Below, in pieces: positions 1 to 64,000 of a stretch of DNA of 64,000 bases. The DNA comes from Bugula neritina (Eukaryota > Animalia > Bryozoa). The notes under the pieces were generated by a model, which worked only from the letters and a program-made list of their open reading frames with translations, was not told the DNA's origin and ran no database searches. The position numbers and the translations under genes are program-made. Every line of letters begins with the position of its first letter. The first letter of the stretch is position 1. Location of the stretch: NCBI GenBank assembly GCA_964035545.1, contig OZ037769.1, positions 13,360,633-13,424,632 on the forward strand, in the 5' to 3' direction.

Positions 1-959
1 TGTAACTTTGCCAACATCTACTCTCTCACCTATTTTTTGCTAATACACCTTTTCCTATTATATTTATCTTCAAACATTTTTAGATTGAAGAGTGCTATTT
101 TACCTTGGCTAATATCAAACCGTATAAATATTTTATAATAGTTATAAAAAAGTCATTGTAAATAAAAAATTAAAAATATATCATGGTTGCACTTGATGTA
201 ATGCATAATGCATTGTAGTTTGTACCATTGTTGTGAAAATTTCCTAATGGCAAATGGAAAGCAGTTGGAAATTACAGGTTTTCCATGACTGCAGGCTAGG
301 CTATAAGCTGCCCAACTTGTACTATATCTCACTTATGTTTCAATTATAGATTTATTTATAGCAAAGAATTATTTTTGAGAGCTGCTTGATAAAATGTAGT
401 TTAGGTAGACTTGGGATTAATTGGTTATTGATTAGTAGACTAATCTATGTGTTTTAGTTATAAACAAAAATTATTCCTGTTAAGTTAGATGATTTAAAGA
501 TTATGATTTTTCATATCATTATGTGTGTTGTGTCTTGTATCTCTCTAAGTTTCACAGGCTATTTCTGAGGTTTTAAAGGCTCATTGCCCACAGGGATTCC
601 ACAAAAATAAGCTCTAATATGGTAGTTATCATCTGGTGGTAATGAATATTCAACAAAACATGTTATTTAAGCAATGTTTTGCTACTGTGTTAACATTTTG
701 CTTAGAGCGAATATACCAGTTTATCTAGCATTGAGCAATTAATAAATCCTATATTACAAGACAAAGCCAAAGATAGTTAAAAAGTTACCAAGAAGTTTGG
801 TGTTTTGGCGAGCAAAGTGTATAGGAGAAGGGGGAGGTCTTTGACATGACATGACTATACTAGACTCCTTGGACTAGCATACTATGTTATTACACTATAA
901 CAAGTGACCAAATACTATCTGCTGTTGAACACATCACCAACTGCATCAGTAGTGACACA

Positions 960-1169
960 CAGTGCTCCCTCCATACCTCACGGTTTCATTTCTCAGGAAA
1001 TTCCATAGGTCACAAGGAGGGCTTGGATCCCCATTTTGTGGCTTATGCATGTGTGTATAGGGACAAAAAAGAAATAATTTAGCTGATCCGTGAGTTAAAT
1101 CCGGTATTCTACTATGTCACAAATTGAGGTTTCGGACCCGGAGCTTAGTGAGATACGGAGGGAGCACTG
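960..1169. mobile_element. Tc1/mariner-like MITE, ~210 bp, copy 1
   Basis: TIRs CAGTGCTCCCTCCATACCTCAC ... GTGAGATACGGAGGGAGCACTG, with TA on the right flank. A diverged inverted copy lies at 17333-17537. Confidence 0.75.
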
Positions 1170-1241
1170 TATTCTCCTTAACAGTTTATATTGCACAATC
1201 GTTATGATGAAGTGTAGAATATGTAATTCCTTGATTTCCAG

Positions 1242-4200
1242 AGAAGCTCAAGTCTGATGCTGACAAGATCAGAGAAGATGAATTGCTGACAGAGTTGGTC
1301 AGCGTGGTTCACGAGAGAAGTCAGCTGGTAGACAAGATGGACGACGAGCGTATCAGGTGAGTCTACTTTCACATGTCGTCTGCTTACTCTCTCCGCTCTC
1401 GAAGTATAACTGCACCCCATTATTACCTCCTTTTGGGTGACACCCTATATTATCTACCTTCTCATTAAACTTATTGATGAAAATAAATAAATGAAAAGAA
1501 AATGGTAGCCACCCTACCCTTGTCTCTTGATGTACTGGATAAAGTTCCAGTTTAGAAGTTCTCCACATCTGATGAAGAGACAACATTTCAACAGCCTAAA
1601 TGTGACAGAGTAGTAAATATTTTTTATATATTTCAACAATGTGCTTCACGTTTAACTTAATCAAATAACAGTTATGATGCCCACGCTTTCTTTCTGCAAG
1701 GTTGAAATTGCTTGCAGCAACAACTTTGTAATTTGAATTTAGTCAACAGGCAGTATCTTGAATGAAGTACCATTAATTTAGGAATACTCCTAGACGAATA
1801 TAATTCATCATTGAGTTTAACAGTAAAACTCTGCCCGCTGTTGCTGCCAATACCTGTCCAATCGTATTTTGTGTAACATTACAGACAGCGGCTGGTTGAT
1901 AGCACACCTATGGCTTCGGAGTCGGTGGTTATTAAGTTTTTACAGAAGTTGTTGTCTTCATGTCAGTTCCACCTCCATTGTGTGGCTCTCTGGGTATCCC
2001 ATTGGTTCCAGCTGGCTGAGCAGGCAGGGATATGAATATGAGTAACAGCATATCAACTTAGGCAGTGGTGTATTGCAGAGAGGGGCAGTGGTGTAGCGCA
2101 GAGGGGGCATGTCTTGTTGAGCAGCGTTGTTGTACATCGTGGTGCTTAGCTTCACTTTGAAAAGGTCATCTATAGGCAAAATATCAGTAATTTTGTGATA
2201 AGTTTTGTATTAAAAGTTTCAACTAAAAAAAAGAATTTATTTTATTGGTAAGCCAACAGGTAGTTTGTTTAAACTCCTTCTCTCATTATCTATCTTACAA
2301 TTTTGTGGAATCTTATAATGATTTGACGTTTTTGCATGCTGTTGTTTTACTTTGTCTGCCGCTGTGTTTGCTGCCAGTGTGGTAAGCTGCTGCCTCAGTA
2401 GCTCAGTGGGAGGGGGGGGGAGCGGGGTACACTACTTTTCAAATTGTGATTTGCCAGAGATGGCCCACAGCTTCAAGTTTTCTTCTTTCGCAGCTTATGT
2501 TGTTTATGCGTGCTCATGTCTATACTCATGTCTATACCATGCTCATTAGATATCCAAAGAGTGGACCTAACCACCTCGAATGCATCTACATCTTTAACCA
2601 CAGATATTCCTACACTCTAGATTTAAATATTGCCCTGAGCTCAGGATTATACCAATTATTTCTTTACTCTGGTCTCTGCAGGACCAGAAGCTTCTACATG
2701 GGCACCTTAACGTGTTTCCACAAATTCACTGTTGGCAATGTGCCATGTGCTGTACATTTACTGACACATTTGGAAAGTCATTTCATATATCAATTCATTC
2801 ATCTCCCCTTTTCTATTTCATTTCCTTCTCCTAACAACCACTAGCATTGGCTAATCATATTATAGGTCAAGTTGACTCATAAGTGGCAGCAGTTGAAATG
2901 CTTGCAGGTGATGCTATTGGTCAATCTCACTCATTGTAAGATAAACTCAAACCATGACATATATTTACATCATTCTCAATAGTTTATTTTGCTACGAAAA
3001 GCTAAGATAAAAATTGCTATGAGTATATTAAAATGACTAGAGGATATTCATAAAATTAATATGATAAAAATGCAAATTGTACATAAATCAAATAAGCATA
3101 AATAATAAATAGTTTTAAATATTTATGTATAAATTTTACAGAGTATTTGCTAAGGCTGTTTGTACAGTCAGTTTATCTGAACATCATTGTCTGTCCCTGA
3201 GTGCACTCTGAGATTGCAACTCTACAGTCTGTCCTTTACTACTGGAGGACTCCCCCCATCAGGAGTGTAGGCTACCCCCTCGGGAGTGTAGCCTACCCCC
3301 ATCAGGAGTGTAGGCTACCCCCTGAGGAGTGTAGACTACCCCTGAGGAGTGTAGACTACCCCCTGAGGAGTGTAGACTACCCCTGAGGAGTGTAGACTAC
3401 CCCTCAAGGGTTGGACTACCTCCTGAGGAGTGTAGACTACCCCCTGAGGAGTGTAGACTACCTACTCAAAGATGTGAATCTATTGAATAACTTGGATAAT
3501 ATGGTAGCTGCAGATCTGGCATTCTTCAGAGGGTATATGTGGTCCAGTTTCTTTGAAGATGCTAACAGAGAAATCTTCCTTAAATCTATGTCATTCCCTA
3601 GCGGTAATACAAATGTCTCTACTCCTGTAACAAACGAACCAACTATGTGTACAATGAACATATACATGTACAATGAACATATACATGTACAATAAACTTA
3701 AAAAAATCGAGCTGCTCTTCTAAGGTACTAATCCTTCAGGATATTATTTAAAGAGGATTCTAATGGAGTAGAAATGCTAATTAATATTACAACTTGTGCA
3801 GACCACTAATATAAAGGGGGAGAGGGCATTTGCTCTCTCTGTACACACAGTTGCTCTAACTAACAGCCAATGAGAGCGAATTTGAAGCTTTGAAATCTTT
3901 CTCCGGACTAGAAAGACTTACCAAGTCTCTGGAGTCCCGCCTTGGGGTTAAACAGTCCCAAAGAAGAGGCGTCATCATCTGTGGACTGAGCACTCGACGC
4001 AACTACTAATACTTTCTTGGCAGCTGGGCGAGTTGAATTTGAGAAGTGAGTCACCATCCACATGAGTGCCGTGTTCATGTCGCACCTAGTGAGATCTGCA
4101 GTGGAAATATAGTCATGGAAATATTTTACACAGTTGATTGAATTATGAAGAAAAACTTCATCAATTCCTTTTTAAAAAAAAAAGGAATTGCATTTTTTTA

Positions 4201-7200
4201 GATTTTGGAATATCCCAATTCAAACTAACAGGTTTCAGGTTGAAATCTGATGAATTTTTTTTAAAAAGTAATTTAAGAAATACAATTGGGAGATTAATAA
4301 ACTAATGCATTTTTTAAAAGAAAAAGATTAGCTGTTAATGAAAATCATAACCTCTCACCGTGGTATTTAGACTGTAGTATTAGCTGCCGGGCTTGCTCTC
4401 TGTTCTGTGCACCTTCAAGGGTCATGATTGTCGTCAGGTTGTACGTGTAGGAGAATGTATACATTGCTGTCCGAACTCTTGATGGGAGGTCCGTTCTCGG
4501 CATCATGGCTACCAGGTTCTAAAATATGAAACCGTTATGGTGACCTCTGCGTAAACCATGTTCACATACTGAAACCTTTGTTGATGGCTGAGGATTATCA
4601 TATTGTCTCGTAATTTCTCAAGGGCTAGCTTACATGCCAACTTTTTTGATTGAAACTGTGAGAATGATTAATAAATGTATTTCAGTAATCTTGGATCACC
4701 GGACATTATGTAACGCATACTATTGCCGTATCATTAAGAAGGTGGTTGCGTGCAAACTATGTCTTCCAACTGTATATAATGCAAATGGGTCGCTCTTGGC
4801 ATAGTAAAAATAATATCCGGAAATTTACTGATCTTTTATATTTTCCAACTGCTCAACAGGGGGAAAGTGGGTGAGGACAAAAGGCCGACATCACTTTGAT
4901 TGCATATGATTACATATTACCCGATACTCGAGTGCTATATTGGGACACAGACAAAGACAGGGTCTAATCATGCTTGCTGTTATGGCGTGGCGCAAAAGTG
5001 TTTTTTGCCCGCTAGCAAAATTTTACCGATTTTAATAAACTATTCACATAAACACATAACTGACCTTGTGTAAAAGAACTTGATAGTTTCATGTTTGATT
5101 GAGTCTAATTTTGAACTGATGCCAAAAGTTATTTAATAAGCAATTTTCAACAACGGCTGAATCATTGTTGAATTGCCAAATGGGCTTTGTTAACATAAAT
5201 ACCTAGTAACTGGTTTTCGCTAAATTATTATTGAAGAAAAATAGTAATTTCGTACAAGTTGTAGAAAAATATTCACAAATAGTTCCATTCCTTAACGATT
5301 TTGTGTGGAAATACAAATTTTGCAAGTCAAGAGGCGTAACTCCAAACTTAGCTCTTAGCTGAAGTGCTGGTAAAAACTTCCCTCCCATATAAGTACATAT
5401 ATCAGAATTTAGCATTTGACTATGTTCTAATTGTCACAGCTACATTTAGCCGCTGTTAGATCATTTAATACACTTACAGATAAGAAGTATTTAGCAGTTC
5501 TAAAGTTGTCTGCTCCTGATGCTTGACTAGCGTCCACCAAAAATATCAGATCAATCTCCTTCACATCTGAATAGGAAATTAATACAAAGTATTGGTATTT
5601 TCACCTCTCAGTGCATTGAAACAAAGAGTTAAGCAAACAATCTAAATATGATTTAAAAAGTATTTATACAAACAATGTATTTTAATTGTTAACATTAAGT
5701 TGTACAAAACTCCATAATTTAGCAAGCTTATATTCATCAAAATGTTATATTTTTGGCTTATTGAGATGTTTTTCCATTGTTTTGATTCAATTCAATATAA
5801 ATTAGAGCACATCAGAGCCTACTAATAATACAAAAGATTAGTTAAAATTTTTATATAGCCTATCGAAAAAGTGTAAATTCAACAATTTTTCATTCGGCAC
5901 TAATAAGTTGAATATTAATTCTAAATACTTGGCTAGTATGTAATATACTGACCTGAGTTGAATATAATATTTCTGTAGAAGTTGTTTAATATAGATTTAT
6001 AGACTTTATGGTCGCTCTGTAGAGTTGCTGTTGTAGCCTCACGCACATCTATAGGAAAATTCATGTACTGTTTGGAGTTAGGTCTACCTGTCAGGTAGCT
6101 GGCAGTCTGCACTTTTTCTGCTGATAAAGTGACAAATAAGGCAACTTGTAGTAAATTAATGAGCCTCATGGTTATGGTTAGAGTGCTGGAATATATCTGA
6201 TCCATCGGCTTGCTGCTGTGGGTTTATATAGCAGTACGTATAGATCGTGACTTCTGATTGGTCAGTTTGTTAGCTATTCCTTGATGGTTATAGTTGGTGA
6301 GTAATTCTCCAAAGTGTGTCCCACCTCTATTATATTTGGCTGGCTACCAACACAGACAAACTTCTGCTACTGCAAACTGCTCACCATCTTTTCAATTCCT
6401 TCTCTCTTTTACACTTGTTGTATTAAAAAGATGATGTACTATGTAAAACTTTGCCAATGCGCTATTAGCTGTTACGTAATAGTCGTGTTGTAAGATGTTT
6501 AAGTTGTCAACTTTCCAGCTGCTCTAGGTCTGTAAATCATGTAATTAAAATAATATTATTTTGTTTGGCAACAGCCATACATTGTAGTATATGTGTTCAT
6601 TAATGAAATTGGCAGCACCTCTCCATTGGTCAAATCCTATACCTGCTGCCATGAAATGTTTCAAGTTTCTAAGATATTACATACTGCCTTGTGAGAAACT
6701 GTTCATTTACGCATCAGCTGTCTAGAGTGGGGTTTAATGACTAAGTTCCATTGCCATGTATGTGTATACAACCCCCTCCCCTCTAGTTTCCTTAAAACAT
6801 GTTGAAAACTGCGCTACCTCACTAGTGCCAATGCCTACAGCTTTTTCATTCATTCATAACAATAAAACTCCTCCAAGGTATTGTGCAATCCATAATATAA
6901 TTTACTATTTGGAGTTATCTTCTCAATGAAACTGCTAAAGTTACTTTCAGTAACTAGAGTTTTTGGGTTTTTTCAAGTTTATTCAGAGTCATATATATAT
7001 ATGAAGTGCTTGGCTCAGTGGTACCAGTTTAAGGCTTTTCTGTCACTCATCTGGACACACAGGCTGGTATGTGGAATAGTAACTACCAAAATCAATAATA
7101 GACTCACTTGACTGGCTAGACAGAGAGTAATTAAATAAAATCCGTTTAATGAACCATAGGTCTGTCCAGGTGCAATTCTACTGCTAAGTATGGCATTGCA

Positions 7201-7242
7201 TTACATGGCATGACCAGCATGTGCCCACTGGTCAGTCTGTCG

Positions 7243-7305
<63 letters not shown>

Positions 7306-10110
7306 AATAATAATATTTTAAAAAAACTAGTCAAGTTTTTTGATAAAACATTCTACTTCTAATAGTTTTGAAAGTTAAAATGGTAAGAAGATTTTGTAAA
7401 AGCAAACTCATGAGGTGGAATAGTAAACCATTAGGTATATTTAATTATATGTATTAAGTTGGTTATCTATTTATATATAACCAAGAAAATGATTCTAGTC
7501 AAAATTCTATACAATGCAAGATTGCATAATTTTGTTGAATGAGTAATTTTATTTCACAATAACTTGTCCCATAAGAAAGGCATTATCTGTGCTCAATTTG
7601 GTGCTCATCCTATTCCGCTATGACTCAACTCTATAATGAGATGTGGCAGAGAAGTTTTTGCATCGGAAGTTTTTTGTTTATTGAAACGAGAGGAGTTGTA
7701 GGTGTTGCACCCACCTCTGACACCAGTAATTGATTCTGCTGACTCTGCTGGTGCATGCTGCCGAAGTTAAGATTGCACTTGCCTATGGACAGACTGAAGA
7801 GCTAGTGCTGCCCCCTGGAGAGTTCTCCTCCATTATTTCTAACCCTCGTCTGCGTCACGCTCTCCAGTCTGACTTGAAGCTACACTTCCTTACGCTAATG
7901 GCTTGCAACTGCCTCAGGCTATGTTCAAAGGAGGAAACAGCCAAGCCAAGCGGTCCTACGATTCTTTATCTGATTTTGATATTGCTCTGTCTGTCACCAT
8001 CTGATTTCCAGCCGGTCATTGCCCAGGGAGTCACGCTTCTTCAGCCGTGGTAGATTAATTTACACACTTGTTACTAAAGCTGTTGCCTTTCATTTCCCCT
8101 AGAATATTGTGAACCAACTGTGAAAGTTTTGTTTGACATGCATATATGTTGGAAACACGAGTTAGTGACAATAATAAAGTAAATCACTATGTTGTAGAAC
8201 TTTCTAATGAAAATGCTACTAGTGTTTTAATTACTGACAAATTTGTTGTTGGGTGCAGCAAGATTTATCTGCCCTTGTTGTTATTCTACAGGCAAATCAA
8301 TAATGTTAACACAAAGGCCTGTCTGGTCTGGTACATTAGGAAATTAATAAAAACAGTCTAAATTTTTTCATGATTCATTGTGTCAAATTAATTTGCACTG
8401 CGTCCTTGCATCTGTCTGTTAAAAGACAGGAATTATAGTACCATAAAATATAAATTCAATTAGTTGGGCAGTGGCTCACAGTTGGATATAGTTTCATGTG
8501 CACCAGCCTGCATGCCTCTAATAACATCATGTTATTGTGTCTGCCATATTTTTAGATATTAAGTTTAATGGTACAATAAACATTGGCTGGGAATGTTATC
8601 TTGGTGTCAAAAATTCAACTCAAAGCATTACATCATTTTCTGCACTTTAACTTTGTTTTGCAAGCTTTGTTAATATTTTGCAATAAACACTCATTCAGTA
8701 GAATAACTTGGCTACAGATGGAACTACCTGACCTTTTTAAGCTGTGATTAGACAACCACAAGGTACACTAGTTTTCTCTTAGTGCTCCTCTCTCCCACAG
8801 AAAATTTATAAACTACTCCAAGAAAACTGCATTTTGGTATTTACCACAAAACAATTACATACAAACTTGTTTTTTTAAGTCTTGGGTTTGTTTAAAAGTG
8901 ATTTTTTCACTAGAAAAGTGAAGGATTTTCAACAGTGTTTTGCAACTTTATGCAATCCAGTCAGTTCCGACTCAAAACCAACAACAGTTGGTCTAAGCTC
9001 AGTCGTAATATCTCAACACAATTGCCAATTTAATTTCAAATGCAAGCTAATCTACTTAATAATTACAATATGGTATATTTTTACCACAAAACAAATTTAA
9101 TAGAACAGTTGTATAATTTTCATGGTTTCCTCTTGCAACATTTCTCATAATCTTGCTCCTCCTATATTGAGTTTTCAAAAACGCTCTGGGACCAAAGATC
9201 AGCTCCTACATTTTAATTAAACTGAGACCAATAATATTATGTAATTAATTGAATACAGATGGAGGTCTGTTTTGCCTTCTGGCTGTTACATAACTTCAAG
9301 TTTTTGCTATTTAATTACTCCAGCAGAGTTTAGGATTGTAGGTGTATGTTACTCCAACTTTACTGCTGTCTGCTGGCGCTCACATTACCTAGGGCCTAGG
9401 CAGAAGGTCAGCTCAAGGACAAACTGGCAGCAGTTGTCTGTCAGCGTTTCTTACATTGCATCTGTCTGGGGTAGGGCTAAAAACTACTAAACTGGTGTTG
9501 GGCAATCACTAGGTTTCCACGCTGTGCATTTTGCCAATGGATTTTTCATTCAATGTTTGAAAACAGTTGCATAGAATGAAACTACATTCATAGGAACATA
9601 CATTAATGTGAATAAAGGGAAAACTGAACTCAAGTCCGAAGTAGAGTGGTTCCCTGAATAAAGTCAAACTGTGATAAAATAAATTAAAAATACATTTAGT
9701 TGGCAATGTTTTTTAACACAACTGTTTTTTGCTTGAGAACCTTTGTTTACAGTGAGTCCTGTTCTGAAATGTGCTTGCTTTCTCCTAGATATATAATTTC
9801 TAAGCCTCTCACCCTAGTTAAAAAGATTCTCAATAGGTGAAATCTGCAGTGTTACCAGTTTTATAAGACTTTTTATAGCATATTGCTTCTATTTATATCA
9901 TATTGCTTCCATTTATAGCATATTGCTTCTATTAATAGCATATTGCTTCTATTTATAGCTATTGCTTTTACTTTTAGGCAGCAACAAGAAGATCAAGAAA
10001 TTTATGAAGCTCTCAATTCTAAATTTGATGGAGAAAAACCAGCATCTAAAAAGTCACCAGAAGTTAAGAAATCAAATAAAAAGACAAAAAAGAAAAAAGA
10101 TAAAAAATAA
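1242..10110 (+). CDS. MICALL2: MICAL-like protein (C-terminal bMERB/DUF3585 Rab-binding domain); last two coding exons only, 5' part lies upstream of the window
   Basis: Exon 1242-1356 (ttccag|...ATCAG|gtgagt) encodes (E)KLKSDADKIREDELLTELVSVVHERSQLVDKMDDERIR. It joins in phase 2 to exon 9978-10110 (ttttag|G) encoding QQQEDQEIYEALNSKFDGEKPASKKSPEVKKSNKKTKKKKDKK*. This matches the recalled MICAL-L bMERB ending (K..REQELL...V..V..R..IVD.LDEDRLREQEED). MICALL1 versus MICALL2 cannot be resolved. Confidence 0.8.
3184..6169 (-). CDS. Secreted single von Willebrand factor A domain protein (~223-241 aa), nested antisense in the MICAL-like last intron
   Basis: Exons 6169-6088 (signal peptide MRLINLLQVALFVTLSAEK...), 5566-5478 (DVKEIDLIFLVDASQASGADNFRTAKYFLS), 4518-4359 (..RVRTAMYTFS..), 4095-3922 (..MNTALMWM..RPAAKKVLVVASSAQSTD..) and 3624-3462 (GVETFVLPLGNDIDLRKISLLASS..HIYPL..) are all phase-compatible with GT-AG sites. 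The C-terminus is either the stop at 3458-3460 or a final exon 3241-3184. Confidence 0.8.
3245..3461. repeat. Minisatellite, ~10 copies of a 20-22 bp unit CCCCTGAGGAGTGTAGACTA
   Basis: Tandem units directly visible. Confidence 0.95.
6195..6265 (-). promoter_or_regulatory. Core promoter of the vWA gene (CCAAT box, TATA box, Inr-like)
   Basis: On the minus strand: GACCAATCAG (~6263-6254), TATATAAA (6230-6223) and TCAGAT (6200-6195) about 30 nt after the TATA. This places the TSS near 6198 and the start codon at 6169. Confidence 0.6.
7244..7299. repeat. (TA)n microsatellite
   Basis: Direct observation. Confidence 0.95.
9874..9968. repeat. 19-bp minisatellite (ATAGCATATTGCTTCTATT, ~5 copies) abutting the acceptor of the last MICAL-like exon
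   Basis: Direct observation. Confidence 0.85.
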
Positions 10111-12994
10111 AAAAGATATGGACTGTATAGCCCATAATTCTATGTTATTTACATTCCATGCCGGCGGGCATCTTGTACCCCCCCTACTTTGTATGATTTT
10201 ATCCAAGCCTATGCTACGACAGGTTCAAACCTACGTGAGCCGTGTGAAATAGCTTCATAGAAATCTTTATTACTTTTTAATAGTTTTTATTCTGGGTTTA
10301 TTTTCAAATGGATTCATGCTTATATTATAGTGTCTGGAAGCTGTAACTTTTAACAACTCAATCAAACTTTCTCCAGTAATTCAAGTCTATGGTGTACCGT
10401 GTTTCTTGAGGCACCAGTTGACGGTGATATCCATAAATAATAGAAATGCATAATACTTTTACCCAGTGAGAATTCTGTCATGCAACTGTTACTTGGTGCT
10501 TTATGGAGTATTTTTAATTTCTGGTTTTTAGACATAATTAATTGAAAAACTAAAAATACAGTTTTCGATATGCTCATAATTGTTCGATTGTATGAGATAT
10601 TAATTATATCTCATTCTATCCAAAGAATGCATTTCCTGACGCACATACTCACTTTGATAAATCAGTTAATGTAGATCATTAGTATGCCGGAAATGTTTGT
10701 ATGGTGGGTGATGCTGCACTAAGGACCAAACATATAAGATACAGATATCAGGATATGACACATACGCTGCCTCTAGCTAGAAGCTGCCTTCTGCTGGGCG
10801 TGTTTGAACCACCTCAAGGACGATGTTGGTAACAGGAAGACTACGTGATACTTTCCATAAGTTATTGCAACAAATATTTGTCAAGTTCTATTTTAATGCT
10901 CTTGTGTTAACTTGCCTGTATAATTCAATCACCTTGCAGCTAATAGGAGTTGCAAGATAATGAATAAGAGAAGATAACTTCAAATTAGGTGTAATTCTTG
11001 TGTATAGACAAAAATTACCATTGATTACTAAATTTAACAGCCCTGACTACTATATAATATATAATTGTAGGTATACAGATAATAATAAATAATTATAGAT
11101 ATATAAATAACAATAGCTATGAATATAAATCCAATATCTAATTATTGACATAAGCCTTAATATACGATGGTATACCTAAACCCTTCTCCAATTAGTGTGC
11201 CATTTCTGGAGCTAACCAGGAGAGCACAGCAAATAGCCTAGATTCTAGATTGATGATAATTTAAGCAGGTGTTTGTGAGTTCAATTGGCAAGATAATTTA
11301 CAAGTTTATGAGTAAAAGGAAACAATTTCAAAAAGTTTTATTCTATCTATTTGAAAAAAGAATTTACATAAGCTTATTGCTGAGCTATAAATGACCATAT
11401 TATACATAGATGTGCCAACTACAATTCTCTTTTCTGGTCATGTTATACTTCTGGCAGGGTAATGCAAATGTTTAGCTTTCTCACACCCCAATACCCGACT
11501 ATAAATGATTGTAAAAATTACTAGATGACAAATACAGAAGAGTAAAGGTAGTTCAATTAACTCAATATACCAGTATTCTATCATATGGCTCTTCTTTGTG
11601 TGGTTATAAGAAAGTCAACTGTAGTTCATATAGTTACCACCCCTGTGAGAAACTAAGAACTTGTAGCAAACCAGTTATTAGTCACAATTCTAGGTTCAAG
11701 TTAGAAAAGTATGAGTATACATAGTAGTATTTTAGTCTGTTTTTAAATTAGCTTAAATCTAAACAAAGAAATATATAATAACTGAGCTGTAAATATGATT
11801 GTTATAACAATGCCTAATTGTTGTGCATTGTGTACGTAACTTTCAACACTGGCCAGCAGCCTAACAGGTATTCGTTGTAAACAATCACACAATCATATCA
11901 CATGTTTAGTTAATAATATATAATATGATATCAAAAGTCACACATGTAACACCTGCAGCTCCAAGTAAGATTGAGGTTTGTTCCTTTTTTTTAAATATTC
12001 ATAATAATTTTTAATAGGCTGCAATTATTTATATGTATTATTTACCATAACTATCTCAGATGCTTTGGCAACGTTTATATAATAATATCTTGAATCTTTA
12101 TGCAGGTTTACGTAATTTACAGCACATGCAATGCAAGCTGCGCATGTAAAACATAATTATTAATATTATTGTTTAATGTCATATAATATGTTGAATGTAA
12201 ATTGAATCCAGCATCAATTCATTTCATTGAATATATAAGTTCCAACTAATATTACATATTAGTTTTTCTTCAGTAAACTAGTGTTTGGTATGCAGTTATA
12301 ATATATTACTAATTTTTTTCAAGTATTTGGAAAAATATAAATGATAATAAAATATACTTGCAAAAAGCATTTAAAAGATAATAATTATGTCTCATAATCA
12401 GGCCATAGTAAAATCGAAGTGCTTGCAGTGTAATAATTTAGTAGCAGTTTTTTTAATGAATATAATATACTGTATTTTTTCAGTAATTTCAGATTCAATA
12501 CCATATGGAAAACCTGCGCCTCTTCGCTCTTTTTGTAAATTATTAGATTAGTTGCTGAAAGAACCGTCAGCTTTATTTATACAATACTAGTATTTTTACA
12601 TTATATAATCATCTATTGCTTATTATCTATATAATTATGCATGATCTCTTATATAATAGCAGGGTAGATATGAACTGAAGTGAATTACTAGTTATCTTAT
12701 ATAATAGCAGGATAAATATGAATTGAAAGAAATTGCTAATTATTTTATTTGTTTCTACAGAAAACACATGGTTTCGATATTTTAAAAGCGGTTTATTAAA
12801 TAAAAATATCACAGCTACTACCAACTCACTTTAAGTCCTACAAGTCTACAAAATACTCAGCCCTTACCTCATTTGGGTAAATAAAAATAAGCTGACTAAC
12901 AACAATATATTCATATTTAAGTGTAGGATATACTGTAAGCTTATTGTCTTTGTTAATAGAAAATGGTTTGTCTTTTCGTCCATTTTTCCAATCA

Positions 12995-19831
<6,837 letters not shown>

Positions 19832-19892
19832 GATGTTTAGCTGTTCTAAGCTCTTGCTATATGCTAACTGAGTGTCACTACTGCTGCTGCCG

Positions 19893-19978
19893 CACTGAGA
19901 AATCAGCAGCAGTAACACGCCATATAAGTGTTATCATAAGGGTGAACATGTGTGACAGCATGCAGAAGCTGATTGGTG
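19893..19978 (-). promoter_or_regulatory. Putative AKR core promoter (CCAAT box, TATA-like, Inr TCAGT)
   Basis: On the minus strand: CCAATCAG (19976-19969), TTATAT (~19927-19922) and TCAGT (19898-19894), about 65 nt upstream of the ATG. Confidence 0.45.
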
Positions 19979-20873
19979 GTGTTATTCCATTAACTATATG
20001 GGCTCATGTAGTATGTTAAACTTACTTAGGAGTGTGTTTACTGTGAGGACATGGGCTACCATTCCTCGTAGTTCATCAGGCTATCCTGACAGGTAAAATG
20101 AGTACAGAAAGATGGGTTTGTTGAGACTGGAAGATACAGTTTCATATTTGGTTCAGGGGTCAAAATGTCTGTCTAGGGGATTTTCCACTGAATAAATTCT
20201 TGCTGACAGTAACACAGACCACAGCTGCTGTCAGAGTGGTGTAGGTATTTGACATTGTGTAATTAAGCTTGTGACAGCTCGTGCTAGCAAATGGGACGAG
20301 CTATAGTATGTTATGCTATGGAAACATGCTATTAGTTTTACATTGCTGGGTTCTTATTTCTACATCTACATTGCTAATTGTATTTAGATCTACATTGCCA
20401 TGTATCCATTTTCACATTGATATATATACAATATAATTTATCTATCATATAGTAGAATGTGCTGCAGCAAGCTGAAAAGCATCTTTGCAACAGAATTCAT
20501 GTGCTTGTAACAATTTATACGCTAGAATAGTTATTTGCAGCACATGGGTGACTAAATTTTATCACTAGGCTATATCACTGCAGTGAATATTATATACTCA
20601 CCCCTGGTTACTGCACACAGTAATTTCAATTTATTTATTATTAATTTTAAATCTTCAACAAGTCTTACTCTTCCTTCTTTTCTGCTCACAATAATTACTC
20701 TAATAATCCGCGGAATGACTTGCTTTTTCGACATTTTAAGAAGCAATGCAACAGACCAGCTATAATGCAACAATCCAATTTAAATGATAAAAACTCAACT
20801 TATTTTCATTGTTTGATTGTTTTTTTTTATTGTTGAAGCAACACTATAGTGTTTTGCTTCAATAACTCCTTTT

Positions 20874-20971
20874 GGTAATTCCATGCCAACTCAACTTAAT
20901 GGCCAACGAAGAGGCGGGGGGGGGGGGGGGGGGGACCCTCTGAAATTGGGTTGAGTTGGCATGGAATGACC
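20874..20971. mobile_element. 98-bp MITE with 22-bp TIRs and a poly-G centre
   Basis: GGTAATTCCATGCCAACTCAAC ... GTTGAGTTGGCATGGAATGACC (21/22 match), flanked by TTTT on both sides (possible 4-bp TSD, Sola-like by inference). Confidence 0.75.
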
Positions 20972-21453
20972 TTTTGCTTAACTGTTATGCCTATAAAAGC
21001 AATAGTAATTGCAGCACAATAATGATCCACATGTTATATCAAAAAATCTGTTAGCACAAAAAAGAAATTACATATGAAACTGAATATTGTGTAAAAGATT
21101 TGTAAAAGATTAGCCTTATATAATGTCTCTTTGAATTATGATATATAAAACATACAACAATGGGTAGTAATAATTATTCAGTAGAACAGACACCATTATT
21201 TATACATGACGTTTTGAAAGTTGTTCATTATTGCATCAATTGTTTAGTACTGAAGTTTAATATATGATACAGCCTATACAAAATATATATCATGTGTGTG
21301 GCATAAATTTGCAGTTTTATATTTTAAAGCAACATATTACAAGGGATATATTAATTAAATGCTAGGTATGCATGTATCGCTATATAATATTCAAGATGGG
21401 TGAAATTTAGAAATATTTTATTACAGTCCACGGTCATTACACAGTTAGTTTAA

Positions 21454-23993
21454 GGTCATTACTTTCCAGATTCAAGCACTGCTTTATGTTATATATAAAC
21501 GGTTTCCAGGGGATAGCTCGAACAGTTTTTGTCTCACATTAACAAATTTTACATGAAAAGATAGCTCTTGCATTCCTCTTTCATATACTTTTTTAATTTT
21601 TCAATAAAAAATTTTCTGAGAAAGTTGTTGCATAATAAGTAAAATTTTATACCCTCCATGTTCCACTGCTGTAGCACAGGGGATTCATTTTATAAAGTCT
21701 AAAAGTTAAACTTGACATTCCTTGATATGTTTTCTCTAATATACTTTCTTTGTTTTTTGAAATTCTGTTTATGCTCTTCACAATTTGGTAAAAACATACA
21801 CCATTTTGCAAGTTTCACTGCAATTTTCTAAATTCTTCATATGGTGGTTCTAGCTACGCTCCTGTGACTAATTATAACATTCCTAGTACGTTTGCCGCTC
21901 TGCGCTATCACAATAACATATAGTACCCTCTCGCACAAATTGGCAATCTATTGGATTTCTGCCAATATAATGTTCCCTGTTTTACATTAGCACTTAGCTG
22001 AATCATCTCACTATGTTACAATAATATATTGAAAATGCCTTAGCACAACATAATTCTTTGTTTGTTTGGCAGAGTTAATTTCAGCTAAATCACTTCACTT
22101 TGCAGTCTTGTCAGTAAAGGTCTGTCTATAGCACAGCAGGTGTACTTTCAGTTTCTCTAATTCACATATGATTATTTTAAGTACATTGTATTCTATAAGA
22201 TCAATTTAAGGTTTAGTCCAGCGTTCAGTATCTAATTATTATGCATGTATGTTGTCTTACTGTTGAACAAAAGTTAAAAAAAAAACTTTACACTTATAGC
22301 CATATTTATTATACATGCGTAGGATTTGCATAAATTGACAAAAAAAATTGCAACAAAACAGGGTTGAACCATGACCAACCAACTCGTCGTTGTCGCCTCT
22401 AACCTCTGGACCACGCAGTCATCGTAAATGAGACGCGCACTATATGAGTCACTATCATTACATAAATATTTCGCGCGCACCCGGGTTATAATTATTAGGC
22501 TGTCAATTCATGTTGATAGCAGTCAACTGTTGCAATAGTCTCAGGTTACTAGCAAAGCTAATGGTTTTGAACAAATAACCCAAAAGTTTAAAAATAAGTA
22601 GCTTGCGTATTACTAGCTACAAAAACAGGTCTGAAATAGACTGGTAAAGCAAGCTCTTATTGTAGAGTTTGCAGATGTGCTCTAAAATAAAACTTAAACT
22701 GTATGCTATTACATAAGTATTTGTATGCGAGAGATAAATGGACATTACTGAGTTTCTGGAAAACAACATACTTGAAGTTAACTTTGACAATGGTGTGTTA
22801 TTTTCATCATAGCTAGCCTATAGCATAAATCTCTAATCATATGAATCTTTATGAAGCCCACAGCTCATGTAAGGGTGGCAATGTAAAATGAAATGAAATG
22901 AACAATTATGTTGCTGCATTGTGTCTTAGGTATATTAGAGAGCAGAATTTGGTTTTAATAGCCTACCCCAACGGCATTCTACAATGCAGCTTATATGCTG
23001 GCAGTTGTAATAAGTACTGCCAATAGCAAGGTTACTATCACTGCTAGCTCTGTGCAGTATGTAACCTCTTGAATAATTGCGCCAATTTTAAACTCTTGGA
23101 AGTTGGCCAAGTTATCATATCGCAGCCAGCCACCGGAGACAAAGCATCAGAGCTATTCATATAATATTATACTGATGCACTTGGTAGCAGAGTGGCTAAT
23201 CTAATATAGTTCATAGTTCAACACCCTTTACTTTGGGAATACAGTCTCTTTTTTTAGGTTTACCTTACAAAGCATGAAAATATCTAAACTGATATTCTGA
23301 TAATTTAGAGGTACATTTTGAAAACTAGGTTAATTGCACTTGTTTGCACAACAACAATAATAAAATAGATATTATGCAGTATAATAAAAACACACATAGT
23401 ACTATATAATATATTATAATGATAATAATATAATATTATAAGTACCATTACTGCATTTTATAAATCACATGGTTGCCAAAAAATGTATCACAAATTTTGT
23501 AATTATACATCAAAAATAGAACTAGCTAGGCAGCAGGTTAGAATAGAGTAAATTTTTAAAACATGAAATCATGATTTGACTATTGTTTTATTTAGGCCAA
23601 CCAACCTAGGAATACAAGATTGGGTTTTAGCTGACAGTTTATAACATTTAGCTTTTGAGCCAGCAGCACTGGCACTTGTGAAGTATAGGCAAAGTTAGTG
23701 AAGCGAGACTAACAAGCACTCAAATACAAGGCATATTGAGACACAATAACAAGTCAGGAGCGTATAAATTGAAAAGAATGTGGAAGGGGGACTATGTTTT
23801 TCAACAAGCTATAACTTAAACATGAATTGGCTTTTGAAAAAAATAAAAAAGTATATTGGAGAACATAAATTTCTTTATCTTTTCATATTTTTTTTGTTCC
23901 TGTGACATTCAACCTGTTCGAGCTATCAGTGGAACATTGTTCATATAGAACATAAAGCACCTGGCAAAGAGCCAGAAAATGAAAAGTATGACC
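21454..23993. mobile_element. TTAA-flanked DNA transposon derivative (~2.5 kb, Kolobok-like) with long degenerate terminal inverted repeats
   Basis: TTAA|GGTCATTACTTT ... AAAAGTATGACC|TTAA. About 140 bp at each end share inverted blocks (TGCTTTATGTT.TATAT.AAC, GATAGCTCGAACAG, ATGAAAAGATA, ATATACTTT). No transposase ORF seen. Confidence 0.6.
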
Positions 23994-24782
23994 TTAAACC
24001 AACTGTGATACCAACACATATATTACAATAATGTTTGCTCAACTTTTATGAATATACTTTTTGATTTACATCAAGATTATTGCAATATGTTTTTCTTTAC
24101 AGTAATTAATAGCTGCTTTCAATACAAAATTAGTTTTGCTTTGCGTTAAAACAGTATCATTTTATTCCAATAATTATATGAATATAATGATGACATAAAA
24201 TATGATGTATAATGAAGAGTTAAAATTAACTCAAGACGTAATTTTTACAATTAATGCTAAGTTTTCTTTAATAAATAAAGCGATTGAGCATAGAACCATT
24301 TTACAGTTAGCTGTAAAATGAGAACTTTTCCTACAGACATGAACCAACTGAAATAATGTTGTTGGTGGTAATTTTATATGTTTTAATCAAAACACGCTAT
24401 TTGTATATTATTTAGGACTTTTGCAGGATGATTTTTCAGTTTTACAGACTGCAATAGAAATATTTTGCAGTATGAACTCTTGATTTAGCACACCAACAGC
24501 CTATCAAGCTGACTGACAAAACTGCATATTCAAATAGACTTATTACAGTAAATGTCCAGCACTAAATCAGCTAAACTGATTTTTACAGACCTAGAAATAA
24601 ACACTTAGTACACCTACAGATCGATAATAAAAGAAAATCATACTGGAAAGAGATATTCAGAAAAAAATAAATTTGTATGTTTAAACTACTATGTACAAAA
24701 GAATACAAACAATTGATGTACATCATAACCTTGAAACAAGCTAAAAAGTTGCCATTATATAACCGAGCCCATTAACCTGACT

Positions 24783-27780
24783 CTAAGAGCCACATTTTAC
24801 AGGGTGACCTTCAGGTGATATAGATTCACTTTCACAGTTCAATGACTTTGGTTGAGATACAATGTCTATGTTTTGAGCTTTGAAGAATGTCCAGGTTTTC
24901 TTTGACCTACTTAATTCTACGTCCAAGTGATCTAGAATCACTCTACAATACACCAATGAGATGCTTTTATACAACTACTAGACCAATCATAGCTCATTAT
25001 ACACATAGCAGAAACAGTAAAACTAAGGGAAATGCTCTACAATACAATACAATTACAATTAAATAGCTTGTAATGGAGTTCATATCATAATATTCAATAA
25101 AACTGCAAATGAGTATTCAGTTACAGTGAAAGGCGTTTCCTTTACACTTCAATAACTAAAAGCATGTAATTTAAACTTTATATTTGCAGGGTAAAATAAC
25201 TCTCAAGCAAATTATATTGTCTTCACATTAATAGAGTTGTCTTCTAAAATATTTGATATCATAATTTTGAGATATTTAGTAACAAAAGGTTGTAAAATTG
25301 CTTCAGTAAAAGAATTTGGGTAGTATTAGAATGATTATCTGAATATTTTCAGGACACCTTTTGCTGCGACTGATATTTGATAAATTATTCGCACAGTTTT
25401 ACCCACATCCTTTGTTTTTATTTATAAATTTATTTTAAAAATAGAGAAAGGACAACTCCCCGCATAAAATAAATACAAATAGATAAACTTACTCATTGGA
25501 AGCCCCTCGAACTCCATTGACTATCAGCTTAGCCTTGCCTTTTGGGCCCCGGAATGGAATAACCATTGTCACATTATTCTCAGTATACTCTGCCATTTCT
25601 ACTCGTTTGATAGAAATAGGATCGCCAACATACTCCAGCACTGGGTCATAGTTCTTTAAATGCATGATTGATGTTTGATATAATTCTGTCGATTTATACT
25701 CCTCTAAAACAGCAATGTTTTTAACTTGATAAATAACAGCATTAACTATATTTGTGTTACACATAGACCAGGGGTGTCCAACCTTTTCAGACCGAGGGCC
25801 AGTCTGCAAGTTTCAGCTTTGGCCGAGGGCCACAAATTTTTTTCTGTTTTTAAAATCAATTTTCAAGATTCGTTAAACATCTGCAGGCTATATGTATTAT
25901 AATTATAAGCGATGGCTAGGCTTTGCATGTTTATTAAAATCATAACATATTTAAATAGATATATATTACTTATGTGTGTGTGTGCGCGTATATATGCATT
26001 TAATTAAAATAGGTAAGAAGAAACATTTCATTTTTATTACTTTAATAATCAATAATCAATAATTATATATGCATTTATGTTTGTGGATAAAAAATTATAC
26101 TTATATACATACAAAGTATATATTCATGATTGCACTTGCAAATTTAAACAAGATGCGCCAGTGCTAAGAGTCTGTACTCATACCGGTATAGTTGTATTTT
26201 ACAACCATCAGTGAGACACTTGTGAGTACACAGTGAGTACTGTTTGCCTTGAACAATTCTGTTAATATCTAGTTTTGTATCAGAACATGCAACCCTTAGT
26301 TGCTGGACTAAGTGCTGATTAGTGAGTGAAGTGTAGTGTCTATTTTTGTGTATTTCATTTGACTGAAAGTTGAAAGTTCAAACCTTCAAGCCGTCTCAGT
26401 GCAGCATCTAACAAGCAGTCAAAGGTCAAAGGTCAAATCTTTACAGTACATACTCGAGCACAATTCATTATAAAACAAAATTGTTTAGGCATCTAACCTT
26501 AAAACAGTATGTAATTTATGAAAACGAACATATACACAATAATATTTTAGTACTGCATAAGTGCATGAAGTGTGTCAGGGATTCTTCAATTACTTATCTT
26601 GCACAATACAATCAATAAAAATTACAACTTAGTTATACTTTCAAAAAGTCTTGTCTCTATATATGGCCAGTCCTGATCAAATGTCTTTAAAATATCTGTC
26701 TGCACAGGATAGTTACAGGTAACTTTTTAGCTGCAACTGCCTTGCTGAGGTTTGCATTGTAACTGTGTAAAAATTCAGTACCAGTAAAAACAATCTCATT
26801 TGATTGAAGGCTACTAGAATTAAAATTTAAAAACTATGTTGTGAATCTTATTTTTCCCAGTGCAACTTTACTGGAATTTTTTCATTCTTTTGCAAAGTTA
26901 TAGAAAAAAACTGCACATTTTTGGCTAATTTTGCCTCAAAAGTTGATTTTTTTAGTACCAATAGCAGGAAAACATGATATCTGAATAAAAAAAGCAATGA
27001 CTTTTAGATTTTATATAAATTGTGGATTCATGCACTGGAAATGGTATATTTCTTTTCAAGTAGTAAGCGCTGCGCATCACTTCACGCTTCAGTGAACGCG
27101 TAGAGATGCATAATATTATAATATAGGCGTCTACATTACTATGTCACAGGCTTGCTAGCTATAACGGACTATAATGACTAGCTTGCTGTTATTGGTTGTA
27201 GTTTGATCTCAGGCTAAATAAGGACAAGTAGGCAGCACGCATGCCACCCACAGAACAATATTGTAGAAGAACTTAAACTACATTTTAATAGAAATTCTTA
27301 GTGGGATGCTCTCAACTATCCTATGTGCTGCTGTATCAGGCTAGTTAGCAAATTTGATAAACAAAAATTTGTAACTTGCTATACCTTGGGGGCCACACAA
27401 ATATAGCTGGAGGGCCGGATCCGGCCCCCGGGCCGCCTGTTGGACAGCCCTGACATAGACGCATGCACGCACACTCATATATGTATATATAAGTTAGCAA
27501 CAGTAAAAATTAATGAAATGAGTTGTAATACAGCATAATATCGATATAGGATGCATGCAAATTATATAAAAATTTACACCTATGTATTATTTGGTTATTT
27601 AGAGATAATAACTGACTGAAAGTACTAACTTTGAGTGATATAAATTGAGTAATATGAAAAGCCAATTCCAGATACAAATAGAGTGACTCCCGTCCAAAGA
27701 GGAGTACGCATTAGCCTTTTGTTATGTCGCAAGACATATAAAATACGCCCAAAGTATGAGAGGTTTTTTTCTAGCTTCAT
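24783..27780 (-). CDS. COA1: Cytochrome c oxidase assembly factor 1 (COA1/MITRAC15-like), 173 aa, 3 coding exons
   Basis: Exons 27780-27630 (MKLEK...TM segment LWTGVTLFVSGIGFSYYSIYI), 25703-25493 (ELYQTSIMHLKNYDPVLEYVGDPISIK...MVIPFRGPKGKAKLIVNGVR) and 24942-24783 (VILDHLDVEL..). The pattern matches recalled COA1 (YYKLAVEQL..HP....LGPPL.I...LKIPVSG.K..G.LYV...W.LD...LEL). Confidence 0.82.
25769..27452 (-). mobile_element. Internally deleted hAT (Buster/Charlie/SPIN-type) transposon in COA1 intron 1
   Basis: TIRs CAGGGGTGTCCAAC / GTTGGACAGCCCTG and a perfect 8-bp TSD ACATAGAC (25761-25768 and 27453-27460), with a transposase remnant inside. Confidence 0.9.
26208..26375 (-). pseudogene. Frameshifted C-terminal remnant of a Buster/SPIN-type hAT transposase (dimerisation domain)
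   Basis: Translates, with frameshifts, as STFSQMKYTK/RHYTSLTNQHLVQQLRVACSDTKLDINRIVQGKQ../SQVSH*. This resembles the recalled family ending FS.MK..K...R..LTD.HL...LR......PDI..LV..KQ.Q.SH*. Confidence 0.8.
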
Positions 27781-30190
27781 CTCCTTTACTTCTTTTTAAA
27801 ATCAATATCTAAAACTAAAACAACAACAATGTAATTAATTCAACATTAGGATTGAAATTCAAACTACAAAAAACGACAGAAGTTTATATAGCTATTTCAA
27901 GACTAAGCAATTTAACAAGTAACAGCAAGATTAAAAAATTTAATGTTAGATTACTTTTTGAACAATGAAATTACTAATGAAAAAAGTTCATCGATATTTT
28001 AATTATTTTAGCAATGAGTCTGATGGAACTATACCTAGCCCCATGACAGACAATCCCGATACTAATGCTACAAACTTGTAAGTCACATCTTTTAATCAGA
28101 ATATAAATTTTTGAATAAAAATTAAAGCAAATCTTGCTTTCTGTTTAACTATTCCTTCTGATAATAAAATTCAAGCCTTGAAGTTAAAGGTGTTTACTAG
28201 TGACAAGTACAACTATTAATATTACATTTACTAAAACATTACCTTGAGTTTAATTAAACTATAACATTAACATTATTATAAGTATATGAAACTTTAAAAC
28301 TTTTAGTCATAGTGAGCCTTACCTTAAGCTTAGAATTTAGTAATTACCACCAGACTCAGTATCAGTATCACTCCATTCAATTTCATGGTTATACTTACAG
28401 TTATTAATTCTCCAAAGCTCAAGGCTAAAGCTTAAGCACTAACTCTAAGTCTAACTCTAAGCAGTAACTGTAACTGTGTAAGTGTAAATTAATGGCAATA
28501 CACTTACAGAATCAGGATAAGAATGAGAATCAGAAAGTGAGAATCAGAATGCTATGGCCTATGAACAGTAAAACTAAAAGTCTTATAAAATGCTACCATT
28601 TGACTTTTTGTCACAAATAGAAGAAACAATCAGCATCACAATAGATTTAAGCACAAAAACTAATTTGCTATTTACTATTTACTATCAGCATGAACATGTC
28701 ATTTGGTGATAATCATAATCATATTGATTTATAGTACCAACTCTATAAGTATAAGCAATGGTTTTTGAGAAGACGGTAAAAACTAATAAATGGACTCGGT
28801 ACAACACTCTATAATAAGTTATATTGATGTTCATTGGAGTTTGAAATTTTAAAAGACGAATTGGCGATAATAATATGTTCGTTTGTCACAAAATCAACTT
28901 GAACTGATAGAAACTTATTTGTTTCCGTTTCCTATAAAACGTAAACACTGCTACAATCCACTTCAACCTTGCAGTTGCACTTTTTGTTATTCATACTTGT
29001 ACTGGGTACTGATGTTTTTCTAAATCTATAGGCTATTACTATTAGTATTTATCATTATTAGCATTATCTATTGGCATTAGTTTTAAAAATATCACTTATA
29101 GTTATTACCGCAGTCCCACTACGTCTACTCAATATTCATTTATTGAACATTAGACTTAGTTTTTGATAATTATTATAAATAATGATATAATACTTTAATA
29201 GTAATACTAATAGTAATAGGAATATCATTATTATCATAATCATAATGGTAGTCATAAATATAATAAGAAGTAATAACGAGTAATTAATATCATAATGATA
29301 ACATCAAATTGACAATGCCAATGCTGAAAGTCAAAGTGAATGGGGATGTTTATAGTAATCATAATTACAATGATTGTGATCACAATCACAATGATAATAA
29401 TAAAGATAGGACATCTTCACGTTAAAAAATAATAATCCGAATTATTAGTCTAGACTAATAAAGTAATATTAATATATTAGCATTGGTGATGTAAGATTTG
29501 AAGTAAACAGTTTTAGTACTTAAAGTAAATACTAATTTTAGTTGACAGGCAATAATTAAAGTTAATAACTATAAGTTCAATTTAGGATCATTTTGACAAC
29601 AATACTATTGATATGCTGTTTATTACTTTGTACAGTTTATTAGTTTTAATAACATAATGTGGTATTTAGTTTATATTGACTAGTTGTCATAGTTATAATT
29701 ATGCTCAATCTGATTTCCTTGCTGCTACTAATATAAATATTTGCAGGTAATTGCATCATTCATTATCAATATCTTATTTAAATATTTATAGTTTATATTT
29801 TTTTTCTGCTCCTATAAACTGTAAAAGTTTTACCAATCATATTTGTTGAATAATTTTACTGGCTGATGTGACTTAATTTTGTTTTATGCAGAATTATATT
29901 TTTTGTATGTCACTGGCAACCACAAATAAATGTTTATGTTAATAAAACTTCTGCACTTACAAATTTAAAAGCTGAAGTTATAAACCTTTCTGTCTTTAAA
30001 CTTGTTTCTAGGTTCAGCCAAGTTCACTCTGGCATCCATACTCACACTTCATCAATAGCTCCTTTATTGTTATATCTCAGTTCCACTAATGCTATAATTT
30101 GATCAAAATTAAAGCTTTCTTTTTATCACGTCGTCATTTTTTAAGAACATTTAATTGGTTTTAGAAAGATTTCTGTGACTGATTAGGGTG

Positions 30191-33100
30191 ATGGAAGATG
30201 GAGAATACACTGTACTAGACTACGTATCGTCTGTAGCTGCGTTTTCTTCAATACTGTACTACGCCACGGGATGGTAGGTTATATACCCATTGTTACACTT
30301 TGAATTCTTATTGCATGTTGATGTGGTGCTGAGTCTAGTTTCAGTTATAGCATTACCGTTTTTTCTTAATATATATGTAACTGCTGAAAAAGCGTTATAA
30401 AAAACATTAAATTTGTAGCCATCTGAACAGTTGTCATCTCTTATAATATTTATTTTGTGACAGGCCTTTAGTATGGAGAGTGACTAAAAGACGGGATACT
30501 GGAATTATCTCCACTTTCCCCTATGTTGCTTTGCTAACCAAGTATGTAGTTTTCTGCTCTGCTCTCTCACACAATTTTTGAAATTTATTTTAATTGCAGA
30601 AGTTGAAATATGTCATTATGTATATATGTGTGCTAATTACATAATTAAAATAATATAACAGAGTTTAGTTGAAGAAATTAACAACTTATTAGATAATATT
30701 TGCAGGATTGATTTTTGCAAAACTATTTGGAATTTTCATCTCATTGAGAGAAGACGTATAAAGTTGAAGCAAAATTACTATTTAAAATATTAAAATGACT
30801 CTTCACTAATTTTGGTATTCATTTTGTGTAACCATATGCCATAAACACTAGAAAAAGGTTATGCTAAATTAGAAAAAAGCATAAAAATAATATATACAAC
30901 TTTTGATTGATTATATTAGTTTTTAAAAGTTCTTGTAGCATAGTTTAATAATATGATATTTTTCTATCAATTTACCGTATATTGGTGCAGTGTTTTAGAG
31001 TGCCATAGTGCGCAAGTTTCAAGTCTTTCAAGGATCTGCTTTCAAGTCAAATAAGTGATCAAGTCAACTCAAGTTATTTGTTCAAGTTTCCAACGCGGAA
31101 TTATTAGCAGTGACTTTAGTTGCATTTAAGTTTGAATCTGATCTATATTTAGAATATTATGATACTTTGAGGTACGTATAGGTTATCAGATATGATCTTA
31201 CCTTATTAGTTCTCTTTTTATGAAACAAAGCTAATATATTCTTTAACATTTTTTGGTTTTAAGATTAACAAAAATTTTACTTAATGCGGTGGGGTATTCT
31301 TATAGTGTTGTACATGGTTTATGGTTATAATTAGTGTAATTTTAATAATTTAAGAGCTCTTTTATCAGCTTAAATTTGCTGCTTTTTGATTTTTATACTC
31401 CTGCTATGTGGTGCAGTAGTATGAGGTCCAGTAGTATGGGGTCCAGTAGTATCTGGTCCAGTAGTATGTGGTCCAGTAGTATGTGGTTCAGTAGTATGTG
31501 GTCCAGTAGTATGTGGTCCAGTATTATGTGGTCCAGCAGTATGTGGTTCAGTAGTATGAGGTCCAGTAGTATGTGGTCCAGTAGTATGAGGTCCAGTAGT
31601 ATGTGGTCCAGTAGTATGTGGTCCAGTATTATGTGGTCCAGTAGTATGTGGTTCAGTAGTATGTGGTCCATTAGTATGTGGTTCAGTAGTATGTGGTCCA
31701 GTAGTATGAGGCCCAGTATTATGTGGTCCAGTAGTATGTGGTTCAGTAGTATGTGGTCCAGTAGTATGTGGTCCAGTAGTATGTGGTTCATTGATTTGTA
31801 AATATATAAGACAAGGTTGTACTAAAGTGCATTGAAAACTACTTGGTGAACTAAAATTAACAATGAGTAGTTGATAGGTGATGTGACATTGGCAGGATTT
31901 CAAAAAATTAATACATTAAATGATTAAATAGCTGCACAATGTTTATATATGACTGGTGGTTTCATATCTACATTATGCTATTCATGTTAAGCCCAGTTGT
32001 TACTTTAGAAGTATAAATTCAAATCTTCAACATATTCAATTAACTGATATTTTTCCCTCTCTGGTACAGATTATATCTGGTAGTTACCATTTAGTAGCAT
32101 TCCTTAACATAACAGTTGAGAAGTAGGGAGCAGCCTATTGGTTAGAGTTTTGCCTTAGTAAACACAAAGTCATGGGTTTGATTCCCAGTAAAGGCCATTG
32201 GTGATGTTAGGAAGAGCATCCAGTCATAATTGCTCCTGTGCCACATATGAATAAGTCCTTAGCTCTCTTTATTATACCCTTTCTATCAGGGGTTCTCACA
32301 GGGATAGTGACTATAAACTTGCTGTGTTAGTTAATGTTTATTATATTTATTTATATTAAATAATAAATAAATAAAAAACAAACCTGTCCATCAGCGGTTC
32401 TGACAGAGATGTTGATTATCAACCCACACAAGTTTTTCTACCAAGTACGTAGTGTAATGCTTAGTTTAGGAAGAGTAACGCAGAGTGCCCAGCTCACGCT
32501 ATAGGTTACTTTTTGTTCAAGATTGCATATAGTATATATCCATGTGCTAAAAGAGAAGACAACTTTGATAAAAGTTAACATTACATGCTTCACTGTTATT
32601 ATTTCACTTGACTTTGTGGTACTCAGGCTCTAAGTTGGGTCACAGTCTGAGTTTTAGACTCAGTTCTTTACATTCAGTTTTGGTCCTTTCTGAAGTATGT
32701 TTATGCATTTATTTTATAGTTGTACTGTTTGGACTTTGTATGGAAAGTTAGCGGACAACTTTGTGTTAAAGTTGGTTAACTCTGTTGGTGCTTCACATCA
32801 GATAGTGTATATTCTCGTTCTATATTATTATTCCAAAAGTAAGGTGAGTGTCCTTCCCTACCCTTGGCAATGTGAAGTTACTCAGGTTATGTTGTGTGAA
32901 GTTTAAACAGCTCCACGGCTGGCTAAATGGTGTCTGATTGAAACTATGGTGAAACTTAAAATGTGATAATTTTAGTTCATAGGATTGATATGGGTTTGTA
33001 GTTTAGTGTCCAGGTCAAGCAAACCCTTAGCTAGCAATATGTGTAACTCAGGAACTTTGGATCTTTCTAGAAGTATATTCAGTTGTTACGTAATGTTGAC

Positions 33101-34391
33101 TATTACTTTTAATTATAAATTCTCTCAATGTTTGTGATTATCCTTTGATATATATTGTAGAGACTATTCAACATGCAGCTGCTATACTCTGTGATGTTTA
33201 TAGTTGGTATATTTTCCTACTCGTATCTGAATATAGAAGATGAAAAGACTGTTGATATGTTAGGAGTTGTGGGCTCCTGTCTTTCTATAGTAGCATATGC
33301 GTCCCCACTCTCAGCTATGGTGAGTGTATTTGCAGCACATATTTATTGGGGATGAGGGGATAACTCCGGATTACTACCTTGTACTATAAAGCTATACTAT
33401 GGTTGCTGCATGTATATATTGTATATTTTATTACATTTCATTTCTGACAAAAAATATTTTATTTATTAGCATCTAGTCAATAGGTTCATATGCAATGAGG
33501 AAACATGTTCTCTAAAGTATGTAAGCATTAAAATACATTTTAAATTTTTTTATTTTCGTCAATGTAATGTCCGTTCAGGTAGTCAAGCTGTACTCTATGC
33601 TTTAGCCAACGGACTTTGCACACTCATTCATCATATAGAAACATAGTAAGCTAGATAGCAATGATCACATAGCTATCGCAACTATGTCTAAAGGCTTGAA
33701 AATAACCCCCCCCCCTCATTGCCCAAATTAAGCTCAATGAAATTTTTTTACTAGTGTAATAAACTGTTTTGTAAGTCTAGTAAAATACCTTCAGGCAATT
33801 TTCTTACCACTAGGTTTATATTTGTGTGTAATCCATGCAATGGTTGTATTATATACTCACACCATATAACTGATTGTTTCCAGGGTGAAGTCATATCAAC
33901 CAAGTCCACAGCTTCCATGAACTTCATTCTATCTCTAGCTAACTTACTGCTGGCTGTGGAGTGGAGTGTTTATGGCTATTTTCTCGGCAATATGTTTGTG
34001 GCTGTGAGTATCCAGAGTTGTCTTTTCCTGCCATATTCAATTGTCATTTACAATAACATAGCTAATATTATATTGTTTTTCCTTTGAGCTTTTCTTTGCA
34101 AATGGCTTAACTTGAAACATAAAAAAAAGAAATTTTTAGTGTTGTTTAAAACTTCCATAATTGCTCTACAAAGGTCATAATCCTGTTGACATTATATTCT
34201 ATTTGTTTGTTTTAATACTGCATAAATAATAGCTTGTTTATACCCATTGTCAACACACTTTTCTCAGGTATATAATTAATAATCGTTTTCTGATGTAGGG
34301 ACCAAACGTCCTTGGGCTATTTGTCTCGATAGCACAGCTGGCTCTGTTCTACAAATACCCCAATCACCCAGCACCGGTCTTACCTCCTTAA
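30191..34391 (+). CDS. SLC50A1: Sugar transporter SWEET1 (MtN3/saliva family), 218 aa, 6 coding exons
   Basis: Exons 30191-30273, 30464-30541, 32720-32843, 33161-33319, 33884-34003 and 34299-34391 give 657 nt in frame. Motifs: FPYVALLTNCTVWTLYG, VNSVG, YASPLSAMGEVISTKSTASMNF, WSVYG, PNVLG...QLALFYKYP; seven TM segments. Confidence 0.93.
31405..31790. repeat. 15-bp minisatellite (TATGTGGTCCAGTAG, ~25 copies) in SWEET intron 2
   Basis: Direct observation. Confidence 0.95.
32126..32323 (+). mobile_element. tRNA-derived SINE, family 1
   Basis: Degenerate A box, B box (GGGTTTGATTCC), core GGCCATTGGTGATGTTAGGAAGAGCATCCAGTCATAATTGCTCCTGTG and tail TCTCACAGGGATAGTGACTATAAACTT, shared with at least four other copies. 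Confidence 0.8.
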
Positions 34392-36662
34392 CACGAGAGC
34401 CATAGCCTTGCCGTCTGCCCGAGGTGCCAGAGCTAGCAGCAGGTTAAATAAGACTATCAGAGAATTACGTGCCAAACCTTGCCCGTTCAACCTGTTGTCT
34501 TCCCACAAGGCCACAGCATCTATACAGATCAGTTCACTGGATTATTTATGGTAGCTTCAATGAATGGAATATTGTTATTGAAATGTTAGAAATGTGATTA
34601 AAAAAGTAAGAAGATAAAATAAATAAGAAATACATTTCTAAGTTTAGTTATATTGGCTACTTTTACACTTTATATATGTTTTGTAAAGTTTATAAATAGT
34701 TTCACTTAAAAATTTGCTATTTGTAAATATTTTTACATATTTTCTATAATTTGTTAAAATAGAAGTTTTTTGTATAATCAGCATATTTTTGTAAGTTTAT
34801 CAACGGTTTGTAATTAAACTTTTATATTGAAAAAGTTTCAAGTGTCCCATACTATTATTTTTAACTGTGTATAATGAGAATATAAAAATTAATAAAATTA
34901 AAAGTCTTTAGTAGGTATGCAAATCTGACAATATAAAGTTTACTTAACATATTCCCAGTAGTTTCTCTGCTCTTGGAGTTGTCTACTTGAAAAGATTGAT
35001 AGTTCATGACTCTTGGAAAATATCAGGTATTTTGGCAAATATCCAGAAAACTGTCACTTGATTAATAAGTTATTACTGCTTCATTTATTGTTTTCATTTT
35101 GATTTTAATTGCTGGTTGTTTAAATATTTAATATTTTAATATGTTAGATATATACCAGTCTAATCTATTAGTATTACATTAATTAAAAATAAAAGCCAAA
35201 GCTTTGTTTGTTGAGTGGAGCAAATTATTCCGAGCTCAAGAGTTCAACAAATGCCCTTTTATTAAATTTTTATGGAGCTTAATGAAAGTTTTATATAATA
35301 TGATATAGAAAAAACAATAGATATTGTTTATGACTAAACAATACTTATGGTATGCTACTTTTTACAACTGATTTTCAAGGAAATGAAATATTATGAAGAA
35401 ATCTAACTTTTCATAGAAATTTAAGACATGTCTTAATCTTTTTATATTTGGTTTAATTTTTCTGCATTTATTGTTTGCCATACAAACAATAAAATAGTGC
35501 TGAGTTTTAAAAGTTTGAAATAAATCTGCTAAAGCTTTGTAGCTGCAATATCTACCAAATCACAAAGACCTCGAAACTAAATGAAAAGTTTGCAAGTGTA
35601 GCTTCAATACTGTCAATTGTTCCACCTTTCTACAAATTAACATACAAGTAACACAAAAACTTTGTTTTACATAAACATGCCAGCTATAAAGAAAAAATTA
35701 ACATAACACGTAATCTTGCAGGTCGCAATTTGTGAAATTGATTTACTTCTATTGCTATTGTTTGCGTGATTCTAAAGAATAACAGCGTTTCCATACAATT
35801 ATTACAAATTAGCAACTAATTATAAAAATCTTTTGTAAATCTCAGCAGCAAACTGAAGTTATGTCAATATTAATACATGGTTGACGTTGTTTTACTGGAT
35901 TTCTAGAGCTAATCGCTTATTATTCATGTTAAAACTCTAACCGAAGCATGACAGAAACAAATACAACTGTTTAGCATTGGATAATGGTCTTGGTGGTTAA
36001 GGCACTGAAATGTCTAACATACTACCTAGAAGAATGCCACCAGCTAGTGTGGGTAAGTAGTAATAAGATTCACTTTTGACAAACTATAGAAGGTGAAGGC
36101 ATTGAGCATAATATTAACTTGTATTAACATAGCAGCTGATAGTGTACTGCTATAACTGAATATTAGTTGGGATATGCATATTCCACCATCTTATATATAG
36201 ATTAGCCTAAAGTGAGTTTTCCCCTAAATGGTGTGCAGAATTGATCTACCTTATATTATAAGCAAATACATACATAACTCTTACAATTTCCTTGTTTGAG
36301 CAGGCCTTATCAGCGTATGTATGAAATAGATTATATTAAAACTAAAAATAGTATTCACACTGTGGGCAGGACTCTATTGAACTATTCAACAAGGTCTTCA
36401 AAGTTTTTCATTAGCCATTCACTAGATGATTAAACTGCATTAGCTTACTATCTGAAAAACCTCATATCTTTTATTGTGCAACCATATTAGCTTATAAAAA
36501 CTAATTTGACATCTTTGAAATAAATGTAGCTATTGGACTGCTGCAAAGTATATTATATTAAACTTATAATAGGTAGCTTGCAGCTACTGCAGTCTGATCT
36601 CATTTATTAGATCTGTGTACGTTACTGAAACAGCTCCTAGAAAACAAGCTAAATGTATGACA

Positions 36663-36710
36663 CATTCATGATATTTTCATCCTTCTAGAAGGATGAAAAT
36701 ATCATGAATG
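36663..36710. repeat. Perfect 48-bp spacerless palindrome
   Basis: CATTCATGATATTTTCATCCTTCT|AGAAGGATGAAAATATCATGAATG. Confidence 0.95.
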
Positions 36711-39700
36711 CATTGTGAAATATCAAGTATTATAACAATAAAATAATTATATTTATTTCATATGTTTCAGCATTTCTTCATTCTAGAATATATTTTTTGC
36801 ATGATGGTTAGAAGTAGTAAGCTTTTTGTTGATGCAAAAATTGCCAATAAGCAATATTCGTTAAGAAAGATTAAACTCACACTTTCAGTGAGAAAAGTTG
36901 ATCATCATGCAATAGAGCATCTCACCTGCGCATTGCTAAGCGATTGCCCACTGTATTCCCAACACGAATTGACTTCAAGCACTCTTAGGTGGTACATATA
37001 GCTAAGTTAGTTGAAACTTGGTCTACATAGAATCTAAAACTTAGTCTATATTTGTTCTAAGACTTAGTCTACATTTGTTCTAAGAATTAGTCTATTATAT
37101 TTGTTCCAGGTTTAATTCTAAAATTTGTTTATAATCTGTATTTTCTCTAAAATCTAATATGTATTTGTTTTATAAATTTAGTTTATGCTAGATCATCAAA
37201 ATATATAATTTGAGTTTAGAATTTAGCCTATGTTTAACCTAGAACTTGGCCTATGACCAACTTAAAATTTAGCCTATGTTCCACTTATCTGGGTGCTCAT
37301 CAGTTACATTTATAGTTACAATAAACCTTGTATTTGCCTCAATAGCCAAAACAAATGGCCAAGATAATTGCTAATTGAACCAGACTGGGGGCTTTGTTTT
37401 AAATACTTCAAACTAAAACTGTGATTACGAATTACTGTACAGATTCAATGAATTCAGATTTACTGATAATGATTTTTTCTGTGTAGCAGCAGTGGCCATG
37501 TGATAGGCTGACTCAGGCCTTACTTACCAAACCACTTTCTCATTCTTCACACTAGACATATCTCGTAGCAGCTTGATAGTAGCTTTCAAGTTATTTCTGA
37601 AACCTAAATATTTCATATTGGCTTTCTCTAATTAGTTTTGAATAAAATTTTTCTCACAGTGAGCAGGTTTGTGAAGTTTAATTTGCTACGTTTGTTTAGA
37701 GAATTCACTTCATATTTATTTGTGTTATCTACAGGAAATAGGCTATATAATAATGTGTTCTAAATAGACAACTATAGTTTGTATTGTTTCGTGTTACAGT
37801 AAAAAACGTTGTCTGTTTATTAGAAATTTAGTTTAATTTGTGTACTTTCTGTATGTTATAACTTACTATGTTCATAAATGACACTCAAAGCTAAAACTAA
37901 AGCCATATTGGAAATAATTTCTTAATTACTTTATGACAATTGTGCTAGATTTGTATTATATTTATTTGAAAATCTCTATCAATGAATAGCTCATACTTTC
38001 TGCACTGGTATCAGATAATTTCTTTCAATTGAGTTAATTAGACATCTGCCATTCTAGCAGTGGCTTCTATAGGTTAAAGGGCTTCATAAGTTTATTAGCC
38101 CTATGTGCAGATCTTTAATAGCAGTTGAACGCATGACTTTCAGATTGGTAGTTTCGAGTATAGTTTCAGATTGATATATTAATACTTATTGGGCAGATAA
38201 CTTTCTCTTCCGAATTTGACTTTGACCAATGATAGTTTTTCTTAAAGAAGCATTATCTAGTAATTAGTAACTAAACTTAGGAGAAAAGTAGAGGTAAATC
38301 TTTCAACGAATAAGCTATGAGCTTGATCTGTATTAAAGTATAGGTGTGGGTTTTGATGACAAATCCTCGACTAAGAGATTTCATAATTGAAGTGTAACAA
38401 CCCATATCTTAGATAAATCCAATATTTATTTAAATGCCATATTAAGCATAGCTTTATCTGTAGCTTTTATTTAGCTTGCGGTTATTCATTTGAACAACAC
38501 ATATACCACTATGCTTGGTAAGCAAAAAGCCTTTTTTTGAACTAATTATGCTTCAAAATCTATAATTTTACACCTGCAGTACTTCTTAAAGCTATGAAGC
38601 AGCTAACCACTTTCATTTCCCTCTTTTCTTGTGTAAAATGTTGTTAGCTTGGGCCTTAATTTATACAGCTTTCCTACATAGAAAAAGTAGAAAATTCAGG
38701 AATAAACGCAAAAAATATCGAAATACTGGTTAGCAGGTCCTATTCCTTTCATTTGTTACTATTAATATTTTTGCCCGAAAATCTTGATGAAAAAATAAAT
38801 AAGATTCTACTTCAAAATACTTCATCTGGAGATCTTTGAAGTTTAAATGACTTAGGCTGACTTAGATTGGCTTAAACCTGGTTGAGACACTTTAACTATA
38901 ACTGTATAAATATAGCCTATGATCTCCCACATATTTTCCATAGCGCAAGTAACACTCTGTAATGTGAAACATGTAGAAAAGCAATCGTTGAACTTTATTT
39001 AACCATGTGATGTAATGTGTATACCCTCTCCCCTAGCAATGCTCATTTTTATTGAAAAACTTTGCGGTGCCAAACAATTGTCTATTGTGCTAGCTAGGCC
39101 AATGCTAATTTATTGGTTGGATATTATTCTAAACAGTAAATCGCTCATGTAATGCCATTTTCTCAAGCACCAATGCATTTGCATAAACTCAAACATTTTG
39201 AAACAAAACATTAGACAGAAATAAAAGCAATTTGTGGGGCCCTTTTCTTTCAATTATATAATAATTCGATGTATTAGACCGATATTATCAGGCTTTGTGG
39301 ACAATTAGCTACAGTGTGTATTCATTCACGGGCAGGTCAGTTGTAAATGCTGTCACCTGATAATGCTGTCACATGGTAATGGTTGCCAACTGTTAAATAT
39401 ATCACCTGTTTAATTACTTTAAATTATATTTTCCAACTAAAATTAACTTTACTCCAAAATAACAAGTTTTAATAATTTATTTCCTGATTGATTTGTTTAA
39501 AAAATGCTCAATTACCTTGCGCTGACAGCACGCTCTCATACGGCAGCATATTTAGTCAAGCAATGTGTATGACTTGTTTGACTTCCCTTAGAATGTTCCA
39601 TTCAGCAAGTGCAATAGTGGAGACATTTTTATAGCCCAAGGTCTTTAATTTTCTCATTACATTTTAGTTTGGGGTGTGCATTGAAATTCTCTCAGAAATA

Positions 39701-40907
39701 AAACTTCTTATGCTACATTTCTAATCTAGAACACAGGCTTTCCTCAGTTTCTCCATAATTACTGCACCTATACCTTAGATTTCCTCACAGCTGTAAGTTT
39801 TGCCATAATAACACAGGCTTGCAGTTTTTATTATATTAGCTCTGGTTATATAAGTAAATTTTCTTCATGCATAGAGCAAACAATTGCTAATTTAAGAGTT
39901 AAAATTCCAGCTGGTTAGAAATTATATCTCTACTTGATAATGGAGAGTAATTATTGCTTTCCATGCCTTTAGGAGTGTTTCTTTATTCAACCAACTTCTA
40001 GCCTTCTAACTGTTTTACAGCTCCAATACAATCAATACACATAAATAAAATCAATATAAATTTATAATTATGTCATGCTTTATTTAAAATTACTTTTATA
40101 ACAGAAATTTATAACATAAAAGTTGTTGATGGTAAAAGCTCATGGAATAAATTGTCTCATAAAGTGACTTTAAACCTTAGTTGGATGTTGGAATTTATAA
40201 TGTCTTCAGATCGCAAAAAAGGACAATTTACTATATATTACAATGTGTTATGTTTGATCTGGAATTGTTTGTTCCACGCCAGCATTCATCTGCCGAATGT
40301 AAAACAGATCTTGATTATGCGAGTTCTAAACATTCAATAAGATTTAGTGTTTGATATATGCATAGATGTGACGCGATGTGACTGCTATATGGGAGATTAG
40401 ATGGCTATGTGAATCTTTACATGTAAATTAAGGGTAGCCTGGGAACTTAAGAATAAAAAAATAAGCCTGCAAGCCTCGCTCTTGACTTGTGCCCAAAAGA
40501 GAAATAATGTGGTACTAATACTAATATACTAATATATAGATACTAATATTAATAGCCAGTGACACTCTCAATCTGTTGCTATACGGAGCCTTAGACAAAC
40601 ACAAAGTATTAATGGGGGTATCTTTGATATAAAATTAGAATACTAATCTAAACTAACTATGATTGTCTAATCACCTAATCTATTGTCCTTTTAATAAATT
40701 AAACAAACACAGAAACTATGTCTACAGATGCTGACTAAAGTCAAGTTGCCAACAAAATCAACAAACTGAGTAAATCTGTTGACTCAACAGTTACCTAACA
40801 AAGTGGCGCTATTGAAGTTTGTCATAATGTCAATGCATTGCTAATATATTTCAACAGTCACAATGAAAACTTAATTGCTGTGTTTACTTTCCTTTATGTT
40901 TTTCCAG

Positions 40908-43900
40908 AGCTAGTTGAAAAGAATAATGCTTTGGTAAGAATGAACAAAGCTAAGGCGTACAGAGAGCTGCAACGAAGACAGGGCAGGTATTTGCATCGGA
41001 TTTGGACAGAAAATATTCCTCTCACCCAGTCCTACGAGTCCGCCATTAAACTCAAGTTATTACGTAACTCATCAGCAAACTTTGGTCAGCAAGATATGGT
41101 TGAGTCAGCCAGCATCAATCAGGTACTTAAGAAAAAAAATACAGATAAATAATTGGCTAACTTTGCTTTTGACCTTAGCAAGGCCACTTGAAAATTATGG
41201 TTTTGACTATAATGACACTAGCTTAAAACCTAAATTATAAAAAAGTTTTGATGTTGTTATTATCTTATCAGATTATTTTACTATATTATACATGTTGTTA
41301 AAACAACTGGGATATTTCGAATATGCTTTCGTAGTTACTTTATAATTCTACGCTGTGTTACAGTGAACTACCAAAGTAAACCAATTAAATTCTGATTGAC
41401 ATGAAACAGAATGTTACATCAGCATTGCATCAGTAGCAAAATTTACCCACTAAATTTATTTTAACTTTAGCAGACAGTTTCAGTATGTATATCATGTTAG
41501 CAGATGACATAATCTATAGTATGTATGACTTTAATATAACTATACTCAAAGTTTTGTTTACCAATAATTTACTTTTCCTGTTCCAATAAATTCTAATCAA
41601 TATTTAAAGGTATTCAGTAAACAGCAGCCTTTAGAAGTTCTAGGTTAATAGTCGGAAATGACATTAAAGTAATTTCTGAACATCCAACAGTTTGTTAATT
41701 GTTACTAACCAACTTGACTGATAATTATAACAATTCAATGGTCAGGGAAGGCAATAATTAGTTGCTGTTAGCGTGTAACAGCAGATTACTTTGCAATGTT
41801 GTATTGAAGTGGATTGTTGGTCATGAAATGCTTCAACACTTCTCAGGAATGCTTTGTGATTTCCTTAGAGACAAGAAAACAATGCAATATGGCTTTATTC
41901 ACTGACTGTATGTATTATGTACTAAATATAATTGTATACAGATCAAACTTTATTACTAACAAAACTGGATGACAAACATAAAAATAGTTTTTGTAATTTT
42001 TTGCTTACACACTGAAACGTAGAACACAAAAGTATAATTAATATACAGCCGGACATATTTAACACATAATGATATCATATCATATGCAGCTGTGACTTTT
42101 TTTCTATGTAGGAATTGATATCTCATATAATAATCACAAAATTGGTTTACCTCAAAATATTAATTTGTAACGAAATAAACTCAAAAGAGAAATTTGAAAG
42201 CCACATCTTTGTAACTGAAAACAGTATGATGCTAGACTAGTTATAATGTACTGTCAAAGTAGCAAGTTTTGATGACATTATTATGAGAGTAAATGAAGCT
42301 ACAACTAAAGGGATAGGTGAATGTGGTTATTTATGAATAGTGCTGTGTGTATCTAAGTGTACATTTAAATCATGGAAGCAATTATTATAAATGAACATTT
42401 TAGGCTGCAGTTTCAATACATTTTCATCAAAAATTCATGAAAAGTGTTACCGGTATGTCTTTTTGAGAAGATTGCTAATTACAAATTGTGCTCAAAATAT
42501 ATTGTTTACATATATTACTTCTTTTTATTATAGTTATAGTAATTCTTTCTAACAAATTGTGTCATTATAAATTATTAAAATTCTCAAAATATTTTCTTAC
42601 AAAACTCTTTAAATTTAAACTTCAAATTTTCAAATATTAGTTATCAAATTTTAGCCAATCATCTTAGGCAGCTGGTCTGGTAGATTCCATTTATTGCTAA
42701 AACATTTTATATATACTTAAGCAAGTTTATATATAGTCACCATCCCTGTGAGAAGGCCTGGTGGAAAGAGTCTTTTAAAGCTAGCAAATGGCTTATTCAT
42801 TATATGTGAAACTGGAACAATTCTGACTGGATGCTTTTCCTAACACCACCAATGGCATTTACTGGGGTTTGAACCTACGACTTTCTGTTTATGAAGCCTA
42901 CCCCTAGACCACGGCTGCTCCCATTTCATATTTGTCACAGTGATATATACAAAAATTACAAGTGGGATACTATATTATAAGTGATAAATTTGCCAAGAAG
43001 TTAAAAATTATAATTATAAATGAAATTTTAGAACAATGTTTGCAATCTCTTGTAGTAACCCATATTTCTGTTATCTTTTTTATGCAAGCAACTAATAAAA
43101 AACTTATTTTCTGTTGGTAGAGTAATCTGTTTGGGAAGCGACGCTATGCCCCGCTCAGCTCTAGCTATGCGGAGAATAGACCACTTTCCAGAGAGCGGAT
43201 GACTCCAGCTGCAAAATGTTTGTATATGGACCCGGGGCGACCTGCCACCGCTCCTGAAACTAACCCCTTTGCTACTCTTGATGGACCTAGGCAAGAGGTA
43301 TAACTCCAAATTATTGTGGTAACATAAATGAAAGTGCTACATATGACTAATTCTCATTGCGATCTTATTGCAATATTATAGGCTTGAAGTATTTGTATTA
43401 TAAAGATGTATATGTTTACATTTACAAGTTATTGATTATTTTTCCTTTAAATAATTCACACGCAGACAGTGATGCGAATAACGTCAAAGAAAAGATAACT
43501 ATGAAATGTTCTCACCCTACAATATACCACTTATATTCCTCTTCTAGTGTCATATAACGCCGATGAAATACGAGTTTTAGCATTTATTATTGTTTTACAG
43601 GATTCTTGGATAATTCCCAAGACCCAAAGTGAAAGAAGCAACAATAGTGATTCAGAATCTTTGGATGAATTGAAAGAAACACGACAAAAAACGTTAAAAA
43701 AACTAATAGACATATCAGTTCCTTCATTAAACTGTAACAGTAATTTAGCAAAAAATAAAGAGGAATCAGTTGGGGAGGTCATACAGTACCCCTCTGCCTC
43801 GAAGATGAGAGAACTTTTAGCTAACGATGGGAAGATAACTCTTGAAAGTATTGTCGGTAAACTGATATACTATATATATTATATTCGATTATTCTAACTT

Positions 43901-45400
43901 AATAATTATAACAAGTCAATATTTCTAAGCTCAGTTATAACAACTTATTAGCTAAACAAGTTTATTACCTACTAACAAGGGGCTATTCTTTTCAGTTGCT
44001 TAAAATGATAATTTCGTCATTTTTTCCCTATTTAAATGGTAAGAACATTTTTGTAGCTGCAGAGAATGGAGGTAGGAGTATAATGAAGAAGGTTAGCCAT
44101 CTCGGGAGTGCCAGGCGTAGAAACTCCTTTATACCAGCCAACGATGAGTCACATCCCGCCAACCACAAGCCTGCAAACAAGTCAAATACCAATACTATTA
44201 CCTCTTCTATTAAAAGAATTAACACTACTTTGGCCAGGAAACCCTCTTCAAATAAGCAAGTTTCCTTTATGGATAATGAAAGAGACATAAATGGGAAGAC
44301 AACTTCAAGTGCAAATGGAGTTGCATTACCTGACGAGCAACAAACACTCACCCTGACTACTAAGAATTTGAATATGTTCAATGCAATGGTGCTAAAAACT
44401 ATCAGGACTTCAAAATTTGATGAGAGGTGTGTATCACAAACGAATTTACATACCGCGATTGATTTATAGAGACCTTCTCCCAGCAGTGTAGTGCTATGGA
44501 TATAGCTACATTGTTGTAAAATTTGAGTTTTTATACTTGTGAAAAAATAATGTTAATAATTGTGCTAATCAAATTTATATCTTGCTTTTGTGTGTATCAA
44601 AAATATGTACCGAGTATTGACAAAAAGATGAAACATATGACTTGCAACTGGTTAGCATGATAATATGAAAATGCACTTAGACGAAAAGATGTGATAAAGC
44701 GTAACTGTTTTAGAATAGTTTATACTTTTACTAAAATACTTTCGAACATGTATAAGTTGAATTAAATGCTGGTTTATAGAAATTAAAATTATCATATGAT
44801 GTATACGAACTTTATTACAATACACAACTGATCATTTAAAAAAAGAAATTAAATTGAAATCAATAGCTACAAAATAGATAATATCTGCAGCAGAAATCTG
44901 TGCACTGGAAAATATTTTGCTATAATAGCTTTGTCACATTATTTACAATGTGCTGCTTAAATAGTGTAGTTTAAGCTGCAAGAAAACATAATTAGCCATG
45001 TTACTCAACACACTGATGTTTTTTCTTCTTCAGAATTGTTCAGTGGGTAAAGGAAAGACAATGCGATCAGAAGTTACGTTTTCCAAAGCACGAGGCGATA
45101 CCTGAAGTAGATGAGTCATCTTACAGAAAAGATGAGTCATTCTCAGACAAGGGTAGAACTCTGAAGAGCAAAAAAGACATTACCAAAGACAGTCTACACC
45201 AAAATACCCACAGCAATGCAACTGATAAAGCAATTGACGCACGACCCACTGTTTTATCACAGACCAAACCAGAAACAAAAGTGACTAAAAATATACCTCC
45301 AGTCACAGAGAGTGACAATGGGCAAGTTCTTGACACCCCAGACAGAGTGCTTGCAGAAAAATCATCCTTATCTTCAGCAGACAGTTGTAAACCGACTTGA
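40908..45400 (+). CDS. Uncharacterised protein (~450 aa, Ser/Lys/Thr-rich, probably mostly disordered), 5 coding exons; start uncertain (first in-frame ATG at 40940)
   Basis: Exons 40908-41122, 43121-43297, 43601-43856, 44057-44426 and 45034-45400 have GT-AG boundaries and splice into one open frame (phases 0,0,1,2) ending at TGA 45398-45400. No domain recognised. Confidence 0.72.
42721..42922 (-). mobile_element. tRNA-derived SINE, family 1 (minus strand)
   Basis: The reverse complement carries CCGTGGTCTAGGGG (A box), GGTTCAAACCC (B box), the core TGGTGGTGTTAGGAAAAGCATCCAGTCA and the tail CTCACAGGGATGGTGACTAT. Confidence 0.78.
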
Positions 45401-46596
45401 GCACCTAATGGAATTCTTGTTTCAGCTTTTAAATCAAATGAAGTTTATACTAGCTGTTAGGAATTTTCTCTGCATATCAAAATAAGTTAATTTGGGTATT
45501 TTATATAATGTTAATAAATAAAAGATTACATAAAGAGATAAATTCAAAACACTATGCAGCGTATGTATATGCATGTAGCTGGTGCTGGCCGGAGTACATG
45601 TAATAAAGCTGTAATCAGTTGTATATATCCACTTTCTAATTAGATATTGGCTGATGGTGAATATGAAGGACGGGTGAAGGTAACTTTAGTTATTGTGATT
45701 TTCAACTCAGTAATTTGCAAAAAACTTTATAAACAGAAACTGTAGCTGAGATTAGAGGACGAAACTAAAATATTACATCAAATAAAATTCTTAAGTTTCT
45801 CGCTAGGAATTGCTAACAGTTGGTTATTGATGATTTTCAGTTAACTTTCAGAAATTGCTCAACAATCAAACGTAGAATTACATTTTATATAACCAGGCAT
45901 ATAATATAAAACTTTGTAAGCTAAAATGTAGCCTATCTGTGTATTCATTTCACCAAGTAATGTAAATGCGGTGAAATAAAGATGCTTTCTAGTAACATGC
46001 AGTATACGTCACGCGCTGTTTTACACACTGTATTACAGACTAACACAGAGCGTCACAGATTGTCACGCAATATTTAGCAGCTTTTACTGGTTAGTACTGT
46101 TTACTAAACAATTTTTATAAATTATCAATTTGGAGGTAAAATATTCAATTTTGTAAAAATTGAGGTTTTAAAAACTTTATTTTATCAATGGTATAAAAAA
46201 ATGAATATTTTGTGTAGAAAAATGACTTCCAAAACTGCATGCATATTATAATAGCTATTAAGTAGCACCTGGCATACAAAGAGTAGAATTCAGTAATGAT
46301 ATGTGAGAAGTAAAAATATTATATTGAAGAAGATAGCATACCAATATTGGGGTTTTTACCCTTATAGCACCAATTTACCTAAATACTACATTACCAGACT
46401 AACTTGGAGTTATTTTCTCCATCATAATATAAGTGTAGCTATAGGACCATAATATCAATATAAGTACTTAAATTATGTAGTAAAAATATAAGTTTTAAAT
46501 GTACTCGCACATGGGTGTAAAAATAAGATAGATAAACGAGTAAAATGTTTATATCGTTGTGTTTAGCACCACGTCGAAGATCATGTTCGGTAGAGC

Positions 46597-49500
46597 TCAT
46601 GTTCTGTAGAGCTCATTTTCAATGAGTTCTACTTTGGGATTAGCGTCATCTGCAAGGCTAAAGAAAATAAAACGTGTATAAATACAAACATCACGTATCT
46701 GCATGTATAACACTGCATATATACTTGTATATTAGTACAAGCGTACTTATATGTTTATTGTACAAGACTATATATTATGTCCTTGCATAATACTACATGT
46801 ATAAAATAGCATATGGATTTGTATAATACTATGTATATACTGGTATGGCACTACATGTGTACATGTATAACACTATGGAAGATGATTTACTTTGCTGAGT
46901 ATCTATAGTTGCAGATTTCAAGCTATCAGGGCAACCAATTGAGGGAGGGTTATCAAACACCCTCACCGGCAAACAAATTGCTCACTATCCACACAACTAG
47001 GAAAAGTAAAGCAACTACTATTCAATGCATACCCAGCTGTATTTTCATCATCCTCAGCTAAATAATAGATGTTGTTATCCGTAGCACCAACAGCTTGGTT
47101 GTTGCGGGGGCTATCGTAGACGCTATCGCTATGAACAATAGCTGTGTTGTTTCTTGGGCTATCATATAAGCTGGAGCCTCCCACTGCAGTGTTGTTGGTT
47201 GGAACTTTGTAATCTGCAGGCTCTGTAGACTGTGGTTCTACCTCTTGGGTCTGCGTTCCTTGGGGTACACTGTAATACGTATCGTCTATTTCGTCCGCTA
47301 AGTGATATACTTGGCTATCTACAATCAAACAACATGGCGTCTCCAGGGAACTCAAATGCAGCTAACACCAAACTGAAGTTGGGTTCAGTGAAGTATTTAG
47401 CCTCAGAACCAACTATTGGAATCCTGAGTGTTAGGAGTTGTCTAATCTTTTGATGCTGACAGCTTTCTCTTGTTATATGGTTTTTTTGTAATATTAAAAT
47501 TGATCTTGCAAATTTTCAATTGAAAATAGTCAAAGGCATTTGCTATCAATTTATTATTTCCAAGTTTTTTTGCATATTGTTTTGAATGACAATTCATTGC
47601 TATAATAGTGAGAACTAAACCTAAACAGAGACTACCTTTTACTACTAAGTTTCAACTATAAACTACATACTTAGTACGCAGTTTGGTAGTAACAGAAGTT
47701 GTCTTCACACAGCGAATACATTGCCTGGAACTACTATAATGTTTAGTTAAATGATCTCTATGATCGTTTACTCACCTTCATTGACAAGTCTCTTAGTTTC
47801 CTCACAGTCGCCATTATCAGGGGCAGAGTAAATGTGATTATCCGATGATTCATCGGGCTCACACTCACGTCTGCAGTTATTGGCGAGATCGCTGTACAGG
47901 TAGATGCTCGTCTCAGGTAAATCGTATATGTCGCAATCTGCAGAATTTACTTTTTAGGTTTTAAACTTATTGTTTAAAGTTATGTTATGTATCAATCATT
48001 CACTACAGAAGTGAATTTTTAGAGATTAAAGCTAATAGTCTAACAGGTTTGCATTGTATTATAGAAATAGTTTTGGTTGTCTTTCCAAGCTTACATGAAA
48101 AGGAAACAACTGATGCAGTAAAAACTGCTAACATTATATGCCTGTATTATATACTACAGATATTATTATATGTTTGTATTACTCATTGAATTTTTTTTTG
48201 TATTATGCTTTTATTTATTATTACATTGTGGAGATTGTTATCTGCCTGTATTACACATATTAAGCTTGTATTGCATGTACTCAATGACATTAAATGAGTT
48301 AAATTACCAACTTTTTCAAGGCATAACTCTATAGTAATTACTTTCACATGCAGCTATAGTATACTACTCACCTTGAGCCCCAGGATCTCCGTTGGCACCT
48401 TGCAGATGTGGCTTTTCCTTGTTTTTATAGCATTGCTTAGTTGGTTTTCTAAAACAGTAATATTTCGAAATGAGCACAGAATATTTAAAATAGAGTATCA
48501 CTTAAATTTACAAATTTACCAGCCACTTATTTGCATTACTATTTTATGTTACTAATATACTAGTCTAATAATTATATTAGTTTCTTTAATGCACGCATTT
48601 GTATGTTTCGTAAATGTAGCAAGTATCAAAATCTCTAGAAATAGAAAAAGTGTCAAGTAACAGTAAACTTTAAAATCTTCTATTATAAAATACCAAATAG
48701 TAAAATAATATAATTTCTAGCTATTGTTGCAATGTAGCGGACAATAACAGTAAGAGACCAAATAATAAATCTAACAGCCTGTGATAATGGAGGTATGGGA
48801 ACAAAGCATAAATGCATGGACAGTTTTCTAAAAGCATAGAGAGGGAATAATGGCTAGAAATGTTATTGAGAGCATTTGAATCTTTGATGGTGTTATCTCT
48901 TCTACAATTACACTGTAAGTAAAAAAACTTTCGATGAATACTGAATACAGCTATTCATAAAAAAGATGTAGTAGCGTTTAGAAATTGATAGATGAGCCAA
49001 TTAAAAAGAGATCAATCAAAAACCAAATGCCAACCACAACAATCACTGACCTCTTTCTTCTTCTGAGGAAAATCACAATAACCACCACGATGATGATTAC
49101 AACTACTAATGAGAGGGTAACTCCAACACCAACTCCAACTGAGCTGCGTTTAGCTGAAGATGTGGGAGTTGTGTTATCTTCTCCTATGCCGTGAGCTATT
49201 TTAGCAAATAAACACAAAGTTTTATGATGAAGTTTAGAACACTGTAGCTAGTTAGTTAAAAACTGATAGCAAGAAATGGAAAATTGTTAGCTCACAGCTG
49301 GTGCACCAAAAACATGAATATATGTATGTAATGTATTGTACCCTGGTATACCCTGTGTATTGAAAAAAGAAGCTTTACGTAATTTTTTTAAATAAAATGC
49401 TAGAGAATTTAAAATTATCTGAAAATTAGTGATATATGTTATAGAAAAACATTTTATCAAAATATTTCACTGCTAAAATTTGCTCCTTTCTACCCTGTGA

Positions 49501-52500
49501 GTAGAAACAAGCTGCAGGTAAAATTAGACAGCAGGTAAAAATAGGTTACAGGTGGAAAAAGGCTGCAGGTAAAAATAGGCATACGAGGTAAGATCTCTTT
49601 TGTGCATTTTTCCTTAAAACCAGAATAAATGTTGTGTAGTTTTGGGCTAATTAGTAGAGTTTTCCATTGTGCATGGTGAAGCATTTGGTTTACCATGTTG
49701 AAAAACTACCAATCAAAGTATTTGTTTAAATTTAGAAATTTATCAGGAAAGACTTTGCAATAAGATTTTTAAACATTTAAATAAACATAGTAACCAGAAT
49801 GAAGAGAAAGAAGTTGGAAGCATTTAAACTGAGAAGCATAAATGTGTTGCAATCTGAAACTGTTAGGTGACTAAGTGTAAAGGTATAATACTATCAAACT
49901 TTAGTGATTTACAGGTCAACATGCAGGAGAAGAGTGAAGAAAAACATTGTCTAGACTCTAGGACATTGGGATACTACGAATGTTACAATTCACCTGTACC
50001 TGTGATATTTGTTATCGCATTTTTACCTTCTGTAGTTTGTGAACTGATGTTGGATGAAGTTTGAGCTAGAGATATAAAGACAATTTTCAATGTTTCATTA
50101 TTACATGTAGATATACAAAACATTATTGCAATGTATAAGTACACATCATATGTGTCAAAATCTGGAGTTTCGAAGTAACTAAAATTTAAAGGTACTACTA
50201 CCAAGCTTCCGTGGTGTATAAACAGCACATGGCATGCAGGTGAAGAGTGAAGAACAGCGTTTAGTTTAAAATAATGGTCTATTGAAAATGTTACAGTTCA
50301 TTTGTACCTGCAGTATTTGTTATCGTGCTTGTACCTTCTGTGATTTGTGAACTAATGCTGGATGAAGTTTGAGCTAGATATATAAAAATATTTTTTTAAA
50401 ATTTTTATCGAACAAGCTGCATATTATTACAATCTATGTAAATAAAAATAATAATCTTATAATATTTTGTCTATGTAAATACTGTATATCTTAATGTAGA
50501 TGAATATTGTTGCAATCTGAATTAACTAAGCGACCGAGATTCAAAGGTGGTACATACTGTTAAGCTTTCATGATTTACAAACTGCACATGGCATGCAGGT
50601 GAAGTGTGAGGAAAAACGGCGTTTAGAACAATGAGTTACAGTTCACCTGTACCTGCAGTACGTGTTATCGTGTTTGTACCTCTTGTGGTTTGTGAAATGA
50701 TGCTGGATAACATTCGAGCTAGAGATATAAAACAGTTCAGTATTGAATCTATAGCAACCTGCATTTTGTTATAACCTATGTACGTGTAAATGTTATTATA
50801 ATATATTATGTACATGTACATATATAATAATATACGTACATATATAATAATATACGTACATATACATGTATAGTATTATATTATGTAGATATACAAAATA
50901 TTTTTATAATATAAATACATGTACTTACTGAAAAAACTTAATAAAATATTTGTTGGAAATAACAGAACACTGTTATTATGTCTAAATCTAGTGACTAGGC
51001 AAAAGCTATGAAATCTTTCAAAGTGTATGAATATTATAAAAAGTTATGTAAAGTCATGAGATCACATTTGCTCTTAACTAACAACTGCTAAGAGTGGCAA
51101 AACAGTGGTCTAGGGGTTAGAGCATTTTCTTAATAAGAATTAAATCATGGGTTTTAACCCGACAAAGGCCAATTAAAATGGTGGTGATGTTAGGAAAAGC
51201 ATCCAGTCATAATTGCTCCTGTGTCACATCTGAATAAGTCATTAGCCCGGTTCAACAAAAAACCTTTTCCATTAGGGGTTTCTCACAGGGATAGCGACTA
51301 TAAACTTGCTGAATTTTTTTTATAAGACGCAAAACAAAGAAATCTGTTGTATTAGTGCTGCAAAAGTACTGCTATACAATCTGTATCGCATACCTACGGC
51401 ACTGCTATCAAAAAGGGCCATTCATAGCGCTTAAAGTCTACCCGTGTGTAAATTTCACGCAGCTCACCTGTATATTTGAGAAGGAAGCCTGATGTTTCAC
51501 CGTGAGACCCAGACACGAACCGCAACACCAATTCTCGCCTTTTCGATGCCTTGAATGTGATAGTTTGACCCATAAGGCCAGCATCAACATCCTGACATAT
51601 CTTGGTCTCGTTTGCTCCCCATATCAACAAATAGTCATAGCATGGTGTGTAATTTTCCAGATCCAAAACCACAAAGTGAATGTCTACTGCTGACACATTA
51701 GTTAAGGTTAGCCGTGAATTAGTGTTGGATCTGTAATTACTTTGCCCGTAGTCTGAGTGACTAACTATATAGCCTGAGGAACTTGCTCCTGCATTCAGCT
51801 CTTTTGGTAGTGAAATACCGTCTATGTTTATTGCGGCGGCCACTAGAATATAAAGTTTTATGATAACTAAACAACTAGCATCAAAATAAAAAAATAGATA
51901 AAATACAGAAGATTATTTATATACAGTATAATAGTACCTAGCTTATGTATATACAGTATAACAGCGCCTAGCTCTTGTATATACAGTATAACAGCACCTA
52001 GCTCATGTATATATACAGTATAACAGTACTTAGCTCATGTATATATACAGTATAACAGTACATAGCTCATGTATATATACAGTATAACAGTACCTAGCTC
52101 ATGTATATATACAGTATAACAGTACATAGCTCATGTATGTACAGTATAACAGTACATAGGTCATGTATATATACAGTATAACAGTACCTAGCTCATGTAT
52201 ATATACAGTATAACAGTACCTAGCTCATGTATATACAGTATAACAGTACATAGCTCATGTATGTACAGTAGCTAATAATGTACTTACCTCTGTATGTGAG
52301 ATTGAACATGTCGCTGGTTTGCATGTACTCGGAGTAGAAATTTATGTTTAGGGAAGTCGCCAGCTCATTGAAATAGTATATTTCCTCAAAATTGCTTCCA
52401 TCACATAATTTGTCACCTCTGTTGTTTATTTGTACATAAGATACTTCATTGTTGCAGTTAGACCTTGATTTACAGTTATAAGAACATTTCAGAGTAAATG

Positions 52501-53706
52501 TTTCTTTTGTTAGCCCAAACCAGGAAAATTCTGGAAAACCAGTAAGTTTCAGCGTACAGTTGACTTTGTCTGGTGGTTGAATGTATGGACTCACTATTCC
52601 ACCTTCAATACCAGCTTGAACCACCTGTGATGAGCTGTCACACATTGTATAAACAGCACCTGTGAAATATGACACAATTATATTTATATTGGGCTTATAT
52701 AAAATGCAGTGAATTCTGTCAGGAATTGACCAAGTTAATTCTATATATATACTACTTTTCTTTATTGAAACCAATCAATATCTTAAAATGCTTTAAATAA
52801 ATATATTTACTCATTTATTTATCATTTTACTTCATTTAAACGCAATGCTAAATAAAAATAACTAAATTTTATTACCCTTAACTGAAAATATAAAATTGGG
52901 AGCTTTCAATGATAGGTGTTGTATTGGAGAAACATAGAACAGCCTGTGTTTTAGATGAAAAATATGGCAAAGGAAATTTTAACTTGCATCCCAAACCAAA
53001 ATTGACAGAAATTTGTAAACCGCCCAGCCTAATGAAATTTCTTAATACTGAAATTAAATGGAATGTCAGTAGCTGTGGTAAACGAATGTTAACAGCATAT
53101 AGCAAGATAATATGTGGTGATGAAATAAAGTAATATGTAGCCACAGATAACAACATTTCCATACATCTGTGAGGATATATGCGCTGATTGAGCATTATTT
53201 AGCCTAGTACAGTGTACAGCCTGCTATGTTGATGATTAAGAAATTACAAATTCACAGTAACATTACAACATAAATCTTATTTGATCTACTTACAGAGTAC
53301 AATATTAGGACAGACTGAAGTTGACAAACATTGATTCTAGCAAGTTGCCAACTTTTAATGAGCTAAAAAAAGTAGTTATACTTCTAACTATAAAATGCAG
53401 TAATAAATAAGAAACTCACATTTACACTTTTTTAGTCAATAGAAAAATAAAATAATGTTACCGATGACTCATGATGAATCAAAGTCACAATTTATCATGA
53501 CTCAGAAGCATGACTCATGCTACCGATTGTAAACAGGAAGTAATGACTCATGGTACGTCTGCAAACAGGAAGTCAGTAAGGTAGCTGCTAGGAGGGAACT
53601 TACCACCAGCGTCACATCTTGCTATGTCAACATTTCCGAGGAAGCTAAATGCAATTAGAAACCACCAGACTACCCTCTCAGTTTGATTCCTTCTGGAGTT
53701 CTCCAT
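46597..53706 (-). CDS. Type-I membrane receptor A: signal peptide, 2 CUB domains, Ser/Thr stalk, TM, YxxP-rich cytoplasmic tail (~590 aa)
   Basis: Exons 53706-53604 (signal peptide), 52659-52288 (CUB1), 51842-51468 (CUB2: GYIVSH...DLE..CYDYL...ICQ...FVS....SGFLLKY), 50718-50653, 50373-50308 and 50065-50000 (stalk), 49195-49051 (TM VGVGVTLSLVVVIIIVVVIVIFL-RRRKR), 48448-48372, 47937-47776, 47318-47033 and 46657-46597 (..ELIENELYRT*). All junctions are phase-compatible. A probable 5' UTR exon ends at 54835. Confidence 0.85.
49900..50735 (-). repeat. Triplicated ~310-345 bp unit, each containing one 66-nt stalk exon plus intron flanks
   Basis: Three copies of tatatctctag|CT..CAAAC..CAGCAT..TTCACAAA..ACAG..GGTAC..CGATAACA..ACTGCAG|GTACA followed by a shared intronic TCTTCAC..CCTGCATG. 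Confidence 0.85.
51095..51310 (+). mobile_element. tRNA-derived SINE, family 1
   Basis: CAGTGGTCTAGGGG head, core TGGTGATGTTAGGAAAAGCATCCAGTCATAATTGCTCCTGTG and tail CTCACAGGGATAGCGACTATAAACTTGCT. Confidence 0.8.
51917..52270. repeat. 29-33 bp minisatellite (TATATACAGTATAACAGTACCTAGCTCATG, ~11 copies) between the CUB1 and CUB2 exons
   Basis: Direct observation. Confidence 0.95.
53464..53573. promoter_or_regulatory. Candidate intronic enhancer: AP-1 / ETS / FOX motif cluster
   Basis: TGACTCA at 53465, 53498, 53511 and 53544; TGAATCA at 53475; TGTAAACAGGAAGT at 53528 and GCAAACAGGAAGT at 53561, all within 110 bp. Confidence 0.6.
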
Positions 53707-56514
53707 TTCCAAGTTATGTAATCTGACCTAAGGGTGAAAAATCAGTAAATTCCTTTAATTTTCTCAACTTTTAGATTAAATTATATCTGAAAAGTTGGTG
53801 TTAGCACAAATTGTTTCAGATGCTTATAACTGAACAGAAGACATGAACTGTGATTCCACAATAATGTGGTTTGATGAATGGAATTGTATCATGATAGGGT
53901 AAAAGTCATAACAAGTGAATCATGGTTAATAAGTTTTAGTGCAGATGTACTACTATTCTTAGATAAACTAAATATAAACTGAGGTAGGTGTAAATTCACA
54001 GAAATTAAACAAAACATTATGTATTATAGGCAACAGTCATTATATATACTTTAGTTGAACATAAGTTTTTACTATTGTCAAGGTGTGGGCCATGGTTTTC
54101 TGTTCTGAGGGTAAAAATCAAGAAATAGCTACAAGTTTCAAATTTACAACATGTGCAGTTTTGAAAGTTGTCCAATTGAAATGGCATTGTTTGCAGATGT
54201 TGTAGAATTATTGAAAATATGTTTTATTGCAAGTAGGACATGCAAACCGATTGGTTAGTACGGAGAAAGTGAAAACATTACAAACATAAAAATGTTGCTA
54301 TATAATTATATAGCTGAAAAAATTTCACAGCTTTTTCTCTAATAGCTTGTATAGGTACAAAACTTTAATGCAACTTATGATTATACCACTGCAGTTGTGG
54401 CCATTTTAGACAACGTCTAGCATTTATTAATAATTAAATTTAAACAGAGGCAATCGGATTTTCCCAACCTGCGATGACTACCAGCTCATAGAACATAACA
54501 AGCACCCAAACATAATATGTCTTATAGGAAAGTGCAACACTACAATGGTAGTGGTATAAACTCCTAAGCTGTATTTCATGGGTACAAAATAAAAAGTTAA
54601 AACGTCACTAGGCACACAGCACACACAGTATTTATTACTAAAAAACCTAAGGCTAAAACAAATTTGCTAATTTTCCCTCAATTGCATATTGATGTTTGAA
54701 AAACTAAGTGGAAGCAGCTGTTATCACTCGATTCTTAATCTGGTTAAAAAGGGTTGGTTGAGATGGCTACATCCAGGGAATAGTAACAACTAGTAGTACA
54801 AGAATTAACTGCAGCGATAGAGTTAGTTACTTACCAGTGAGCAGCACACAGTGACAGGACTGTCAGTAGTCAACTCAGACTACGGAATGCATGAATGTGT
54901 TTAGTAGCTGATTATAGCATATACAATAAACAAATAACAGTACAGGTCAAGCTACAAGCTAGCTAACTCGCTAGTAGTTACTAGCTGAACTGACCTGTAT
55001 CAACTGCCTATCATGCAGTCGAGATTCAATGACAATAGCCTCATTGAGTTTGCCTAATAACTCGGGATTAGAGGTTAACTAACGGTTTTTCAATCTGTGT
55101 TCATGATTCGACGTCTTTAACGGAGCGTGACGTAAGCTTGTGCAATAGTAGCAAGAGTTATAATGGTAAAAACTATTCAGTGCTGAGGAGCTGAAATGAC
55201 AAATTTGTTATCTAACTGCTATTATAATTAGACTAAAATTTATCGTTGCAGCAGAGAAGCTTTGAATGAAAAATGTTATTCATGGTTAAATTGTTCAGCT
55301 GAAAATTAGAGGTCGGTCGACGCAATGAAAGAACTGCATGATGTAAGTGCATGGTAGCATAACTCCCAATAAGTTTATTATAAATTAGTGTTGAGTGCTA
55401 CATTATCAATAATAAAATACTATACGAAAGCATTAAACAATAATCCTTTGTCTCAATAAAGGTGAAACACATTTTTAAATATCAGCAATACCAGCCTCCC
55501 AAATAAATGCACAATATTTTCTTTTCATAAAGCTGCATTATAATGATTTCAATATAGCTCCTGATTAAAATGTGTTCCATGAGTAATGTAGGTTCTAATA
55601 AGAAAGTCTTACATTATAACTTCAATATACAGGGCTGTAAGAACCACTCTGTCATTATAGTACACACAAGGTAACACACCATTCACTTCTATTACCTGTA
55701 TACAATTGTTCATTACTATTGCATTGTAAGTGGTCGCAAAGTGTCTCTTTTATAATTTGACACTTCCATGAATTAGTGTGCATTATTTTGAAAAAGATAA
55801 ATTTGAAATATCATATTATGTGAGTTCTTGCACTGTTTATTGCATAAATGTGTATAAAAATATTTAAGATAACAACATATACAAAAAGTTTATAGCATCA
55901 TTAAACTCAGGTAGTAAAATTATGATGCAAAGTTATTAAAAATACACAAATTTGGCGGCAGTCTGTAATAAATGTGTTTGCATAAAAATCAATTTTTATA
56001 TTTTAGACTGCATGAACTCAAGAAAAAAAACAAACTCCATAAATAAGTGAATGCCCAATTATATTAAAAAATGTATAATTTTCATATCAGTTATAGTGAG
56101 TTGTTTTGGTCAATTATCATGCTGATGTCTATATAAGTGTACAAAAATATATGTTAGTAATGTTAACCTACAATAAAGCTAAGTAATGGCAAATATATAA
56201 AACAATAGTTGAGCTTTTGAACAAATTTCTAAAAGCAAAAATAATATTATGATATGAAAACATACTTTGCTTAATTATATTGATCTATTTTTGATGCACA
56301 AACACTTGAACATGAATTAGAAAATGTGGTGAAGTTGGTAAACCACACGCTTCTCACTTTAGGGGGTGTGGTGTTAGAACTTCGGCTAAGTCAGGATAGA
56401 CACAGCCGAGAACTTTTGCATTCTGTTTTGCTGTTTAGGTCAGCACCTAAAATACAAACAAACCTGCATAGAGAATTTCACTAGCTTGCACACAGACACT
56501 TGTAGTGTTGAGAT

Positions 56515-56587
56515 TACCCCGTGGTATAATGGTTAGCGTGTCTGCTTGCAAGTCGGAGGTCCTGGGTTCGAACCCCAGTGGGGGCAA
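56515..56587 (+). pseudogene. tRNA-like sequence (pseudo-tRNA or head of a second SINE family)
   Basis: A box TGGTATAATGG, B box GGTTCGAACCC, perfect T stem CTGGG/CCCAG and TTTT just downstream. The anticodon stem and the first acceptor-stem pairs are defective; TGC sits at the approximate anticodon position. Confidence 0.65.
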
Positions 56588-56769
56588 ATATTTTATAACT
56601 CTCCTAAGCAACTGCACGAGAAGGCATAAAAGTATCACATTCTCACCGAGGTTGTTATGTGTCTATCGAATTGATGATGAATAGGCACCTAAAAATTTGA
56701 TGCTAAGCTTTGCATATTGAAGATAAAATAATAGAATAATTTAACTAAAGTATTTTTATATTGTAATAT

Positions 56770-56935
56770 GCACGAGGGAGGTCACGGGTTCGAGTCCTGA
56801 CGAAGGCCATTGGTGATGTTAGGAAAAGCATCCAGTCATAATTGCTCTTGCGCCTCATTTGAATAAGTCCTTAGCCCGATTTAACAAAAACCCTTTCCAT
56901 CAGGGGTTTCTCACAGGGATAGTGACTATAAACTT
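56770..56935 (+). mobile_element. tRNA-derived SINE, family 1 (5'-truncated)
   Basis: B box GGGTTCGAGTCC followed by the family core and tail. Confidence 0.8.
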
Positions 56936-57172
56936 TCGTCAGTATTTTTATTTTGTAATCTATTGTCATGCGTGACTGTCCAACGAAAGTTTTAGTTGCA
57001 GCAACAGCTCTAAACGTATGAAAATGATGACTTATATTATAAAAAAACATATTGCTTGTATATGATGCAAACTTTCTTGTACTACATCTATATTAATTGG
57101 TAAAGTATTTAACATAAAAACAACATTTAAAAAAACTGTCTTACCGTTTTAGTGAGTTCTTTGCAACATGGC

Positions 57173-60100
57173 CTAATTATTTTCATACACGGTTTCTGGT
57201 ACATCGTATATATCTTTGTCATCATCTGAAACAGGTTTGTTGCTGACTGAAATCTCATATATACCGGAAACGGGTCTATTGCTCTGTGGGAGGTCATAGA
57301 TGTTGGAACCATCTGCTGCTTCTCCCTCCTTCAAATCCCTGGAGCTGACCTCAGCATACATAGCCTGTGCACCTGATGGACCTGGATGTGGTACTCTGTC
57401 ATACCCAGGGTTCCATGCTCCAGTATCATAACGTATCTCACTGTCTGGTAAGAAAAATCATAAACTTTTAGCTATAGCCTGCAACTATTGGCTGTTTTAA
57501 TTCTTATTTATTATCTGATTGTCTATATAGTAATAATTTGTTTCATTACACATGAATAAAGGGGGGGGGGGGGAATCATTTATTATATCATAGTTGATGC
57601 TTTATTTATTCAACATTCAGCACATTAATTTATTTAGTTAATTATGCAAATGATTTGCTTTATTATGTTTTATTACAAGTATACCCAATACCTCTACAGC
57701 AGTCTTCCTCTTTAATAGTATAGTATTCATCATAAGTGGCGCCCTCTGTGCTCGCACGCTGGGAGTTGTCCTCAAAATGAAGACTGACTCCTGCTCCCAT
57801 TATGCAATACTCACTGCTTGTTCCTGGCGCTGTGTTTACATATAATACCTTATCATCTAGAAAAGAGTTAGCAGTGCTTTATTAATAAAGGTGATATAGT
57901 TTATTACAATGTTAAAAAGAAGCAAGAAGCTATCATTAATTCAAGCTCAATAGGAAGTTGGTAAACTAGGCTAGAGGCAATAAAATGAACCAACAGGAAT
58001 CTATCTATAGAACAAAATTAAGTTTCAAAATTGAAACCAGAGGTATAATTAAAATATTATTCCCAATATTAAAATAGTAAGTAAAATTGGAAGCTTATAC
58101 TAGATACAGAAAACAAGCATTATAATTGTGATCACAAAAAGTTGTAAAGCATTAAATTGAAGTCATGAAGTATATTTTGTGACAACAAAAATTGCACATA
58201 ATATAACACTTTTTGCTTTGCTTAAGCTTTTAAAATTTGATTTCATATTTAAGTTTGGAGCTACTGTGTATTATCTATAGGGCAGACAACTTCATTTATA
58301 ATAAACACAAAGTAGTTTAAACTATAGCTTATATTATATAGTCAGTTCTGTAAGAGGTACCTGTTTCAGCTGATCCATTTGTTTGAGTGTTCGTTACTGG
58401 CCTAACAAAATATATTAAAGATCTTCAAATGATTATACCGTTTGAATACGTAAATGAATAAAAGTAAGTTATAGTCACAGCAAATTCATTCATGTCAAGT
58501 CAATGGCTAACCAAGTCAATTCAAGTTACATGGTAAAAACAAACATTTTGAGTGAAGCACAACTCAAGCCGATATCATAAATTTGAGTCAAGTTAATTTA
58601 AGTTGACTGACAACTAATAATTAACTAAATCAATACACATTATTTATTTAAAAGGTTACATAACGCGTTGAATAGTAACACAGTTTTAGCAGCTTGAATA
58701 AAAAATGAGTTTTACTCTTCAAGTCTGCTCATTAAAATTTAGGGAGCAATTGAAAATAAACAATATATCTAATAATGGCTAAATGCTATCCAATTACAAT
58801 AACTGTTGAATTTTTTCAACAACATTGAATAATTTTGACTAGCCGTTATTAAAATGTTGTTGCATCAGTATAACAAAATACTTTTAAAATTTGAATTGAC
58901 TAAACTTTAAAACCTAGCAAAGTCAATAAAAATTTCAATAGTCATGCAAAATAAATTAATTGAGTAGCCTAATACTTAAGTCAAGAAATCTCAAGCACTC
59001 AAGTCTGCAAGTCATTGAATCATTAATATAACTTTGACCCAGATTTATATCTTTGTTATATTTCATTTGCTATTGTCTTGAGAAAACTGTTACCGCAAGA
59101 GAAAATCAACCATTCCTAAGCATGGCTTCTAGCATGACTAATGGATATTATACATTACATAGATAATACAGCACAATAAATATATATGTCACTGCATATA
59201 TTACATATATAATACTACTGCATATTACATACATTTTACTGCATACTACATATATGATAATATAATACTGCATATTATTAAATGTAGTGAAAATCATTCA
59301 TTTATATTACTACTTTGGAGTTATTTTCTCCCCATACTTATAAATTCCATATTACATCATTTTGCAACCTGCTTTTTTTACCCATAATCCCTCTCTTTTG
59401 TTCCTGTGTCTTCATTAAAATAAATTGTTGAACTATATTGCTAAACTGAATAATCTATTTACATCTAAGCAAATCAACACATATTACATAATATATATTT
59501 CTGCATATATTACATATTACATACATATTATTATTTCACTGTTTATTTAATTCACTCAACTCACTTTCTCTTCCTTCTCAGATAAAAGATAACGACAGCT
59601 ATGACCACCACTACCAGTAATGAAATACCAACTATAAGACCTGCTTCCAGGCTGTTCAGTCTTTCAGCAAGTGGATCTTCTGCTGAAAAAGAGATAAACA
59701 TGATATATTACAGTGGTGTACCATCATTTACATAATGTGTTAGCAACATACATTTATTATTATAATATCTTAGTGATATATTATCTTGATATATGACCAA
59801 TATATCAATAATATAATATCACGCAAGTTTCCTGTAAAAAACCCTGGTGGAAAGGTTTTTTTAACGGCTATATAAAGAACTTATTCATATGTTGCACACA
59901 GTAAAATAATATGTTAGTGATATATTATTGATAACGTGATATAGTCTATACTAATGGTATATCATTATCAGCGAGATATTTTCATGTGTTATACTCGTAG
60001 AACATGAAATAACATTGAGATAGTTCAGTGCATAACGTATTATATTATAACAGTGTACAGTTGCTATCTACAATATAACAATATTGATATCTACTTTATA

Positions 60101-63100
60101 TAGCAATATGCTGAAGCAAATTAGCAGTCAACCTCATTAGGTATAATTTACACCATTAAAAAGCAAATAAAAATAATAAAAAGCAAATTATTATTAGCTC
60201 AAATGTTAACAGGAAGTAGTAAAACACTCAGCATAAGCTGACCAACAGTAGCAGAGGCGACTATTAGGGGTCAGAGCCCTGGCTTAAGGGACACGAGGTT
60301 TGATCCCCAGTAAAGGTCATCGGTGATGTTAAGAAGAGCATTCAGTCATAATTGCTCGTTTGACACAACAGACAACAAATCTTTAACCTGCTTAAAAGCC
60401 CCTTCCATATATAGAGTTTTCACAGAGGTAGTCTCTATAGATCCAATTGAGATCTTATAAGGGTGTTCTTACAAAGATAGTGACTATAAACCCATGGAAG
60501 GTCTTTATAAGCTGACCAACTAAATAAAGCAGCTTGACTGGAAGTGGTAAAGATGAGTTACCTTCATTAGTTGTGATGGAAGTCAGCTTTGTTGTCTGAC
60601 TGTTATTTGATGAGTTAGTAGAAGGACTTGTAGGTGTAGTTGTGGATGTATTACACACTATAGTAGGAGATGTGATTGTAGTAGTGCTTGTAGTTGAAGT
60701 TGTTGTAGGGACCGTAGTACCAATAGTAGATGCTGTAATCATAGAAGTAGAAATAAATGTGGTGGTAGTAGATAAATCCCGCACCAAAATATATTTAAAA
60801 GCTTGAAATTTTTTTTACATTATTTGAAAGATCCATTTTATCAGGCTATTAGATTTTATTTTATTTATTTTACTTATTTAGATCTAATTTAAATTATGTA
60901 ATAAGATGCATATTTTGCTTAATTTTTGGCGAATAAATATATCAGTTGTGTGTAAATACTATAAATAGGCTGTAAGATTACATTTTAATATTATATTAAA
61001 AGCTAAATTTAACTGAAAAATATCAAATAAAAACATTTGACCGTATTTGTCTGACAATAAACCTTTAATGCTACTAACCTGCATACTTAAATAAAAACCC
61101 TCTACGTTGGCCAGTGTTATCAGAATAAAACTGTATAGATATACTAAAACTACTGGATGCCGTGAACGACCTCCATGTCTGTAGGTAACTGCTTGCATTC
61201 TGGTGTTGGCAGATTTTAGAAGAAGCAGCTCCTGTTATTATGACATAATCATAACATCGAGAATACTCTTCCAGATTCAAATCAACAAAGTAAATGTCTA
61301 CTGTCACAACATTGGTAAAGGTTAGGGTTGAGTTAGTTTTTGATCTGTAATCAAGTTGACCATAGCCTGCGTGACTAACCACATAGCCTGAGGGCTTACG
61401 TCTGGCATCCACCTCTATTGGTTGTGGTGAACTTTCTGCCTCTATTACACTGGCCACTAAAGAGATATATTTTTGCACATTAACAAGGTAAGAAAATTTC
61501 ATTGTGCCCATAAATATCAACTCCTATTCCAACCATTGAGAATAAAACTTTATGCAAGAAAATTTAATGCCAAACATATTGCAATTTAATTGAAATCAAA
61601 GCTCTTAGTTTATTGAGTTTACTCTTCAATAATTTTTTTTCTCAAAAGACCTTCCCTGCTTAAGCAATTGTGAGAGAAATATATTAAGTTTAGTAAATCA
61701 TATTTGTTCAAATTATTTCAGTTGCCAGAGAAAATATAATTAGGAAATATTGCGGCCACATATTTAATTAAAACCAAGCAAAGTAGAGAATTTATAAATT
61801 TTGCTTTAAAATATTTCATATTAGAACTATAACAAAATGCTTTAACTCTACATTTCTTCATCAAGGCAACCAACTAGATAGTTTATTTTTTATTTTAAAG
61901 ATAACCATATTATAGTGTTGACCAAACTATTGTAAGATTGAAAAATTCTATCAATTGTAATATAAAATAAAACATTCATTTTTGCATATGTTCCTCATTT
62001 AGACTAGCCTAGTATCTAGAATAGTGTTTTAAACCACTATAAGGCTATTTTCAGAAATATAGCCTAGCTGCATGCTCAGGTCTAACATGGATGCCTTACT
62101 TAAAATACTATTTTTTTCTACTCACCTCTATAGGTGATATTAAACCTATCAGCAATTCTCATGTAGTCCGAATAAAAGTGCACATCTAGCGACGTCTTTC
62201 CTCGAACATAAACGGATGTATTGTCCTGCGTGGCCGGGTCACAAATGCTGGTATCTGAACCATCTACTTTTATATAGGCATTCCCAGTTTTGCAGTTCGA
62301 AAATCCATTTACACAATCATACATGTATTGGCAAGACAGAGTAAATGTTTCCACTTTGAGTTCAAACCAGGAATATTCTGGAATACCAGTAAGTGTCAGC
62401 GTGCAGTTGACTTTACGTGCTGACTGAATTTGTGGACTGATTATGCTACCTTCAGTACCAGCTTCAACCCCCTGTGGTGATGTGTCACACATTGTATGCG
62501 AAGCACCTGAAATCAAACATCGCGTGGGAGTCTTAATAAGACAAAAAAAGATTAGAAATATCAAAGGCATCTATATGATACAACTGACAAATTATAAAAA
62601 GTATACATTATAAACTATGTTACTGGCCCCAAATCAATAAACCAGGATTCCCAAACGTAGAAGTTTATTGAAGGTTATACTTCGTGTTGAACTTGCTGCA
62701 TGGTAAACTTGCTGATAAACTTGTTGATAAACTTGCTGGTAAAAACTCTTGGGTCCTTCATACACAGTGCCAGTAAATAATATATTGTCAAACCAGTAGA
62801 TTAATAAAATAGTAAGTACAGTTTTGTTAAAGAGTACTGCCAACTGAATGTATTGAGTTTTTTGAGTGTTTATATGCTCTGATTGTTGTTACTGTACCAG
62901 GTAAAAACATATTGCATAAACAACTATTGTCCCTGAAAAATACCACAATGATTGTGTCCCAAAACATAGTAAACATTCACTGGGTAGCCTCAGGGTACCA
63001 ACCCAGCCCGGTAGAGGTAGGGCAAGAATGACAGCCACCCCAACTACAATGACCTAACCACAATTTTCTAATAGTCAGCACAAGGTAGATGAGTAATGCC

Positions 63101-63823
63101 TGCTGACGTATGTCACCTAAACATAGTTAGGTCATTGTGGGCAACACACAACCAGTTGCAAACTATGTGAGATGTTTTACTACATTTAGGTACAGCAGAG
63201 ATATAGAAAAGCTTCAATTGCCTGAGCCGTTTAATTAACTCTATGAATTTTGATTCTGAAGAGCAAATTGAAATTCTATGGAGAACATAACATCTTTTAG
63301 TTATTTCTATCATCCAAAACACAGGCTTTTACCTGTAACTTCTTAGACACGTTTAATACCAAGTATATGTACTTCAAGACCACAACTTGCACTATGCATC
63401 TAACTCAAAGTGTTACATATTTTCTCAGTATAAAAGTAACTTGTATAATAATCAATACATGTTTGTTGAAGCATATAAAATACACTCCAGTATGATCAAA
63501 AAGAAAAGAATTGCAAATCCTTTATAACTACTTTTCTTTAATGTATACATTTAAACTAGACGCAAGATAAATCAGAAGCTTGCAGACATTCTTGTAGCAA
63601 AAAAAGTTGCTCTCTTTCTACATGTTGCTTTAAAACTGAGTTATAAAATAACAAAAATACAAATAATATGTTTATGATTATGTAATACAACTAATATCAC
63701 TAGCTCAACAAAATCCAACTAGCATGTAAGGATATTTTACATACCATTAGCACCGCACTTCATTATATCCAGGAAGAAGGTAAAGAAGATGAAAATCCTG
63801 TATGTGTTTTTCTGTTTAGTCAT
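57173..63823 (-). CDS. Type-I membrane receptor B, paralogue of A: signal peptide, 2 CUB domains, Thr/Ser stalk, TM, multi-tyrosine tail (~534 aa)
   Basis: Exons 63823-63745 (MTKQKNTYRIFIFFTFFLDIMKCGANG), 62506-62126 (CUB1), 61456-61079 (CUB2 ..LEEYSRCYDYV..ICQ..FYSDNTGQRRGFLFKY), 60732-60562 (T-rich), 59682-59565 (TM LIVGISLLVVVVIAVVIFYL-RRKRK), 58401-58361, 57856-57692 and 57444-57173 give 1605 nt in frame, with the same exon phases as receptor A. Confidence 0.85.
60256..60490 (+). mobile_element. tRNA-derived SINE, family 1 (diverged)
   Basis: GGTTTGATCCCCAGTAAAGGTCATCGGTGATGTTAAGAAGAGCATTCAGTCATAATTGCTC and a tail ending GATAGTGACTATAAAC. Confidence 0.7.
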
Positions 63824-64000
63824 TGCGCTATTTTAAAAATACTCTAAAACACAAAATTATGCAAATGAACTATTTTTATACACAGAGTTCCATCAGATTA
63901 TCTACGGTATATGACCAACTACGGGCCTTAATTGTGATTTGGCAATCATTAAGAATAGTAGAAATCTTATTTCTCACAAAACTGAAAGTTCGGCTTTTTT

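Follow-up and report, generated by a model that had tools for sequence, protein, structure and literature searches.

A stretch of 64,000 nt of Bugula neritina DNA (the window) contains two members of a family of CUB-CUB-mucin genes, which is a real, lineage-restricted receptor family in this Bugula-type bryozoan. Five tandem genes were found, in the order E-D-C-B-A on the minus strand of the chromosome-scale contig C5. The reading that we favour, with a probability of roughly 0.55, is that the encoded proteins are non-catalytic CUB scaffold receptors whose tails dock SH2 adaptors. Roles of the family in signalling and recognition are suggested.

Results

A tandem family of five genes

An initial annotation of the window had described two adjacent genes on the same strand with a common architecture and alignable CUB frameworks, and had guessed that the cluster might continue past the right edge. 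Both genes were recovered on the minus strand (Table 1). They have a common layout of signal peptide, divergent CUB1, canonical CUB2, S/T stalk, transmembrane (TM) segment and acidic tyrosine-rich tail. The CUB1 exons of genes A and B are 45% identical (BLASTP E 5e-43) and the CUB2 exons 47% identical (E 2e-34), with the framework motifs quoted in the annotation present. To the right of the window edge lie three further copies, genes C, D and E, bringing the number of tandem paralogues to five rather than two, and weak relatives occur elsewhere on C5. Splice sites in the gene models are GT-AG throughout. Exon phases are 1-1, except for the TM exon (1-2) and the small exon that follows it (2 to 1). 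Searches and folding were run exon by exon, and exons were joined only for frame continuity and residue counts.

Table 1. Features of genes A and B, given as positions within the 64,000-nt Bugula neritina window.
Feature	Positions	Strand	Description and evidence
Gene A	46966-53706	minus	
A exon 1	53607-53706	minus	start codon and signal peptide, ends in phase 1; ORF and splice-phase analysis
A CUB1 exon	52288-52659	minus	372 nt, phase 1-1; divergent CUB, 6 Cys; joint 52288/51842 in X1, X12 and X13
A CUB2 exon	51468-51842	minus	375 nt, phase 1-1; canonical CUB, Pfam PF00431 22.5 bits; 51468-51842 covered by exon-only contigs
A stalk exon, copy 1	50653-50718	minus	66 nt, 22 aa, S/T-rich, phase 1-1; AG/GT and phase check; RNA depth weak
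A stalk exon, copy 2	50308-50373	minus	66 nt, phase 1-1; AG/GT and phase check; RNA depth in X12 only
A stalk exon, copy 3	50000-50065	minus	66 nt, phase 1-1; clear RNA depth in X1, X12 and X13; loose end at 50067
A TM exon	49051-49195	minus	145 nt, phase 1 to 2; encodes a hydrophobic helix preceded by the juxtamembrane segment and with an RRRK stop-transfer; contigs span 49051-49195, joint at 49051
A candidate small exon	48399-48448	minus	50 nt, phase 2 to 1, ends in G; pattern search and frame check
A first cytoplasmic exon (cyt1)	47776-47937	minus	phase 1-1; acidic; motifs YDLP and YSAP among its 4 Tyr; contigs span 47776-47936, joint 47776/47318
A tail exon	46966-47318	minus	117 full codons past the split codon; 9 Tyr, 4 YxxP; joint at 47318
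A stop codon	46963-46965	minus	
Gene B	57176-63823	minus	
B exon 1	63745-63823	minus	start codon, signal peptide and a phase 1 donor; homologous to the C and D signal-peptide exons and to P0003, a public gene model that is spliced
B CUB1 exon	62126-62506	minus	381 nt, phase 1-1
B CUB2 exon	61079-61456	minus	378 nt, phase 1-1; Pfam CUB 27.6 bits
B mucin-like stalk exon	60562-60732	minus	171 nt, 57 aa, S+T+P 68%
B TM exon	59565-59682	minus	118 nt, phase 1 to 2
B small exon (predicted)	58361-58401	minus	41 nt, phase 2 to 1; brings the tail into frame
B first cytoplasmic exon	57692-57856	minus	165 nt, phase 1-1; 5 Tyr
B tail exon	57176-57444	minus	7 Tyr; YDLP, YEIS, YDVP, C-terminal YENN
B stop codon	57173-57175	minus	

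A search of 1.84 billion representative proteins with a CUB1 profile gave no more than 26 entries at E<=0.001. These are exon-sized ORFs, with SRR25569774 and a TARA metagenome among their sources, save three long, repetitive-looking proteins (P0008, P0018 and P0020), which were not accepted as relatives because their Pfam matches are odd and fragmentary, without a scored stretch. No relatives of the two tail exons of gene A were found outside the Bugula neritina species complex. This narrow distribution supports the proposal of a lineage-specific expanded family. A Cys-containing exon of a distant relative at C5:10.23 Mb, considered as a sushi domain, lacks Pfam support for that identity. Scans of the region for tRNAs and Rfam families were both empty, and metagenome scans for conservation of the gene A intron and for baseline divergence gave no matches.

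Expression of gene A and the TM-to-tail frame

Gene A is transcribed and spliced. Intron-free RNA contigs from three runs of three studies (X1, X12 and X13), whose source is a sibling lineage with exons 5-10% diverged from the assembly, define the joints CUB1-CUB2 (52288/51842), TM-cyt1 (49051/47938) and cyt1-tail (47776/47318). The splice models first proposed were upheld by RNA at three joints of gene A, with the reservation that the TM-cyt1 joint is one base off canonical. The stalk of gene A consists of three tandem 66-nt exons. Upstream of the CUB1 exon an RNA-type contig (X1 record 7) runs on for 120 nt; for the exon 1 donor, three GT sites fit the phase (G at 53615, 53606 and 53603), and one of these was picked.

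The initial exon model, which joined the TM exon directly to the tail, had to be revised. When the two are joined directly, the frame is lost in every one of the five genes and a stop follows within 1-8 codons, so that a small phase 2-to-1 exon is needed between them. In genes B-E a predicted exon of 35-47 nt brings the tail back into frame; the counterparts of the B exon in C (41 nt) and D (35 nt) have good acceptors, and a complete open frame results. The RNA joint 49051/47938 of gene A carries one extra G and is out of frame if nothing lies between the TM exon and cyt1. The candidate small exon of gene A has two rivals, at 48759-48778 and 48694-48716, and showed no RNA depth in the contigs. 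Alternative upstream acceptors, or a longer cyt1, were rejected since all frames upstream of 47938 are full of stops, and unspliced RNA is the best explanation for a contig at 47885-48072. An independent protein begun in the tail exons of gene A was likewise rejected, as neither exon has a Met in that frame. In the search for RNA-derived ORFs spanning the TM-tail junction, a word search with the first tail exon of gene A gave no matches, and the tail exon returned one genomic allele only. Complete open frames with GT-AG sites are obtained for B, C and D, and also for A if the candidate small exon is used. In gene E each exon from CUB1 to the cytoplasmic exon is open and the phases join in frame, the first and last exons lying outside the model.

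Domains of the extracellular region

The CUB2 exons of genes A and B pass the Pfam CUB model PF00431 (gathering score 21.4; Table 1). PDB matches to the CUB2 profile included cubilin, MASP-1/3, PCPE-1 and C1r, the closest by sequence being cubilin CUB domains. The Glu, Asp and Asp positions of the calcium site are retained in B, C and D (in B as LNLE, YDY and YSD, on alignment to MASP-1 and cubilin CUB domains), and the third acidic residue is missing from A and E. CUB1 exons gave no Pfam match. An AlphaFold (AF2) model of CUB1 built from a 28-sequence alignment had a pLDDT of 81.9 and a pTM of 0.78; top Foldseek matches to it in the PDB were nearly all CUB domains, and the first 43 listed were all CUB (TM 0.55-0.66). 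Language-model (Atlas) features matched CUB clusters in every case, at 0.91-0.95, and hhalign of CUB1 against CUB2 gave a weak match aligned over nearly the whole domain. By this modelling and these features CUB1 is a CUB fold, family-specific and with an extra Cys-rich loop.

Between CUB2 and the TM segment no F5/8-C or MAM domain was found, the only feature there being the S/T stalk, which varies from 36 to 205 aa across the family. LCCL (PF03815) matches occurred only on contig C284, none of them in the cluster, and the exon models leave no room for such a domain. None of the 37 genomic matches to F5/8-C (PF00754) falls at C5:13.40-13.47 Mb. The absence of both domains from the cluster agrees with what was initially proposed. 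There was no Pfam match to LDLa and no LDLa-like exon in the models, and CDCP1-specific Pfam models matched none of the CUB exons at E<=1. Lacking LCCL, F5/8-C, LDLa and enzyme domains, the proteins are not DCBLD, neuropilin, NETO or CDCP1.

Cytoplasmic tails

Counting cyt1 and tail exons together, there are 13 tyrosines in A and 12 in B, and no Pfam domain was found in the cytoplasmic exons, in line with the original description of tails with more than 10 tyrosines and no enzyme domain. Across the family the number of cytoplasmic tyrosines ranges from 3 to 14. Tail net charge is -16 to -21 in A-D and -2 in E, whose modelled cytoplasmic part of 62 residues has only 3 tyrosines. In A, 6 of 14 tyrosines are in YxxP motifs (shuffle p<5e-5). 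This enrichment is significant only in A, the counts elsewhere (B 2, D 2, C 1, E 1) being nonsignificant. YDxP, YEI and C-terminal YENN motifs occur in B-D, with YDLP, YDVP, YEIS/YEIP and YENN noted for B and D. At least 25 SH2-encoding exons are present in the genome. The tails are probably disordered, and their motifs suggest a function in phosphotyrosine scaffolding.

Selection and divergence

CUB domains are under purifying selection, as is the A tail exon in its tyrosine-rich frame. For the CUB exons, omega is 0.14-0.42 among the B, C and D paralogues. Against a public draft assembly it is 0.56 for D CUB2 and 0.02-0.06 for the CUB1, CUB2 and TM exons of E, and the small exon of E differs at 1 of 45 full-codon sites in a region that is ~14% diverged. 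Compared with a sibling-lineage allele (L024), the tail exon of A is 4.5% diverged vs 13.5% in its flanks; of the exon changes, 10 are synonymous and 6 nonsynonymous. For the first cytoplasmic exon, comparison of B, C and D detected no constraint (omega 0.7-2.3). Domain by domain, constraint is thus strongest in the ectodomains and weakest in the first tail exon, which evolves fastest.

Public Bugula neritina data differ from the assembly by ~14% at neutral sites, both in the cluster and at one unlinked locus 3.2 Mb away. Since the unlinked locus is equally divergent, this is more readily read as divergence between sibling lineages than as balancing selection, and high haplotype or lineage divergence is probably not specific to the cluster. 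Locus-specific hyperpolymorphism was for now rejected on the same ground.

Discussion

The preferred reading may be set out as follows. Each protein is a type I membrane glycoprotein with a signal peptide, CUB1, CUB2, an O-glycosylated S/T/P stalk, a single TM helix followed by a basic stop-transfer, a juxtamembrane part from one short exon, and an acidic tail. The CUB pair would bind a protein ligand outside the cell; B, C and D would do so, like MASP, cubilin and PCPE, through the putative Ca2+-coordinating acidic triad of CUB2, and clustering would then open the tail tyrosines to Src- or Abl-type kinases. Once phosphorylated, YxxP/YDxP, YEI and YxN motifs could recruit Crk-, Grb2- and Src-family-type SH2 adaptors, so that the proteins would work as scaffold receptors without catalytic activity, much like DCBLD1/2 or CDCP1. 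In this scheme the binding of a ligand, phosphorylation and the docking of adaptors are steps that we infer.

Comparison with known proteins indicates how far these resemblances extend. CDCP1 (Trask) is a single-pass glycoprotein with CUB-like domains only and a short tail of tyrosine motifs phosphorylated by Src-family kinases; it has three CUB-like domains where the cluster genes have two, and the latter also encode a mucin stalk and differ in the tail. Neuropilins and NETO1/2 share the N-terminal CUB-CUB arrangement, with neuropilin a1/a2 and Neto2 CUB domains among the best structural matches to CUB1. The cluster proteins, however, lack F5/8-C, MAM and LDLa domains, and their tail is long, acidic and tyrosine-rich rather than short and PDZ-binding or channel-modulating. 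CUB2 can be aligned with MASP-1/3, C1r/C1s, cubilin and PCPE-1, with Glu, Asp and Asp kept in B, C and D at the positions that contact calcium or the ligand lysine; those proteins are, in contrast, secreted proteases, enhancers or a peripheral endocytic receptor, and the third acidic residue is lacking in A and E. The likeness to DCBLD1/2 (ESDN) lies in a type I, non-catalytic protein with an N-terminal CUB and, in gene A, a tail with six YxxP motifs. DCBLD proteins have seven or eight YxxP motifs, which bind the SH2 domains of CRK/CRKL after phosphorylation by Src-family kinases (Fyn) or Abl (PMC6029619). The cluster differs in having two CUB domains and a mucin stalk instead of LCCL and F5/8-C, in tails with no detectable sequence relation to those of DCBLD, and in the lack of YxxP enrichment in B-E.

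An endocytic or cargo-capturing function, in which the CUB pair captures ligand like cubilin and the tail tyrosines act mainly as YxxPhi sorting signals for AP-2 instead of docking SH2 proteins, is a less likely alternative. In its favour, CUB2 is closest to cubilin CUB domains by sequence, and YSDL in A, YAEV in B and YCTI in C and D fit the YxxPhi pattern. Most tyrosines, however, lie in acidic YDxP, YENN and YEI contexts typical of kinase and SH2 motifs, and the six YxxP motifs of A are far above chance; endocytic and SH2-docking roles are not mutually exclusive. The proteins might also be auxiliary subunits of ion channels or other receptors, as are NETO1/2, SOL-1 and LEV-10; a pair of CUB domains at the N-terminus of a single-pass protein, and the Neto2 CUB among the structural matches, speak for this. 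We consider this very doubtful: a mucin stalk takes the place of LDLa, the NETO match is not above that of other CUB proteins, and the acidic tyrosine-rich tail is unlike that of NETO.

The initial annotation drew an analogy with invertebrate allorecognition receptors such as Hydractinia Alr, and polymorphic receptors for allorecognition or symbiont recognition, with diversifying ectodomains, would suit a tandem cluster that is dynamic in copy number (one CUB2 exon is duplicated, a retrotransposon has inserted and one exon is a relic), in which B, C and D evolve faster than E, D CUB2 has an omega of 0.56 against the public assembly, and gene A is heterozygous in one DNA run (X14). Against this, the CUB domains are the most conserved part among paralogues, E is nearly invariant, and the divergence recurs at the unlinked locus. 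Unlike Alr, the CUB exons are constrained (omega 0.02-0.56), a pattern that speaks against hypervariability; the analogy found no support, and we regard such a role as improbable. That some or all copies are decaying pseudogenes, with the tail frames as relics, could be argued from the out-of-frame direct TM-to-tail splice in five genes, from gene C with its intronic Gypsy element, duplicated CUB2 exon and three tyrosine losses relative to B, and from frame breaks in the D-like CUB1 of the public assembly. The open GT-AG frames of B, C and D (and of A with its candidate small exon), the open, in-frame exons of E, purifying selection on the A tail and on the CUB, TM and small exons of E, and the transcription and splicing of gene A make this the least probable of these readings, and pseudogene status is unlikely for the family as a whole.

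A wider extension of the scaffold-receptor reading, which we put forward as speculation with slender odds, is a bryozoan-specific cell-surface recognition system. E might serve in it as an 'anchor', and B, C and D, with calcium sites and fast turnover, might bind variable partners (neighbouring colonies, settlement cues or the Endobugula symbiont), signalling through Crk/Grb2/Src-type adaptors; stalk-length variation and in-frame skipping of the TM exon plus the small exon might yield membrane and soluble forms.

For gene models made automatically or by eye the small frame-correcting exon matters in practice, because without it the predicted proteins have no tail. The ~14% gap to public 'Bugula neritina' data must likewise enter any population analysis. 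The family is a lineage-restricted version of the vertebrate non-catalytic CUB scaffold receptors (DCBLD, CDCP1), built from different parts. To our knowledge, the cell-surface signalling and self-recognition genes of colonial bryozoans are almost unexplored, and the cluster provides a concrete, testable family of bryozoan surface receptors.

Layout and fold of the two genes in the window

The two adjacent minus-strand genes, A and B, have a common exon order of signal peptide, CUB1, CUB2, S/T stalk, transmembrane (TM) exon and tail exons. Their CUB1 exons are 45% identical (E 5e-43) and their CUB2 exons 47% identical (E 2e-34), and the alignments reproduce exactly the CUB framework strings quoted in the initial annotation. 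Database searches and folding were run exon by exon, not on joined spliced proteins. The annotation of both domains as CUB stood up by different routes: the CUB2 exons of A and B pass the Pfam CUB model, while the CUB1 exons matched no Pfam family and have a predicted CUB fold. An initial CUB1 structure model from five input sequences was weak (pLDDT 63), yet CUB structures were already among its matches. The model from a 28-sequence alignment (A3) reached pLDDT 81.9 and pTM 0.78, and the first 43 PDB matches listed for it were CUB domains without exception, among them MASP-1, neuropilin, spermadhesins, C1r, Neto2, Kremen, cubilin and PCPE-1. The language-model features of CUB1 likewise point to CUB. 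CUB1 is therefore a CUB domain, though a divergent one; it has six cysteines, and a loop inserted in it is modelled at low confidence.

A cluster of five genes

A search of the whole genome with the CUB1 of gene A returned five tandem copies on the same strand, and three more genes, C, D and E, were modelled in the 60 kb examined to the right of the window, so that the cluster does continue past the window's edge, as had been suspected. A CUB2 profile found six copies because gene C has two CUB2 exons. The relic of A's first exon between C and D is left from a segmental duplication, whose unit therefore spanned the 5′ end of A and a B-type gene. Weaker CUB1-CUB2 pairs lie elsewhere on the same contig (C5) at 10.228 and 10.258 Mb, the second of them with a tail exon that has 16 Tyr; their additional exons matched nothing in Pfam. 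The retrotransposon within gene C contains long gag-pol ORFs, and ORF fragments of its LTRs match between the two ends.

Features of the cluster, its distant relatives and the rest of the window (window numbering, continued to the right, unless a C5 position is given; L numbers are our sequence handles)
Feature	Position	Strand	Remarks
Gene A	ATG 53706; stop codon 46963-46965	minus	
Gene B	ATG 63823; stop codon 57173-57175	minus	
Gene C	69517-87368		Gypsy-type retrotransposon in CUB1-CUB2 intron; duplicated CUB2 exon; three tail Tyr replaced relative to B
Gene D	92247-99214		nearest to B
Gene E	102234-106220 and beyond		205-aa mucin stalk; 62-residue modelled cytoplasmic part with three Tyr
Gypsy-type LTR retrotransposon	~78200-86085 (L008/L009)		full-length; same orientation as C
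Relic of A's first exon and upstream DNA	89511-92025		homologous to window 53551-56766
Orphan copy of A's signal-peptide exon	89511-89672 (L009:5511-5672)		85% aa identity; part of the relic block above
Stalk exons of A	49986-50725		three tandem 66-nt exons
Short interspersed repeat	51037-51430		CUB2-stalk intron of A; related copies 56811-56951, 60322-60428
RNA joint, gene A	52288/51842		canonical GT..AG; seen in X1, X12 and X13
RNA joint, gene A	49051/47938		one extra G (47938) relative to canonical acceptor
RNA joint, gene A	47776/47318		canonical
Small exon, gene B	58361-58401	minus	41 nt, conserved in C
Small exon, gene C			41 nt, conserved with B
Small exon, gene D			35 nt
Small exon, gene E			47 nt
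Candidate small exons, gene A	48399-48448; 48759-48778; 48694-48716		first is 50 nt; last overlaps 1-nt indel in second haplotype of X14
Distant relative	C5:10228191-10231922 (L027)	plus	CUB1-like and CUB2-like exons, Cys-containing exon, TM exon
Distant relative	C5:10258467-10266785 (L029/L030)	plus	CUB1-like and CUB2-like exons, 215-aa exon with 16 Tyr
Aldo/keto reductase exons	14442-17311	minus	Pfam PF00248, 24.1 bits; interrupted by long (CA)n microsatellites
Coding-like tandem repeat	31370-31903		long; open in three frames; units such as GPHTT ~30 times

Expression and splicing

Contigs of the RNA-type runs X1, X12 and X13, from three studies, cover the exons of gene A and leave its introns at zero depth; those of the DNA run X14 cover it throughout, introns included. 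The RNA-type contigs are 5-10% different from the window in the exons of A; the sequence comparisons described below suggest that they derive from a sibling lineage. They give three RNA joints of gene A, of which the one from the TM exon to the first tail exon is one base off the canonical site.

Exon phases are 1-1 throughout, but in each of the five genes the TM exon ends in phase 2. Since the first tail exon begins in phase 1, a direct canonical TM-to-tail splice, as in an earlier exon model, is out of frame in all of them, meeting a stop within 1-8 codons, and was rejected. The introns between these exons were scanned for AG/GT-flanked exons of length 3n+2. Candidates in B-E have good acceptors and all end in a G, the base needed to complete the conserved Asp codon with which the tail starts. 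When they are included, open frames run the full length of B (534 aa), C (651 aa) and D (501 aa), with GT-AG at every junction. The small exon of E differs from the public assembly at 1 of 45 full-codon sites, in a region otherwise ~14% different. For gene A, zero RNA depth at the 50-nt candidate is weak evidence because sibling-lineage exon contigs are already close to the cut-off of 90% identity. Letters separating the two sides of joint 49051/47938 are marked 'not known' in the contig comparison, and the extra G of this joint is as expected if a small exon with a final G came before it.

Stalks in the cluster are 36-205 aa long with 41-68% S+T+P. The three stalk exons of A (phase 1-1, ~310-345 bp apart), with clear RNA depth over the last copy only, may be cassette exons varying stalk length. 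The repeat in the neighbouring intron has a summed contig depth 10^3 to 10^5 times that of its surroundings in DNA and RNA-type runs; its loose ends resemble a tRNA 3′ arm, and ARAGORN and Rfam gave no match to it.

Cytoplasmic tails

The tyrosine-rich frame of A's tail is certainly translated: in a comparison with the sibling-lineage allele L024, 4.5% of the sites of the tail exon are different, as against 13.5% in its flanks. Of the changes in the exon 10 are synonymous and 6 nonsynonymous, and none removes a tyrosine. The tails of A-D have net charges of -16 to -21 (E's modelled part, -2), and no Pfam domain was found in those of A-E. YxxP accounts for 6 of the 14 tyrosines of A (p<5e-5, shuffling); the B and D tails carry YDLP, YDVP, YEIS/YEIP and a C-terminal YENN, and C and D each have one ITIM-like VxYxxI. 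SH2 domains of Crk/Abl/Nck prefer YxxP, those of Src-family kinases YEI and that of Grb2 YxN, so that these proteins fit as putative docking partners. At least 25 SH2 exons are encoded in this genome. In DCBLD1/2, which are CUB receptors, a link between YxxP and CRKL has been shown experimentally (PMC6029619).

Evolution and distribution

The host genome of the window (C5:13360633-13424632) is AT-rich, animal and 216 Mb in size; for the published B. neritina draft the size is 214-221 Mb, with high heterozygosity (PMC7576161). Proteins closely related to these came from JGI metagenome records that bear the name of AY690838 (mitochondrial genome of Bugula neritina), from the public draft assembly GCA_010799875.2 and from runs with the same organism label as the window, and we take the animal to belong to the B. 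neritina species complex. In non-coding sequence this assembly differs by ~13-16% from public 'Bugula neritina' DNA (draft assembly, JGI metagenomes and Logan contigs; L022, L024, L025, L026, L031), both at the cluster and at an unlinked locus. At this locus, which lies 3.2 Mb away, identity to a Logan contig of the same run set is 86.5%; since the ~14% divergence recurs at the one unlinked locus compared, it is probably not specific to the CUB cluster. X14 DNA is heterozygous at the cluster and some of its variants are common to the public type, which together with the divergence would fit sibling lineages that have polymorphism in common.

Paralogues B, C and D have a dS of 0.1-0.3 and introns 73-80% identical. 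Among them omega (dN/dS) is 0.14-0.42 in CUB1 and CUB2, 0.7-2.3 in the first tail exon (33 nonsynonymous and 4 synonymous changes between B and D) and 0.5-1.05 in the last exon. Over E and D the gene order of the draft contig L026 is collinear with this genome, at 84-87% identity; against it, omega is 0.02-0.06 in the CUB1, CUB2 and TM exons of E (dS ~0.16), 0.47 in its stalk and 0.56 in the CUB2 of D, and the D-like CUB1 of L026 has frame breaks. The initial annotation had likened the genes to allorecognition receptors, for which a diversifying ectodomain would be expected. Across paralogues and the public assembly the CUB domains stay at an omega of 0.02-0.56 and it is the first tail exon that is fast, so the pattern argues against the analogy: in these comparisons, constrained ectodomains with fast tails are the reverse of the hypervariable allorecognition pattern.

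A CUB1 profile had 26 matches (E<=0.001) among 1.84 billion representative proteins, none with a source-given name. Most come from Logan or ENA/TARA contigs of marine samples and are ORFs no larger than an exon (110-205 aa); the majority of these ORFs end in YRG or a near variant, where the exons of the cluster have their phase-1 boundary. For neither of A's two tail exons were there relatives beyond the species complex. Genes of the cluster are already annotated in the public draft, whose models, without names, include the E orthologue (628 aa) and a portion of a D-like gene; a literature search limited to 'Bugula neritina' with 'CUB domain' gave no functional description of them.

Discussion

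The best alignments of the CUB2 profile are with cubilin, MASP-1/3, PCPE-1 and C1r. CUB2 of B, C and D retains a Glu (in LNLE) and two Asp (in YDY and YSD), the third of which A and E lack; in the CUBs of those proteins the equivalent positions coordinate Ca2+ and clamp a ligand lysine. Ligand would thus be bound through these acidic residues in B, C and D, and tail tyrosine motifs would dock Crk/Abl/Nck, Src-family and Grb2 SH2 proteins. On the CUB2 site residues, the acidic tyrosine-motif tails, the SH2 partners and the DCBLD1/2 precedent, we favour, at somewhat better than even odds (roughly 0.55), a family of non-catalytic scaffold receptors. An endocytic role through YxxPhi signals is a rival that is compatible with scaffolding.

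As scaffold receptors the cluster genes would, by this proposed function, work most like DCBLD1/2 and CDCP1. They belong neither to these two nor to the neuropilins or NETO, because they lack the LCCL and F5/8-C domains of DCBLD1/2 (an absence that the initial annotation had rightly seen), the F5/8-C and MAM domains of neuropilins, the LDLa of NETO and the CDCP1-type domain of CDCP1. Among proteins of the CUB scaffold-receptor type, the family is a new form restricted to its lineage.
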